DNA of 64,000 bases from Candidatus Latescibacterota bacterium (GTDB lineage: Bacteria; Latescibacterota; UBA2968; UBA8231): NCBI GenBank assembly GCA_965261395.1, contig OZ253462.1, forward strand, positions 5,536,001 through 5,600,000, given 5' to 3'. Below the pieces are notes generated by a model, which saw only the letters and a list, made by a program, of their open reading frames with translations, was not told the DNA's origin and searched no databases. Shown piece after piece: positions 1 through 64,000 of this stretch (the stretch's first letter is position 1; each line of letters opens with the position of its first letter). A program made the position numbers and the translations under genes.

Positions 1-325
1 TCTCAGTCGGTGCTACTACATCTGCTCTAGTTACATTGAGTGAGAAGGCAAAGAGGGTAGAATCGGTCGCCGCATCCACTTCGTCGGCGGTTAATGCGAG
101 AGGAATTTCGGGAACGGGCACTACACGCGTTGGCAAGATGGGCCCAATGCCATTCTCATAGCTTTCAAAGTCTATTACTTCAATGAAGCGACTCTCTGAA
201 AGCGGCCCCTGCTTGGCGTCGACCCAAGTTGTGTTGCCCGGAATGGCGAACAGGCGCAACTCCGCAGCAGCATGTACTACCCAACCTGCCAAAACCAGCG
301 CGGCGACACAAATCCCAATTCTCAT
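1..325 (-). CDS. Secreted hypothetical protein, 5' part only (runs off the window)
   Basis: Read by hand: ATG at 325 after GGGGAG; MRIGICVAALVLAGWVVHAAA looks like a signal peptide; frame open to base 1. Confidence 0.7.
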   Translation of the reverse strand, partial: MRIGICVAALVLAGWVVHAAAELRLFAIPGNTTWVDAKQGPLSESRFIEVIDFESYENGIGPILPTRVVPVPEIPLALTADEVDAATDSTLFAFSLNVTRADVVAPTE

Positions 326-438
326 TCCGATTCTCCCCGGTAGAATTTGCGCTGCCCGGATCTCAGCATGGGCAAACTAGGAGCGAGGTATTATAACGCG
401 AGGAGGATAGCTACCTAAACTATGCGATAGCCACAAGA

Positions 439-483
439 TAATTTTAAGGAGAGGAGGAAGCATTCCCCCTCTCCTTAAAATTA
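439..483 (-). terminator. Inverted repeat, probable intrinsic terminator downstream of 506-1402
   Basis: TAATTTTAAGGAGAGG (439-454) is the exact reverse complement of CCTCTCCTTAAAATTA (468-483). Confidence 0.7.
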
Positions 484-505
484 AGAAAACAGCAGGATGC
501 TACTG

Positions 506-1402
506 TTACTCAAACGCGGCCTTGATGCGGCCCCAAGAGTCTTCTTCGACTGCCGTTTCACCAGTTCCGACCAAGCGACCATCGGCGAAGCGCTCGGCAT
601 AGCGCCAAGTCGCGGCCTGACCAGTCAAGGTGTGAAAAGCGCGGTAGTTGCTCGGCTCGATATCCATGTCTGGAATCGAAATTTGGAAGCCAATGATCTT
701 GCCGTCGAAGAGAGGCGACGGAACGCTGTCATCCGGGCTGTTCCAGATCAGGTCGTCGAAAGGCGTGACGAAGAATTCAAGGGCTGTAACCGTCGGTCCG
801 TCGCCGACCGAACCGCCACCGCCATCGGCGTAGGGCAGCGAGTTGACCCACTCGGTGCCTTTGCCCAGATAGCCAACATGACGGCCGTCAGGAGTATCGC
901 CGATAGCCACATACTGCTGAGCCGTGCGGTTGTTGTTCAGGTCCTTCTCTTCGTCGGTCCAGTTCTCATCGGCCGAACCAGTATAATCGCCACCGGTGTG
1001 GTCGCCATCAAGCATGAACTCAATGGAGTCTTGCCTCCACAAGCTACCCAAGTCACCGCCAGCGTATTCGTTGATGTACGTATTGTCGATGCGCTCCATA
1101 CCCAGCCAGATGGTGCCGGCATTGCCGTTCCAACCCAGCCAAATGCGATAATCTAGGTCCGCCGGATCGTACTGGGCACCCTCGCCCACGGTCGGATCCG
1201 CAAAGAAATCAGTAGCGATCAGCGAAGGGTCACCAATTACATCTTCCCAGTCGGCTATGCTGGCATCGCGCAGATCAATATCAGCCAGATCAGCTTCGGG
1301 GAGCTCAAAGAGCAGGTAAACCTGTTCGCCAATATGCGCACTGGCACCGCTCGTCAGGCCCAATATCAGGCCCATAGCGACAAGGCCATATAGACGTTTC
1401 AT
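506..1402 (-). CDS. Secreted acidic protein, possibly CBM9/DOMON-like sugar-binding fold, with C-terminal TAVEEDSWGRIKAAFE tail
   Basis: Start re-set to MKRLYGLVAMG after AAGGAG; signal peptide ending ASA; 'WRQDSIEFMLDGD' and 'IIGFQISIPDMD' resemble CBM9-like motifs. Confidence 0.65.
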   Translation of the reverse strand: MKRLYGLVAMGLILGLTSGASAHIGEQVYLLFELPEADLADIDLRDASIADWEDVIGDPSLIATDFFADPTVGEGAQYDPADLDYRIWLGWNGNAGTIWLGMERIDNTYINEYAGGDLGSLWRQDSIEFMLDGDHTGGDYTGSADENWTDEEKDLNNNRTAQQYVAIGDTPDGRHVGYLGKGTEWVNSLPYADGGGGSVGDGPTVTALEFFVTPFDDLIWNSPDDSVPSPLFDGKIIGFQISIPDMDIEPSNYRAFHTLTGQAATWRYAERFADGRLVGTGETAVEEDSWGRIKAAFE

Positions 1403-1611
1403 AAGCTGCAACTCCTTCCAATATCCCTTATCGGGAGTGTGGTGGTGTTTGGGGTAACAACCTTTTCGGCTCAATCTGCGTAGTAGCATGGGCTATCGCT
1501 TATTGCCTCCGTAGGTCTGTCTTCCCCTCGTAGAAAGCTACGCCCACTAGCAATCGACATCCGACCTTCCCGACCAGTCGGAGCCGCTGTAGAGGGCCTT
1601 TTATTCGGCGT

Positions 1612-1640
1612 AATATAGGATATTCGCCACTATGTTGCAA
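1612..1640 (-). promoter_or_regulatory. Sigma70-type promoter for 506-1402
   Basis: Minus strand TTGCAA (1640-1635), 17-nt spacer, TATATT (1617-1612). Confidence 0.55.
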
Positions 1641-1701
1641 GTATTTACACTCTGCAGGGATCGGTCAGTAAGCAGGACGCACTTATTGAGAATCTCCGGC
1701 G

Positions 1702-2643
1702 CTATCTATCGTCATTACTGTCTCCGGTGTTACTATCTCCGGCGCTTTCTTCAGCACTGTCGTCAGCACTGTCGTCAGCACTGTCGTCAGCACTGTCGTC
1801 AGCGCTTTCTTCGTCCTTATCTTCCCGAAAGCGAATCTGCTTTATGTCGTGCATACCAATCGCAAACGGACTCGAACCCATAACGCCCGTAAAGGCCCGG
1901 TTGACGCGCTCGAAATAGCTCCTGTCGGTCTCGCCCGAGAGGCGAACTATGCTCGCCTCGACCGTGCCCATAACGCTTTTTCCCGACCAATAGGTTGCCG
2001 TTATCGGCCTGAACTCGTCGCCCGTCCCGCCGTCCTCAAAGTCGATTCGCTCTACTTTGTTTAGGGGGATAAAGCGCTTGTCGCGGCCCCTAAAAAAGTC
2101 GAGCCGCTGCTTGCCGTGAAAGCGCAAGTTTTCCACCTCAAAACGCCTGCCGTTTGTCGTAATGATCGTGGCCTTAAGGATCTTTTCTTCAGGCGGCTCC
2201 TCGCCAACGGGATGGCGCAAGACAATCTCTTGCACATCGCTGGCGAGGATGAAGAACGGCCCCAACTCGGTCACCCCAGCGAAGCGACGCCCACTACTTC
2301 CACCGCCAACGGCGTCTTGGTGGGGCGAAGAAGAGCCGCCCGTCACCATCAAGCCCGCTTCTTGGCCGCCATTCCGGAATACGAGCACGACGCGCTGTTC
2401 CTCATCGCTGCGCTCCCCTTCAAAGCGCAACCGAGCCACCTTGACCAGTTCCACCAACCGACGCTGTCCTTGGACGTAGATTGCCAAATCCTGACGCCCT
2501 TGAAAGGTGAACTTATCTACTTGGTGCTGGTTGCCGTAGCGATCGATAATAGTCGCCTTGAGAGGAGAAGTAGCAGCTCCACTGGCCGACACCCATAGCG
2601 CGGCCAAGAGTGCAGCTCCACCCCATAGTCCTTTGCGCTTCAT
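1702..2643 (-). CDS. Secreted hypothetical protein with two internally homologous domains and an acidic repeat tail
   Basis: Signal peptide; 'LKATIIDRYG...VARLRFEG' and 'LKATIITTNG...VERIDFED' are repeats; SADD repeats at the C-terminus. Confidence 0.75.
   Translation of the reverse strand: MKRKGLWGGAALLAALWVSASGAATSPLKATIIDRYGNQHQVDKFTFQGRQDLAIYVQGQRRLVELVKVARLRFEGERSDEEQRVVLVFRNGGQEAGLMVTGGSSSPHQDAVGGGSSGRRFAGVTELGPFFILASDVQEIVLRHPVGEEPPEEKILKATIITTNGRRFEVENLRFHGKQRLDFFRGRDKRFIPLNKVERIDFEDGGTGDEFRPITATYWSGKSVMGTVEASIVRLSGETDRSYFERVNRAFTGVMGSSPFAIGMHDIKQIRFREDKDEESADDSADDSADDSADDSAEESAGDSNTGDSNDDR
1751..1803. repeat. 12-bp coding tandem repeat (TCAGCACTGTCG x4 plus a partial copy)
   Basis: Four perfect copies seen directly; encodes (ADDS)n in the minus-strand gene. 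Confidence 0.95.
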
Positions 2644-2663
2644 GGTATTGCTCCGCGATAAGC

Positions 2664-3362
2664 CTAAGGCTGTGCGTCCCCTTCGCCTCCGCTTTCGCCC
2701 GGTTGTGCCGGCGAGGGGGGCGGTCCGATGAGAATGTTCTGGGTCCGTCCCATGCTCACCTGCACGGGCCTGATTTCGTCCGTACCAGTGGGAGAATTTT
2801 CAATTCGAATCTTGTACTCTCCCACCGGCACGATAAAGTAGCGCACCTCTGTCGAGGTCATCCCCCGGCCCAGCATAGTCCGCAAATTGTAGTCAAAGAT
2901 TAGAAAAGGTACCTGACTGCGGCCTTGGGCATCGGAAAAAATGACCTGAAAACGGCCGATGGGTATGGTCGCGTACATTTCCTGCCCCATCAGGACTTCG
3001 ACTTCCTTCTCGACGCTGTCGTCGATATCCGTATTGACCACAACCCGATAACTGCCAGGATCCAGATCGACGAATTGCGGCAGGGAGCGGTAGCCCGTTT
3101 CGTATCCTATGGGCGAACTCGCGGCCATGCGCGGCGACTCCGAGTGGACCTCCTCGCCGGTCTCTTCGTCGAGTACGTAGTAATTTACTTCGTTGATCCC
3201 TCCCATCTCCAACATGAGCCGCCCCTGGCCCTCGGGAATGGGCGGCAGCCCATAGCCACCGCCGCTGCCTCCAGTGGTGGTGGCGCAGCCAGCTACAACA
3301 GCCGCTAGAGCACCGACCAGAAGCCACTTTCGCATCTGTGTATATTCGACTTTCGACGCCAT
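2664..3362 (-). CDS. Hypothetical lipoprotein
   Basis: RBS AAGGAGG before ATG 3362 (alternative ATG 3335); lipobox VVAGC. Confidence 0.75.
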   Translation of the reverse strand: MASKVEYTQMRKWLLVGALAAVVAGCATTTGGSGGGYGLPPIPEGQGRLMLEMGGINEVNYYVLDEETGEEVHSESPRMAASSPIGYETGYRSLPQFVDLDPGSYRVVVNTDIDDSVEKEVEVLMGQEMYATIPIGRFQVIFSDAQGRSQVPFLIFDYNLRTMLGRGMTSTEVRYFIVPVGEYKIRIENSPTGTDEIRPVQVSMGRTQNILIGPPPSPAQPGESGGEGDAQP

Positions 3363-3438
3363 CTTTCCCTCCTTGTGACGAGCTGTGGAAAACGGACTTA
3401 ACTGCCTAAGAGCCCAAGATGGTGGACATAAGGTGAAC

Positions 3439-3467
3439 ATAATATATAGGCTCTCTGCCGCTGTCAA
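3439..3467 (-). promoter_or_regulatory. Sigma70-type promoter for the lipoprotein gene
   Basis: TTGACA (3467-3462), 17-nt spacer, TATTAT (3444-3439). Confidence 0.55.
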
Positions 3468-5078
3468 CTACTCGTCGCGGCCGGAGAGAGATACGAGAAT
3501 GAAGTGCCGATCCTCTCTTGGCTGCCGGGTGACGAAGCGCATAAACTCGGCTTTGTCGTGCCACTGGCGCGGGTGCGCCGAAGGGGTCGTCACGCCCCGG
3601 CGCAAGAGATCTTGCCAAAAAGGCTCGTTTTCCACGGCGAAGCCAGCCGCGACCAGAAAATAGTCTGCGCCCTCGGCCGCGAGGCTGTCGAGCCGCTCTG
3701 GAGCAAACTCGGGCGGGGCTATTTGCCATCCCTTGCGATGGCAGTAATAGAGCAAACTCGGGCTTTGCGATCGGTGGGGCACTCCGGTATTTTCGTCCTC
3801 GTCGCCGATGACCAGCAGCGCATCCTGCGGCAACTTGGCATCGATTATCTGGCCCACCAAGTGGCAGCTTTGGTAGTAGTTGTGCCAATTGTTGGGCTGT
3901 GCATAATACGGCCTAACCGCCCAAGCACTGTAGGCGGCGACCCCGACGATCAGGGTACATAACAAAACGACGCGCCAGCGGTGTTTCCAGTTCCGCGCGA
4001 ACCGACACCAGCCCGCCGATGCGGCATCTGCCCCGATAATGGCTTCGAGCGCCCGTCCAGCCAGCAGGGCCCCAACCGGGGCAAAGGGTAGCAGGTAGTA
4101 ATGCAATCGGCGGTTACCCTCGGGGATGACAAAGACATAGAGCACCAGCCCTCCCATCCACACCCAGAGCGTCCACTCGCGCCGTTGGGTAGGAGCTAGG
4201 GCGAGTCCAGCCAAAACTAGGACCGCCCCCACAGGCGTATAGACCCTATGCCAGAAGCGCTCCAAAATCGTCAAGTAGAAATCAACCGTAAAGAGCAGGC
4301 TGCGGTCCCATTTGTCATAGCCGTAGCGATTCCAGATGCCAAACGTCAGGCCGGTCTCCTCAAAGAGCAGGCTGGCATGCCAGTACCAGAATACGGCGGG
4401 TGCCAAGGCTAGCACGAGGTAGAGCCAAAGCACGGGCTTGAGGGCGAAGCGCCACCCCCATCGAACCCAAGCTAAGGCGACCAGTGGAAAGCCGAGATAG
4501 AGGGTAGGTATTTTGACGAGGAAACACAGGGCGGCCAAAAGGGTAGCCAGCGCAAAGTCCCATCGGCGACCGCTGTCAATCCACCGCGCGAAAGCCCAAA
4601 GCGACCCCACGCTCAAGAGGACCATCAGCGCCTCGGGCATAAAGGTGCGCCCGTAGTAGATGCTCATGGGAAAAAGCAGATAGAGCAGGGCAGCCAACAG
4701 CGCGCCCGGCCTCCCCATGCCCAATCGCAGGCCCAGCCAATAGAGCAGCGCCGCCGCCGCCGTCGAGCACAGCGCCGCCACGAGCCGCCCGAGCCATTCA
4801 TAGGAGCCGTCGGCGACGGCGTAGAGCAGGGCAACGACGAAGGGGTATAGAGGAAAATTCGTCTCCACATACCCAGGGGTGGTACCGCGCCAATCAACGC
4901 GCGGATAGAAGAGCGAATAGCCCTCTTCGTAAAAATTGCGGGCTATGGCGGCCGTGTCCGTCTGGCGCCAAGCCTGCTTGTCGGTCAGGGGATCTTGCAG
5001 GTTTACAAACCGCAGGGCCAACCCCAGGGCGAGGACAATATAGAGGTAAGAAACGCCCGTAGCCCCCTTCGTTTGCAT
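3468..5078 (-). CDS. ArnT/PMT-family (GT-C) membrane glycosyltransferase
   Basis: Many TM segments; 'WRQTDTAAIARNF', 'FPLY', 'RTFMPE' and 'LVK' motifs. Confidence 0.85.
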   Translation of the reverse strand: MQTKGATGVSYLYIVLALGLALRFVNLQDPLTDKQAWRQTDTAAIARNFYEEGYSLFYPRVDWRGTTPGYVETNFPLYPFVVALLYAVADGSYEWLGRLVAALCSTAAAALLYWLGLRLGMGRPGALLAALLYLLFPMSIYYGRTFMPEALMVLLSVGSLWAFARWIDSGRRWDFALATLLAALCFLVKIPTLYLGFPLVALAWVRWGWRFALKPVLWLYLVLALAPAVFWYWHASLLFEETGLTFGIWNRYGYDKWDRSLLFTVDFYLTILERFWHRVYTPVGAVLVLAGLALAPTQRREWTLWVWMGGLVLYVFVIPEGNRRLHYYLLPFAPVGALLAGRALEAIIGADAASAGWCRFARNWKHRWRVVLLCTLIVGVAAYSAWAVRPYYAQPNNWHNYYQSCHLVGQIIDAKLPQDALLVIGDEDENTGVPHRSQSPSLLYYCHRKGWQIAPPEFAPERLDSLAAEGADYFLVAAGFAVENEPFWQDLLRRGVTTPSAHPRQWHDKAEFMRFVTRQPREDRHFILVSLSGRDE

Positions 5079-5084
5079 GTCAGA

Positions 5085-6260
5085 TCAGTAGGGGCGCCAG
5101 CTCGGCGACATATCGTCGCGGTCGTCGTTGTCGGTCAGATTGATGGGCATCAGCGGCGGCGCGTCCATCTCGTCCAAATCAAATCCGGCCGTTCCGATCA
5201 AGTAAATGTCGTATTCGTCGCCGCCCATCTTGCCCGCATAAGCTATGCCCTTGCCGTCGGGCGACCAGACGGGCTCTTGCTCGTAGGTCTCCTCGGCAAT
5301 CGAGATTCGGGTCTGCCCTTGGCCATCGGCCCGCATGAGCATCAGCTCTTGGCCGCCAAATTCCTCCGAGTTGTAAACCAAGTAGTCGCCCTTTGGAGAA
5401 AATGACGCGAACATGTCGAGCTTGCGCCGATTCTCGGTGAGGCGAGTCCGATTCGACCCGTCGAGATCGATGAGATAGATCTCGTCGTTGTCGTCGAAGG
5501 CCGAAGAAGTAAAGGCGATGCGGCGGCCGTCGGGCGAAAACGAAGGCTGGCCGCCTTGGACCAACTTCCGCGGGTTGGCCCCGTCGGCGTCCATGAGCCA
5601 GATGGCCACATCGCCGTCGCGCTGGCTGCCGAAGGCGATCGTCTCGCCGTCGGGCGAAAAAACGCCGCGCTGGTCGCGCTCGGGATGTTCGGTTAGGCGC
5701 ACGACATTAGCGCTATCGGCGTCCATGACGTAGAGGTCGATGTTGGTCATCACATCGCCGCGGGTGAAGAGGATTTTCTTGCCGTCGGGCGACCAAGAGG
5801 GATGCTGCTCGGGCTCGCGGGTGTGAGTTAGCTGCTGGCGCTCACTGCCATCGGCCTTGATGGTAAACAAGTCCCAGTTGCGGACGTTTTTCTTGGTTGA
5901 AGCGTAGAGGATCGTGCCCTCGCGTTTGAAAGCGGCATTGCTGCCAGCGGGAATGTCGAAAATCGCCTCGTAGGTCCGCACGCCCCACAGCGGCGGCGAT
6001 TCCACTTGCAAGACCTTATTCTCCATATAATTCCCCGCGGCGACATTGACTGCGTACGCGCCACCGCCCAATTCGATCTTACTGTCCGGCTCGGGCAAGA
6101 CGTAGATTCCAGCTTTGACCAAGTGATTAAATTTGTATTGGACGTCATTGGCGTCCAAGCGCACCAACTGGCCGTCACCACCCCTGATCTCGACTTTAAC
6201 TTGGTTCGAGCCACATCCTGCGATAGCGACGGCTAAAACCAATACAGATAGCTTGAGCAT
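5085..6260 (-). CDS. TolB-like lipoprotein with PD40 beta-propeller repeats
   Basis: Lipobox IAGC; repeated PSWSPDG/FSPDG motifs. Confidence 0.85.
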   Translation of the reverse strand: MLKLSVLVLAVAIAGCGSNQVKVEIRGGDGQLVRLDANDVQYKFNHLVKAGIYVLPEPDSKIELGGGAYAVNVAAGNYMENKVLQVESPPLWGVRTYEAIFDIPAGSNAAFKREGTILYASTKKNVRNWDLFTIKADGSERQQLTHTREPEQHPSWSPDGKKILFTRGDVMTNIDLYVMDADSANVVRLTEHPERDQRGVFSPDGETIAFGSQRDGDVAIWLMDADGANPRKLVQGGQPSFSPDGRRIAFTSSAFDDNDEIYLIDLDGSNRTRLTENRRKLDMFASFSPKGDYLVYNSEEFGGQELMLMRADGQGQTRISIAEETYEQEPVWSPDGKGIAYAGKMGGDEYDIYLIGTAGFDLDEMDAPPLMPINLTDNDDRDDMSPSWRPY

Positions 6261-6296
6261 GTATTCTCCTTACTGAATTATTGTACACTCGGCTGA

Positions 6297-6980
6297 TCAG
6301 GCTAGACCACTGAGTATCCGCAAGCGCTTGCCGAGATGATCCATCAACTCGTTGATATTGGTGAAGGAATCCGCGTAGAGCGGTTCGTCAACCCGAAAGT
6401 ACACCCGAGCCCCAGGCCGAGTGTAACTTTCGTATTCTAGGCCAATGGGGATCAGCGGCACGCGCATCCCCCATCGTTTCTCTGCCTGTACCAGATGCTC
6501 TATCACTTCCTTTTTCAGCGGCCCCAACTCGTCCCGGTAGCGCGTGCCCTCTGGATGCGACACGACCAGTTCTCCGTGGCGGTAGAGCCTGTCTAAGTAA
6601 TCCTGCATTTGTTGGTTGGCCGCACGGGCACGGGCGATTTCGGCGCGGCGTTGTTGCCGGTCCGCGATCCGCCTGACATCTTTGGGGCGCACTACCTTGA
6701 GCCCCCCGCACCACTCCGAGACTCCCCACACGCCGACCTTCATAATGTAGGTAGCATAGCGTCGGGCGATTCTGTACAGCAAGACTCCTTCGACGAGGGG
6801 GTCGCGATAGGCGCAATGCTTGGGCAAGAGCAAGCCAGGTCCCTCGCGCGGCAGGTGGTGCCCGCCCTCGACGGAGAGGCGGTAATAGCTCAAGGCACCT
6901 GCCGCGAGTAAGCGAGCACCGCAGGCGAGGGCATCCACGCGCTTGAGGGAAAAGTCTTTATGCTCAGGCTCTGCGGACAT
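6297..6980 (-). CDS. PlsC-family (lyso)phospholipid acyltransferase
   Basis: HxxxxD motif (HCAYRD), 'PEGTR' and 'VPLIPIG' motifs. Confidence 0.8.
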   Translation of the reverse strand: MSAEPEHKDFSLKRVDALACGARLLAAGALSYYRLSVEGGHHLPREGPGLLLPKHCAYRDPLVEGVLLYRIARRYATYIMKVGVWGVSEWCGGLKVVRPKDVRRIADRQQRRAEIARARAANQQMQDYLDRLYRHGELVVSHPEGTRYRDELGPLKKEVIEHLVQAEKRWGMRVPLIPIGLEYESYTRPGARVYFRVDEPLYADSFTNINELMDHLGKRLRILSGLA

Positions 6981-6984
6981 GACC

Positions 6985-7440
6985 CTACCTGAACAAGTCC
7001 TTTACCTTGCCCCAGGTGCTTTCGTCCACTTCTGTAGACAGGGGTTGCAACAGATCTTGACCCGGGCCGGCCAAGCGCAAAGTGCCCTCGGGATCTATGG
7101 TTGCGAAATAATCTCCGTCGGCGTCCAGCCGCGCTTTGATATACGCGGGTACCTCTGGGGACTGCGCGGCCATAGCGGCCGACCACAGGGTCAGGCCCTC
7201 GGCCATCGCTAGCACTTGTCCGTCGCGGACAATGGCGACAAACCGCTGCTCGGCATCCTGCGCGCGCAACTGCCGCCATAGCTGTAAAACCCGCTGGCGC
7301 TGTGGGGCCCTATCGGGCGAGAAGACGTAGAATACGCGGCTGTCTTCCGGCAGGGCCTGAATCTCGCTGCTGCCCGCTCCACGCGCTGCGACCAGCAGCA
7401 GGACCAAGCTCGTCGTCCATGTCGTTCGTAGTGCGTTCAT
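6985..7440 (-). CDS. Small secreted protein with C-terminal TEVDESTWGKVKDLFR tail
   Basis: Start re-set to MNALRTT; signal peptide; tail matches that of 506-1402. Confidence 0.7.
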   Translation of the reverse strand: MNALRTTWTTSLVLLLVAARGAGSSEIQALPEDSRVFYVFSPDRAPQRQRVLQLWRQLRAQDAEQRFVAIVRDGQVLAMAEGLTLWSAAMAAQSPEVPAYIKARLDADGDYFATIDPEGTLRLAGPGQDLLQPLSTEVDESTWGKVKDLFR

Positions 7441-7447
7441 ATCGACC

Positions 7448-8530
7448 TTATTCGGCGCGAATTCCGTAGTCCCTTTGCACGGCGTCATCCCCTTGCAGAA
7501 TCCTCACCAGCGACAGGTGTTGGCTGAGCACCTGTTCGACTTGCACGACGCCGACCCGGCGCGGCAAGGACGTTCCCAACACCTCGCCGGTATCCGGGTC
7601 TTTCAGTTCCCGCCCCTTGTCCCACACGCCGTACTTGTTGCCTTTCTGCACTGAATCGGCTAATCCCACGTTAATATAGGCGCGCAACCGCACTCGCACA
7701 GATTGGCCGTTCTCCCTTGTATCAGCCTGCACTGTATCAGCCACCACCTCTATGATTTTCGGTTCGGAAACCTTGAGTGCGGCTGGGGGTTGGATGAGGC
7801 TGTCCAGCCCGGCGGCCAAGTGGTCCAGACATCGGCTCACCGATTTGCCCAGCAAGGTTTGGTGGAATTCCTCGCTCCCCCACTCCATCTGCCCCAAGAG
7901 GAAGTACTCCTTTTCCAGTGGCACATAGGCCGCCGGGTTGGTGATCCCATAGCGCTTGCTGTCCTCAATTACCTCCCGCACCACCTCGCCGGCTGCTTCT
8001 CCGTCTATGACCTTATAGGGATATAGCCGCACCGTGGTCAGTCCCTGATAGCTGCGATAGCCGCCGATGGGCACGGTGGCGCGGAAGCGCTTCATGCTCA
8101 TCTCGTCGATCTGCCCCAAGACGACGTAGTCGGCGTCCACCTCGCGGCCAATGGCCAAGGCACGCTCAACATCGACCTTGCCTTGCAATTCTTTCTTTTT
8201 GAGCCGCACGAGTGCCGAATCAATGGACAAGGTGCTGAAAAAGGCACTGCCGCGCAGCGAATCGGCCAAGCCGCGAGGAATGGCCGAGTAGATGTTCCAC
8301 TCGCCTTTGTATTTCGATTTGTCGCGAAAGGGTATAAAAAGCAACCGCTGCTTCAGCTCCTCCGAGATGGTGTTGTCGCTGAGTACCGGCTTCCTTGGGG
8401 CCTCTTCCTCTTCTTTTTTCTCGCCCAATCCCATAATCGGCATCACGGCCGCCGCCCCGTCTGCTCCCCAGTACAGCGCGGCCAGCAAGGCAAATCCACC
8501 CCGCAAAAGCCACCTGTGTCTATCGGACAT
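7448..8530 (-). CDS. Exported CsgG/TolB-N-like protein with FlgT-C-like C-terminus
   Basis: Start re-set to MSDRHRW; 'AIGREVDADYVVLGQI' and 'ELKDPDTGEVLG' motifs. Confidence 0.6.
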   Translation of the reverse strand: MSDRHRWLLRGGFALLAALYWGADGAAAVMPIMGLGEKKEEEEAPRKPVLSDNTISEELKQRLLFIPFRDKSKYKGEWNIYSAIPRGLADSLRGSAFFSTLSIDSALVRLKKKELQGKVDVERALAIGREVDADYVVLGQIDEMSMKRFRATVPIGGYRSYQGLTTVRLYPYKVIDGEAAGEVVREVIEDSKRYGITNPAAYVPLEKEYFLLGQMEWGSEEFHQTLLGKSVSRCLDHLAAGLDSLIQPPAALKVSEPKIIEVVADTVQADTRENGQSVRVRLRAYINVGLADSVQKGNKYGVWDKGRELKDPDTGEVLGTSLPRRVGVVQVEQVLSQHLSLVRILQGDDAVQRDYGIRAE

Positions 8531-9804
8531 CAGTGCTCTCCTTTGGTTTGCGTGAGTACGTAAGGCCCTTGGGGCACAACCGCTGTGCGCGCCCCGACAC
8601 CGTGCCGCGCCAAGGCTGCGGCTAGCCCTTGCTCCACAGAGGAAATGACCTCGACCCACACCTTGTCGCGGCACTGAGGATCAATGCCCTCCGAGTAGCA
8701 CATGACCTCGGCCTTGTCGAGCACCTTGCACAGCTCTTGTAACTGCCATTGGTCGATGGCGAAGAAATCGGGATCCGCGAGGCGAGCCGCGAATTCAGCG
8801 GCACCGGATGCGCCGAGCAGCATTTCCGCAAATTCTGGGCTGCCCAAGCCCTCGGCGCAGCGAGCGGCAATGAGGATCGTCCCACCCTCTTTGACAATGG
8901 GCAACACCGCCGTCAGGCCCTTAACAGCTTGGTAAAACGTCAGGTCGAGCGGCCAGCCAGCACTGCTGGTGACCGCGATGTCAACCGGCTCGTCAACCAA
9001 GACGCCGTTCTGCTGCTCGACGAAGCGGGCTCCTTCGGCATGGGCCTTCTCTAGGTCGCCGCAGAACAGGCCGGTGATTTGCCGCCGGTCGTTCATAGCC
9101 ACATTGAACGTAAAATCAACCCCGGCGTGCTGCGCCACTTCGAGGGCTTGGCGGTGGAAAGGATTCCCTTCAATTGAGCCTTCGCACGCCTGGGGGTGGC
9201 TCAACAGCTCGGGGCCGTGCAGGACGCGCATCGTCTCAATACCCATCAATCCCGGGCAGATGGCCTTGCGGCCGCCCGAGTACCCGGCCATCAAGTGCGG
9301 CTCGATTAGCGAGGTGGCGATTTTTAGGTCGGCCTCCATGTAGAGTGCGGCGATCCATATTGGGGCACCGCCCGAGGTTTCTCCCAGATAGGTCAGGGTC
9401 TCGCGGCGGCGGGCAGTGTGGTTGACGATGCGATAGTTGCGGGCGATGTCGGCCCCGACGAGCTGTACCAATTCCTCGCCTTCGTTGGGCCGGTGTAGGC
9501 CGGTGCCGACCAACAGGGTAATATCCTCGCGGGCGATGCCTTCCTCTTCGAGAATCCGCAGCATCGGCGGCAAAATGACGGCGTTGGGCACCGGGCGGGT
9601 AATATCGGCAATGACTACGCAGGCATTCTTACGTCCCCGCGCCAGCCGCCGCAAAGACGGAGTCCCTATCGGATAGGCCAGCGCGTGATCCATCCGCTTC
9701 TCGATTCGGTCGAGCCCATCACTCGCGGCCATCTGCAATACCTCGGCCGAGTCGGGCACTTCGATTTCGAGGCCGTCGCGGCCATAGTCGAGCTTTATTT
9801 TCAT
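8530..9804 (-). CDS. larA: Nickel-pincer-dependent lactate racemase family protein (LarA homolog)
   Basis: 'DITRPVP', 'TGLHR', 'EPHLMAGYSGGRKAICPG' and 'YQAVKG' LarA motifs. Confidence 0.85.
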   Translation of the reverse strand: MKIKLDYGRDGLEIEVPDSAEVLQMAASDGLDRIEKRMDHALAYPIGTPSLRRLARGRKNACVVIADITRPVPNAVILPPMLRILEEEGIAREDITLLVGTGLHRPNEGEELVQLVGADIARNYRIVNHTARRRETLTYLGETSGGAPIWIAALYMEADLKIATSLIEPHLMAGYSGGRKAICPGLMGIETMRVLHGPELLSHPQACEGSIEGNPFHRQALEVAQHAGVDFTFNVAMNDRRQITGLFCGDLEKAHAEGARFVEQQNGVLVDEPVDIAVTSSAGWPLDLTFYQAVKGLTAVLPIVKEGGTILIAARCAEGLGSPEFAEMLLGASGAAEFAARLADPDFFAIDQWQLQELCKVLDKAEVMCYSEGIDPQCRDKVWVEVISSVEQGLAAALARHGVGARTAVVPQGPYVLTQTKGEH

Positions 9805-9813
9805 TGCGTATGC

Positions 9814-10683
9814 CTAGGCCAGTTTGTTCTCGAGATACGCGCGAAACGCCGCGCCGAACTCCTGGTCGGCCAAGGCGAAATCCGCGAAGGCCCGGTAGTA
9901 CGTAAGCGGCGTTCCTATGTCGTAGCGCGCCTCGTCGCTCGCAAGGCGTGTGCAGCGGACCTCGGCCCCGCGTTGGATCAGGACGCGGATGGCATCGGTC
10001 AACCACAACTCGCCGCCAACCCCAGGCTCAATCTCGTCAATGGCGGCGAAAATCTCCGGTGAAAAAATATAGCGGGCCGCAACCGCCAGACAACTCGGCG
10101 CGGCTTCCACCAACGGTTTTTCAACAATATCGGCGATGGCAAAGTCTTCATCGACCTCGCCTCGCGGTGTGACCACGCCGTACTTGTAGGTCTCCTCGCG
10201 CGGCACTTCCCATACGGCAATGGTGGCAGCCGCACCCCGTTGGACATGCGACTCCATCATCCGGCCGACTACCCCTGGCACCCGCGGCGAGGTGATAATC
10301 GTGTCGCCGAACCCCACTACGAACGGCTCGTCACCCACGAATTCCCGCGCATGGCGCACGGCATCGGCATTGCCGGTGGGCCGTCGCTGCCGCACATAGT
10401 AGAATTCAACGCCCTCGGCCGCGTAGTCAACCTCGTCGATCGCACTATCGCCCAAGCGCGCCTCAAGCTCGGGATCGTCGTCGAAGTGATCCTCAATCGA
10501 GCGCTTCTTGCGGCCCGTTACAAAGAGAAACTTGTCCAACCCCTGCTCGATCATCTCTTCGACCACATACTGCACGACTGGCTTGCAACCAACGGGCAGC
10601 ATCTCTTTGGGTTGGGACTTGGTCGCCGGCAGCAGGCGAGTGCCCAAACCCGCAACGGGGAATACGGCTTTGCGAATCGACAC
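9814..10683 (-). CDS. galU: UTP--glucose-1-phosphate uridylyltransferase
   Basis: 'KAVFPVAGLGTRLLPATKSQPKEMLP' and 'VEKP' motifs. Confidence 0.9.
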   Translation of the reverse strand: MSIRKAVFPVAGLGTRLLPATKSQPKEMLPVGCKPVVQYVVEEMIEQGLDKFLFVTGRKKRSIEDHFDDDPELEARLGDSAIDEVDYAAEGVEFYYVRQRRPTGNADAVRHAREFVGDEPFVVGFGDTIITSPRVPGVVGRMMESHVQRGAAATIAVWEVPREETYKYGVVTPRGEVDEDFAIADIVEKPLVEAAPSCLAVAARYIFSPEIFAAIDEIEPGVGGELWLTDAIRVLIQRGAEVRCTRLASDEARYDIGTPLTYYRAFADFALADQEFGAAFRAYLENKLA

Positions 10684-10805
10684 GGTTTCTTTTTATTTTA
10701 AGTTTAAGAGAATCAAGGACATAACTAAAAATAGCACCTAGTGAAAATAGGGTGTAAGAGGTGCTAAATCAAGCCCGGCCAGCCCGCTCTTACGCCGCCA
10801 ACCCC

Positions 10806-11852
10806 ATGTTTGACTTGGCCCCAACTCGCCTGCGCACCCTCGTGGAAGCGTTTCCCGCGCTACGCATCGGCGTAGTCGGCGATTTTTTCCTCGACTCCTA
10901 CTTCGAATGCGACCCAGCCCTCAACGAAAAGTCGCTCGAGACCGGCAAGACCTGCTATCAGGTGATCGGCTACCGCCGCCAACCTGGGGCCGCCGGCAAT
11001 GTCGCCGCCAACCTGCTCGCCCTCGGCGTGGGTGCGGTCGAGGCTGTGGGCTATTGCGGCGACGACGGCGAAGGCTACGAGCTGCGACGGGCTATGCGCC
11101 GGCAGGACTTAGACTTGACCGGCTTTATCACGGCTCCGGGCCGCTTGACCCCAACCTATCAAAAGTCCTGCTACGTCGATGGCAGCCAGCGCGGCCGACC
11201 CGTACTTGAGGAACTAGAGCGGCTCGATGTCAAAAACCGCCGCCCTACCCCTACCAGCCTCCAGCGCGATCTCATCGACCATGTCCGCCAGCGCCTGAGC
11301 CACTGGGACGGGCTCGTGCTAATCGACCAAGTCGCCGAAGCCAATTGCGGCGTCCTCACCACGCGCGTGCGCCGCGCCATCGCCACTGCTCTCGGCCCCC
11401 AGCCCAAGCTCGTGGTCCTCGCCGATTCACGCACGCGCATCGGGCTATTTAAGCGCGCCATCCTCAAGCCCAACCAGCGCGAGGCTTGGGCCGCGCTCGG
11501 CAGCCAAGGGAGCTTGTCGCTAAAGACAGCGCACCACCACGCCCACGTACTCAGTAACCGGACTGGTCGCCCGGTGTTTCTAACGCTTGGCAATAGGGGG
11601 ATACTCGTAGCCGACGGCAACGCGGTTGAGCACGTGCCGGCCGTATGCCTTACCGCACCCGTTGATCCGGTTGGCGCCGGGGATACTTGTGCGGCCGTTA
11701 TCAGCGCGGCCTTGGCAGCAGGTGCCGGACTAACAGAAGCAGCGGCGATAGCCTGCTTGGCCGCGTCAATTACCGCTCAGCAGGCTGGCACGACCGGCAC
11801 GGCCTCGCCAACCGAGCTAAGCCTCCGCTTGCATCAGTTGCGGCGGCGTTAA
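10806..11852 (+). CDS. PfkB-family carbohydrate kinase, HldE/RfaE domain I-like
   Basis: 'VVGDFFLD', 'PGAAGNVAANL', 'KPN' and 'DPVGAGD' motifs; no adenylyltransferase domain. Confidence 0.8.
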   Translation: MFDLAPTRLRTLVEAFPALRIGVVGDFFLDSYFECDPALNEKSLETGKTCYQVIGYRRQPGAAGNVAANLLALGVGAVEAVGYCGDDGEGYELRRAMRRQDLDLTGFITAPGRLTPTYQKSCYVDGSQRGRPVLEELERLDVKNRRPTPTSLQRDLIDHVRQRLSHWDGLVLIDQVAEANCGVLTTRVRRAIATALGPQPKLVVLADSRTRIGLFKRAILKPNQREAWAALGSQGSLSLKTAHHHAHVLSNRTGRPVFLTLGNRGILVADGNAVEHVPAVCLTAPVDPVGAGDTCAAVISAALAAGAGLTEAAAIACLAASITAQQAGTTGTASPTELSLRLHQLRRR

Positions 11853-13687
11853 GATGCATAGGTCTGTTCAACGACTGTGCGATAGCGCTCGACGATCGCC
11901 TTGGGCACGATCTTCTTCAGGCCCTTGGTTAAGGTCCCGGCGTCCTCGCTTAGCGGCTCGGGCAAGAGCGCGACGCGCTGCGGCCGCTGGTAGTTCGGCA
12001 AGCCGGCGGCCGTGGCCTCGGCAAGGAATCCTTCGCGGATCCGCTCGCCCAAGCTCGGATGCGTGCGCAGGGCGGCCTCGTCTTCCAGTGGCAACCCGTC
12101 AATGCCGCTCTTTTTTGCCTCCTCCACATCCACCGTCACCAACGGCAGCGGGTAATCGCGCTGCTGGTCGCCGTACACAAGCACGTGCTCGACTAGGGAC
12201 ACTCGGGCGAAAATCCGCTCCAAGGCTTCGGGATTGACGAACTCACCATTGCGCAGCTTGAACTGCCGGCCAACCCGCCCGTGGAACGCGAGAAAACCCT
12301 CGTCATCCATGCTGAACAAGTCGCCGGTCCGATACCAGATCTGGCCTCCCTCCTCCACTAGCACCTGCTCGGTCTGTTCAGGGTCGTGCAAATACCCACG
12401 CATGACATTGGGGCCGCTGGTCCACAGCTCTCCGACCTGGTCGCCGCTGGGCCGGCACTGGGCCTGCGCTGGATCGTTGTAACCAATTTCCGACCCGTCT
12501 TCGGCCACGATCTTCACCGCCTGCAACGGCCTTCCCACTGTGCCGCTTTTGCGCCCGCCGAGATGGTTGGCGGCAATCAGCGGCGCGCACTCGGTCGTGC
12601 CATAGCCCTCGTACGTGGTGATGTCGAGCACCTCGTGAAAGAAGTCCAACGCCTTGGGATCGGCCTTAGCCGAACCGACGATCAAAAGCGCTAGATGAGG
12701 CCCGACTCGCGTGGCGAGCTGGGCGCGAATTTTGCCGACGATTGAACGGCCTATGGCAGCCAAAAAGAGCTTGTCGCCCAGCCCAGCCTGACCGCGTGCC
12801 AATCGTTCCTTGGCCGCCACCGAACGCTGGATCAAGCCCCCCTTGACGCCGCCAGCGTCGATTTCCTTGCGCACATTGCCGTACACTTTGTCGAGTATCA
12901 GCGGCACGGTGAGGAAGCCCTCCGGCTCTGAGAGGCGAATGTCGCTGAGGACGCGGTCGGGCGAGCGCGCCAAGTCCAAAATCCACCCCTTAGCCAAGGG
13001 ATAGTAGATGTTGAGGATTCCCATGGAGTGGTAGTCGGGCGCGGACTTGAACATGCGGAGCGGCTGGCGCTTGCTAATCACATCCCAAACCTCTTCGACG
13101 TTGGCGACGATGTTGGCGTGGGTCTGGATCACGCCCTTGGGCAGGCCGGACGAACCCGAGGTATAGAGAATTTTTGATTCATCCTCTGGCAGCACCTCGA
13201 CCTCGGGCACGGCCGCGCTGCTCTCCGCCAGCTCTTGCCAAGGGATCGCGTCCTCGGCCTGACCCTCGGTCAACACAATCCGCGGCCTCTTGTCGAGCCG
13301 CTCCCGGACGGCATCAAACCGCTCGTAGCCCTTGCGATCCACAATCAGCAGCTCGACCGCAGAGTGTGCGATGCTGTGGGCGAGTACCTCGTCAGGGGAC
13401 TGGATGCACAGCGGCACCGCACTGACCCCGATGCAGTCGGTCGCCAAAAAAACCAAGAGCGGCTCGCTGCCGCCATCGGTGAGGATGCCCACGCGCTGGC
13501 CCTTGGCCAAGCCCTGCGCCGCAAGGCCCGCCGCGAGCTGATCGCGGAGACCTTTGAGTTCCGCGTAAGTCACGGGCTGGTAGCTCCATGCGCGACTACC
13601 CTCTATGGGCTTGAGCACGCGAATGGCCGTCTGTTCGGCATAAGTTGCGAAGCTATGATTGAGTAGGTCCTTCAGCGTTTTTCCCAT
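11849..13687 (-). CDS. AMP-dependent synthetase, long-chain fatty acid--CoA ligase-like
   Basis: 'YTSGSSGLPKG', 'EGYGTTE' and 'YRTGD' motifs. Confidence 0.9.
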   Translation of the reverse strand: MGKTLKDLLNHSFATYAEQTAIRVLKPIEGSRAWSYQPVTYAELKGLRDQLAAGLAAQGLAKGQRVGILTDGGSEPLLVFLATDCIGVSAVPLCIQSPDEVLAHSIAHSAVELLIVDRKGYERFDAVRERLDKRPRIVLTEGQAEDAIPWQELAESSAAVPEVEVLPEDESKILYTSGSSGLPKGVIQTHANIVANVEEVWDVISKRQPLRMFKSAPDYHSMGILNIYYPLAKGWILDLARSPDRVLSDIRLSEPEGFLTVPLILDKVYGNVRKEIDAGGVKGGLIQRSVAAKERLARGQAGLGDKLFLAAIGRSIVGKIRAQLATRVGPHLALLIVGSAKADPKALDFFHEVLDITTYEGYGTTECAPLIAANHLGGRKSGTVGRPLQAVKIVAEDGSEIGYNDPAQAQCRPSGDQVGELWTSGPNVMRGYLHDPEQTEQVLVEEGGQIWYRTGDLFSMDDEGFLAFHGRVGRQFKLRNGEFVNPEALERIFARVSLVEHVLVYGDQQRDYPLPLVTVDVEEAKKSGIDGLPLEDEAALRTHPSLGERIREGFLAEATAAGLPNYQRPQRVALLPEPLSEDAGTLTKGLKKIVPKAIVERYRTVVEQTYAS

Positions 13688-13788
13688 CGCAAACCTCTTT
13701 GCGGTGATTGGTATCGTCGTCCTTTGCGGCGCGCAAAAGGGCCGCTCCAGCCATTGCCCACGCGACCCGGCGACCGCATCTTCCCCAT

Positions 13789-15417
13789 ATGAATTTTCTC
13801 TGCAACCGCGCCTTGGTCTTGCTGCTCTTGACCTGCCCGGTCGCCTCTTCGGCTCAGCCCTCGGTGGCCATGTTCGGCTACTCGCTCAGCATGGGCAGCG
13901 TCACCGTGGACCAAGAGCAGCTATATCGCCTCAGCCTCCGGCCCGACTTTCCCATGGGCCGCTTGGGCATTGGCCTCGACTTAGAGCTTTTTATCGAGCG
14001 CAATGGCGACCTCGGGTCACGCGGCTGGGAGGCTGGCTCGTCAACCCAAACCTTCGACTCGATCTTGCGCAAGATCTACTACGTGCGCTATGGCCGCCCC
14101 AACGACGCGGTGTACATCAAAATCGGCGCACTCGACAACGTGACGCTGGGATACGGCCTAATCATGGACAGCTACCGCAATACCCTGCACTATCCAGGCA
14201 TCAAGAAAACCGGACTCCAGCTCCGCATCGCCAATCTCGTCGGCACGAATATCGGACTCGAAGGAGCGATCAACAACCTGCAAGACTTCCAAGAAGGCGG
14301 CGCGCTCATCGGCCTGCGGGCCTTTGGCTACGTCGCCAACATCGAGCTAGGTTTGACCTTTGCGGCCGATCTCGACCAGTACAGCGGCCTGCGCGACAGC
14401 GATTCCGACGGCGTGCCCGACCCCATTGACGCCTTCCCAGATGACGGCGATTTTGCCCTCGACAACGACGGCGACGGCGTGCCCGACCACCTCGACAGCG
14501 ACGACGACAATGACGGCATCATCGACGCCGACGCCGGCAGCGGCCTCTCCGCCGACATCGCCGCCGCCTTGTTGGGGCTCAACGCCAATTACGGCAACGC
14601 CTTCCCCGTGGACCAAGACGTGGACCGCCACAAGCCCTTCAACAGAAACCAAGTTGGCCGCGACTTCTTTTCGATCGTGGGCGTGGACGCGAGCTATCCG
14701 CTCATCCACGACCTAGGCCTAGAGCTCAAGCTCTACGGCCAATTCGCCCTGCTGCTCGACGACGACGACGCCCTTGCCAGCTTTGAGGCGCAACAGCAGG
14801 GCGTCTCCCCCGGCAATCGCCAAGCGACCGGGTTCGGGATCGCCGCCCCAGGCCTGTGGCTGGCTTTAGGCCCGCTCAACGGCCAACTGGAGTTTCGCCA
14901 CTTCCGCCGCGATTTCGACTCGCGCTACTTCGACGAGCTGTACGAACTCGACCGCGCTCACCTCGACCGCGCTACCGGACAGGCCCAGTCCAAGGATGCA
15001 CGGCTGGGCCACAGCAGCGATCTCTCCGGCTTCTTCGGTCACTTGGGCACGGAACTCGGCTCGTACGCGCATGTCTCGGCCTCCTATCAGTACCTAACCG
15101 GCACCAGCGACCCCAAACAGCAACTCATCGCCAGCGCATCCCTGTCGCGCAAACTGCTCAAACACTTCCCCCGCCTCAAGCGCGCGTACGCTTATTTTTA
15201 CAAGAACAACATCGGCCGGGGCCTCAACGAGGACGGCACCGGCAAGGACGGCTTCTTCGAGCCGACTGAGGACACCTTCTACGGCTTTGACATCGGCCTG
15301 AACATGAAAGAAGGCTCCTCCGTGCGCTGGGATACCCGCTTCATCTTCGGGCGCACCGCCGATCGGCGCTTACAGCGCCACAAAATCATGACCCTCGAAA
15401 CCGTGTTCGACTTTTAA
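13789..15417 (+). CDS. Probable outer-membrane beta-barrel protein with thrombospondin type-3-like Ca-binding repeats
   Basis: Signal peptide; amphipathic strands; DSDSDGVPD/DNDGDGVPD/DDDNDGIID repeats; C-terminal Phe. Confidence 0.65.
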   Translation: MNFLCNRALVLLLLTCPVASSAQPSVAMFGYSLSMGSVTVDQEQLYRLSLRPDFPMGRLGIGLDLELFIERNGDLGSRGWEAGSSTQTFDSILRKIYYVRYGRPNDAVYIKIGALDNVTLGYGLIMDSYRNTLHYPGIKKTGLQLRIANLVGTNIGLEGAINNLQDFQEGGALIGLRAFGYVANIELGLTFAADLDQYSGLRDSDSDGVPDPIDAFPDDGDFALDNDGDGVPDHLDSDDDNDGIIDADAGSGLSADIAAALLGLNANYGNAFPVDQDVDRHKPFNRNQVGRDFFSIVGVDASYPLIHDLGLELKLYGQFALLLDDDDALASFEAQQQGVSPGNRQATGFGIAAPGLWLALGPLNGQLEFRHFRRDFDSRYFDELYELDRAHLDRATGQAQSKDARLGHSSDLSGFFGHLGTELGSYAHVSASYQYLTGTSDPKQQLIASASLSRKLLKHFPRLKRAYAYFYKNNIGRGLNEDGTGKDGFFEPTEDTFYGFDIGLNMKEGSSVRWDTRFIFGRTADRRLQRHKIMTLETVFDF

Positions 15418-15418
15418 T

Positions 15419-16531
15419 ATGAAAATCACTCGCGTATCCGCCCATTACCTGCGCCTGCCCGACGTCACTACCCGCTGCGACGGCACGCAGGACACCTGTC
15501 TGATCCAAATAGAAACCGACGCCGGCATCACCGGCTGGGGAGAGGTCGATTCGGCCCCTACCGTGGTCAAGGCCGTCGTCGAGGCCCCGCTCTCCCACCA
15601 GATTAGCAACGGCCTCGCCAACGCCCTCGTGGGCCTCGACCCGCTGGCCATCGACGTCTGCGGAGATCGCATGCTCGGAGCGGCCAATTACTACGGCCGC
15701 GTCGGCGTGGGCACGCACGCTATGGCTGGCGTCAACCTCGCGCTGTGGGACATTGCGGGCAAGGCGCGCGGCTGCCCGGCCTACGAACTGTTCGGCGGCC
15801 CCTATCAAACCAAATTCCGCGCGTATTGCTCCATCCTCTTCGGCGACACGCCGCAAGAGACCGGCGAGCTGGCCCGCCGCTTTGCCGCAGAGGGATTCAC
15901 GGCCATCAAATTTGGTTGGGGACCGATGGGGCAGAGCGAGGCAAACGACATCGCCTTGGTGCGCGAAGCGCGGAAGGGGGCTGGGCCAGATGTGGACATC
16001 TTGGTGGATGCTGGGCAGGTGTGGGACTGGAAGACCGGCCTCAAGCGCGCCGAGCAGTTCGCCGAGTACGGCATATTCTGGCTCGAAGAACCCTTGCACC
16101 CCGAGGATGTCGCAGGCTATGCGCACCTCTGCGAGCGCAGCCCGGTGCCCATCGCCACGGGCGAGGCCGAGTCGCGCTATCAGGACTTTGAGCGGCTGCT
16201 CGTCCATGGCCGCATCGACTGGGTGCAGCCGGATCCGGGCCGCTGCGGGCTTTCGACGATGGTCGAGGTCGGCCGCCTCGCCCACCGCCTGCACCGCAAG
16301 GTCGTCAACCACTCGTTCAAAAGCGGCATCACCATCGCGGCCTCGCTCCACGGCCTAGCTGCGGTCCCCCACGGTGAGGTCTTTGAATACTGCATGGCCG
16401 AGTCGCCCTTGCGCCACGACCTGACGCACGAAAAATTCGCGGTCATCGATGGCTACGTTCACGTGCCGGAGGGGCCGGGATTGGGCGTGACCATCAATGA
16501 AGAGATCGTAGAAAAGTATCTAGTGAATTAA
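15419..16531 (+). CDS. Mandelate racemase/muconate lactonizing enzyme family protein
   Basis: 'ALWDIAGK', 'KFG', 'LVDAG', 'WLEEP', 'ATGE' and 'PGLGV' motifs. Confidence 0.9.
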   Translation: MKITRVSAHYLRLPDVTTRCDGTQDTCLIQIETDAGITGWGEVDSAPTVVKAVVEAPLSHQISNGLANALVGLDPLAIDVCGDRMLGAANYYGRVGVGTHAMAGVNLALWDIAGKARGCPAYELFGGPYQTKFRAYCSILFGDTPQETGELARRFAAEGFTAIKFGWGPMGQSEANDIALVREARKGAGPDVDILVDAGQVWDWKTGLKRAEQFAEYGIFWLEEPLHPEDVAGYAHLCERSPVPIATGEAESRYQDFERLLVHGRIDWVQPDPGRCGLSTMVEVGRLAHRLHRKVVNHSFKSGITIAASLHGLAAVPHGEVFEYCMAESPLRHDLTHEKFAVIDGYVHVPEGPGLGVTINEEIVEKYLVN

Positions 16532-16549
16532 CCCCAAAGGTTCCCCACC

Positions 16550-17683
16550 ATGCCCGAGCAACCCACACTCATCATAGACGGCCACCTCGACTTGGCCTTC
16601 AACGCCCTGCATCACCGCCGCGACCTCACCCAAGACATCCACGTCCTGCGCGAGCGCGAAGACCCCAAACCCCCAGGCCCTTCCCACCCCGACTCGCTGC
16701 GCGACAGAAAGCGCCCCGAAAGCACCTCGCGCGGCACCGCCACTGTATCCCTGCCGCAGATGCGCCAAGGCTGCGTCGGTATCGCGCTGTCGACCATTAT
16801 GTGCCGGGTGCAGATGCCCGTCGGCATCCTCGACGACGGCATGAGAACCCAAGAAGCGGCTCACTCCATCGGCCAAGCGCATCTTCACTATTACAAAGCG
16901 CTAGAGCGCGAGGGCCAACTCCGCTTCATCCGCGACCCAAGCGATCTCGACGCGGCCATTGCCGCCTGGCAAAACCCCGACCCAACGACTCCGATCGGCC
17001 TGATTCTGAGCATGGAAAGCGCCGATCCCATCCTTGGCCCCGAGCAAGTAGCTTGGTGGTGGGAGCAGGGCCTGCGCTCGGCCGGGCTGACGCATTTTGG
17101 TGCCAATACCTGGGGGCACGGCACCGGCACCCGCGGCGGGTTGTACGCCGATGCCTATCCCCTGCTCGACGCCCTCGCCGCAACGAACATCGCCCTCGAC
17201 CTGACCCACGCCTCGGATTTGGTCTTCTGGCAGCTTTTGGACTATTGGCAAGGCCCCGTCCACGCCAGTCACTGCAACTGCCGCGCTCTCGTCCCCGGCC
17301 AGCGCCACCTCAGCGACGAGATGATCCAAGCCATCGCCGAGCGCGGCGGCGTCATCGGCGCGGTTTTCGCCGAATTCATGCTCAATCCCGAGATCGACTT
17401 CGACGACCCGGCGACCTATCCGCAAACCGCCCGCCGCCCCATGTCGGCCGTCGTCGATCACATCGACCACATCTGCCAGCTCGTCGGCAACTGCGACCAC
17501 GTCGCCATTGGCTCCGACCTCGACGGCGGCTTCGGACGCGAAATGGCCCCCATCGACTACGACACCATTGCCGACTTGCAACGCTTCCTCGACATCCTCG
17601 ACCGGCGGGGCTATTCGACCAACGACATCGCGGCCATAGCCCACGGCAACCTCTCGCGCTTCTTCCGCCAAGCCTGGAGCTAA
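16550..17683 (+). CDS. Membrane dipeptidase family (M19) amidohydrolase, copy 1
   Basis: 'DGHLD', 'DLTH', 'SHCN', 'HIDHI' and 'IGSDLDG' motifs. Confidence 0.85.
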   Translation: MPEQPTLIIDGHLDLAFNALHHRRDLTQDIHVLREREDPKPPGPSHPDSLRDRKRPESTSRGTATVSLPQMRQGCVGIALSTIMCRVQMPVGILDDGMRTQEAAHSIGQAHLHYYKALEREGQLRFIRDPSDLDAAIAAWQNPDPTTPIGLILSMESADPILGPEQVAWWWEQGLRSAGLTHFGANTWGHGTGTRGGLYADAYPLLDALAATNIALDLTHASDLVFWQLLDYWQGPVHASHCNCRALVPGQRHLSDEMIQAIAERGGVIGAVFAEFMLNPEIDFDDPATYPQTARRPMSAVVDHIDHICQLVGNCDHVAIGSDLDGGFGREMAPIDYDTIADLQRFLDILDRRGYSTNDIAAIAHGNLSRFFRQAWS

Positions 17684-17687
17684 TACA

Positions 17688-18776
17688 ATGACCGACGCGC
17701 GCCCGCTGATCCTCGACAGCCACCTCGATCTAGCCTTCTCCGCCCTGCAAATCAACCGCGACCTAACGCAAAAGGCGGCCACCGTGCGCGTCCACGACTC
17801 GGTGCAGACTATGGAGGGCTTCGGCTCCTGCACGGTGACCTTCCCCGAGCTGCGCCGCGGCAAGGTCGGCCTCTTCTGCGGCACGGTGATGTCGCGCCTA
17901 GACCAAGGCGACCGCTGGACCCGCACCGGCATGTACTGCCAAGCCCAGTGCCACGGCGTCGGCCGTGGACATTTGGCGTACTATCAAGCACTCGAACGCG
18001 CGGGTTTGCTCCGCTTCGTCAAAAGCATCGCGGATCTAGACGAAACCATCGCCGCCTGGCAAAACCCCGACCCAACGACCCCCTTCGGCCTGATCCTCGC
18101 CATGGAGAGCGCCGACCCCATTTTAGGCCCCGACCAAGTGCCCGAGTGGCGCGAACTCGGCTTGCGCCTAGTGTCGATCTCGCATTACGGCACCAGCACC
18201 TACTCGCACGGCACCGGTACCGAAGGCGGACTGTTGCCGCCGGCCAAACCCCTGCTCGACGCGCTCCAAGCGGCCGGCATCATCATCGACTTGACCCACC
18301 TGACCGATCAAGCCCACTGGGAGCTTTTGGACGCGTACGACGGCCCGGTCTGCGCTTCGCACCACAATTGTCGCGCCCTCACCCCCGGCCAGCGCCAGCT
18401 CACCGACGAAATGATCTGCTCCATCGCCGAGCGCGATGGGGTCATCGGCACAGCTTTCGACGCCTGGATGCTCGACCCAGGCTGGCAGCGCAAAGTCCCC
18501 GCCTTTGAACAACTGACCAGCGCTACCTTGGAAACCATCGCCGACCACATCGACCACATCTGCCAGCTTTTGGGCACTTCGCGCCACTGCGGCATTGGCA
18601 CCGACCTCGACGGCGGCTTCGGCACCGAGCAAGCCCCGCGAGACCTCAACACCATCGCCGACCTGCAAAAACTCCAGCCCATCCTCGCGCACCGCGGCTA
18701 CTCCCCAGCAGACATCGCCGGCATTTTCTCTGACAACTGGATACGGCTCTTCAAGGACGTGTGGAGCCATCCGTAG
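17688..18776 (+). CDS. Membrane dipeptidase family (M19) amidohydrolase, copy 2
   Basis: Same motifs (DSHLD, DLTH, SHHN, IGTDLDG); clear paralog of the preceding gene. Confidence 0.85.
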   Translation: MTDARPLILDSHLDLAFSALQINRDLTQKAATVRVHDSVQTMEGFGSCTVTFPELRRGKVGLFCGTVMSRLDQGDRWTRTGMYCQAQCHGVGRGHLAYYQALERAGLLRFVKSIADLDETIAAWQNPDPTTPFGLILAMESADPILGPDQVPEWRELGLRLVSISHYGTSTYSHGTGTEGGLLPPAKPLLDALQAAGIIIDLTHLTDQAHWELLDAYDGPVCASHHNCRALTPGQRQLTDEMICSIAERDGVIGTAFDAWMLDPGWQRKVPAFEQLTSATLETIADHIDHICQLLGTSRHCGIGTDLDGGFGTEQAPRDLNTIADLQKLQPILAHRGYSPADIAGIFSDNWIRLFKDVWSHP

Positions 18777-18800
18777 GGGCGACCGGCCGGTCGCCCCTAC
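18773..18800. repeat. Perfect 28-bp palindrome, GTAG-type REP-like element
   Basis: GTAGGGGCGACCGGCCGGTCGCCCCTAC is self-complementary and contains the TAG stop of the upstream gene. Confidence 0.75.
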
Positions 18801-18981
18801 ATCGCCTAAATCGGCCCGAATCGACATTGTGTTTCATCTCATTTACAATTTCACACCCATTTAACCCACAAAATCGCCCCAATTTCAAATTCCGCCTTGC
18901 TTTTATTGCACAAATATTCGATACTTTTCGTTTTAGATAAACATAATTAACTCAAACTATCCATCTCAGGGAGAAATTGAC

Positions 18982-20700
18982 ATGGCGAGAGGAGCCGACA
19001 AAGTCATCGAAGCACTCGACCGCTTCGGCGTCGAGTACGTCTTCGGCCATCCGGGCGGCGCGGCCATGCCCATCTTCGACGCGCTGCTCAACTCCGAGCA
19101 GATCCGCTTCGTCCTCACCCGACACGAGCAAGGCGCGACCCACATGGCCGACGGCTACGCCCGCGCCACCGGCAAGCCCGGCGTCGTCCTCGTAACCTCC
19201 GGCCCTGGAGCTACCAACACCATCACCGGCTTGCTAACCGCGCTGATGGATTCCTCGCCCGTCATCGCCCTCACCGGCCAAACCGTCACTCCGATGCTCG
19301 GCAAAGACGCCTTTCAGGAGGCCGATGTCTTCGGCATCTCCATGCCGGTAGTCAAGCATTCCTATCTAGTGAGAGACCCCAACGACATCCCCCGCGTGAT
19401 GACCGAGGCATTCCACATCGCCACCACCGGTCGCCAAGGACCGGTGCTCGTCGATCTACCGAAGGACGTCACCCAAGGCGACCCCTTCCCCGAATGCACC
19501 GCCGACTTTCCAGAGAAGGTGTACTTGCCTGGTTACACTTGGCAGACCAAGCCCTCTCTCGAACTGCTCGAAGAAGCCGCCACCCTCCTGCGCCAGAGCA
19601 AGCGTCCCCTGCTCTACTTGGGCGGCGGCTGCATTGCCTCGGGCGCTCACGAGGCGGCTAAGGCCTTTGCCGAAAAGACGCGGATGCCGGTGACCAACAC
19701 CCTGCTCGGCAAGGGGGCGTTTCCCGAACAGCACGCGCTCTCGGTAGGTATGCTCGGCATGCACGGCACCGCCTACGCCAACAAGGCCGTCGTCGACTGC
19801 GACCTGATTATGTCGGTGGGTGGGCGCTGGGACGACCGGATTACTGGCAAGCTCGCGGAATTCTGCCCGGACGCTAAAAAGATCCACATCGACATTGACC
19901 CAGCCGAATACGGCAAAGTGGTCATGCCCGACGTTTTTATCGAGGGTGATGCGCGCCAAGTGCTCGAAGAGCTAATCAACCACGTCGAGCCGATTGACAC
20001 GACATCCTGGCTGGCTCAAATCGACGAGTGGAAGGAGAAATACCCGCTCAAATACGGCAAGCGTGGCGGCCTCAAGATGCAGGCAATCATCGACCGTATG
20101 TACGAGCTAACCGCCGGCCGCGCCGTGGTGACCACCGATGTCGGCCAGCACCAGATGTGGGCGGCCCAGTTCTACAGGACAGCCCACCACCGCCAGTGGC
20201 TATCTTCCGGCGGTGCTGGCACCATGGGCTTTGGCTTCCCCGCGGCTGTCGGTGCCCAGTTTGGCCGCCCCGAAGAGACTGTGGTCGCCATCTGCGGCGA
20301 CGGCGGCTTCCAGATGACCCTGTGCGAACTGGCCACCGCCGTCATCCATCGGCTGCCGATTAAGATCCTAGTTCTCGACAACAAGTACCTGGGGATGGTC
20401 CGCCAGTGGCAGAACCTCTTTTTTGACAATCGGCTCTCCGGCGTCGATCTAGAGGGCAACCCTGACTTCGTCAAGCTCGCCGAGTCCTACGGGGCCAAAG
20501 GCCTCCGCATCAGGCGTACCGCCGACATCGACAAGGTCCTCAAGCAGGCCCTCGCCTATGACGAAGGTCCCTGCGTCATCCACGCCGAGTGCGAAAAAGA
20601 AGACAACGTCTTCCCGATGATCCCCGCCGGGGCCGCGCTCACTGACATGCTGGTCGAGGCCCCCAAGCAGAAATTGGCCCAACCCAAAGGGAGCACCTAA
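18982..20700 (+). CDS. ilvB: Acetolactate synthase large subunit
   Basis: 'FGHPGGA', 'RHEQGA', 'TSGPGATN', 'DVGQHQMW' and 'GDGGFQM' motifs. Confidence 0.95.
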   Translation: MARGADKVIEALDRFGVEYVFGHPGGAAMPIFDALLNSEQIRFVLTRHEQGATHMADGYARATGKPGVVLVTSGPGATNTITGLLTALMDSSPVIALTGQTVTPMLGKDAFQEADVFGISMPVVKHSYLVRDPNDIPRVMTEAFHIATTGRQGPVLVDLPKDVTQGDPFPECTADFPEKVYLPGYTWQTKPSLELLEEAATLLRQSKRPLLYLGGGCIASGAHEAAKAFAEKTRMPVTNTLLGKGAFPEQHALSVGMLGMHGTAYANKAVVDCDLIMSVGGRWDDRITGKLAEFCPDAKKIHIDIDPAEYGKVVMPDVFIEGDARQVLEELINHVEPIDTTSWLAQIDEWKEKYPLKYGKRGGLKMQAIIDRMYELTAGRAVVTTDVGQHQMWAAQFYRTAHHRQWLSSGGAGTMGFGFPAAVGAQFGRPEETVVAICGDGGFQMTLCELATAVIHRLPIKILVLDNKYLGMVRQWQNLFFDNRLSGVDLEGNPDFVKLAESYGAKGLRIRRTADIDKVLKQALAYDEGPCVIHAECEKEDNVFPMIPAGAALTDMLVEAPKQKLAQPKGST

Positions 20701-21278
20701 TGTCCACCGCTGCCATCCACTTTGCCGCCGCAGACCTCAATGCCCGCCAAGAGGCTGTGGACGCGCCACAGCTCAAACCGACCGAACCCCAACAAAAGAC
20801 CACCATCGGCCTGTTGGTCAACGACCGCCCCGGTGTGCTGGTGAGGATTGCCCAGTGCTTTGCTCGCCGCGCCTACAATATCGAAAACCTAGTCGTCTCG
20901 CCGGCCCATATCCCCCAGTGCTCGCGCATGACCATCACCAGCATCGGTCCCGCCGCCGAGCTGGACCAAATAATCTTACAACTCAACAAGCTAGTCGACG
21001 TCATCCACGCCAAGGACCACTCGACCGACGATGCCATCACCCGCGAGTTGGCTCTCTTCAAGGTCGGCTGCTCGGTCGCCGAGCGCACCGAGATCTTGCA
21101 GATCGCCGAGGTTTTCCGCAGCAAGACGGTCGATATCTCGGAGTCCACCATCACCATCGAGGCCACCGGCACCACCGAGAAGATGGACGCGCTCGAATCG
21201 CTCTTGAGCAAATTTGACCTCAAGGAGATGGTTCGCACTGGCAAGGTGGTCATGGCTCGCGGCAACGAGCCGACATAA
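20700..21278 (+). CDS. ilvH: Acetolactate synthase small (regulatory) subunit
   Basis: ACT domain 'LVNDRPGVLVRIAQCFARRAYNI'; 'RELALFKV'; coupled to ilvB. Confidence 0.9.
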   Translation: MSTAAIHFAAADLNARQEAVDAPQLKPTEPQQKTTIGLLVNDRPGVLVRIAQCFARRAYNIENLVVSPAHIPQCSRMTITSIGPAAELDQIILQLNKLVDVIHAKDHSTDDAITRELALFKVGCSVAERTEILQIAEVFRSKTVDISESTITIEATGTTEKMDALESLLSKFDLKEMVRTGKVVMARGNEPT

Positions 21279-21306
21279 AAAAAGGGGACGGGCATCGCCC
21301 GTCCCC
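21277..21306 (-). terminator. Rho-independent terminator for the TonB receptor gene (possibly bidirectional)
   Basis: GGGGACGGGC-ATC-GCCCGTCCCC stem with an A7 tract on the plus strand (U tract on minus). Confidence 0.8.
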
Positions 21307-21328
21307 CTTCTGCCTGCTGTATCCTCCC

Positions 21329-24205
21329 TTAAAACGCCACGCCCAATTGCCCAAAGACCAAGCGGCCGATCTCCGGTGCCCCAATAAAGGCGCGGTGCTT
21401 GGTGTCGAGCGCGTTGGAAACATCCACCCCAAGCCGCAGGTTGCTTCCGAACGGCAGCAGACAACTGGCGTTCAAATCGAGCAGCGAGTACGCGTCCACA
21501 TCCCCGACGAACACGCCCGACTCCTGGCGAAACGCTCCCACGTAGCGCCACTGAGCCCCTAGGGTTAGTTGCGGTTGGTCGAGGGTATAAGACGTGCCTA
21601 GCTTGTATTTGTTGCCCGGCGCGTTGAGCGCTATGTCGGCGATTCCATCGACTTTCTCAAATAAAGTATTATCGACGTAAGAGTAGCTGCCCGTCAGCGA
21701 CCATTGGTCGCTGGGGAAATAGGCCAAGTTCACATCCAGCCCATTAAGGGATATCTCGCCGAAGTTGCGAACGGTCAACATCACCGCCGTTGGGTCGTAG
21801 GCTTGCTCCGGCGTAACCGTGCCAAAAGGTATGCTCGCGGCCCCGCCGGCAAACAAAGTGACAATTTCATCCACCGGCGAGCCATTGCCGTTGCCAGATA
21901 AGGTGCCCGGTACCTGCATCTTGTCGAGCGGGGCGACCGCCGCGGCCAACTCTGCATTCTCGGCCAGCGCCTCGCCAATGCTAGCACCTAGCGCCGCTCC
22001 GAGGCTAGCCGGGTCGAGGAAGACATTGGGCGTCTGTACCTGAATCGGAGAGACAAAATCCTTTATCCGAGTGTGATACAGGTCGGCCGCCACCACCAGC
22101 CTCTCGCCGATCACCCCCTTGTAGCCCAGTTCAAAGGTCTCGGTAGTGGTCGAGCGGGTCAGCGGCACGTCGAAAACATCGGCTACCGGATCAAAGGGTG
22201 CCGAATCGCCAGCAGCCACCTTTTCGAGGTTGAGCATGAGCAGGGCGTTGTCCAACCCCGTCAGTTGTGCGGGCACCAGCGCATCTAACCCTCCCAATAG
22301 CTGCTGGGCGGCAGCCTCCGCCGTTGCTTGGTCTAGCTCTTGCAGCACCCCTATTTGGGTCGTCGCTAGTCCCATAAAAAGCGGAGTATTGAGCCTGCTC
22401 AACACTCCGCTGCGGCCCAGCCCCCACATCACATTGGTAAAGACCGGATCTCCCAAATCGATGAAGTCGGCCGGAGCCATCCCCGCCACCACCGGCGCAA
22501 AGGGCGAGCGGAACTGCGGCCGGCCATTGCCCGAGCGAGCAAAGGTCCAGCCGCCGCCCATATCCTCGCGATAGGTCCCCTGCGCCCGCACGTCAATAGC
22601 CGGCGCAAACCCCAGCGACGGCGCAAAGGCTGCGCCAATGCCGAAGGCATCCTGGCTGGAGCGGATGTCCAAATAGAGGTTGTTGCTCGACGGGGTCGCA
22701 AAGGCGTGGTTGTACGTCAGCCGCAGGATCTGGGTCTCCTTCGGCTTAAAGACCAGCCCGACGCGCGGCGAGATTTCGCCTTCGGGAATGCGATTGTGGT
22801 CGTCGTAGCGCAGGGCCACCACCAAGTCGAGCATCTCGTTCAGGGCCGTCTCGCTCTGCACGTAAGCCCCGAATTCATTGGTCTGATCGTAGTCTTCGTT
22901 CCCGCCGGTGATGGTCCCCTCAGTATCGGGCCGCGTCAGCAGCACATCGGCCCCGTAGGTAAAGCGCTGCCGAACCCCCAACACCGCGGAGTGCTGGACC
23001 TGGAACGCGGTCAGCTTAGATTTATCGACGACCGACTGGCCATCGCGCAGGGTAAAGGTTTCGCCGGCGTCGCTCCCGTTCTGGAAGACCTGGGCGAACC
23101 AACTCTTGTACAGCAGGCGAAGCTGGACGTAATTGTACACCCAGTCCTGGGCCTGGCCAGCCCCTAAGCCGGTCAATTCGATTTGGTTACCCTTGTTGTA
23201 GCCAGCCGCCAAAATGGCCGTCAACTCGTCCGTGGCCCGGTAATCCAAGCGCGCTTCGGTGCTCTGACGCTCAATGTCAAAACTGCGCGGTTTGATGGCT
23301 GGATTGGCGGCCCTAGCCCGCACCTCTTCCGGGTCTTCGTATTCCCAGTCCATCCCCGTATAGTGCTGGGCCGAAACCTTGTAGCCGAGGCGGTCGCCAG
23401 CAGCCCCGGCGTGGCGCACGGACACTTGGCGCACGCTGCGCTCGCCCAACCCCACTTGCGCACTGGTCCCCGCCGAATTGAACGGCGAACGGGTGATGAT
23501 GTGCATCACGCCGTTGGCGCTATTGGGTCCGTAGAGTGCCGACCCCGGCCCCAACACCACCTCGATGCGCTCGATATCGTCGTTGGTCACCGGAATGAAG
23601 TTGTAGGCATTCAAGCGCAGCGAGGGGACGCGGGCGATGCGATTATCGGTCAGCGTCAGCAGTGCGCCCGAAAACACATTGTTGAAGCCCCGCACAACCA
23701 CATTGCTCTGCGCCAAGCCGGTCTGGGAAAAGTCCACCCCCGGCAAGTCGCGGACGTGCTCGACGACGCTGAGTGCCGGCCGATTGCGAATCTCATGGGC
23801 CTCGACCACCGCCACCGAGGCCGGAGCTTCGAGGACTTTTTCCTGCCGCCGCGAGGCCGAGACTACGTTCTGGTCGAGGAAGATGATCCCCGTCTCCAAC
23901 GTCAGCATCAGCTCCTGCTCACCGCCGACGATGCCAACGCCTTCTCGCATCAGGGACCGATAGCCAATATGCGTGACGCTGAGCTGATACTCGCCGGCCG
24001 GCAGCCCCTCTAAGCGGAAGCGACCGTCTTCGCCGGTAGCCGTGCCTATCTTGCCGCCCGGCAGCAGGTCGCCGATGAGAACGATGTTGGCACCGGGGAT
24101 GGATTCGCCTTCCGGCCCCTTCACGACACCGGAAAGCGTTCCCTCTGCACCGAAGGCGACGCCCGCCCACAGCACGAAGGCGTATAAAAGCGATTTGTAC
24201 TTCAT
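21329..24205 (-). CDS. TonB-dependent receptor with N-terminal carboxypeptidase-regulatory-like domain
   Basis: 'VVSASRR', plug motif 'IERIEVVLGPGSALYG', C-terminal Phe. Confidence 0.95.
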   Translation of the reverse strand: MKYKSLLYAFVLWAGVAFGAEGTLSGVVKGPEGESIPGANIVLIGDLLPGGKIGTATGEDGRFRLEGLPAGEYQLSVTHIGYRSLMREGVGIVGGEQELMLTLETGIIFLDQNVVSASRRQEKVLEAPASVAVVEAHEIRNRPALSVVEHVRDLPGVDFSQTGLAQSNVVVRGFNNVFSGALLTLTDNRIARVPSLRLNAYNFIPVTNDDIERIEVVLGPGSALYGPNSANGVMHIITRSPFNSAGTSAQVGLGERSVRQVSVRHAGAAGDRLGYKVSAQHYTGMDWEYEDPEEVRARAANPAIKPRSFDIERQSTEARLDYRATDELTAILAAGYNKGNQIELTGLGAGQAQDWVYNYVQLRLLYKSWFAQVFQNGSDAGETFTLRDGQSVVDKSKLTAFQVQHSAVLGVRQRFTYGADVLLTRPDTEGTITGGNEDYDQTNEFGAYVQSETALNEMLDLVVALRYDDHNRIPEGEISPRVGLVFKPKETQILRLTYNHAFATPSSNNLYLDIRSSQDAFGIGAAFAPSLGFAPAIDVRAQGTYREDMGGGWTFARSGNGRPQFRSPFAPVVAGMAPADFIDLGDPVFTNVMWGLGRSGVLSRLNTPLFMGLATTQIGVLQELDQATAEAAAQQLLGGLDALVPAQLTGLDNALLMLNLEKVAAGDSAPFDPVADVFDVPLTRSTTTETFELGYKGVIGERLVVAADLYHTRIKDFVSPIQVQTPNVFLDPASLGAALGASIGEALAENAELAAAVAPLDKMQVPGTLSGNGNGSPVDEIVTLFAGGAASIPFGTVTPEQAYDPTAVMLTVRNFGEISLNGLDVNLAYFPSDQWSLTGSYSYVDNTLFEKVDGIADIALNAPGNKYKLGTSYTLDQPQLTLGAQWRYVGAFRQESGVFVGDVDAYSLLDLNASCLLPFGSNLRLGVDVSNALDTKHRAFIGAPEIGRLVFGQLGVAF

Positions 24206-24423
24206 AAACTAGCTCCTTATTTTTGGCCAAAATCTATCCTCAAGCACTTGATCCCGCTACCCCCGCGACCCAATAAGTAATCTCACAGCGCATTGCCGCG
24301 CAAAGGCAAAATCGATTCTTCAGGAATCTCGTCGCGTAGCAGTAGCGCGCTCTATTGATTCCCCACGTCTCCATTGCGTAGTTTCTCAGTCTTAACTCAC
24401 CTACGCTATCGGAGATTTATTCC

Positions 24424-25443
24424 ATGCCGGACCAACTCAAGCTCGCCTTTATTGGCTGCGGTGCCATCGCTCGCTTTCACCTCGATGGCATCAAGGGCCA
24501 CGCTCCCCGCATCGATGTCACCGCGTTAGTCGATCTCGACGAATCTAAAGCCCAAACCTACGCCGCTGAAACCGGCGGGCAGGCCTTCACTTCGCTCGAC
24601 GAAGCGCTCGCAAAGGGCGACTTCGACGCCGTGGACATCATGCTACCCCACGACCTGCACGAACCCATCGCCCTCCAGTGCCTCGCCGCCGGCAAGCACG
24701 TACTGTTGGAAAAGCCCATGGCCCCCACCCTCGATGCCTGCGACCGCATTCTCGCCGCCGCGCGCGAAGCTCCAAGCGTCTTCATGGTCGCCGAAAACAG
24801 CCAGTACTGGCCCGAAATTGTCGAAGCCCAAAAGCTCCTTACAGCCGGAGCCATCGGCGAGATCATCACCGCTCGCGCGGCCTTTGTCTATCCTTTTGAC
24901 GACTACTGGTTCAAAGAGGAGCGGCCCTGGCGCTACGAAAAGGGACGCACCGGCGGCGGCATCGCCATCGACGGTGGCTCGCACTGGATTCGGCCCCTGC
25001 GCATGTGGATGGGCGAAATCAAAGAAGTAGTCGGCGTGCTGGGGTACCCGCTGGCGCAAATGGAGGGCGAGTCCCTCGCCCGCGCGCTTTTCCGCTTTGA
25101 CTCGGGCAAGACCGCCATCTTCGACGCCATGATGATCGACACGGTCTTTGCCCCGGATCCCTGGTGGCGTATCACCGGCACCAAAGGCGAGCTGACCATC
25201 AACGCCGGACTCGACGGCGCCGAACTCTGGCTGTGGGACGCAGACCATCCCAAAGGCAAGCGGCTTTTTGCGAGCCCAGGCTACACCGAGTCCTTTGGGC
25301 CAGAGCTGGCCGATTTTGCCGCCGCCATCCTCGACGGCAAGGTCCCGGACGCGCCGCCGGAACACGCGCTCGGCGAGCTGCGCACGGCCTTGGCCCTCTA
25401 TCGCTCGGCCACCAGCCAGCGGTGGGAGCAGGTGTGGGCGTAA
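24424..25443 (+). CDS. Gfo/Idh/MocA family oxidoreductase
   Basis: 'IGCGAI', 'AGKHVLLEKP' and 'GGGIAIDGGSH' motifs. Confidence 0.9.
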   Translation: MPDQLKLAFIGCGAIARFHLDGIKGHAPRIDVTALVDLDESKAQTYAAETGGQAFTSLDEALAKGDFDAVDIMLPHDLHEPIALQCLAAGKHVLLEKPMAPTLDACDRILAAAREAPSVFMVAENSQYWPEIVEAQKLLTAGAIGEIITARAAFVYPFDDYWFKEERPWRYEKGRTGGGIAIDGGSHWIRPLRMWMGEIKEVVGVLGYPLAQMEGESLARALFRFDSGKTAIFDAMMIDTVFAPDPWWRITGTKGELTINAGLDGAELWLWDADHPKGKRLFASPGYTESFGPELADFAAAILDGKVPDAPPEHALGELRTALALYRSATSQRWEQVWA

Positions 25444-25637
25444 TGCTTGCACGAACCTCTCCTTTGGGATACATTCAGCCCTTTCAGCCCTGCGAGGCCG
25501 TTCCTCGACGCACCGAGCATGTTCGACCCTTGACCTTCCCAACATCTAAATGCGCCCCCCTTCCAATCTCAGCGGCAAAGGCTGTCAAGGCCGAGATGCC
25601 CTCTCGATTCAAAACGCATTCATAGAATAGGAAAGAA

Positions 25638-28268
<2,631 letters not shown>

Positions 28269-28277
28269 GCTTCTGCC

Positions 28278-29045
28278 ATGAGCCGGGTCATCGCCATATC
28301 CAACCAAAAAGGGGGGGTCGGCAAGACTACTACAGCCGTCAACTTGGCAGCCAGCCTCGCCGTGGCCGAGCAAAAGACCCTGCTCATCGACATGGATCCG
28401 CAGGCCAACGCCACTTCGGGCTGCGGCTTTCAAAACAGCAAGGAAGTCGCAGCGGCCAATATCTACCACGCACTGATCGGGCAACAGGAGACCGCCGAGG
28501 TCACCTACGAGACCAAGATATCCTTCCTGTCCTTGATTCCCTCGCATATCAACCTGACGGGCGCCGAGGTCGAGCTGGTCAACATGATCGCCCGCGAGCA
28601 GAAATTAGACGGGCTGCTCGGCCAAGTCCGCGACCAATACGCCTATATAATTCTCGACTGTCCGCCTTCTTTGGGGTTGCTGACCATCAACGCCCTGACC
28701 GCGGCCGACTCGGTGATGATACCCATTCAGTGCGAGTACTACGCGCTAGAGGGCCTCGGCCGGCTGCTCAACACCGTGCGCCAAATCCAACGTCACCTCA
28801 ACCCCAAGCTCCAGATCGCCGGCGTCCTGCTCACCATGTACGACGGGCGCTTGAACCTATCGCGCCAAGTGTCTTCAGAGGTCAAGTCCTATTTCGGCAA
28901 CAAGGTTTACAAGACCTCCATCAGCCGCAACGTGCGTCTGGCCGAGGCTCCTAGCCACGGCCAACCCATCGTGCTCTACGACATCTTGTCGCAGGGATCG
29001 CAGGATTACATGAGCCTCGCAGGAGAAGTGATCGACCATGGGTAA
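28278..29045 (+). CDS. parA: Chromosome partitioning ATPase ParA/Soj
   Basis: 'NQKGGVGKTT', 'DCPPSLG' and 'LAEAPSHG' motifs. Confidence 0.95.
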   Translation: MSRVIAISNQKGGVGKTTTAVNLAASLAVAEQKTLLIDMDPQANATSGCGFQNSKEVAAANIYHALIGQQETAEVTYETKISFLSLIPSHINLTGAEVELVNMIAREQKLDGLLGQVRDQYAYIILDCPPSLGLLTINALTAADSVMIPIQCEYYALEGLGRLLNTVRQIQRHLNPKLQIAGVLLTMYDGRLNLSRQVSSEVKSYFGNKVYKTSISRNVRLAEAPSHGQPIVLYDILSQGSQDYMSLAGEVIDHG

Positions 29046-29910
29046 GAAGCCGGTCCTCGGCAAGGGCATCGGTGCCCTCATCCCGGAATATGCCGAACCT
29101 AGCGGCCAAGGCGACGCCACGCGCCAGGTCGTCAATCTCAACGTCGATGAGATTGAACCCAACCCCTATCAAACCCGCACCGAGTTCGACGAGGAGAGCA
29201 TCGACGAGTTGATGCACTCGATCCAAGAGAAAGGCGTCATCCAGCCCATCGCCGTCAACCGCATCGGCCAGAGCTACCAGATCATCGCCGGCGAGCGCCG
29301 CTGGCGGGCCACCAAGAAGGCGGGGATCCAAGAAATACCTGCGATCATCCACGAGATCGAGTCTCAGCAAGACTTAATGGAACTGTCGCTGATCGAGAAC
29401 ATCCAGCGCGAAAACCTGACCCCAATCGAAGAGGCCGAAGGCTACCGCTCGCTGACCGACAAGTGCTTCCTCACGCAAGAGGAAGTCGCCCGCAAGGTAG
29501 GGAAAAATCGCTCGACTGTGACCAATCTCCTCAGGCTGTTGCAATTGCCGCACGAAGTCCAAGAGTTCTTGCGCCATGGCCAATTGCAGATGGGGCACGC
29601 CCGCGCCCTACTCGGTCTCGAAGAAGACGAAGACCGGCTCGCGCTGGCCCGCCGAGCGGTCGAGGAAAAAATGGCCGTCCGCGAGGTCGAAAAGGCGGTC
29701 GCCAATCAGCGCGCAGGCCGCAGCAAAAAAAAGGCTTCCAAAGAAGTCCACAGGGACCCCCACATACGCGACTATGAGGAGCGGTTGCAGCACCGCTTCG
29801 GCACGGCGGTCAACATCCGCCGCACAGCGAACAAAGGGTGGATCCAAGTCGAATTCTACAACGATAGCGATCTAGAGCGGCTACTCGACCTGATGATCGA
29901 CAGCGAATGA
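29038..29910 (+). CDS. parB: Chromosome partitioning protein ParB/Spo0J
   Basis: 'LGKGIGALI', 'AGERRWRA' and 'LIENIQRENL' motifs plus HTH. Confidence 0.95.
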   Translation: MGKKPVLGKGIGALIPEYAEPSGQGDATRQVVNLNVDEIEPNPYQTRTEFDEESIDELMHSIQEKGVIQPIAVNRIGQSYQIIAGERRWRATKKAGIQEIPAIIHEIESQQDLMELSLIENIQRENLTPIEEAEGYRSLTDKCFLTQEEVARKVGKNRSTVTNLLRLLQLPHEVQEFLRHGQLQMGHARALLGLEEDEDRLALARRAVEEKMAVREVEKAVANQRAGRSKKKASKEVHRDPHIRDYEERLQHRFGTAVNIRRTANKGWIQVEFYNDSDLERLLDLMIDSE

Positions 29911-31286
29911 ACCCCGGTTGGCGCCTCTTGGCCCCACTCCTAGCCCTCGGCGCCTGTAGCTTGCTCCACGACGAGTTACCCAACGATCCCCCGACCGTGC
30001 ATTTGGCGCGGATGACCTGCCAGTCGCCGGGCAAGGCTTCCCCAGATACCCTGATCAACAGCGCGGATGCGGTCTGCCGAGTCCAGCGCGGCGGCGAGAT
30101 TCGCTTTGAAATCCGCGCGGCCGACGAGGACGACGATCCTGTGTTCTACGAGTGGAGAGCCCCAGCCGGAGGCAGCTTCCGCGATTCGCAAGCCCAAGAG
30201 ACCAACTCTTGGTTCGCCCCCCAAACCATCGCCGGCTCCAGCGAGCAATTTGTCGTGCAGGTCCTCATAACCGACCGCAACTGCAATGTCATACCCGATC
30301 TAGCTGACCGCCAGCGCTGCGCCGAAGACGCACGGGTGCTGGTCGAAAACTTCCTCGTGGAGGTCGTGCAGCGCGAACCTGTGCTGGAAGTAATAGCCGA
30401 CGCTACCAGCGCGTTTAGCGCGCCGCAGACATTTATCGACGCGTTTGGCACCGACCCAGACGGCGATCGGCTCGAATACCATTGGGAGGTCGGACAGGAC
30501 AGCCTCAGCATTTGGTCGGAGGCCATCCGCGACGAGGAAACCGGTCGGCAAATCGGCTCGCGTGCCGTTGTCGTCGCCTTTTTTCCCGGCAGTCATAAAC
30601 TGCGCGTTGCCGCGAGCGACGGCGCAGCGAGCACGGAGCGCGAAATTGCCCTCCACTTTCCAATCGAGCCGCCACTACCAGCTAGCGGCATGGTGCGCCT
30701 GATCCTGCCAACCAACAACCAAGCATACGAGATAGACGCGTACGAGTACCCCAACACCAAGGGCGAGCGGCCCCAGTCCACTTCGTTTTTCCAAGCGGCG
30801 CGCCTGTGCGCGGCCGAGGGCAAGCGCCTGTGCAGCCCCAGCGAGTGGCGTGCCGCCTGTCAAGCCGACCAGATACGGAGCTTTTCTTCGACCGACGATT
30901 TGGCTGCCTACGATGGCCGCGACCACTTTGGCGTGCGCTTCTGCAACGTGCCGGGTTCGGTTTTTTCCCAATTCAGCAGCGACCCAGCCGCACAACTCGC
31001 GCCCTCCGGCTCGTTTCCCAACTGCGGCGGCGCGACCGGCGTCTTTGACTTGACGGGCAATATGGACGAATGGATCGCCGCTGTTGACGACGCCGGCGAC
31101 CTAGCGGTGTACGTCGCAGCAAGCAGTGTATATGCGAGCGGTGCCTGCGACGGCGCGAGCCTTGTGAGCACCCTACCTATCGGAGACCAAGACCCGTACG
31201 ATATAGCGGTTTTAGCGGAAATCCTCGCCGATTCGCCCTTGCAAAACTACGAGCAGCCCCTTCTTGGCTTCCGCTGCTGCCGTTGA
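29907..31286 (+). CDS. Lipoprotein with Ig-like modules and a C-terminal FGE-sulfatase (SUMF1-like) domain
   Basis: Lipobox LGAC; 'IDAYEYPN', 'RLCSPSEW', 'DLTGNMDEW' and 'GFRCC' motifs. Confidence 0.75.
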   Translation: MNPGWRLLAPLLALGACSLLHDELPNDPPTVHLARMTCQSPGKASPDTLINSADAVCRVQRGGEIRFEIRAADEDDDPVFYEWRAPAGGSFRDSQAQETNSWFAPQTIAGSSEQFVVQVLITDRNCNVIPDLADRQRCAEDARVLVENFLVEVVQREPVLEVIADATSAFSAPQTFIDAFGTDPDGDRLEYHWEVGQDSLSIWSEAIRDEETGRQIGSRAVVVAFFPGSHKLRVAASDGAASTEREIALHFPIEPPLPASGMVRLILPTNNQAYEIDAYEYPNTKGERPQSTSFFQAARLCAAEGKRLCSPSEWRAACQADQIRSFSSTDDLAAYDGRDHFGVRFCNVPGSVFSQFSSDPAAQLAPSGSFPNCGGATGVFDLTGNMDEWIAAVDDAGDLAVYVAASSVYASGACDGASLVSTLPIGDQDPYDIAVLAEILADSPLQNYEQPLLGFRCCR

Positions 31287-31302
31287 TCCCAGATTCCCAG
31301 CC

Positions 31303-32067
31303 ATGGACCAAGAACAACTCCGCCACCTGCTAGAACAAGTCGCCACCGGTGATCTCGCGCCGAGCCAAGCCTTAGAGCGGCTTAGAAACCTGCCCTTTGA
31401 GAACCTTGGGTTCGCCCACGTCGATCACCACCGCGCCCTGCGCACTGGGTTCCCGGAAGTCATTTTCGGTCAAGGCAAGACCTCTGAGCAGGTGCTGGCC
31501 ATCGCCGAGCGCATAATCGCATACGGTGCACAGATGTTGGCCACTCGCGTCGAAGCGACCACGGCCCAAGCACTCGTCGAGCGCTTTGACCACGCCGAAC
31601 ACGACCCCCTCGCCCGCACGGTCCTGGTACCGGGGACCAAACGACCCACGCCCGAGGGCCTAGTGGCCGTAGTTGCAGCCGGCACCTCGGACTTGCCTGT
31701 GGCCCGCGAAGCGGTCGTCACGGCCCGCGCCATGGGTGCGCAGGTCGAGGAGGTTTGCGATGTCGGCGTCGCCGGCCTGCACCGGCTCCTAGCGTACCGC
31801 GAGCTCTTGCAGCGGGCGCAGGTCATCGTCGTGGTCGCCGGGATGGAGGGCGCACTCGCCAGCGTCGTCGGCGGCCTGGTGGATGTTCCGGTCGTGGCCG
31901 TGCCAACTAGCATAGGTTACGGCGCAAGTTTCCACGGCCTCGCCGCCCTCTTGGCCATGCTCAACTCCTGTGCGGCCGGCGTGGTTGTCGTCAATATCGA
32001 CAACGGCTTTGGTGCTGGGTACGCAGCCGCTCAGATCAACCGCCGCCCCAGCCAGCATCCCGAATGA
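31303..32067 (+). CDS. larB: Nickel-pincer cofactor biosynthesis protein LarB
   Basis: 'DHHRALRTGFPEVIFGQGKT', 'AGTSD', 'DVGVAGLHRL', 'AGMEGAL' and 'VNIDNGFGA' motifs. Confidence 0.92.
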   Translation: MDQEQLRHLLEQVATGDLAPSQALERLRNLPFENLGFAHVDHHRALRTGFPEVIFGQGKTSEQVLAIAERIIAYGAQMLATRVEATTAQALVERFDHAEHDPLARTVLVPGTKRPTPEGLVAVVAAGTSDLPVAREAVVTARAMGAQVEEVCDVGVAGLHRLLAYRELLQRAQVIVVVAGMEGALASVVGGLVDVPVVAVPTSIGYGASFHGLAALLAMLNSCAAGVVVVNIDNGFGAGYAAAQINRRPSQHPE

Positions 32068-32672
32068 TCCACATCGCCGTACTGGCCGGCGGCCAAAGCC
32101 GACGCATGGGCCGCGACAAGGCCCTCCTGCCACTAGGCGACCAGACCCTAATTGAACGAGTTATCGCCGCGGCTCGCCCTCTCGCCTGTCCCTGCCTCAT
32201 CGTCGGCGATCCCGCCACCTATGCCCACCTTGGGCTACCCGTCCATCCCGACCGCCACCCCGGGCTCGGACCCCTAGGCGGTCTGCACACCGCACTTGGC
32301 CAGACCGCCGCGCCCGTGCTCCTCCTCGCCTGTGACTTGCCCTTTCTCACCCCGGACTTCCTCCGCCACCTCGCCAGCCGACGCGGGCCGCATCAAGCGG
32401 TCGTGCCCTACACGGCCGCAGGACTGCAACCGCTCTGCGCGCTCTACGAGCCGTCCTGCTTGGCGGCCGTAGAATCCGCCATACAGGCCGGCCAACTCGG
32501 CATGCGCAGCCTGCTGCACAATCTAAATTTGGATTTGGTAAGGGAAAAGGACTGGCGGCCCTACGACGAGCACGGCCTGCTTTTTGCCAATCTCAACGCG
32601 CCCGAAGAGTACGAGCGGGCGCAAGCCGCACTCCTAAAATCCGGCATCCACCACGCTCAACACCAACAATAG
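32064..32672 (+). CDS. mobA: Molybdenum cofactor guanylyltransferase
   Basis: 'LAGGQSRRMGRDKA', 'GPLGGL', 'ACDLP' and 'NLN' motifs. Confidence 0.9.
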   Translation: MIHIAVLAGGQSRRMGRDKALLPLGDQTLIERVIAAARPLACPCLIVGDPATYAHLGLPVHPDRHPGLGPLGGLHTALGQTAAPVLLLACDLPFLTPDFLRHLASRRGPHQAVVPYTAAGLQPLCALYEPSCLAAVESAIQAGQLGMRSLLHNLNLDLVREKDWRPYDEHGLLFANLNAPEEYERAQAALLKSGIHHAQHQQ

Positions 32673-33493
32673 CGGCAGATAGAGCACCGAGGCCTTGAGC
32701 AGCCGCCGCGCACTGGTCACCGAGCGCGAGCAGCTAAGCGCGAGACCGGAGGCGAGAAACAGCGCGCCCAACACCAGCGCCCCGACCAGATAGAACGGCC
32801 CGGTGAGGCCCATGAACGAAGGCAACACCGAAAAAATCAGCAGCAGCACCAAGTAGCCCATGATCTGCCAGCAGGTGCTGTTCCCATCCGGCTCGACGAC
32901 GGGTAGCATCTTGAAACCGCCGCGCCGATAGTCGTCGCGGAAGATCCAAGCAATGGCATAGAAGTGCGGGTGCTGCCAAGCGAAGAGAATGAGAAAGAGG
33001 ACCACGGCTCCCGGGTCAATCGAGCCGGTCGCCGCCGTCCAGCCCCCCACCGGCGGCAGGGCACCCGGCACGGCCCCCAGCGAGGTGTTGAGCCAATTTT
33101 GCCGCTTCATCGGCGTGTACACCACCACGTAGAGAAACGCGGAGAGCAGCGCCAAAAACGCCGTCAACAACCCAGTGGTAAAAAGCAGAAAAACACCCCG
33201 ACCAACACCAGCGCAAAACCCATCGCCAGAGCCGTACCCGGCTTGACGCGCCCGGCTGGCAAGGGCCGGTTGCGGGTGCGCTTCATCAAACCATCGACAT
33301 CGCGTTCCAGATACTGGTTGAGCACCGACGAGCCGCACGTGGTCAGACCTGTGCCGACGAGCAGGCAGCAAAAAAGCAGCGGCGCGTGGATGCCTTGCCC
33401 GCCCCAGAAAAACCCCAAGGCGGCCGTAACCAGCACCAAAAAGGCAATTCTCGGTTTAGTCAGTTCCCAGTAGTCGTGCCAAGTAGCAGTCAT
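32634..33493 (-). pseudogene. ctaB: Protoheme IX farnesyltransferase (heme o synthase), frameshifted near 33190
   Basis: N-half 'ELTKPRI...NQYLERDVDGLMKRTRNRPLPAG' and C-half 'YTPMKR...WQHPHF...DYRRGGFKMLP' are in different frames; may be a sequencing error. Confidence 0.8.
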
Positions 33494-33591
33494 ATCTATC
33501 TCGTTCCGCGACAAAAATATAAAGCTGGATCTATTAACGGACAATAAGACGAGGCGAGTTGACGCTTGGTTCGGTGCCCCGCCTATCGTAA

Positions 33592-36050
<2,459 letters not shown>

Positions 36051-36058
36051 CTCCTAGA

Positions 36059-37495
36059 TCAGGCCAACGACGCAAATTCCCATTCCTCCAATTCCACCAT
36101 CCCATCCACTGCCACCGGCACTCCCACCCCCAAACCCGCCACTTGCAGCGACCCTACCTCGATCTTTCCTCCCTGCACATCCAAGGCTACCAACCCACCG
36201 CCCACCGCCCGATAGAGCTTCCCGTGCGTGGCTAAGCAGGCCGCTTGCTCGTCTGCGGTCAAGTGATCCAATCCCCGCACGTAGTGGTGCCCGTTGCGCT
36301 CGACGTGCCCGATCCCCAGCGCCGCCACGTGCGCCAAATCCTGGTGCAGAGGCACCACCGGCAAGTTCATCAGGTCCTCGCCCGAGAGAAAACAGCCCTC
36401 CCGCCGCCGCGCCAACGCCAGATTGGCCAGCGCCTTGACCAGCCCTTTGCACGCCTTGGACGAAACGCCCTCGTATCCCAGCGCCAAGGCTTGGGGGAAG
36501 GTGTCCAGCGCATCGTCTGACTCGTCGATGAGCAAGGGACGACGCGCCGCGGCGGCCCGGATGCCCGCCTCTAGTGCAGCATCCAAAGCCACGCTCCGCT
36601 CTAGGGGCTGCTCGACGTAGAGAATGCGCTCGTACAAACGCGGCTGCTTGGCTGCGATGCCATCGATCAAACCAATGAGCGAGTCCATTTCCCGGTATTG
36701 CTCGTTGCCGTCGAGCGTGACCTTGTATTCAGCGTCGCGCCCGTCCAACAGCTCGGCAATCGCGGCCAACCGCTCCAAGTCGGCCTCCAAGTCGCCGTTC
36801 ACCTTGACCTTGAAGTACGCCAGCCCTTGGCACTCGACGCAATCGGCCAGCGACTGCGGCAACCCATCGTCCAATCGCTCCTCGGGCGCAATATCGCTTG
36901 GGACAATCGGATCGGCCAATCCCACTGTGTGCCGCACGTGCAGTTGCGCGAGCGGCGCAGTACCTATCACTTGGCCGGGCTCCACGCCTTGCAGCTCGGG
37001 GTGAATCGCCCCCAGATCCAATCCGAGGAGATTGGCCTTGAGTAACTCGAAGTAACTCGCGCCCACACCGCATCCCACCGCGTCGATCAGGGCGCGCTCC
37101 ATCAGCGTACTGCCGTGGACGGCCGTCAACCGATTCAGGCCGTGCGCATCGCCAGCGGATACCGTCTGGGCATAACCGGCCTGCCATATTGAAAAGAACG
37201 ACTTGGGCGACCGCGCCGCATCCAAATACGCTGACCGCGCCGACCGCGCCGACCACAGCAAGTCGGCGACATTGTCTTCGTAGCTTTTGGCCGGGTCCTT
37301 GTCGAACCACTTAGGTGGAAGAATGTCGGCGGCAACTCCTTGTACCGGAGTGCCGTTTTTTAGCACGCCCTGAGCCACTACGTGAAGAATTGGCACGGCA
37401 GTCAGCACGGCCGCGCCGTATTTGAAGGGCATGCGGGTATGCACATTCCGCATGTAGAACCGCACGTCCTCAAGCCTTATTTCTACGGCATTCAC
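36059..37495 (-). CDS. Enolase-superfamily protein of unknown function, copy 2
   Basis: 'FKVK', 'LDGNEQY', 'YVEQP', 'LIDES' and 'ERNGHHY' motifs. Confidence 0.7.
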   Translation of the reverse strand: MNAVEIRLEDVRFYMRNVHTRMPFKYGAAVLTAVPILHVVAQGVLKNGTPVQGVAADILPPKWFDKDPAKSYEDNVADLLWSARSARSAYLDAARSPKSFFSIWQAGYAQTVSAGDAHGLNRLTAVHGSTLMERALIDAVGCGVGASYFELLKANLLGLDLGAIHPELQGVEPGQVIGTAPLAQLHVRHTVGLADPIVPSDIAPEERLDDGLPQSLADCVECQGLAYFKVKVNGDLEADLERLAAIAELLDGRDAEYKVTLDGNEQYREMDSLIGLIDGIAAKQPRLYERILYVEQPLERSVALDAALEAGIRAAAARRPLLIDESDDALDTFPQALALGYEGVSSKACKGLVKALANLALARRREGCFLSGEDLMNLPVVPLHQDLAHVAALGIGHVERNGHHYVRGLDHLTADEQAACLATHGKLYRAVGGGLVALDVQGGKIEVGSLQVAGLGVGVPVAVDGMVELEEWEFASLA

Positions 37496-38919
37496 GACAA
37501 TTGCGCCTCCGCCAGCGGCTGCATAGCTGCGATATCGACCGCGCCATCAACCCCGAGACCAGGCCGTTGTAGGGAACCGACGGCGATCTGGCCTTCGCGA
37601 ATGTCGAGGAAGCCGCTCTGGCCTGCGGAGCGGTACAGATCGCCGTGCCGCTCAAAGCACCACGCCCGCTCAGCGGCCGACAAGTGGTCCAGCCCCCGCA
37701 CGTAGTGGTGCCCATTGCGCTCGACGTGCCCGATCCCCAACGCCGCCACGTGCGCCAAATCTTGGTGCAGCGACACCACCGGCACCGCGGTCAAATCCTC
37801 GGCCGCGACAAAACAGGGGCGGCCCGCGGCCGTGCGCTGCCAAGCGAGCGCGCTATTGGCCAGCGCCTTGACCAAACCCTTGCAACTCTTGGACGAAACG
37901 CCGCTGTAGCCCAAGTCCAAAGCGCGGCGGAAGGAATCCAAGGATTCGTCCGACTCGTCGATCAGCAGGGGCCGTTTCGCCGCCAAAACCTCGAGTTCTT
38001 TCTTTAGCGCGAGGTCGAGGGAAAGAGCGCGGTCCATGGGCTGCTCGACGTAGAGGATGCGGTGGTAAAACGCCCCCAGAGCCTTTTCAACCCGCTCCAG
38101 CAAGGCCAGTAAATCGGCCGCGTTGCCGTACTGTTCGTTGCCGTCGAGCGTGATGTGGTACTCCGCGCCGCTCTCGTCTAGGAGCGAGGCGATCTCCGCC
38201 AAGCGCTCGAAATCGGCCGCAGGGTCGCCGCCGATCTTGATCTTGAAATAGCGCAGACCCTGGCGCTGAATGCACTCCTCCAACGACTGCGGCAACCCGT
38301 CGTTCAACCGCTCCGCAGGCGCAATCGCGGCCGTGCGGATGGGATCGACCAAGCCGACCGTATGGCGGATGTACAGCGAGCGCACCGGCGTCGCCGGTAG
38401 CACTGCCGCAAGCTCCAACCCTTCTAATTCTGGGTGAATCCTCTCCAGCGCCAATCCGAGGACATTGTCCTGCAACAGCGCAAAATAGGGCTGCCCCAGC
38501 GCGACCCCCAAGCCGTCGATGAGCGCCCGCTCCATCAGGGCCGCGCCGTTGGACGCCAGCAGGTCGTTCGTGCCCCGCGCCCGACCCCACGCTCGATTGG
38601 CCTCGTAGCCCGCCTCCCAGATTGCGAATGGGGTCGCGCTGGCGCGACCCGACTCCCGATACGCGGTGGCGGCGGTTTGCGCTCCATCCACCAAGACCCG
38701 GATGCCCTCGGCCATCGTCTTGCTTGGGTCTTTGTCGAACCACCTAGGCGACAGCATGTCCGCAGACCAGCCCCGCGCCCGCTGGCCATTGCCCAACTCT
38801 ACGTCCATAGCCACGTGCAGCGCGGTCAGGCTATCAGCGACCACATTGCCAAACTTAAACGGCATGCGCATCCGCATCTCGCGCACGTAAAATTCAATGT
38901 CTTTAATCGTCACTAGCAT
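37492..38919 (-). CDS. Enolase-superfamily protein of unknown function, copy 1
   Basis: Start re-set to MLVTIKDI, just after the argH stop; paralog of 36059-37495. Confidence 0.7.
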   Translation of the reverse strand: MLVTIKDIEFYVREMRMRMPFKFGNVVADSLTALHVAMDVELGNGQRARGWSADMLSPRWFDKDPSKTMAEGIRVLVDGAQTAATAYRESGRASATPFAIWEAGYEANRAWGRARGTNDLLASNGAALMERALIDGLGVALGQPYFALLQDNVLGLALERIHPELEGLELAAVLPATPVRSLYIRHTVGLVDPIRTAAIAPAERLNDGLPQSLEECIQRQGLRYFKIKIGGDPAADFERLAEIASLLDESGAEYHITLDGNEQYGNAADLLALLERVEKALGAFYHRILYVEQPMDRALSLDLALKKELEVLAAKRPLLIDESDESLDSFRRALDLGYSGVSSKSCKGLVKALANSALAWQRTAAGRPCFVAAEDLTAVPVVSLHQDLAHVAALGIGHVERNGHHYVRGLDHLSAAERAWCFERHGDLYRSAGQSGFLDIREGQIAVGSLQRPGLGVDGAVDIAAMQPLAEAQLS

Positions 38920-38924
38920 TTGGT

Positions 38925-40310
38925 TCAACTCCCGGCCAAGGCCTGCCGCGCCTTCTCCATCTGTTCGGCCACGGCCTGCGGGCCGGTGCCACCCTCTATG
39001 TTGCGGCGCGCCAAGCTGTGGCGCACGTCGAGCAGGCCGAGCGCGTCCTCGCCAAAATCTGCGCTGTGTGCGCGCAGATCGTCCAAGTGGAGGTCGGTGA
39101 GAGCGCGGCCATGCTCTAGCGCGGCCCGCACCAAGCGGCCAACGACGCGATGAGCCTCGCGGAAAGGCACACCTCGGCCGACCAAATAGTCGGCCAGATC
39201 CGTGGCCAAGGCCGTGGAATCCACCGCGGACTCCATCCGCTCGGCCCGCACCTCCATGCTCTCCCAAGCACCGGCGAAAACCTCTAGGCAAATGGCCGAC
39301 GTTTCCAGCGCGTCAAAGAGCGGCTCCTTGTCTTCTTGCAGATCCTTGGAGTATGTCAACGGCACGGCCTTCATCGTCGTCAGCAACGCCATCAGGCTGC
39401 CGTACACCCGGCCAGTCTTGCCGCGCACCAGCTCCAGCGCGTCCGGGTTTTTCTTTTGCGGCATCATGCTAGAGCCGGTGGCAAAGAGATCGTCGAGCTC
39501 GACAAAGCCAAACTCCGCCGACGACCAGAGGATCAAATCCTCGCAGAAGCGGCTCAAGTGCATCATTAGGATTGCCAGCGCGGAAAGAGTCTCGAGCAAA
39601 AAATCCCGGTCGCTGACCGCGTCGAGGCTGTTGGGGGTCACCTGTGAGAACCCGAGTTCGCGGGCGAGGAACGCCCGGTCGAGCGGAAACGCGCTCCCGG
39701 CCAATGCCCCGGAACCCAACGGCAGAAAGTCGGCCCGCCGCCAAGCGTCACCCAGCCGCCCTAGGTCGCGCTCCAGCATCCAGAACAGCGACAGCGCGTA
39801 GTGGGAGAAAAGAATCGGCTGCGCCTGTTGTAAGTGAGTGTAGCCGGGCAGCACCACGCGGCTGTGCTGCTCGCCCGACGCCAAGAGCACGCCTTGCAGG
39901 TGGCGGATTTGAGCCTGAAGCGACGCAATCGCGCCCCGCAGGTAGAGCCGCTCATCTACGTTGACTTGGTCGTTGCGGCTGCGCCCGGTGTGCAGCTTGC
40001 CCCCGACCGGGCCGATCAGCTCGGTCAGCCGTTGCTCCACCGCCATGTGGATATCTTCAAGCGCGTCGGGGAGCGCGCAGTCCGGGGCTGAAAATTCTTC
40101 CTGCACCTGCTTTAGCCCCACTTCGATCTGCTGCAGCTCTCCAGCTCTGAGGACGCCGGCCCGCTGCAGGGCGCGGGCGTAGGCCACGCTGCCCGCAATA
40201 TCGGCCTCCAACAGCTTGCGGTCGAAGCCAATAGAGGCGTTGAAGCGTTCCATCAGCTCGGCCGGTGCGGACTGAAACCGCCCGCCCCAAGGCGTTTGTA
40301 CCGCGGCCAT
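38925..40310 (-). CDS. argH: Argininosuccinate lyase
   Basis: 'WGGRF', 'HTGRSRNDQV' and 'GSSMMPQKKNPD' motifs. Confidence 0.97.
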   Translation of the reverse strand: MAAVQTPWGGRFQSAPAELMERFNASIGFDRKLLEADIAGSVAYARALQRAGVLRAGELQQIEVGLKQVQEEFSAPDCALPDALEDIHMAVEQRLTELIGPVGGKLHTGRSRNDQVNVDERLYLRGAIASLQAQIRHLQGVLLASGEQHSRVVLPGYTHLQQAQPILFSHYALSLFWMLERDLGRLGDAWRRADFLPLGSGALAGSAFPLDRAFLARELGFSQVTPNSLDAVSDRDFLLETLSALAILMMHLSRFCEDLILWSSAEFGFVELDDLFATGSSMMPQKKNPDALELVRGKTGRVYGSLMALLTTMKAVPLTYSKDLQEDKEPLFDALETSAICLEVFAGAWESMEVRAERMESAVDSTALATDLADYLVGRGVPFREAHRVVGRLVRAALEHGRALTDLHLDDLRAHSADFGEDALGLLDVRHSLARRNIEGGTGPQAVAEQMEKARQALAGS

Positions 40311-41506
40311 CAGACACCTTGGCGCAGGATCTCGTCGAATACATCTACTGCCTCGTCAATGCGGTCCCGCTCGACGACTAGAGGCGGCAGAAAGCGCACC
40401 ACATCTACCCCAGCCGTGGCCACCAAGATGTCGCGCTGGCGGAAGGCGGCCAGATAATCGGCGGCCGGCTGGCGGGTGACCGCGCCGGCGATCAGCCCTT
40501 TGCCGCGAATTTCGGTGATGTGCTCAGGCCAGCGCTGTTGCAGCTTTTGCAGGCGGCCGATCAGGTGTTCGCCTTTTTCGCGCACCCCGTCGATAAAACC
40601 CGGCTCCAGCAGCTTGCCCAAGACCGCGGTCGCCGCGGCGCAGGCCACGGGGTTGGCACCGAACGTCGCGGCGTGGTCGCCGGCCTCAATGGCATCGGCG
40701 ACCTTTTGCCGCAAGAGCGCGACGCCGATCGGCAAGCCGCCGCCGAGGGCTTTGGCCAAGGTCATAATATCCGGCTCAACCTCGTATTGCTGATAGGCCC
40801 ACAGCGAGCCTAAGCGTCCGCATCCCACTTGGATCTCGTCGAAGACCAGCAGCATCTCCCGCTCGTCGCACAGGTGCCTCAGCCCGGTGAGAAATTCCCC
40901 AGTCGCGGCGTGAATCCCACCCTCGGCCTGCAACGGCTCGACCAATATCGCGCAGGTCTGATCCGAGACCAGCGATTCCACGGAGGCCAAATCGTTGAAA
41001 CGGGCGAAGTCGATGCCCGGCAGCAGCGGCTCAAACCCCTTGTGGTACTTGGGCTGGCCGGTCGTCGAGATGGATCCATACGTCCGCCCGTGAAAGGAGT
41101 TTTCAAAGGCGATGAGGCGATTTTTGGGCGAGTCGTGGGTGGTGTTGCCCCACTTGCGGCAGAACTTGAGCGAAGCCTCCCACGCTTCGGTGCCGCTGTT
41201 GCAGAAGAACACCCGATCGGCAAACGAGTGCTCGACCAGTCGCTTAGCCACCTCGACTGAGGGGATCGTATGGTAGAGGTTGGACACATGCATCAGCTTG
41301 GCGGCTTGGGTCTCAATGGCCTTGAGCACTCCGTAGTCGCCGTAGCCCAAGGCGTTGACCGCCAAGCCGCTGACAAAATCGAGGTAGCGGTTGCCGTCCA
41401 TGTCGAAGAGATAGACCCCATTGCCCCGCTCTAGTACGAACTCGGGCCGACCGTAGGTCTGCAAAATGTATTGTGCCTCGCCCTCGATAATGTCTTCGGT
41501 TTTCAT
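40310..41506 (-). CDS. argD: Acetylornithine aminotransferase
   Basis: 'CNSGTEA', 'FHGRT', 'FDEIQ' and 'TLAKALGGG' motifs; arg operon context. Confidence 0.9.
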   Translation of the reverse strand: MKTEDIIEGEAQYILQTYGRPEFVLERGNGVYLFDMDGNRYLDFVSGLAVNALGYGDYGVLKAIETQAAKLMHVSNLYHTIPSVEVAKRLVEHSFADRVFFCNSGTEAWEASLKFCRKWGNTTHDSPKNRLIAFENSFHGRTYGSISTTGQPKYHKGFEPLLPGIDFARFNDLASVESLVSDQTCAILVEPLQAEGGIHAATGEFLTGLRHLCDEREMLLVFDEIQVGCGRLGSLWAYQQYEVEPDIMTLAKALGGGLPIGVALLRQKVADAIEAGDHAATFGANPVACAAATAVLGKLLEPGFIDGVREKGEHLIGRLQKLQQRWPEHITEIRGKGLIAGAVTRQPAADYLAAFRQRDILVATAGVDVVRFLPPLVVERDRIDEAVDVFDEILRQGV

Positions 41507-41522
41507 GGTTTTCTCCGTCGTC

Positions 41523-42413
41523 CTACTGGACAATTTGGGTGCCAATGCCCTGCCGGGTGTAAAACTCTAGTAACATCGCATGGGGCACGCGCCCGTCAAT
41601 GACGTGGGTTTTGCGCACGCCGGCTTTGACGGACTTGACACAGGCTTCGACTTTGGGAATCATCCCACCGCAGATCACGCCTTGGTCAACCAGCTCGCCC
41701 ACCTCAGAGACGCGCACGGTTGATAGCAGGGACGCATCGTCTTTGAGATCGCGCATAATGCCCTGCACATCCGTTAAAAAAACTAATTTCTCGGCGTGCA
41801 GGGCCGCAGCAATTTGCCCGGCCGCCGTATCGGCATTGACGTTGAAGCTCTCGCCCTCCGGGCCGCGACCAATCGGCGCAACCACCGGGATCATGCCCTT
41901 GCCTATCAAGTCCAACAAAGGCGCGGTATCCACGTATTCGACATCGCCGACATAGCCGATATCCATAGCGCCGCTGTCGGTCTGAGCCCAGTGCTTGCAC
42001 ACCTGCATGATCCCAGCGTCCTTGGCCGAGACGCCCACGGCCCGCCCGTCTAGTGCGCCAATTTCGCGGACTATCCGAGCGTTGACCTCGCCAAAGAGCA
42101 CATCCTCAACCACCCTCATCGTCGCCGCGTCCGTCACCCGCAGCCCATCTACGCGCTGGCTCTCAATGCCTAGTGCTTGCAGGCGGCGGTTGATAGCCGG
42201 ACCGCCGCCGTGGACCACGACTGGACAGATGCCAACCACCTGCATGAAGACGATATCCTTGTGTACGGTGTCCCCGCCACCCATGGTGCTGCCGCCGTAT
42301 TTGACGACCATCACTTTGCCGCGAAATTCCTGTAGGTAAGGCAACGCCTCGATCAGGGTCTCGGCTTTATCAATATGGGCCTGCAAGCCCTGTAAGACCT
42401 CGACGTCCATCAC
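41523..42413 (-). CDS. argB: Acetylglutamate kinase
   Basis: 'VKYGG', 'VVHGGGP', 'NVNAD' and 'GGMIPK' motifs. Confidence 0.95.
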   Translation of the reverse strand: MMDVEVLQGLQAHIDKAETLIEALPYLQEFRGKVMVVKYGGSTMGGGDTVHKDIVFMQVVGICPVVVHGGGPAINRRLQALGIESQRVDGLRVTDAATMRVVEDVLFGEVNARIVREIGALDGRAVGVSAKDAGIMQVCKHWAQTDSGAMDIGYVGDVEYVDTAPLLDLIGKGMIPVVAPIGRGPEGESFNVNADTAAGQIAAALHAEKLVFLTDVQGIMRDLKDDASLLSTVRVSEVGELVDQGVICGGMIPKVEACVKSVKAGVRKTHVIDGRVPHAMLLEFYTRQGIGTQIVQ

Positions 42414-42877
42414 TTATCCTCGCCGCACACCGCGTTGATCTTATCGACTAACTGCGCCGCGTCTTGTTCTGAACGGGAGACGATAAAGATCGTGTTTTCG
42501 CCGGCAATCGTGCCCGCGACCTCGGTCCAACCAATGCGATCAATGGCCTCGCAGACGCTTTGAGCGTGCCCCGACGAGGTCCGCACCAGCACCATGTTGA
42601 TTACCTGTTCGGTCTGGACCAAAAAGTCCTGCAGCTCTCTCTCTAGGATGTGCAGGTCGCGCAGCGTAGCCCCGGCTTCGGGCAGCGTATAGCGAAAACC
42701 CCCATCGGCCTGCGGCACCCGCACCACGCCTATTTCGCGCAAGTCTTTCGACAAGGTCGATTGGCTGACCTCGATGCCTTGTTGCTGGAGGACCTCGGCC
42801 AATTTCTCGTGTGTATCAATGACTCTTCTATAGAGCAGTTCCCGTATGCGGGTCTGCCGCATCTGTTTGTTACGCAT
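42410..42877 (-). CDS. argR: Arginine repressor
   Basis: 'SQSTLSKDLRE' and 'AGTIAGENTI' motifs. Confidence 0.9.
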   Translation of the reverse strand: MRNKQMRQTRIRELLYRRVIDTHEKLAEVLQQQGIEVSQSTLSKDLREIGVVRVPQADGGFRYTLPEAGATLRDLHILERELQDFLVQTEQVINMVLVRTSSGHAQSVCEAIDRIGWTEVAGTIAGENTIFIVSRSEQDAAQLVDKINAVCGEDK

Positions 42878-42939
42878 AATTTTTATTATTTAATTGAAAT
42901 AAAAATTTCTAAATTAGAGTACCGCCGAGACCGTGTCAA
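42876..42939 (-). promoter_or_regulatory. arg operon promoter with AT-rich ARG-box-like palindromes
   Basis: TTGACA (42939-42934), 17-nt spacer, TAATTT (42916-42911); ATAATTTTTATTAT and GAAATAAAAATTTC near-palindromes lie between the -10 and the ATG. Confidence 0.6.
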
Positions 42940-42955
42940 GCAAAGCGTAGCCGCG

Positions 42956-43738
42956 CTACGCTCGGCCCGAAGCCATCTGCTCTTGCAGGCGCAGCTTGAG
43001 TTGCCGGCGATCCAGCCCCCGCCAAAAGACCCCGCCAATGGCCAGCGAAATGGTGCTGTTCTCCTCGGAAACGACGATGACTACCGCATCCGATTCCTGC
43101 GATAGACCCAATGCCGCCCGATGGCGGGTTCCCAGCCGCTGGTCCTCGATCTCTTCCGCCAAAGGCAAGGTGCAGCGGGCCGCCACCAAGCTCTCGCCTT
43201 GGATAACGACGGCTCGGTCGTGCAGCGGGGTGCGTGGGCTGAAGATCGTGGCTAGCAAATCGCCCGACACCTCCGAGTTCAGGGGCACCCCAGTCTCAAT
43301 GACCGGCCTGATCTGGACTTGGCGCACCAGCACGATCAGCGCCCCGTACCCCAAGTCGGCCAAGCGCCCGACTCCACCGACGACCTCGTCAATGACCCGG
43401 GACGGCTCGGCCTTGTAAAACCAGCGGAACGCCGGGGTCTGCCCCAAGACTTGGAGGAGCCGCCGTAACTCGGGCTGGAAGAGGATGACTAGTAGGATTA
43501 ACAAGATGGAGCGCGCCTGCTCCAACAGCCAAGACAGGGCGTTCATATTGAGCCAAGGCGCGGCCAAAGCCACGATCACCATTAGCAGTAGCCCGGCGAC
43601 CATGTGCGCGGCTCGGGTGTCCTTGATTAGGGAGAGCAAGCGAAAAAAGATAAAGGCCACCAGCAGGATATCCACCAAGGAGGTCAGCGAGACGGGCAGA
43701 AAGCCAAAGAGGTGGAACAGGACCGGGTCTTTTAGCAC
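42956..43738 (-). CDS. cdaA: Membrane diadenylate cyclase (CdaA/DacA)
   Basis: Three TM helices; 'FQPELRR', 'GALIV', 'PLHD' and 'GTRHRAA' motifs. Confidence 0.9.
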   Translation of the reverse strand: MLKDPVLFHLFGFLPVSLTSLVDILLVAFIFFRLLSLIKDTRAAHMVAGLLLMVIVALAAPWLNMNALSWLLEQARSILLILLVILFQPELRRLLQVLGQTPAFRWFYKAEPSRVIDEVVGGVGRLADLGYGALIVLVRQVQIRPVIETGVPLNSEVSGDLLATIFSPRTPLHDRAVVIQGESLVAARCTLPLAEEIEDQRLGTRHRAALGLSQESDAVVIVVSEENSTISLAIGGVFWRGLDRRQLKLRLQEQMASGRA

Positions 43739-44580
43739 GATACTTGGCCCCGCACAGCCTCGACTAAGCGGACGGCCCGCAGCGTCGCGGCCACATCATG
43801 GACCCGCAGCACGTGGGCGCCCGCCCCAGCCGCGAGGGCAGCCGCCGCCAAGCTGCCCTCCAAGCTCTCGGCAGCCGAGAGCCCGAGCGTCTTCCATATA
43901 AAGGACTTGCGCGAGGCTCCCACCACCAGCGGGCACGCCAAGCCCAAGAAGCGCTCTAACATCCCCAATAAAGCGAGGTTGCCCTCCGGCGACTTGCCGA
44001 ACCCCAAGCCCGGATCCACGGCCACGCGCTCGATGCCCTGGGATTGGGCAACGCGTACGCGTTCTGCTAAAAAAGCGTACACTGTCCCGGGCAAGTCGTC
44101 GTAGTGAGTATTCCGCTGCATGGTAGCTGCCGTGCCCCGGCGGTGCATCAGTACCACGGGGGCCTTGGCCTGTGCGGCGACCTCAGCCATGGCCGAATCG
44201 TGCCGCAGGGCGCTAATGTCGTTGATAATATCGGCCCCCGCCTCAAGGGCTCGGCGCGCCACCGCGGCCTTGACCGTGTCAACCGAGATGGGCACATCGC
44301 TCTGGCGGCGGAGGCCCTCGACGACCGGGAGAACCCGGCCGCATTCCTCGGCGACCGAGACGTCCTCGGCGACCCCGTACATCGGCGGACGCGACGATTC
44401 GCCACCTATATCGACGATCGCCGCCCCTTCCTCCACCATCTCCAAACCGCGTTCCACCGCAGCCCTCGGCGCGCAGTAGCGGCCTCCGTCGTAAAATGAA
44501 TCGGGCGTCGCATTGAGGACGCCCATGATCTGTACTTGGTCGCCAAAGTGGAGGGTGCGGCCTCCCAACTCCCAGATCAC
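43732..44580 (-). CDS. folP: Dihydropteroate synthase
   Basis: 'MGVLNATPDSF', 'DIGGESSRP', 'DPGLGF', 'SRK' and 'RVHDV' motifs. Confidence 0.95.
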   Translation of the reverse strand: MIWELGGRTLHFGDQVQIMGVLNATPDSFYDGGRYCAPRAAVERGLEMVEEGAAIVDIGGESSRPPMYGVAEDVSVAEECGRVLPVVEGLRRQSDVPISVDTVKAAVARRALEAGADIINDISALRHDSAMAEVAAQAKAPVVLMHRRGTAATMQRNTHYDDLPGTVYAFLAERVRVAQSQGIERVAVDPGLGFGKSPEGNLALLGMLERFLGLACPLVVGASRKSFIWKTLGLSAAESLEGSLAAAALAAGAGAHVLRVHDVAATLRAVRLVEAVRGQVSC

Positions 44581-46514
44581 GCCTCATCCTCGTCGCTCAA
44601 GGCGTGCACCGGTTCGCGGGCGAGAGACTCTCCGGCCAAGACTTGGTCGATCTCCGCGTCGTCGAGCACCTCGTACACGCGGAGGGCACGGGCCAAGGAG
44701 TGGAGCTTGTCCTCGTTTTCCCCGAGAATGCGCAGTGCGATTTCCTCGGCCTCCACCACTAGCTTGCGGATCTCGCGATCAACGGTTTGGGAGGTCTCCT
44801 CGCTCACGTGGGGGCTGCGGCCGAATTCCTTGCCGAGGAAGACCTCCGTGTCGCCGCCACCCAACGAAAGGGGGCCAAGCTTTTCGTTCATACCCCAATC
44901 ACAGACCATCGAACGGGCCAAGCGCGTCACTTGCTGGTAGTCACCTTGGGCCCCCGTCGAGCGCTCGGCAAAAACCAATTTCTCGGCAGCGCAACCGCCC
45001 AGCGCCGTGGCCAAGTGCGCCTTTAGCCGCGTCTCGGTCAGCGAACGCCGCTCGTCGGCCAGAAAGGAAACCATGCCCATAGCTTGCCCTCGCGGGATGA
45101 TGGTGGCCTTGCCAATGGTCGGGCCGCCTTTGATGCTCTTGGCGACTAAGGCATGGCCCGCTTCATGGTAGGCCGAAAGCCGCTGATCCTCTTCGGTCAG
45201 GACCATGCTACGGCGCTCGGCTCCGAGCATCACCTTGTCCTTAGCCGCCTCAAAGTCGCCCATGTCAACGGTCTTGTGATCGCGTCGCGAGGCCAGCAAG
45301 GCCGCTTCATTGACCAAGTTCTCCAAGTCAGCTCCGGAAAGCCCGGGCGTGCCCTGCGCCACCTTTTGCAAATCGACGTCCGGATTCAGCGGCACCTTGC
45401 GCACGTGGACCTTGAGGACGCCCTCCCGACCCCGGACATCGGGTAGGTCAACCACCACCCGGCGGTCGAAGCGACCGGGCCGCAAAAGCGCCGGGTCGAG
45501 TACGTCTGGGCGGTTGGTCGCGGCGATGAGAATGACGCCGTCGTTGGACTCGAAACCGTCCATTTCTACTAGCAGCTGGTTGAGGGTCTGCTCGCGCTCG
45601 TCATGGCCGCCGCCAATGCCCGCGCCTCGGTGGCGGCCCACCGCGTCGATCTCATCGACGAAGATTAAGCACGGAGCACTGGCCTTGCCCTGTTCAAAGA
45701 GGTCGCGCACGCGCGAAGCTCCGACGCCGACGAACATCTCGACGAAATCCGAGCCGCTAATCGAAAAGAAGGGCACCCCCGCTTCGCCGGCCACCGCACG
45801 CGCCAAATGCGTCTTGCCCGTACCCGGCGGCCCGACCATTAAGACTCCCTTGGGAATCCGCCCGCCGAGGCGCTGGAACCGTTGAGGATCCTTGAGAAAT
45901 TCAATGATCTCCTCCAGTTCTTTCTTGGCCTCGTCGGCCCCGGCCACGTCGGCAAAGGTCGTTTTGCGCTTGTCTTCCATCAGGAGCTTGGCCCGGCTTT
46001 TGCCAAAGGAAAACAGCCCGCGTGCACCGCCCTGCATCTGCCGCAACATGAATACCCAGAAGGCGATAAACAGCAGCCACGGCAAAAAGCTGAAGAGGAA
46101 ATTGTACCATCGGAAGGGTTCTTCCTCAAAGCGAAAATCGATCCCTTGTTCCTCCCACTCGCGCTTGGTCTCCCCGTCTATTGGACCCAAGTTGACCACA
46201 AAGCGGGTCCGGTCCTGCAAGACGCCTTCGAACTCGCGCTCGCCGACGATGACCGCCTCGGCGATGCGGCCCTCCTCCAAGTATTGGCGGTATTCCTTGT
46301 AGGAAACGAGCTGGGGGTCGGAGGGTTTGCTACCAAAGAACTTAGCGGCGAAGATCATCACCAACACAAAGAAGAGCCAAAACGCCTGAGTCCGTGAGGG
46401 GCGGCGCCAGCGGCGCGGCCTGTCTTCGCCGTCGGCCTGCTGACGATCCGACCCGGGGTCGTCCCTAAAGCGCGTGGGTCGCTCCTCCTGGTCCTGCTTT
46501 TTTCGTCCCTCCAT
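44577..46514 (-). CDS. ftsH: ATP-dependent zinc metalloprotease FtsH
   Basis: Two TMs, 'GPPGTGKT', SRH and 'HEAGH' motifs. Confidence 0.97.
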
Positions 46515-46529
46515 GACAGATGCTCTAGG

Positions 46530-47918
46530 TCAATCGCCGTCCCAGCGCCTCAGCGTGCACAAGGCGATGCGGCTCGTAGTGGATTTTATTCTGAAGGCAT
46601 GACTAGAACGCAGAGGCGCGACCCAGGCTATTTCCTCTCCCCGGGTCAGCACCAGCACTTCGTCGCGCGAGATTTTCGGCCACTTGGCGTCGATGAGAAA
46701 GTCGCTCAGTTTTTTGTGCCCTTCCATGCCCTGCGGCTGGAAGCGATCGCCCGGCCGCAGGCTGCGCACTTGCACCCGCTCGCCGAGGCGATCCGCGTCT
46801 AAAGCCACCTGTGCGCCCCCTAGCTGGGCCTTGTCGAAGTGCTCCGGGGAGACGACTTGGACGCGAATTTTCACTCCGTGCTCTCTTAGCACTAGTGCTC
46901 CGGGTATGTCGAGACAACGCGCGACCGGCGGCCGCCGCCCATGGCGCAGGATATAACGCGTGCCACAGCCCTGCCCCATTAGCCCGGCCCCCAACACCTG
47001 CAGGCGCTTGTCGCCGGCCCCAATCCAGCTCCGCACTTGCTCAATGCGGACAAAATCAAAAGGGTTCTCTGTAGCGGCGAGGCCCTGGAGTACGGCGCGC
47101 AGCATGCGCCTTTGTACGGCTATATGATAAGCGAGAAGCTTAGTACTATCAAGGGTCACCTTGTCGTTACAACGCTCACAAATCACTGTATCTAAAGCCT
47201 CTTGGGTTAGCTCAGCGAGCAAGTCGTCTTCGGCCTTGAGAAGCGCGGCCGTGCGATTTAAAACTTCGGCGATCTTGGTATTATAGCTCTCCAACAAGGG
47301 CATTAGTTCCCCGCGCACCCGATTGCGCAAAAATCGCGGGTCGCGGTTGGATGGATCCTCTCGGTAGCGCAAGCCCCGCTGGCACGCGTATTTTTTAATC
47401 TCAGCGCGTCGCACGCGCAGCAGTGGCCGCAGATAGCGGCCCTCGCGCGCAATCTCCATCCCCCCTAAGCCGGTGGCACCACTGCCGCGCAACAGGCGCA
47501 TGATCACGGTCTCGGCTTGGTCGTCGGCATGGTGCCCCAAGGCGATGAATTCGGACCCGACCCGACTGGCTACTTGGTCGAGAAAGGCGTAGCGCTGCCG
47601 CCGACCTGCTTCCTCCAGCGACAGACCCTCGGTTCGGGCGCAAGCCCCCACGTCGCGCCGCTCTACCGAGCAGGGCAGCCCGCGCCGCTTCGCCCCATCG
47701 GCGACAAAGCGGCTGTCGGCCGCCGAATTCGGACGCAGCGCGTGATCTAAGTGCGCCACGTGCAACCGGTACCCTAAGCCATCCAAGACATCGAGCAGCA
47801 CGGTCGAATCGACGCCGCCTGACGCGGCGACGACTACACTAGCACCGGCCTGCAACCCTGCCTCCTGTAACACCTGCCGCACACTGGCGACTATGGCTTC
47901 CATGGCCGTCGCTCCCAT
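46530..47918 (-). CDS. tilS: tRNA(Ile)-lysidine synthetase
   Basis: 'SGGVDS', 'HHADDQAET', 'RPLL', 'DPSN' and 'RNRVR' motifs. Confidence 0.93.
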   Translation of the reverse strand: MGATAMEAIVASVRQVLQEAGLQAGASVVVAASGGVDSTVLLDVLDGLGYRLHVAHLDHALRPNSAADSRFVADGAKRRGLPCSVERRDVGACARTEGLSLEEAGRRQRYAFLDQVASRVGSEFIALGHHADDQAETVIMRLLRGSGATGLGGMEIAREGRYLRPLLRVRRAEIKKYACQRGLRYREDPSNRDPRFLRNRVRGELMPLLESYNTKIAEVLNRTAALLKAEDDLLAELTQEALDTVICERCNDKVTLDSTKLLAYHIAVQRRMLRAVLQGLAATENPFDFVRIEQVRSWIGAGDKRLQVLGAGLMGQGCGTRYILRHGRRPPVARCLDIPGALVLREHGVKIRVQVVSPEHFDKAQLGGAQVALDADRLGERVQVRSLRPGDRFQPQGMEGHKKLSDFLIDAKWPKISRDEVLVLTRGEEIAWVAPLRSSHAFRIKSTTSRIALCTLRRWDGD

Positions 47919-47985
47919 CGTGCGAAAATAGAAAAATCCCCTGAATAAATAATGAAAAAGGGCAAATTAGACGAAGAGGTGCTCC

Positions 47986-48034
47986 TTGACAAATGAACTG
48001 ATGTGCAGTATATATAAGTTCAGGTTGCTGTTCA
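47986..48034 (+). promoter_or_regulatory. lexA promoter with candidate LexA operator
   Basis: TTGACA (47986), 17-nt spacer, TATATA (48009); TGAAC-N4-GTGCA lies in the spacer. Confidence 0.6.
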
Positions 48035-48061
48035 TCTTTCCTCCCCAATGGAGTCACACTC

Positions 48062-48688
48062 ATGCCCAAACCCCTAACTGAGCGCCAACAGGCGATTTAC
48101 GACTTCATCGCCAATGCCATTCGCTCCGGGGGCCCCCCCACCATCCGCGAGATTATGGATGTCTTTGACATCAACTCCACCAATGGCGTACGCACCACCT
48201 TGGAGACTTTAGAGAAAAAAGGCTACATCCGCCGCCGAGCGCGGCGCTCCCGGGGCATAGAGCTCGTCGATTTCGTCAAGCCTGCCTCCCTTCCCACCGA
48301 CCTGCGCGAAGTGCCCCTAATTGGCCGGGTCGCCGCAGGCACCCCCATCCTCGCGACCCAAAACATCGAGAACACGCTCAACGTCGATGCATCGCTCGTG
48401 CCCGCTTCGGGCGATGTCTTCGCGCTGCGCATCCACGGCGAGAGCATGTGCAACGCCGGGATTCTCGACGGTGACATCGTTATAGCCCGCCAGCAAGACC
48501 GCGCCGAGCGCGGCGATATCGTCGTCGCGCTGCTCGGCGACGAGGCCACGGTCAAGCGCTATGCTCCCGATCCCGACGGCATCCGGCTGCTGCCTGAAAA
48601 CGAGGCGTTCGACCCCATCGTCGTCCCGCCCGACGCCGACGGGTTCAGCATCGCCGGCAAAGTAGTAGGCCTCATGCGCCGCTTCTAG
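48062..48688 (+). CDS. lexA: SOS repressor LexA
   Basis: 'LTERQ', 'PPTIREI', Ala-Gly cleavage site 'VAAGTP', 'GESM' and 'TVKR' motifs. Confidence 0.96.
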   Translation: MPKPLTERQQAIYDFIANAIRSGGPPTIREIMDVFDINSTNGVRTTLETLEKKGYIRRRARRSRGIELVDFVKPASLPTDLREVPLIGRVAAGTPILATQNIENTLNVDASLVPASGDVFALRIHGESMCNAGILDGDIVIARQQDRAERGDIVVALLGDEATVKRYAPDPDGIRLLPENEAFDPIVVPPDADGFSIAGKVVGLMRRF

Positions 48689-48699
48689 GGTGCGCTTAG

Positions 48700-50028
48700 G
48701 TGGATGCTGCTTTGCGGCGCGCTCATGCGCGCGCCATTTTTGACGCCGGGGTCGCTGCCGCCGATCCCGGCCGTTGCATCCACCAAACCCTCGCGGTCGC
48801 AGGCGATGAGTTGCGCTGTGGCCCGCTCCGCTTTCCCCTCGATACCATCTCCAGCCTGCGCCTAGTCGGCGCTGGCAAGGCCACCGCGGCCATGGCCGCG
48901 GCCGCTGAAGCGATCCTCGGCGACCGCATTGAGTGCGGGGCCATCAACACTAAGTACGGCCACGCGCGGCCATTGACGCGGGTAGAGACCTTTGAAGCCG
49001 GGCACCCGGTCCCGGACGAAGCCGGCGTGGCTGGTGCGCGCCGTCAGCTTGCGCTGCTAGCGAACTTGGCTCCCGACGCACTGGTCCTCGGCCTCTTCTC
49101 CGGCGGCGGCTCTGCCCTGCTGCCCGCCCCAGTCGAGGGCCTGACCCTCGCAGAAAAGCAAGAGACCACCCGCCTCCTGCTCGCCTGCGGCGCGACCATC
49201 GACGAAATCAACGCCCTGCGCAAACACCTCTCGGCCATCAAGGGCGGGCTGCTAGCCCGCGCGACTGCGCCCGCCCGCGTCGTCGCCCTCATGCTCTCGG
49301 ACGTCATCGGTGATCCCCTCGACACCATAGCCTCCGGCCCGACCCACCCCGACGCCACAACCTTTGGCGATTGCCTAGCGATCGTCGATCGCTACGACCT
49401 GCGCGGTCAGCTCCCCTCTCCAGTCCGTCAGCACCTCGAAGCCGGTGCCCGAGGGGAGCGGCCGGAAACCCCAAAACTCGGCGACCCCTGCTTTGCCCGC
49501 GCCGAGAGCTTAGTCATTGGCAACAGCCGCTTGGCCATCGACGCAGCCGCGCACAAAGCCAGCGCGCTCGGCTACGAGGTGCTCGTCCTCACCAGCCGCT
49601 TACAGGGCGAGGCGCGCCAAGCCGCGGCCGCGTTGGTCTCTATCGCCCAAGAAACTGCCGAAGCTGACCGTCCCATCGCCCGACCCGCCTGTCTAATCGC
49701 CGGCGGCGAGACGACCGTCACCTTGCGCAACAACGGCAAGGGCGGGCGCAACCAAGAATTGGCCTTAGCCGCGGCCCTGCAACTCGACGGTTGGCCCGCC
49801 ATCACTCTGCTCTCCGGCGGCACCGACGGCACCGACGGCCCCACCGATGCCGCCGGTGCCCTAGCCGACGGCCAGACCTTGAGCCGCGCCCTTGCCCAGG
49901 GTCTCGACGCCCGCGCCTTTCTCGATCGCCACGACTCCTATCCCTTCTTCGCGGCGTTGGACGACCTCGTCATCACGGGCCCTACGGGCACCAACGTCAT
50001 GGATCTGCAAATCGTCCTCATAGCCTGA
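48700..50028 (+). CDS. Glycerate 2-kinase (MOFRL family)
   Basis: 'GAGKA', 'SGGGSAL', 'GGETTV', 'GGRNQE', 'GTDGTDG' and 'TGTNVMD' motifs. Confidence 0.92.
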   Translation: MDAALRRAHARAIFDAGVAAADPGRCIHQTLAVAGDELRCGPLRFPLDTISSLRLVGAGKATAAMAAAAEAILGDRIECGAINTKYGHARPLTRVETFEAGHPVPDEAGVAGARRQLALLANLAPDALVLGLFSGGGSALLPAPVEGLTLAEKQETTRLLLACGATIDEINALRKHLSAIKGGLLARATAPARVVALMLSDVIGDPLDTIASGPTHPDATTFGDCLAIVDRYDLRGQLPSPVRQHLEAGARGERPETPKLGDPCFARAESLVIGNSRLAIDAAAHKASALGYEVLVLTSRLQGEARQAAAALVSIAQETAEADRPIARPACLIAGGETTVTLRNNGKGGRNQELALAAALQLDGWPAITLLSGGTDGTDGPTDAAGALADGQTLSRALAQGLDARAFLDRHDSYPFFAALDDLVITGPTGTNVMDLQIVLIA

Positions 50029-50068
50029 AGATTCCCCACCCTTGCGGGCGATGATGCAGCGAGCCGAT

Positions 50069-50097
50069 TTGACACTCCGCCCCCCTTCCGCTAGCTT
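50069..50097 (+). promoter_or_regulatory. Sigma70-type promoter immediately upstream of the PorV-like gene
   Basis: TTGACA (50069), 17-nt spacer, TAGCTT (50092); ATG at 50108 has no SD. Confidence 0.5.
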
Positions 50098-50107
50098 TTT
50101 GTATCTC

Positions 50108-51034
50108 ATGCCCAAGAGCTTTCTTCCACTTACATTAGCCCTGTTGCTGACCGGGGCTGCACACGCTGCCTCGCGCTACGCTGGCGAGTTCCTCAGCTTG
50201 GGCGCGGGTGCCCGCGCTGCGGCCTTGGGCAGTGCCTATGTGGCCCTCGCGGATGACGCCACCGCGGGCTATTGGAATGCGGCTGGCCTATCCGCCCTCA
50301 GCGGTCGCCAAGCGCATCTGACGCATGCCGAGCGCTTCTCCGGCCTCATCCAGCGCGATTTTATCGCCGTCGCCCGGCCGGGTCGCCTCTTGCACGGCAT
50401 GGCCCTGAGCTTGGTCCGCATGGGCATTGGCGACATCCACTTTACCGAACTGCCGGATCCTCTGCAGCCTCCAAGCACCGACAACCGTCCTCGCATCGCC
50501 TCGACCGAGCAAAGCGCAGATTACGCCCTGTATCTGTCGGGCAGTCGCCGGCTCGGTACGCGCCTCTCCCTCGGGCTAAGCGCCAAGGCCATCTACCGCC
50601 AAGTCGCCTCCTTCAACGCCTACGGCTTCGGCCTCGACCTAGGCCTGCGCTACCAGTTGAGCCACCAGATCGCGTTGGCGGCTAACGTGCGCGACATTAC
50701 CACTACGCCCATCGTCTGGAATACGGACAGCACCGATCGCATCCAACCCTCGCTGCTATTGGGCGTAGCGTACGCCATACCCATTGCCGGGGGCCAAACC
50801 ACCGCCCTCCTAGCCACTCGCTCCGGCGGCGACACTGCGACCGCCGACGTCCCGCTCAACGCCGGCCTAGAATACCGCCACCATTATATCGCCCTGCGGG
50901 CTGGGTTGGAGGAGGGCCGTCAGTCCTTTGGGCTAGGGCTTACTCCACACCGCAGCCTCGACCTCGACCTCGCCTATTTGCAACACGATGCACTCGAAGC
51001 AACCTACCAGTTGTCCGCCGGCTTCCGCTTCTGA
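50108..51034 (+). CDS. PorV/PorQ-family (FadL-like) outer-membrane beta-barrel protein
   Basis: 'FLSLGAGARAAALGSAYVALADDATAGYWNAAGL' is the typical PorV N-terminal motif; ends in 'GFRF'. Confidence 0.8.
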   Translation: MPKSFLPLTLALLLTGAAHAASRYAGEFLSLGAGARAAALGSAYVALADDATAGYWNAAGLSALSGRQAHLTHAERFSGLIQRDFIAVARPGRLLHGMALSLVRMGIGDIHFTELPDPLQPPSTDNRPRIASTEQSADYALYLSGSRRLGTRLSLGLSAKAIYRQVASFNAYGFGLDLGLRYQLSHQIALAANVRDITTTPIVWNTDSTDRIQPSLLLGVAYAIPIAGGQTTALLATRSGGDTATADVPLNAGLEYRHHYIALRAGLEEGRQSFGLGLTPHRSLDLDLAYLQHDALEATYQLSAGFRF

Positions 51035-51914
51035 GCAACCCCGCGTCGGCTACGTAGCCCTAGCCGGTCGCCCCAACGCGGGTAAATCCACCCTCTTCAA
51101 CGCCTTCTTGGGCCAGCGGCTCTCCATCGTCACTGCCAAACCGCAGACGACTCGCAGCCGCATCCTCGGCATCCTCACCCGTCCGCAGAGCCAGATAATT
51201 TTCTTGGACACGCCGGGCTTGCTCGACGCCTCCTACAAGCTGCACGAGACCATGGCGAGCCAGATCGACCAAGCCGCCCGCCAAGCCGACCTAGTCTTGC
51301 TGCTGTTCGATGCCTCCCACCCCAAAGACCGCAGCGCACTGGTCAAGCACTTCTTAGAGCGCGCACGGGTACCTGTCTTGGCCGTGCTCAACAAGATTGA
51401 CCTAGTACAACCCGCCCAGCTAGACGCCTTGCAAAAAAGCCTCGTCGACGAGTTCGGTATCGCCAGCCCGATCCCGGTCTCCGCTCTGCGCGGCGACGGA
51501 CTCGGCAAATTGCTGTCGCGCCTAGAGGCCCAGCTACCCTGCGGCCCCAAGCTCTATCCGGACGATATGGTGGCCGAACAGCCCGAACGGTTTTTTGCCG
51601 CCGAGCGCATCCGCGAGGTAGCTTTTGAGCACCTTGAGGACGAGCTGCCCTACGCCATCAACATCCACATCGAGGAATTCCGCGAACGCCCAGGCCATAA
51701 AACCTACATTCGCGCCATTATCTACGTCGGACGCGAGAGCCAAAAGGGCATCGTTATCGGCAAGAAGGGCATGCGCCTGCGGTCCATCGGACGCCAAGCC
51801 CGCACCGCCTTAGAGGAACTACTCGACGCGCCCGTCTATGTAGAACTGTGGGTAAAAGTCCGCCCAGACTGGCGCAATAAAGAGCGCGATTTGCGGGAAT
51901 TCGGTTATCTCTGA
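50988..51914 (+). CDS. era: GTPase Era
   Basis: 'GRPNAGKS', 'QTTR', 'DTPG', 'NKID' and KH domain 'IVIGKKG' motifs. Confidence 0.95.
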   Translation: MHSKQPTSCPPASASEQPRVGYVALAGRPNAGKSTLFNAFLGQRLSIVTAKPQTTRSRILGILTRPQSQIIFLDTPGLLDASYKLHETMASQIDQAARQADLVLLLFDASHPKDRSALVKHFLERARVPVLAVLNKIDLVQPAQLDALQKSLVDEFGIASPIPVSALRGDGLGKLLSRLEAQLPCGPKLYPDDMVAEQPERFFAAERIREVAFEHLEDELPYAINIHIEEFRERPGHKTYIRAIIYVGRESQKGIVIGKKGMRLRSIGRQARTALEELLDAPVYVELWVKVRPDWRNKERDLREFGYL

Positions 51915-51927
51915 GCCTGAGAAAGGA

Positions 51928-53241
51928 ATGCCAATGAACGTCCTAGTCGTTGGCAAGGGGGGGCGCGAACACGCCCTCGTGTGGAAGCTGGCCCAGAGTC
52001 AGCGCATCGACAAACTCTACGTCGCCCCCGGCAATCCCGGCATGGCTGCCCTCGCTGAATGCGTCGATATCCGCGTCGATACGCCCGTGGCCGAACGCGA
52101 AAAACTCGCTGGCGAAATCGAGCGCCTAGTCGCCTTTGCCCACGAGCAGCAAATCGGGCTGACCGTCGTCGGTCCAGACGACGCCCTAGCCGGCGGTATC
52201 GTCGATCGCTTCCGCGCCAGCGGCCTGGCGATCTTCGGCCCCACTGAAGCCGCCGCCCGCATCGAAAGCAGCAAGGTCTTCGCCAAAGAACTGATGGAGC
52301 GCGTCGGCGTCCCCACTGCCCGGCACCAGAGCTTCACCGACAGCCAAGCCGCCAGCGCCTATATCCGCGCGCAGGGTGCCCCGATCGTGGTCAAGGCCAG
52401 CGGCCTAGCCGCCGGCAAGGGCGCGGTCGTCTGCCACAGTGTAGATCAAGCCCTCGCAGCAGCGCACGAAATGCTCGACGAAAACGTCTTAGGCGGGGCC
52501 GGCCACCAGATCGTCGTCGAGGAATACATGACCGGCGAGGAAGCCTCGCTCTTTGCAATCTGCGACGGCGAGCATTTTATCACCCTGACACCGGCTCAAG
52601 ACCACAAAGCCATCTACGACGGCGACCAAGGCCCCAATACCGGCGGCATGGGAGCCTACGCTCCAGCACCCGTGATGACGCCGGCCCTAGTGCGCGAAGC
52701 CGAGGAGCGCGTCATCCGGCCCGTGCTCGACGAAATGCGCCGACTGGGAACCCCGTACCAAGGAGTGCTTTACTGCGGGCTGATGTGTACCGAAGCCGGC
52801 GTCAAAGTCGTAGAGTTCAACGCCCGTTTCGGCGACCCCGAATGCCAGATTCTCATGCCCCTGCTCAAAACCGACCTCGTCGATTTGCTCTCCGCTGCCT
52901 GCGACGGTCGCTTAGACCAAGTGCAAGTCGAATGCGTTCCTGGGGCGGCCGTGTGCGTGGTCATGGCCTCGGACGGCTATCCGCAAGCCTATGACAAGGG
53001 CTTTGCGATCCGCGGCTTGGAGGCTTTTGCCGACCGCGACGACATCGTCGTCTTTCACGCTGGCACGGCCCAGCGCGAGGGTCGCTTCATTACGGATGGC
53101 GGTCGGGTGCTCGGCGTGACGGCCAAAGCCGCCGATATTCAAGCCGCCGTCGCCAAAGCCTATTCAGCGGTCGATCAGATCGCCTTCGACAACGCCTATT
53201 GCCGCCGCGACATCGCCTATCGAGCGTTGGTGTGCGCCTGA
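51928..53241 (+). CDS. purD: Phosphoribosylamine--glycine ligase
   Basis: 'GGREHAL', 'GLAAGKG', 'GPNTGGMG' and 'EFNARFGDPE' motifs. Confidence 0.97.
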   Translation: MPMNVLVVGKGGREHALVWKLAQSQRIDKLYVAPGNPGMAALAECVDIRVDTPVAEREKLAGEIERLVAFAHEQQIGLTVVGPDDALAGGIVDRFRASGLAIFGPTEAAARIESSKVFAKELMERVGVPTARHQSFTDSQAASAYIRAQGAPIVVKASGLAAGKGAVVCHSVDQALAAAHEMLDENVLGGAGHQIVVEEYMTGEEASLFAICDGEHFITLTPAQDHKAIYDGDQGPNTGGMGAYAPAPVMTPALVREAEERVIRPVLDEMRRLGTPYQGVLYCGLMCTEAGVKVVEFNARFGDPECQILMPLLKTDLVDLLSAACDGRLDQVQVECVPGAAVCVVMASDGYPQAYDKGFAIRGLEAFADRDDIVVFHAGTAQREGRFITDGGRVLGVTAKAADIQAAVAKAYSAVDQIAFDNAYCRRDIAYRALVCA

Positions 53242-53250
53242 GTTTTTGCC

Positions 53251-53616
53251 ATGCCCAGCGACGTGCTCCGCCTGCGCAACATGCGCTTTTTTGCCTACCA
53301 CGGACTTTTCCCCGAAGAGACCGCGCTCGGACAGCACTACGAAGTTGATGTCGAACTCTACGGCGATTTTCGTCAGGCAGGGCGCAACGACGACATTGAC
53401 GCGGCGATCAACTATCCAGAGGTGTACGCGCTGGTGTCCGATGTAGTCACCGGCAAACCTTGCAAATTGGTCGAAGCCCTCGCCGAGCGCATCGCCGAGA
53501 AGGTCGGCACCCACTGCGCTCCGGTCGAACTCGTCGTCCGCGTGCGCAAACCCAATCCCCCGGTCGCCGCGCACTTCGACGGCATCGAAGTCGAGATACG
53601 CCGTTCCTATGCCTGA
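53251..53616 (+). CDS. folB: Dihydroneopterin aldolase
   Basis: 'FFAYHG..PEE...GQ', 'LVEALAE' and 'KP' motifs. Confidence 0.92.
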   Translation: MPSDVLRLRNMRFFAYHGLFPEETALGQHYEVDVELYGDFRQAGRNDDIDAAINYPEVYALVSDVVTGKPCKLVEALAERIAEKVGTHCAPVELVVRVRKPNPPVAAHFDGIEVEIRRSYA

Positions 53617-54121
53617 GCGAGCCTACATCGCCATCGGCAGCAACCTCGGCGATCGCCGCGCATACCTCGAAGCCGGGATCAAAGAAGTCGCCGCACTCCC
53701 CAACACGCGCCTTGCGGCGGTCTCCCGTGCCTACGAAACCCGGCCACTAGGGCCGGTCGCGCAATCGGATTTCCTCAACGCCGTCTTTGCCATAGAAACC
53801 TCGCTCCCCCCCGAGCCGCTGCTGGCCGCTCTGCTGGCCGCCGAAAAAAAACACCAGCGGCAACGCCGCATTCACTGGGGGCCGCGCACCCTCGACCTCG
53901 ACCTGCTGCTCTATGGCGAGCGCGTCGTCGAGAGCGCGGATCTGACCCTGCCGCATCCGCGCATGAACGAGCGCGGCTTTGTGCTGATTCCCCTCTGCGA
54001 AATCGCTCCCGACCTGCACCATCCCATCACTGGCTTACCTTTCGCCACCCACCTCGCTGAACTCGCTGATATCGGGGACGCCAACGCCATCGGCCCTCTC
54101 GCCCTCCCCATCACCACATGA
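53609..54121 (+). CDS. folK: 2-amino-4-hydroxy-6-hydroxymethyldihydropteridine diphosphokinase
   Basis: 'IGSNLGD', 'WGPRTLDLD' and 'LPHPR' motifs. Confidence 0.95.
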   Translation: MPERAYIAIGSNLGDRRAYLEAGIKEVAALPNTRLAAVSRAYETRPLGPVAQSDFLNAVFAIETSLPPEPLLAALLAAEKKHQRQRRIHWGPRTLDLDLLLYGERVVESADLTLPHPRMNERGFVLIPLCEIAPDLHHPITGLPFATHLAELADIGDANAIGPLALPITT

Positions 54122-55026
54122 AACGCATATACACAGTCGCGGAAATGCAGGATCAGTCCGACATTTGGCGCAGCGCGGACCTGTGCATCGGGCTGGTGCC
54201 GACGATGGGTTTTTTGCACGAGGGGCATCTCAGCTTGGTCGATCACAGCCTCGAAGCGGCTGACCGCACGGTCGTCAGCATCTTCGTCAACCCACTGCAA
54301 TTCGGGCCGCAAGAAGATTTCGCCATCTATCCGCGCGACATGGAGCGCGATCTCGACCTGCTATCCCACCGAGGGGTCGATGCGGTCTTCCATCCCCAAA
54401 CAGCGGAATTCTATCCCCCCGATTTCTCGACCTTCGTCGAAGTCGAAGAGCTAACCAAGGGCCTGTGCGGCCCCTTCCGCCCCGGGCACTTCCGCGGCGT
54501 CGTCACCGTAGTGACCAAGCTATTCACCGCCGTCAAACCACACCTAGCCGTCTTCGGCCAGAAAGACTACCAGCAGATAGCCGTCATTCGTCGGCTAGTG
54601 CGCGATTTGAACTTGGATTTGCGCGTCGAGGTTGCCCCTACCGTGCGCGAAGCAGACGGCTTAGCCATGAGTTCGCGCAACGTCCTTCTCAGCGCAGAAG
54701 AACGGCAGCGTGCATCGGCACTCTATGAAGCACTCACAATGGGCCGAGAACGGATCGAAAGGGGAGCAAGCGACGCCAGCCAAATCATCGCCGAGATGCG
54801 GGCGCACATCGAACGCGCACTCGACCCGCGCATTGACTACATTTCGATCGCCCACCCGGACACCCTCAAAGAAGTGGCCCATATCACCGGCCCGGTCGTC
54901 ATCGCCCTCGCCGTGCGCCTGTCCAACGTCCGGCTAATCGACAACATCGTCGCCGCGCCGGCCACTAGGCAGCCCACTCTTATAAAGGAGAACAAAACTC
55001 AATGGCTTCCAATATCGCCAAGGTAG
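54118..55026 (+). CDS. panC: Pantoate--beta-alanine ligase
   Basis: 'VPTMGFLHEGH', 'FGQKD', 'GLAMSSRN' and 'RLIDN' motifs. Confidence 0.96.
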   Translation: MKRIYTVAEMQDQSDIWRSADLCIGLVPTMGFLHEGHLSLVDHSLEAADRTVVSIFVNPLQFGPQEDFAIYPRDMERDLDLLSHRGVDAVFHPQTAEFYPPDFSTFVEVEELTKGLCGPFRPGHFRGVVTVVTKLFTAVKPHLAVFGQKDYQQIAVIRRLVRDLNLDLRVEVAPTVREADGLAMSSRNVLLSAEERQRASALYEALTMGRERIERGASDASQIIAEMRAHIERALDPRIDYISIAHPDTLKEVAHITGPVVIALAVRLSNVRLIDNIVAAPATRQPTLIKENKTQWLPISPR

Positions 55027-55685
55027 ACAAGCGATTCTTGTGCCCTGGACCGCAGCCAAACGGAATCCAAGCCGCTCCCGACGGCCTGTGGGTCATCGAC
55101 CAAGCCGATAACAAAGTGTACAAGTTGGATTATGAAACCGGCGAGACCTTGTTCGCAGCCCAGACCGATACAGTCCACTCTAGCGGCATTACCGTGGGAG
55201 ATGGGTATCTGTGGATCGCCTCTACCTATGAGCTCAAAATCGCCAAACTAGAACTGGCAACGGGCCGCACCATCGCCAAATACGACTCGCCCGGTGCCGG
55301 CATCACAGCGCCTCGGGAGGGTATTGCAGACGCACGCACCACCGGCTCTCACGGCCTAGAATGGAAAGACGGCAAGCTGTATGTGGCCACGCCGCCTTCC
55401 CAAATGGTCCACGTCATGGGCCCCGACACCTGGGAAGAAGAACACCAATTTCGCACCCCCGGCTTTCGCAACCACGGCATCGCTTGGGGGCCGGATGGCA
55501 GGCTGTGGGTGGCCGACACCTCGGCCGGCACCGTCAGTCTGCTCGACACCAAGGATGGGCGGGTCTACGACGTCATTCGGGTGCCCGCCCCCGATGAGGT
55601 ACACGGATTGACCGCGCACCAAGGCGTCTTGTGGTACTGCGACGCCCACACCCGCGACATTGGCATCCTCGCATTGGAGGACTGA
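55002..55685 (+). CDS. Cytoplasmic beta-propeller protein (Vgb/glutaminyl-cyclase-like repeats)
   Basis: Repeated 'H/S-G-I/L...LWV' blades; AAGGAG RBS. Confidence 0.65.
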   Translation: MASNIAKVDKRFLCPGPQPNGIQAAPDGLWVIDQADNKVYKLDYETGETLFAAQTDTVHSSGITVGDGYLWIASTYELKIAKLELATGRTIAKYDSPGAGITAPREGIADARTTGSHGLEWKDGKLYVATPPSQMVHVMGPDTWEEEHQFRTPGFRNHGIAWGPDGRLWVADTSAGTVSLLDTKDGRVYDVIRVPAPDEVHGLTAHQGVLWYCDAHTRDIGILALED

Positions 55686-55739
55686 GTTTGCGGAGTATGG
55701 TAAAACTCTGATCGGTTCATTACCTATTTTTTAGCAGCA

Positions 55740-57401
55740 CTAGTTATCGTTGCGGGCCAAGTCGTCCCTAACTGCTTCTATTTTTTCCCGCAACTTGGCT
55801 AGAGCTTCAACGATATCTGGCCTTCTGCGAACCGGTCGTTCAAGCTCTTTCTGCCATTGCTCAAACTGCCGGAGGATGGTGTCGAAATGTCCCGAATTGC
55901 GCTTCAATACTTCATCTATAACCGTCAGCGTCGCACCCTTGCGGCTCGCATTAAGGCAGCAAACGGTCAGCATAAGGTCATCGCCTCCTAGGAGGTCGAG
56001 ATCCTGAGCGAGGCGTTCACTGTAGCCGGCATCGTGCGCCACGTTAGGTTCGGATGTATCTCCCTGTAAGACCGAATCGTCGAACACCATTGGATGCCGG
56101 GCGAATAACCGTCCGATGTGCGTCTCTATGCGCTCCGCCAAATGTGTCAACGATATTGTCAGCCAGCATTCCCGGGCTCCGTCGAACAATTCACGCCACA
56201 ATACTTTCGCTTTATCCGGTCGGCCATGCGATGGCGAAAGCAGCCAGTCGATACCCGATATTCCGATAGCTAGGAGGAATAAGGAAGGAGCAAGTGCGTC
56301 AGCATCATCCGTTTGGTTCCAGTGCTGGGCACGGCGTCGTTGCTCAATCAGCCGATTCCAGGATTGCCGCCATCGTTCGGCGGGTTCCTCTACATGCGCT
56401 AGCAGGTAACCGCAGCAGTTCACTGGCAGGTCACTGGTGCCGGAGTTCAGAAGGGATTCGACTTCGAAGGCTGGATCTCGCGACGCTAGTAAGGCATCGA
56501 GATAGTCAAGGAGCTTCTGCCCATCCTCGGTGGATGCATTGCCGATCATATGATCCATCAAAGCCATCATGGAAAGTGCTCCAAGGCGAGGCGGAGTTTT
56601 CTCATCGTCACATAACTCGGACCGCGCTGGCGCAAGTTCGCCAACGGCTGGAATCTCTGGAAAATCCACCAAGGCAGCGATTGTTCCGGCGGTAAGGCCC
56701 GCCTTGTAAAGACCGAGAGTAATCCATTCGATCAGATCATCCTGCCAGAGATATTCATGAGCCCGATCTCCAGCACGATCGCGACGCGCACGATCCAGAC
56801 GTTCGTCCTCGACTTTCATGAGCAGCCACTGAGGGCCGAGGAATTTGCCGTCCGGTCGGGCCATGACGACACGGCCAAGTTCTTCAAACCATGACGCAAA
56901 GATTTTCTTCATCTCCTCCCGGACTTCTGAGTCGTCATCGTCGAAGTTTTTCTCTTGATGCAATTCCTGCCATCGATCACGGCAATGCTCCTCGGCACTT
57001 TTCAGCACGAGTAAGGCCAACAAGCGGCCATTCCAAGATTGACCGTTCTCACTGCATCTCGGTGCTGCCTCCAGAGTGGCCGCGATCTCGTCACGATCAT
57101 GCAGGATCGTGTTGTGCCTGAGAACTTGGCGTATGGGATGTGGGAAATCGAAACGGTCTAATCGACCTAGGATAGCAGCCTTGTCTGTCGGTAGAAAGCC
57201 TGGGAGAAAGTCTAGTACATCATAATGGACTGGAAACGGATCTCCTTGAGCTTGCCACAACTCATTGATCGACGGACTCGAACGCCATGCCTCAACAGAC
57301 GCATTGAAGGCATCTCGGTCCCCCGCATAGGTCCCGATCCCCGGATTGGCATTAATGTCCCTGATCTTAGCCTCCAGATCCGATAGTATTGAATCACGCA
57401 T
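55740..57401 (-). CDS. Hypothetical protein (553 aa, probably helical), gene 3 of the accessory operon
   Basis: ATG at 57401 overlaps the stop of gene 2 (ATGCGTGA); Leu/Trp/Glu/Arg-rich; no motif recognised. Confidence 0.75.
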   Translation of the reverse strand: MRDSILSDLEAKIRDINANPGIGTYAGDRDAFNASVEAWRSSPSINELWQAQGDPFPVHYDVLDFLPGFLPTDKAAILGRLDRFDFPHPIRQVLRHNTILHDRDEIAATLEAAPRCSENGQSWNGRLLALLVLKSAEEHCRDRWQELHQEKNFDDDDSEVREEMKKIFASWFEELGRVVMARPDGKFLGPQWLLMKVEDERLDRARRDRAGDRAHEYLWQDDLIEWITLGLYKAGLTAGTIAALVDFPEIPAVGELAPARSELCDDEKTPPRLGALSMMALMDHMIGNASTEDGQKLLDYLDALLASRDPAFEVESLLNSGTSDLPVNCCGYLLAHVEEPAERWRQSWNRLIEQRRRAQHWNQTDDADALAPSLFLLAIGISGIDWLLSPSHGRPDKAKVLWRELFDGARECWLTISLTHLAERIETHIGRLFARHPMVFDDSVLQGDTSEPNVAHDAGYSERLAQDLDLLGGDDLMLTVCCLNASRKGATLTVIDEVLKRNSGHFDTILRQFEQWQKELERPVRRRPDIVEALAKLREKIEAVRDDLARNDN

Positions 57402-58032
57402 GACATGATCTCCAACATTCATCGAAAAACTTCATCGCCTTTGTTCTAGTTACGGACCACGGTCCGCTCGCAGCGGTCAATCCCGGATGCCCTCCGCCGA
57501 CAGTTGAACCGAAATGCCAGAGGCCTCCGTCAACGATGGCGAAGCGATCGTGCAGAAACGGGAAAATGTGTTTGTCGAGGGTCGCCCTCCACAGAACCTC
57601 CATCTGAGGGCGATTTCGGTACAGGTTGCAATACTGCGTAAGCTCTTTTCTCTTTCGTTCCCTCTCCTTCCTCTCGATGTCGCCTCGACCAGTAAGCAGG
57701 CGCACGTCGCTTGCCTGACTGTTCGATATTGCGTCTTCTATGGCATGGAAGCCAACTATGTCAAAATGCAGATCTAGCACCAGAATACAAACTTCCGCTT
57801 TCATCACCGCCTCTTCGAATTCAACCAATTTAAGAACCGTGCCGTTCCTAGGTGCCTCATATCGTTCGTGGACATCCTGCCTGTTAGGGAAAAAGGGGGT
57901 GTCTTGATTTTCGATGCCCTTCCCATATTTGATCGATGGCCATAACAGTTGCGGCTTAACCGATGGCTCAGGAAGCTCCGGCACCAGAAATTCATCATGG
58001 ACATCCGTGGGCGGTCGTAGTATAGCGCTCAT
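57394..58032 (-). CDS. Stand-alone PLD-like domain protein (HDRF variant), gene 2 of the accessory operon
   Basis: 'ILVLDLHF...DVRLLT...FLHDRFAIVDGGLWHFGST'; ATGA overlap with gene 1. Confidence 0.7.
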   Translation of the reverse strand: MSAILRPPTDVHDEFLVPELPEPSVKPQLLWPSIKYGKGIENQDTPFFPNRQDVHERYEAPRNGTVLKLVEFEEAVMKAEVCILVLDLHFDIVGFHAIEDAISNSQASDVRLLTGRGDIERKERERKRKELTQYCNLYRNRPQMEVLWRATLDKHIFPFLHDRFAIVDGGLWHFGSTVGGGHPGLTAASGPWSVTRTKAMKFFDECWRSCHA

Positions 58033-59605
58033 CGGTAGCGGATAAATCCCATCAGACGGTTAACCCATACTCGGAGAGTCTTTTTCCAGGATGCCTCCGG
58101 TACCGGTCGATTGGATAACCAGTCGGAAAGGGAGGGTGCATCGCCCCAGAAGGCTTCGAGGCACACGATAACCGGTTCTGGATCGGGCAGCCTGACGATC
58201 ATTCCTGCGCGTTCGCCTATCGTGTGTAGGGAGTTCCCGGAAAACCAAACGGTCCCGTCAACAACCAAGAATCGGTCATGCACAGGAGGCGGGTCGCCTG
58301 TGAGGATGCGAACCTCTGGCTTTGTAGGATAGGACTCAAAGGTGCGGTCAAGGATAGCTAACAGTTGAGATCCAGAGTTGGCGTCAATAGCCAAGGTCGA
58401 AGTCAGAATCCGCAAATCTATGTCAGGCCGGGAAACTGCATGACCAAAGGCGAGCAGTTCTCGGCCGGCGAAATAAGGATCGACGATGAGAACCGTGTCT
58501 CGAGCACTACCTATTTTCTGTCGTATATATTGCGCTGCCTCGCTTGGTACATTGTGAAACCATTGCTGGTCGTAGTCTTTCGCAGCCTGACGGCGTGCCC
58601 GCTGATTCTCCGCCTCGGTAAGCCGCGAGACGATGTCAGCATCCTCCAATGCGTCGCCGATGGTTATCTTCCTTTCCTCTTCAAATTCATCCGCTTTGTA
58701 CTTGTACCCGGGCCGCTTGCGACCATCAACAGGGACATGAACCATCTTTTCGCGTCGGTGCAATTCCATTGTCATATGAATGGCCCTAAGGACTGGCTGA
58801 GGTTCGTGCCAGACCAGCAGGCCATATTTGGGATGCGTGATCGACCTCCCTTCCTTGTAGACTTTAGCCAAAAAGTCGAGAACCGCGATCGCATCATTAC
58901 CAAACTTGTGGATAAGCGTCATCCGTCCACGCAGACGTTCATTGACAATCTCCAAACGCAATCCGTCGAGGCATTGACCTTGTCGGGCCACGAGTTTATA
59001 TGCCACGGTTTCGGCCGCACCCTTCCTTGCCTGCTCAAAGTGGGATTTCTCGACTGACCGGAACAAGGGATTCGGAGCGACTAGACATATTGCGCCTTGA
59101 TAATCATAATATGCCTCGACGATATCGAAATTGAGCCACTCCTCCAACTTTGTCCGGTTTTTGTCCATTCCGATAATCGCGCTGACCTCTGGAGATAGGA
59201 CATCTTTCGGGAACAAGAAATGAGTGCGCGAATCCTGCATCCAGTCAGGTGCGAAAGCTAATTCGTTCGACGTGACAAAGTGAGGCCATGGTGGTTCCGG
59301 CTCGAACGGGCCACCTTCCAACTTCGCACCATCTCCCGATGTTGAGTGATTCGGATCGAGTGGAAGAACGATGTTGCCGTCGGCCATCTTCCGGTACCAG
59401 TCGATTGCATCCTCGACAGGCAGGACGAAACGTCGATAGTAGAGATATTTGCGGCCTTTGTTCCCGACGCGAAAGCCTTTCGGTGGGCAGCCTATGGCGT
59501 CGGGAAACTCATTCGGTCGCAATTCAACCATGCCGAACAGCAAATACCGAACTTGATCATCGCGGAACCAAGCAAGATGTATGATTGCCTGACGATATCC
59601 AGTGA
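58029..59605 (-). CDS. Large protein with C-terminal PLD-like domain (reminiscent of VPA1262-family proteins), gene 1; native start (60545) cut off by the IS
   Basis: 'VLIVDPYF...LRILTS...VHDRFLVVDGTVWFSGNSL'; removing the IS restores MDLTGYRQAIIHLAWF. The family name is from memory and unverified. Confidence 0.7.
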
Positions 59606-60535
59606 GAAGCCGTCTGAAAACCCTCTGATGTAGCCGAATTTGAAAGGGCGTACTCATCGAGCCATATTCAGGTTTCACCACAAAATCTGAACAGAAAGGC
59701 TTGTATAATGAGTACGCCGCGTAGGCAATATGCCACCGATCTAACCGATGGACAATGGCAGCGGATCGAACCGTTGCTGCCCGCGCCGCGCTGGCGGCTT
59801 CACGGTCCGGGTCGGCCGCCGCGGGATCGACGCCAAATCGTCAACGGCCTTTTATATTTGAACAAGACGGGGTGTCCTTGGGCTTTGTTGCCTGCTTGTT
59901 TTGGGCCGTGGAAAACGGGGTATGATTACTTTCGTCGCTGGAGCCTGCAAGGGGTCTGGCCGCCGGTGTTGGATCGGTTGACCAAGCGGGAACGCCGCCA
60001 GAGCGGCCGGGCGGCGATGCCGTCGGCTGGCTGCGTCGATAGTCAGACGATTAAGACCGCAACGCATGGTAAAACAACCGGGTATGACGCCGGTAAAAAG
60101 ATCAAAGGCCGCAAACGGCATTTGTTGGTGGACACGTCGGGTTTGCTTCGACAGGTGGTGGTCACCGCCGCCGATGTCGATGATCGAGAGGGTTTGAAGC
60201 AGGTGTTGACCCGCTTGAAGGCCGCCGGAGTGGCTCGGTTACGCAAGCTGTGGGTTGATGGCGGCTACCAAGGCGAGGCCATCCGAACGTGGGTGGCCAA
60301 CCAAAAAAAGACGCACAAAATAGACTTGGAAGTCGTCGCCAAACAAGGCTCCGGATTTACCCTAGTTAAACGCCGGTGGGTCGTCGAGCGCACCTTGGCG
60401 TGGTTGATGAATTTTCGCCGACATGCGAGAGATTATGAGGTCTTGACCCGCCATAGTGAAGCCTTGATCCAGATTGCCATGATCCACTTGCTACTTAAAC
60501 GAATCAAATGAAAATTAGAGTTTTCAGACGGCTTC
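59606..60535 (+). mobile_element. IS5-family insertion sequence (IS1031-like), 930 bp
   Basis: Terminal inverted repeats GAAGCCGTCTGAAAAC (59606-59621) and GTTTTCAGACGGCTTC (60520-60535); flanked by TGA and TTA (TNA-type target). Confidence 0.9.
59708..60511 (+). CDS. IS5-family DDE transposase, single intact ORF
   Basis: 'YATDLTDGQW', 'VDSQ', 'GYDAGKKIKGRKRH', 'VDGGY' and 'RWVVERT' motifs. Confidence 0.95.
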   Translation: MSTPRRQYATDLTDGQWQRIEPLLPAPRWRLHGPGRPPRDRRQIVNGLLYLNKTGCPWALLPACFGPWKTGYDYFRRWSLQGVWPPVLDRLTKRERRQSGRAAMPSAGCVDSQTIKTATHGKTTGYDAGKKIKGRKRHLLVDTSGLLRQVVVTAADVDDREGLKQVLTRLKAAGVARLRKLWVDGGYQGEAIRTWVANQKKTHKIDLEVVAKQGSGFTLVKRRWVVERTLAWLMNFRRHARDYEVLTRHSEALIQIAMIHLLLKRIK

Positions 60536-60585
60536 TTAGATCCATGACCGTCTCCTCGCGGATTTGTATCTAAAAATTCAGTCTT

Positions 60586-62172
60586 TCACCGGACCAGCAT
60601 CAACCGGCGCGTCCGCATTTCCCCGCCGACCTTCAGCACGGCCCAATACGCCCCGCTAGCCGCGCGCTCACCGCTCCAATGCGCCAAGTGCTTCCCGGCC
60701 TTGAGCCGCTCCTCCATCAAAAGGGCCATGCGCTGGCCCAAGGCATTGTATATCGCCAGCTCGACGTCCGCTTCCCTTGCCAAGTGAAAGGGCAGGTTCA
60801 CCGCGCTGTTGGCCGGGTTCGGATAAGCCGGCTCCAAGTTGCTGGCCCCGGCTCGCTCCTCTGTCTGCATGGCTACGACTGTAGGCGTAACATACCGGGC
60901 CGCGAGGGCAAAATTCCCACCCGCCGACGAGGCTCTGCCGACGATGACCGCCGCGCTATCTACGTCCGCAGCCTGCACCTGCCCTGCGTTGTCCGCGCGA
61001 AGTTCCATCGCGATCAGCTCGCCGCGCTGGCCGCGCATGGCGTACACCCACACGGCATAGTCCCCCTCGGCCGCGCCGGCGAAATCAACGGCTACATCGC
61101 CCTCAGAGCGAATGACCACATTGGCCGCGCCCCATTGGCTGCCAACCTCACCGGCCAGTTCCGCGAAGGGCACCTCGGGTGCGGCAACCGCAGCGGCGCG
61201 GCGGCCGCGCAGAGCCTCGTACCCAGCCGCGTAGTTGGCCGCGATCCACAAACGCCACGCACCCGCGTAGTTCTCGACCCAGCTTTGGTTCTTAAAGGCG
61301 TCGTCAATGCCCAAAATGCCGTTGCGCGGCTCGGCGACGATTTGGCGAATCAGCCCCGGACCATAGTGCTCGGCTAAAAAAGAGGCGAACAGATAGGTCT
61401 TGCCGTAGCTCGCCGAATTAGACACCCAGTGCGTTAGATTGATGCTGGGATCCGCGAGAAAACTCGGCACCATGCTCGGGTCGGCCTCGGGGAAACCGAC
61501 TAGCTCCTCGGCGTACCCAGAAAGTCCCTCGTCGATCCATTCCTCCTCGTCGGAATCGCGGCCCCAATGGATGAGGTGCTGAAATTCGTGCGCTAAGGTC
61601 GCGTGGGCGAGGTAGGCGCTGAAGGCCAGCTTGCTCGCGTCGAGATAGACCGTATCGCGCCGCAGTTCGGGCAGCAGTACTTCATACACATTACCGTCAA
61701 AATAGCCGACTATGTTCTCGCCTGGCAGGTCCAAAATCAGAATGAAGATGCGGGGATCGCCGTCCTCATCGGCAGGCTCGCCAAAAGCATCGACCGCTAT
61801 TTCAAATACTCCGCGCTCGGGATCAGTCGGAGTCGCCGCGTCGAAAAGCGCGCCCAGCTTATCCACATCCGGCTGGGCCGCGATAATGTCCCACTGGCTT
61901 TCCTCGACGAAGATATAGCAGTGCGTTCCCTTGTAGCGGCAGGTAGCGAACTTGAGCACAGGTTCGAGCGGCGCGTAAAAGGCGAGCTGAGTCCCCACTT
62001 CAATGGGGCCTAGCTCTTGACTTGCGCCGACTGCCTTGACGGCTGGCGCAGGGAAAGACGCGCGGTTCTGCTCAAGCCAGCGAGTCCCGCATATCCGCTC
62101 TTCGGCTGCGACTGCCAGCGGCAGCGAGAGCATCCACGCGGTTAAGGCAACCCGCGGAAAAAAGCAGGCCAT
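60586..62172 (-). CDS. Secreted HEXXH zinc metallopeptidase with a C-terminal FlgD-Ig/T9SS type-A-like domain
   Basis: Start re-set by TGATG coupling; signal peptide; 'CGT' propeptide; 'HEFQH...WIDEG'; 'YPNPAN...LAIYNALGQ...SGAYW'. Confidence 0.8.
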   Translation of the reverse strand: MACFFPRVALTAWMLSLPLAVAAEERICGTRWLEQNRASFPAPAVKAVGASQELGPIEVGTQLAFYAPLEPVLKFATCRYKGTHCYIFVEESQWDIIAAQPDVDKLGALFDAATPTDPERGVFEIAVDAFGEPADEDGDPRIFILILDLPGENIVGYFDGNVYEVLLPELRRDTVYLDASKLAFSAYLAHATLAHEFQHLIHWGRDSDEEEWIDEGLSGYAEELVGFPEADPSMVPSFLADPSINLTHWVSNSASYGKTYLFASFLAEHYGPGLIRQIVAEPRNGILGIDDAFKNQSWVENYAGAWRLWIAANYAAGYEALRGRRAAAVAAPEVPFAELAGEVGSQWGAANVVIRSEGDVAVDFAGAAEGDYAVWVYAMRGQRGELIAMELRADNAGQVQAADVDSAAVIVGRASSAGGNFALAARYVTPTVVAMQTEERAGASNLEPAYPNPANSAVNLPFHLAREADVELAIYNALGQRMALLMEERLKAGKHLAHWSGERAASGAYWAVLKVGGEMRTRRLMLVR

Positions 62173-62777
62173 CAGTAGAAATGCCGCACCAAGAAGAACG
62201 CCGCTCCCGCAGGCCCCACCGCCACCTTGGGCGCGAAGCCGGTCTGAGCTTGATCCGCGCGAGCCACCCGCGCCGCATGGATGGCGGACACGAGGTGATT
62301 GACGACCACCAATCCCGTCATATAGAGCGCCTGCCGTTGCGTGTGCTGGCTTGCATTGCGCAATTCGCGGTAGCGCTGGCGCGACTCGTCGCGATCCCAT
62401 TCCCAGAAGAAGTCCGCGTCCACAGGATAGAGCTCGGCGTCAGGGCCGTCCTTGTAGCGGGCGAACTGGTTGTGCTCCAGCCGGCTCGCATAAAACCCCA
62501 AGTCGTCGAAATAGGCGCGCCCCTTGCCCTCGGGCCGCGCACCCGCTCGTTCCGCCGCATGCGCCTGGTACTGATCGCGGCGCACTTGGCCCAACCACTC
62601 AAAGCCATAATAGCCCCCCCAAAGCGCTAACTCAGCGGCCAAAAAGCTACCGCCGCCGCCTCGGGCGTATTTCTGCCCCCAACCGGGTACCAGCAAGGAG
62701 CGCCAAAACGCCCCTTGGGACTTCCCGGCCTCAGCCACGCCGGGCAGCAGCAAAACCAACGCAATCCATCGCCACAT
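62172..62777 (-). CDS. Exported/membrane hypothetical protein (DUF5683-like), paralog 2
   Basis: 'AFWRSLLVPGWGQ.Y' and 'NHLVSAIHA' motifs; start re-set to MWRWIAL. Confidence 0.65.
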   Translation of the reverse strand: MWRWIALVLLLPGVAEAGKSQGAFWRSLLVPGWGQKYARGGGGSFLAAELALWGGYYGFEWLGQVRRDQYQAHAAERAGARPEGKGRAYFDDLGFYASRLEHNQFARYKDGPDAELYPVDADFFWEWDRDESRQRYRELRNASQHTQRQALYMTGLVVVNHLVSAIHAARVARADQAQTGFAPKVAVGPAGAAFFLVRHFY

Positions 62778-62781
62778 CAGC

Positions 62782-63711
62782 TCAATCCAACGGTTTGTAC
62801 GCCATGAGCATGGGCACGCGCGCCCGCACCCAAGGCTGCATGACCAACGCAAAGCGCGTCCGCCGCCGCAAGGCCGCTTCGTCGGCACCCTCAGCGCGCG
62901 CCCGCGCCACCCGCGCCGCATCAATGGCGCTGATAACGTGGTTGATCAGGATGACCCCGCTTACCGTGGAGGCTCGCTTGAGAAAGCGATTGCTCTCGTC
63001 GCGCTGGTCTTCGTAGCGGAGCCGTCGCTCGGAATGGAAATTTTCGACCGAATCGACTTCGGTTGGCGCGACGGCATTGCCGGTACTGCGCCTCACTAGA
63101 TCGGTCCAACCGGATGCGAATTGGTCGTATTTGCCAAGTAGCTCGTAGTATTGCTGAATCTGGCTAGACTCGCACCCGCCAAAGGCCGCACTCCCCAACC
63201 CACTTGTTTGCTGCTGCTGCATCCACTCGTTTCGCGCCGGAATGTACACATTGACGACCTCGCTACTACAAGGTAGCGCATGCGTGATCGAGGAATTGTT
63301 CGAGATCGTCGAGCCGCGCCAAACCAAGTAGTTGAGCGGATCCCAGTGTTCGTCGGCCACCGCCCGGAACTCTTCCTCTACATCGTTGCCCTTGTCCTTC
63401 CAAGCCGCCCACATGCCTACCAGCGCGGCTTCGGCCCCGAAAAAAGCTAACGCCCGCTTCTTCGACCCCGCATACCACTCGCCCAACCCCGGCACCAGCG
63501 CGGAAAGCAAAAACGCCCGCTTTGACGACTTGCCCTTGCGCGTCTCTGTGCGCGGCATCGGTGCCGGCTCAGGATCAGCATCGCCTTCCACCGCCCGCAA
63601 TCCCACCAAGAACGCCTGTCCCTCCTCGCTCAAAATACTCGGCAATCCCTCGGCCCGGACGCCGGCGGCGGCTAGCACGGCAACCACCAGCGCGATTCCT
63701 GTCCTCGTCAT
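62782..63711 (-). CDS. Exported/membrane hypothetical protein (DUF5683-like), paralog 1
   Basis: 'AFLLSALVPGLGEWY' and 'NHVISAIDA' motifs; AAAGGAG RBS. Confidence 0.65.
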   Translation of the reverse strand: MTRTGIALVVAVLAAAGVRAEGLPSILSEEGQAFLVGLRAVEGDADPEPAPMPRTETRKGKSSKRAFLLSALVPGLGEWYAGSKKRALAFFGAEAALVGMWAAWKDKGNDVEEEFRAVADEHWDPLNYLVWRGSTISNNSSITHALPCSSEVVNVYIPARNEWMQQQQTSGLGSAAFGGCESSQIQQYYELLGKYDQFASGWTDLVRRSTGNAVAPTEVDSVENFHSERRLRYEDQRDESNRFLKRASTVSGVILINHVISAIDAARVARARAEGADEAALRRRTRFALVMQPWVRARVPMLMAYKPLD

Positions 63712-63751
63712 GCTTGCTCCTTTCTATTGCGGCAGCACCCAATCATCATCT

Positions 63752-64000
63752 CTACCTCCTCTGCATCACGACAATGCGGTTCGAATTAGTTCCGCGCTTG
63801 TTGTTGTCAACGCCCCACATATTCGAGGTCTTGGTAAACGTCTGTTCGTTGATTACGACGCAGACCGGTTTCCACGCCGTCTCTTGCGCAACCTCGGCAA
63901 CCACGCGATCGAGCAACAGCGATCCCCGCCGGATTTCGCCCACCTCAAATGCAAACACCCCACCAGGGTGCGCTATCCTCGGGCAGGGCCGGCGGGTCCA
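63752..64000 (-). CDS. 3' end of a probable site-specific DNA methyltransferase (partial)
   Basis: Frame open from the window edge; 'HPGGVFAFEVGE...FTKTSNMWGVDNNKRGTNSNRIV' resembles the C-terminus of an N4/N6 methylase family. Confidence 0.5.
   Translation of the reverse strand, partial: WTRRPCPRIAHPGGVFAFEVGEIRRGSLLLDRVVAEVAQETAWKPVCVVINEQTFTKTSNMWGVDNNKRGTNSNRIVVMQRR

What the first reader, a model, noticed from the sequence alone, without database searches (positions are those of the whole stretch)
55740..60557. Candidate undescribed defence system: three-gene island with two PLD-like (HDRF) proteins and a large orphan protein
Seen: three minus-strand ORFs with overlapping stop/start codons (ATGA at 58029-58032, ATGCGTGA at 57394-57401). 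They are visibly less GC-rich than the flanks, lie between folB-folK-panC plus a propeller gene and a secreted peptidase operon, and carry an IS. Gene 1 ends in a PLD-like domain (DPYF...VHDRFLVVDG...GNSL), gene 2 is a stand-alone PLD-like domain (DLHF...LHDRFAIVDG...GST), and gene 3 has no recognisable motif. None has a signal peptide. Known: PLD-superfamily nucleases serve in restriction and anti-phage systems such as BfiI and DISARM DrmC. Inference: a horizontally acquired nuclease/effector module in which the gene 1 N-terminus or gene 3 acts as sensor or scaffold. It matches no named system I recognise.
Basis: partly seen in the sequence, partly recalled or inferred. Interest (0 to 1): 0.85.

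Follow-up and report, generated by a model that had tools for sequence, protein, structure and literature searches.

The report
IS-hit three-gene relative of Juno defence
This is a horizontally acquired three-gene cassette whose first gene belongs to the family of the recently described Juno anti-phage protein, here split into separate proteins and with that first gene cut off from its start codon by a recent insertion sequence.

Summary
The three overlapping minus-strand ORFs, the GC dip, both HDRF motifs and the IS are real. The reading needs three corrections.

(1) Gene 1 is not unnamed. It matches NCBIfam VPA1262_N_dom (2e-60). Full-length relatives of that family were named "Juno" and shown to block phages in an August 2026 preprint.

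(2) Gene 3 is not an orphan. It has 225 homologues, and it sits beside a gene 1 homologue in all 6 loci fetched by searching with gene 3 and in 4 of the 10 loci fetched by searching with gene 1. It folds as an all-alpha solenoid. Here it lacks about 165 N-terminal residues found in most relatives.

(3) The 932-bp IS5 element is not merely nearby. It sits after codon 3 of gene 1, so 25 codons of the called ORF are IS sequence. An IS-free allele exists in another study's reads.

Gene 2 is a free-standing copy of gene 1's PLD-fold module. It is intact in 7 of 16 related loci. The Lys of the HKD motif is Arg throughout the family.

Relatives lie between Lamassu/Gabija, Dsr1 and type IIG systems, whereas matched control windows do not.

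Verdict: a split, multi-gene variant of a just-described defence family, probably impaired in this genome. I found no printed description of the three-gene form.

The parts
55688..60584 (-). Whole cassette plus IS, bounded by the empty-site joint. It lies between the 3' ends of the convergent propeller gene (ends 55685) and peptidase gene (stop at 60586).
   Evidence: read laying joint 55687->60585 in 3 runs. The aligned sides are short (22, 28 and 66 nt), so this is a weak hint. The same site is occupied in the syntenic locus L002. GC dip.
58029..59604 (-). Gene 1, native body (about 525 codons). It has beta-rich N-terminal domains and a C-terminal PLD-fold module, and belongs to the VPA1262 N-domain family.
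   Evidence: NF040700 2e-60, 204.9 bits, cut-off 80. AlphaFold pLDDT 93. Foldseek hits: NucT, Zucchini, TrmBL2, FAM83. 727 representative clusters.
59605..59681 (-). IS-derived 5' extension of the gene 1 ORF: 25 codons, with possible starts at GTG 59681 and ATG 59657. It is not part of the native gene.
   Evidence: blastn against L002 and junction reading.
60537..60545 (-). Stranded native start of gene 1 (ATG GAT CT+A, reading M-D-L), now separated from the gene body by the IS.
   Evidence: The L002 native N-terminus reads M-D-F-T-E-Y-R-Q.
59605..60536 (+). IS5-family insertion sequence, 932 bp, with 20-nt terminal inverted repeats. Its transposase ORF is 59708-60511.
   Evidence: IRs. NF033580 3.7e-70. 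10 copies at 100% identity and 10 at 87% in the genome. An IS-free allele is seen in run X6, joint 59604->60538.
58137..58568 (-). PLD-fold module of gene 1, with DPYF at 58470-58481 and HDRF at 58269-58280.
   Evidence: Pfam PLDc_2 E 2.4e-4, below its cut-off. PADLOC PDC-S05, partial match, 2.5e-8. Near-invariant DPYF...HDRF..D..W..G.S in 67 sequences. Fold. Coordinates.
57394..58032 (-). Gene 2: a 212-aa free-standing copy of the PLD-fold module (HDRF at 57541-57552), with a conserved N-terminal segment of about 80 aa of unknown role. Its start overlaps the gene 1 stop (ATGA).
   Evidence: 265 homologues. Invariant HDRF..D...WHFG in 42 sequences. Homologues match NF040700 positions 334-444 at 1.2e-5 and 3.8e-4. 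My gene 2 HMM hits N-domain proteins at 1e-7 to 1e-11.
55740..57401 (-). Gene 3: a 553-aa all-alpha solenoid-like protein, here in a short form lacking the roughly 165-aa N-terminal extension of most relatives. Its start overlaps the gene 2 stop (ATGCGTGA).
   Evidence: 225 homologues. Comparison with P0007. AlphaFold pLDDT 82.8, pTM 0.83, all helices. Only generic ARM/HEAT/importin fold hits, E>=0.015.

Best explanation
The locus is a horizontally acquired, translationally coupled cassette. It is a multi-gene relative of the single-protein Juno (VPA1262-family) anti-phage system.

Gene 1 carries the family's conserved N-terminal unit: beta-sandwich-rich domains followed by a PLD-fold module. 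In that module the HKD motif reads H-x-R-x4-D across the whole family. Gene 2 is a free-standing paralogue of that PLD-fold module. Gene 3 is an alpha-solenoid protein that occupies the position taken by an unrelated-in-sequence C-terminal half in fused Juno.

Proposed mechanism (inferred, not shown). PLD-fold enzymes build one active site from two HKD-type modules. So gene 1 would act as a dimer, either with itself or with gene 2, to form a phosphodiesterase or nuclease effector. The variable large partner (gene 3, the other partner families, or Juno's own C-terminal half) would act as the sensor or scaffold that gates the effector on infection.

In this genome the system is probably impaired. 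A recently active IS5 element separates gene 1 from its start codon and upstream signals. Gene 3 is a shortened form, but that form is inherited and still open in a clade of relatives.
For: Family. Gene 1 matches NF040700 at 2e-60. A full-length 1027-aa Juno-type protein from G180 matches both NF040699 (520 bits) and NF040700 (269 bits), and carries the same HDR[FY] motif.

Published function. [quoted passage not shown]

Operon conservation. I examined 16 related loci. A gene 3 homologue lies next to the N-domain gene in 10 of them: all 6 fetched with gene 3 as bait, plus L032, L033, L034 and L035 among the 10 fetched with gene 1 or NF040700 as bait. An intact gene 2 homologue lies between the two in 7 of 16 (L003, L004, L007, L032, L034, L028, L037). 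Stop and start codons overlap in the window and on the Burkholderia and Klebsiella plasmids. As a proxy, 39 of 119 listed gene 3 rows share their longest-contig length with a listed gene 2 row; both lists were cut at 120 rows.

Constraint. dN/dS between the window and L002 is 0.28 for gene 1 and 0.35 for the gene 3 core, against 0.05-0.25 for the flanking genes, with similar dS. The motifs are near-invariant.

Fold. NucT, Zucchini, a phage NucT-like nuclease and poxvirus PLD-like proteins are the top hits.

Defence context. L028 has LmuA/LmuB upstream and GajA (8e-275) and GajB (8e-228) downstream. L029 has Dsr1 (5e-107) and PDC-S06 (8.5e-292). L030 has PDC-S58, a DRT reverse transcriptase and MzaA. 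L007 has a type IIG enzyme (1.8e-301). The 57 ORFs of four control windows 1 Mb away in the same genomes gave only type II methyltransferase models among the 25 rows shown, each matching one member.

Mobility. Low GC3 in the high-GC hosts. 7 plasmid records, 5 of them conjugative. 2 of 31 genomes of the genus carry it above the cut-off. An empty-site allele exists.

IS damage.. An IS-free allele exists in run X6.
Against: Only fused full-length Juno proteins were tested in the preprint. Gene 1 scores 15.3 bits on the full-length model, whose cut-off is 325.

Neither gene 2 nor gene 3 shows detectable sequence similarity to Juno's C-terminal half (hhalign probability 0.1-0.2%). That test was weak, because the Juno side held only 1-2 sequences. 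So "split Juno" is not shown, and a swapped partner is equally possible.

No PADLOC model matches gene 3, and none matches gene 2 beyond a stray 0.06.

Pfam PLDc_2 is below its gathering score for both proteins. The catalytic Lys is Arg. The closest folds include the non-catalytic PLD-like domains TrmB/TrmBL2 and FAM83.

The window, L002, L003 and L004 sit among housekeeping genes such as groEL, metG, tatD, tmk and panC.

Gene 2 or the gene 3 N-extension has been deleted in 4 of the 7 closest loci (window, L002, L005, L006). These parts may be dispensable, or the system may be decaying.

No minus-strand promoter-like site lies upstream of the hybrid gene 1 start.
Confidence: 0.62

Rival explanations
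1. The system is still functional in this genome. Gene 1 would be translated from a start inside the IS end (ATG 59657 or GTG 59681), either on read-through from the upstream peptidase operon or from an IS-borne outward promoter. This would give a protein that differs only by replacement of M-D-L with 17-25 IS-encoded residues.
For: The gene 1 frame stays open into the IS and offers ATG and GTG starts. Only 2-3 native residues are lost. Genes 2 and 3 are intact ORFs. The short gene 3 form is kept open in relatives that are 81-90% identical to the window's (9 of the 10 closest rows), and 7 of the 16 short-form rows share a contig length with a gene 2 row (read).
Against: The native ribosome-binding region and start are 932 bp away. 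The consensus scan finds no minus-strand promoter-like site near 59700-59800, though that scan is crude. The model's first beta-strand begins at residue 4, so an N-terminal extension abuts folded structure. All 10 identical IS copies point to a very recent insertion that selection has not yet tested.
Confidence: 0.25
2. The HxR PLD-fold modules are not enzymes. They would be binding modules, like the TrmB sugar-binding domain or the FAM83 scaffold domain. Genes 1 and 2 would then sense a ligand or a phage protein, and the killing or blocking activity would reside elsewhere, for instance in gene 3 or in a host factor.
For: TrmBL2/TrmB and FAM83 DUF1669 rank among the best structural matches. 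The canonical Lys is Arg in all family members aligned. In the G180 Juno protein the Asp of HxKx4D is Ser. Pfam PLDc_2 is sub-threshold.
Against: His, the following Asp, Arg, the +7 Asp and the downstream G.S are at least 90% conserved over 67 diverse gene 1 relatives, and invariant in 42 gene 2 relatives. Known pseudo-PLD domains have lost the His; that statement is general knowledge and was not tested here. The best single hits are nucleases: NucT, Zucchini and a phage NucT-like nuclease. Arg can bind phosphate as Lys does (inference).
Confidence: 0.25
3. The cassette is not an anti-phage system. It would be another accessory function of mobile elements, such as plasmid or island maintenance (addiction), exclusion of competing elements, or an intracellular toxin with its regulator.
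For: It occurs on large plasmids, 5 of 7 conjugative, next to recombinases and transposases. In several genomes there are no defence neighbours. No phage test exists for the split form.
Against: Fused family members were reported to protect against four coliphages. Defence systems flank the gene in 4 of the 5 loci from the unbiased sample that have enough flank, but only a methyltransferase-like protein turned up in the matched controls. None of the proteins matched a Pfam signal or secretion domain; this rests only on the Pfam scans, and no signal-peptide predictor was run.
Confidence: 0.12

Closest known systems
Juno / VPA1262 family protein (NCBIfam NF040699; bioRxiv 10.64898/2026.08.01.741415)
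   Same: It shares the N-terminal unit defined by NF040700, including the PLD-fold module with the HDR[FY] motif. It lies in defence islands and mobile elements. It is the only member of the wider family with a reported anti-phage phenotype.
   Different: Juno is one protein of about 1020-1030 aa. Here the N-domain unit is a separate protein of about 525 aa, followed by an extra PLD-fold paralogue (gene 2) and an alpha-solenoid protein (gene 3). Neither shows detectable sequence similarity to Juno's C-terminal half. Gene 1 fails the full-length model (15.3 bits against 325). The preprint's homologue search required 70% coverage of a full-length profile (methods passage), so stand-alone N-domain proteins would probably have been excluded; that is my inference. 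Its datasets and Fig. 7B were not visible to me.
Single-HKD PLD-family nucleases (Nuc/NucT, BfiI catalytic domain, Zucchini/PLD6)
   Same: Same fold (Foldseek: NucT 6ehi at 1.5e-6, Zucchini 4gem at 8e-5). One HKD-type motif per polypeptide, which in those enzymes requires dimerisation to form the active site; that requirement is general knowledge.
   Different: Lys is replaced by Arg throughout the family. Sequence similarity is below Pfam's threshold. The module is joined to about 340 residues of beta-rich domains, which gave only generic beta-sandwich, FN3 and GH2 matches. No activity has been shown.
PADLOC candidate PDC-S05
   Same: Gene 1 residues 381-498 match the C-terminal third of two PDC-S05 models (2.5e-8 and 7.7e-7). 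One PDC-S05 representative was reported to reduce plating of T7 and T5 about 1000-fold (bioRxiv 10.1101/2024.09.26.614923, passages only).
   Different: The match covers only about 105 of 285 model positions. PDC-S05 is a single protein of about 290 aa, described there as carrying a RhuM domain. There is no counterpart of the gene 1 N-terminal domains, of the gene 2 N-terminal segment, or of gene 3.
DISARM DrmC
   Same: A PLD-superfamily protein within a multi-gene defence system (general knowledge).
   Different: No DrmC model matched gene 1 or gene 2 at E<=1. No helicase, methylase or DUF1998 partners are present.

Membership tests
NCBIfam NF040700, VPA1262 family N-terminal domain-containing protein | Whole-protein score at or above the curated cut-off (80 bits), with near-full model coverage | tested here: met
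   Gene 1: 204.9 bits, E 2e-60, model positions 3-471 of 478. The same result came from the genome search.
NCBIfam NF040699, VPA1262 family protein (= Juno) | Whole-protein score at or above the curated cut-off (325 bits) | tested here: not met
   Gene 1 scores 15.3 bits, on positions 398-500 only. Genes 2 and 3 have no match. Positive control: the G180 protein scores 519.9 bits.
NCBIfam NF040699, VPA1262 family protein (= Juno) | A single polypeptide of about 1020 aa with the family's C-terminal half | tested here: not met
   The ORFs are separate. hhalign of the gene 3 family against Juno C-terminal sequences gave probability 0.1-0.2%. The Juno-side profile was shallow, with only 2 sequences.
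NCBIfam NF040699, VPA1262 family protein (= Juno) | Protection against phages when expressed | not testable with these tools
   Only published for two fused proteins.
PLD superfamily (Pfam PLDc_2, PF13091) | Score at or above Pfam's gathering threshold (27 bits) | tested here: not met
   Gene 1 scores 21.4 bits (E 2.4e-4) and gene 2 scores 11.6 bits (E 0.25). Gene 2 homologues score 15-18 bits.
PLD superfamily (Pfam PLDc_2, PF13091) | PLD alpha/beta fold | tested here: met
   Gene 1 model, pLDDT 93. Foldseek hits NucT, Zucchini, FAM83 and TrmBL2 at probability 1.0. Viral PLD-like and NucT-like proteins also hit. Gene 2 was not folded: it is assigned by its profile match to the same module.
PLD superfamily (Pfam PLDc_2, PF13091) | HxK(x)4D catalytic motif | tested here: not met
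   His and the +7 Asp are present, but Lys is Arg (H-D-R-F-x3-D) in gene 1, gene 2 and all relatives aligned. Whether HxR supports catalysis is unknown.
PADLOC PDC-S05 | Full-length match to the single-gene model | tested here: not met
   The match is partial: gene 1 residues 381-498 against model positions 169-273 of 285.
IS5 family insertion sequence | DDE transposase of the IS5 family, terminal inverted repeats, and multiple copies | tested here: met
   NF033580 scores 236 bits against a cut-off of 110. The IRs are 20 nt. 10 identical copies. A 3-bp TNA duplication flanks 6 of the 8 copies read.

The most novel reading that the evidence does not exclude
The VPA1262 N-domain unit, with its HxR variant of the PLD motif, is the conserved effector core of a large modular superfamily of immune systems: 727 clusters at 50% identity. 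Fused Juno is only one branch of it. In the commonest split form, a dedicated free-standing PLD paralogue (gene 2) pairs with gene 1 to build a composite HxR active site. Interchangeable large partners set which phages are sensed: the gene 3 solenoid, the 639-aa family, the roughly 480-aa family, or Juno's own C-terminal half. The recurrent deletions at the gene 2 / gene 3 N-extension junction would then be switches between regulatory states rather than decay.
Probability: 0.25. Interest if true: 0.72.

Novelty: new variant of a known kind. Interest (0 to 1): 0.55.

Why it matters
Juno was reported only in August 2026, as a single large protein, and the sections I read give no mechanism. This locus and its relatives show that Juno's conserved N-terminal unit also exists as a stand-alone protein in hundreds of clusters. 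That stand-alone protein is usually coupled to one or two separate partners.

This natural dissection into parts offers a direct experimental handle: a core with an HxR PLD-fold module, an optional second PLD-fold module, and a swappable large partner. One can ask which piece is the effector, which is the sensor, and whether the unusual HxR motif is catalytic.

It also flags proteins that current defence catalogues (PADLOC v2, Pfam, PHROGs) do not recognise: genes 2 and 3 and the other partner families. For this particular genome the finding is ordinary: an accessory cassette recently hit by an expanding IS.

Tried and rejected
Genes 2 and 3 as one split gene. Rejected. The extra roughly 165 residues of the long gene 3 homologues are unrelated to gene 2 (BLASTP best E 0.89).

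Gene 3 as Juno's C-terminal half. hhalign of A1 against the G180 protein, and of a widened gene 3 alignment against two Juno C-termini, the roughly 480-aa partners and the 639-aa partner, all gave probability below 3%. NCBIfam and Pfam scans of long gene 3 forms gave nothing meaningful. The word-based search with Juno residues 560-1027 found only one relative, so the Juno-side profile stayed shallow.

Complex prediction. Gene 1 residues 340-525 with gene 2 returned "no answer" (score 0.01). It is evidence neither for nor against binding.

Fold of gene 3. Foldseek against PDB gave only generic ARM, HEAT and importin solenoids at E>=0.015. The protein atlas gave no hit at 0.9 or above for gene 3 or for Juno's C-terminal half.

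Other searches. A profile of the gene 1 family against PDB sequences found nothing below E 0.3. PHROGs had no family for gene 1, gene 2, long gene 3 or Juno at E<=0.01. No direct or inverted repeats of 8 nt or more bound the cassette.

Expression. No RNA holder was listed for the locus.

Small joints. The other small joints (for example 57480->58171 in X7, side 24) have short sides at 88% likeness and were not interpreted.

Literature. Searches for "VPA1262" (4 papers), "PDC-S05" (5 papers) and "Juno" with "anti-phage defense" (4 papers) found no description of a multi-gene form. Supplementary datasets of the Juno and GMT papers were closed, and they may list homologues or architectures that I could not see.

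The fold libraries pdb_via_wide and pdb_via were not on the machine.

Full report
OBSERVATION. The three minus-strand ORFs exist as described: 58029-59681 (550 aa), 57394-58032 (212 aa) and 55740-57422 (560 aa). The stop/start overlaps are exact: ATGA at 58029-58032 and ATGCGTGA at 57394-57401. GC falls to 0.51-0.55 across the three genes, against 0.59-0.66 on both sides. Both HDRF motifs are in place, at 58269-58280 and 57541-57552. The neighbours are purD, folB, folK, panC and a beta-propeller gene on one side, and a peptidase with a sub-threshold type IX secretion sorting domain on the other.

THE IS IS INSIDE GENE 1. The IS is exactly 59605-60536, 932 bp, with 20-nt terminal inverted repeats. 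Its transposase is of the IS5 family (NF033580, 3.7e-70). The genome holds 10 full-length copies at 100% identity and 10 more at 87%.

L002 is a syntenic locus in a genome of the same genus. It is collinear with the window on both sides of the IS at about 86% identity: window 63862-60540 matches L002 2507-5828, and window 59605-58003 matches L002 5830-7455.

Reading the junction shows what happened. The native gene 1 begins ATG GAT CT at 60545-60538, and the body resumes at 59604. The L002 protein starts M-D-F-T-E-Y-R-Q. So the first 25 codons of the 550-aa ORF are IS sequence, and the real gene is cut off from its start codon and upstream region.

The consensus scan finds no minus-strand promoter-like site just upstream of the hybrid start. 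In contigs of an independent study (X6), one contig joins 59604 to 60538. That is an IS-free allele, though the aligned side is only 27 nt.

GENE 1. It matches NCBIfam NF040700, "VPA1262 family N-terminal domain-containing protein", at 204.9 bits (cut-off 80) over model positions 3-471 of 478. It scores only 15.3 bits on the full-length family model NF040699, whose cut-off is 325.

An exhaustive search found 727 representative clusters at E<=0.001, and 213 at E<=1e-30. Nearly all of the best 150 are stand-alone proteins of about 500-600 aa.

With a 67-sequence alignment the protein folds at pLDDT 93. Residues 1-320 are beta-rich, a helix follows, and residues 347-490 form an alpha/beta module. 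That module is a PLD fold. The top hits are H. pylori NucT (E 1.5e-6), TrmBL2/TrmB, FAM83 DUF1669 and Zucchini. Among viral models the hits are poxvirus PLD-like envelope proteins and a phage NucT-like nuclease. The N-terminal part gives only generic beta-sandwich, FN3 and GH2 matches.

The near-invariant signature is DPYF ... H-D-R-F-x3-D-x3-W-x2-G-x-S. This is the HKD motif with Arg in place of Lys. Pfam PLDc_2 is below threshold (E 2.4e-4). No solved structure is related by sequence.

WHAT IS KNOWN ABOUT THE FAMILY. "VPA1262" occurs in four papers in the library. One is a bioRxiv preprint of 3 August 2026 (10.64898/2026.08.01.741415). I read its section 12 and the passages that mention Juno. 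It renames the VPA1262 family Juno. [quoted passage not shown] Those sections give no mechanism.

Its homologue search demanded 70% coverage of a full-length profile. Stand-alone N-domain proteins were therefore probably not counted; that is my inference, and I could not see the datasets.

It scores 520 bits on NF040699 and 269 bits on NF040700, and carries the motif IHDRY.

GENE 2. It has 265 homologues, mostly 205-225 aa. HDRF..D...WHFG is invariant across 42 aligned sequences. Its relatives match only positions 334-444 of the NF040700 model (1.2e-5 and 3.8e-4). My gene 2 profile hits the N-domain proteins at 1e-7 to 1e-11. Gene 2 is therefore a free-standing paralogue of gene 1's PLD-fold module, with a conserved N-terminal segment of about 80 aa of unknown role.

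GENE 3. It is not an orphan: it has 225 homologues. Of the 119 listed rows other than the window's own, 101 are 702-734 aa, 2 are 636-642 aa and 16 are 610 aa or less.

The long forms carry about 165 extra N-terminal residues that are unrelated to gene 2. The window keeps the first three codons (M-R-D) and then continues in frame at about residue 171 of the long form.

The same short form is found, still open, in 9 of the 10 closest listed clusters (81-90% identity). So the deletion is inherited and tolerated. It is not a private lesion of this genome.

The protein folds as an all-alpha solenoid (pLDDT 82.8, pTM 0.83). Only generic ARM, HEAT and importin neighbours were found. It has no Pfam, NCBIfam, PADLOC or PHROG family.

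CO-OCCURRENCE. I examined 16 related loci:
- 6 were found with gene 3 as bait (L002-L007).
- 5 came from an unbiased NF040700 search of 401 genomes of another phylum. That search gave 6 hits, one of which was L007 again.
- 5 of the 7 plasmid records found with gene 1 were examined. H3 and H5 were not examined.

The architectures are as follows:
- N-domain gene, gene 2 homologue and gene 3 homologue: L003, L004, L007, L032, and L034 (Burkholderia plasmid).
- The same, but with a truncated gene 2: L033 (Azospirillum plasmid) and L005. L005 also has a short gene 3.
- N-domain gene and gene 3 without gene 2: L002, L006 and L035. In L002 and L006 the spacer still begins like gene 2. L035 (Methylorubrum) has an extra 260-aa gene.
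- N-domain gene, gene 2 homologue and an unrelated-in-sequence 639-aa protein: L028 and L037 (Klebsiella plasmid). The two 639-aa proteins are 85% identical.
- N-domain gene and a single other partner: L029 and L031, whose roughly 480-aa partners are related to each other at 3e-9, and L036, with a 594-aa partner weakly similar to a gene 3 homologue at 2e-4.
- Fused Juno: L030.

So the constant is the N-domain protein plus a large partner. Gene 2 is frequent but optional: it is intact in 7 of 16 loci.

The window and L002 are informative as a pair. They share the same chromosomal site, but the window has gene 2 where L002 has the gene 3 N-extension. Three other lineages have both. That implies two independent deletions at the same junction.

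SELECTION AND MOBILITY. Between the window and L002, dN/dS is 0.28 for gene 1 and 0.35 for the gene 3 core. Eight flanking genes give 0.05-0.25, with comparable dS. So the cassette was inherited along with its flanks and was under purifying, if somewhat relaxed, selection.

The system genes have lower GC3 (0.54-0.66) than their neighbours in the high-GC hosts. The contrast is strongest in L003, L004 and L006, where neighbours reach 0.7-0.93, and smaller in L002 and L007.

Only 2 of 31 genomes of the window's genus (G000 and G532) score above the family cut-off, and many of those lacking it are closed single contigs. In the phylum sample the figure is 3 of 168.

Contigs in three runs join 55687 to 60585. 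That is the site without the cassette. The aligned sides are 22, 28 and 66 nt, so this is a weak hint. No repeats of 8 nt or more bound the cassette.

DEFENCE CONTEXT. A PADLOC scan of 100 neighbouring ORFs from 11 loci gave strong hits, which I then assigned to loci:
- L028: LmuA (3e-39), LmuB (2e-113), GajA (8e-275) and GajB (8e-228).
- L029: Dsr1 (5e-107) and PDC-S06 (8.5e-292).
- L030, beside Juno: PDC-S58 (1e-30), a DRT reverse transcriptase (6.5e-54) and MzaA (5e-76).
- L007: a type IIG restriction-methylase (1.8e-301).

As a control I took four windows of the same size, 1 Mb away in the same four genomes (57 ORFs). The 25 rows shown were type II methyltransferase models (plus one mad2 and one orphan-methyltransferase row), each matching one member.

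By contrast the window, L002, L003 and L004 lie among housekeeping genes.

MECHANISM. This is inferred, not shown. Single-HKD PLD enzymes dimerise to form one active site; that is general knowledge about Nuc, BfiI and Zucchini. The strict conservation of H, D, R, the +7 D and G.S in both gene 1 and gene 2 argues for a working site. The K-to-R change and the structural resemblance to TrmB and FAM83 leave a non-catalytic role open.

I propose an effector dimer (gene 1 with itself, or with gene 2) gated by a variable large partner that acts as sensor. The one complex prediction I could run gave no answer (see Tried and rejected).

Whether gene 3 is the detached equivalent of Juno's C-terminal half could not be settled. 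Sequence profiles see nothing, but the Juno side held only two sequences.

VERDICT. The defence interpretation is reasonable, and it is strengthened by the Juno report and by the neighbourhoods. However, the system is a variant of a known kind, not categorically new, and this copy is probably impaired.

Noticed in passing
window 59605-60536, and G000:C1:6146728-6147659 (L008): Six of the eight IS copies read have matching 3-bp TNA target duplications. The copy in gene 1 has TGA/TTA, and the copy in L008 has the reciprocal TTA/TGA. That pattern would fit a past recombination between these two oppositely oriented copies. However, both flanks of the gene 1 copy are collinear with L002, which argues against a standing inversion.
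   Followed up: partly
window 59647-59657 and 59708-59718: An 11-nt perfect inverted repeat lies in the left end of the IS. Because of it, the transposase ORF (+ strand) and the outward-reading hybrid gene 1 ORF (- strand) both begin M-S-T-P. It may be a translational control hairpin of the IS.
   Followed up: no
whole genome G000: The IS family is expanding. There are 10 identical copies, 10 copies at 87% identity, and three more diverged or partial ones. Three of the identical copies lie within 17 kb of each other (2744513-2761323).
   Followed up: no
L044 (G542:C1:1755272-1755643): Another genome of the same genus lacks the cassette. It does have a 1655-aa open frame with a sub-threshold match (2.9e-11) to the PLD-fold part (positions 322-452) of the NF040700 model. 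This is a different, much larger protein carrying this kind of module.
   Followed up: no
L030 11692-12984 (-), next to the fused Juno gene: A 430-aa ORF immediately upstream of full-length Juno matches the PADLOC candidate PDC-S58 (1.3e-30), and at its C-terminus an ApeA-like model (1.3e-12). It may be an independent neighbour or a partner of Juno.
   Followed up: no
L035 11452-15411 (-), Methylorubrum plasmid pCMU01: A 1319-aa protein annotated as SIR2 family lies directly downstream of the N-domain gene, gene 3 homologue and 260-aa gene cassette. IS21 and IS5 elements lie on either side.
   Followed up: no
window 60586-62400 (-): The neighbouring 604-aa peptidase-like protein has a sub-threshold C-terminal type IX secretion sorting domain (Por_Secre_tail, E 3.5e-5) and a weak MA-clan peptidase match. 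In L002 its stop lies immediately before the gene 1 start, so the cassette may normally be co-transcribed with it.
   Followed up: partly
window 57480-58171: One contig of run X7 skips 690 nt (a multiple of three) spanning most of gene 2 and the end of gene 1. The aligned side is only 24 nt at 88% likeness, so this is uninterpreted. It might be another deletion variant at this junction.
   Followed up: no
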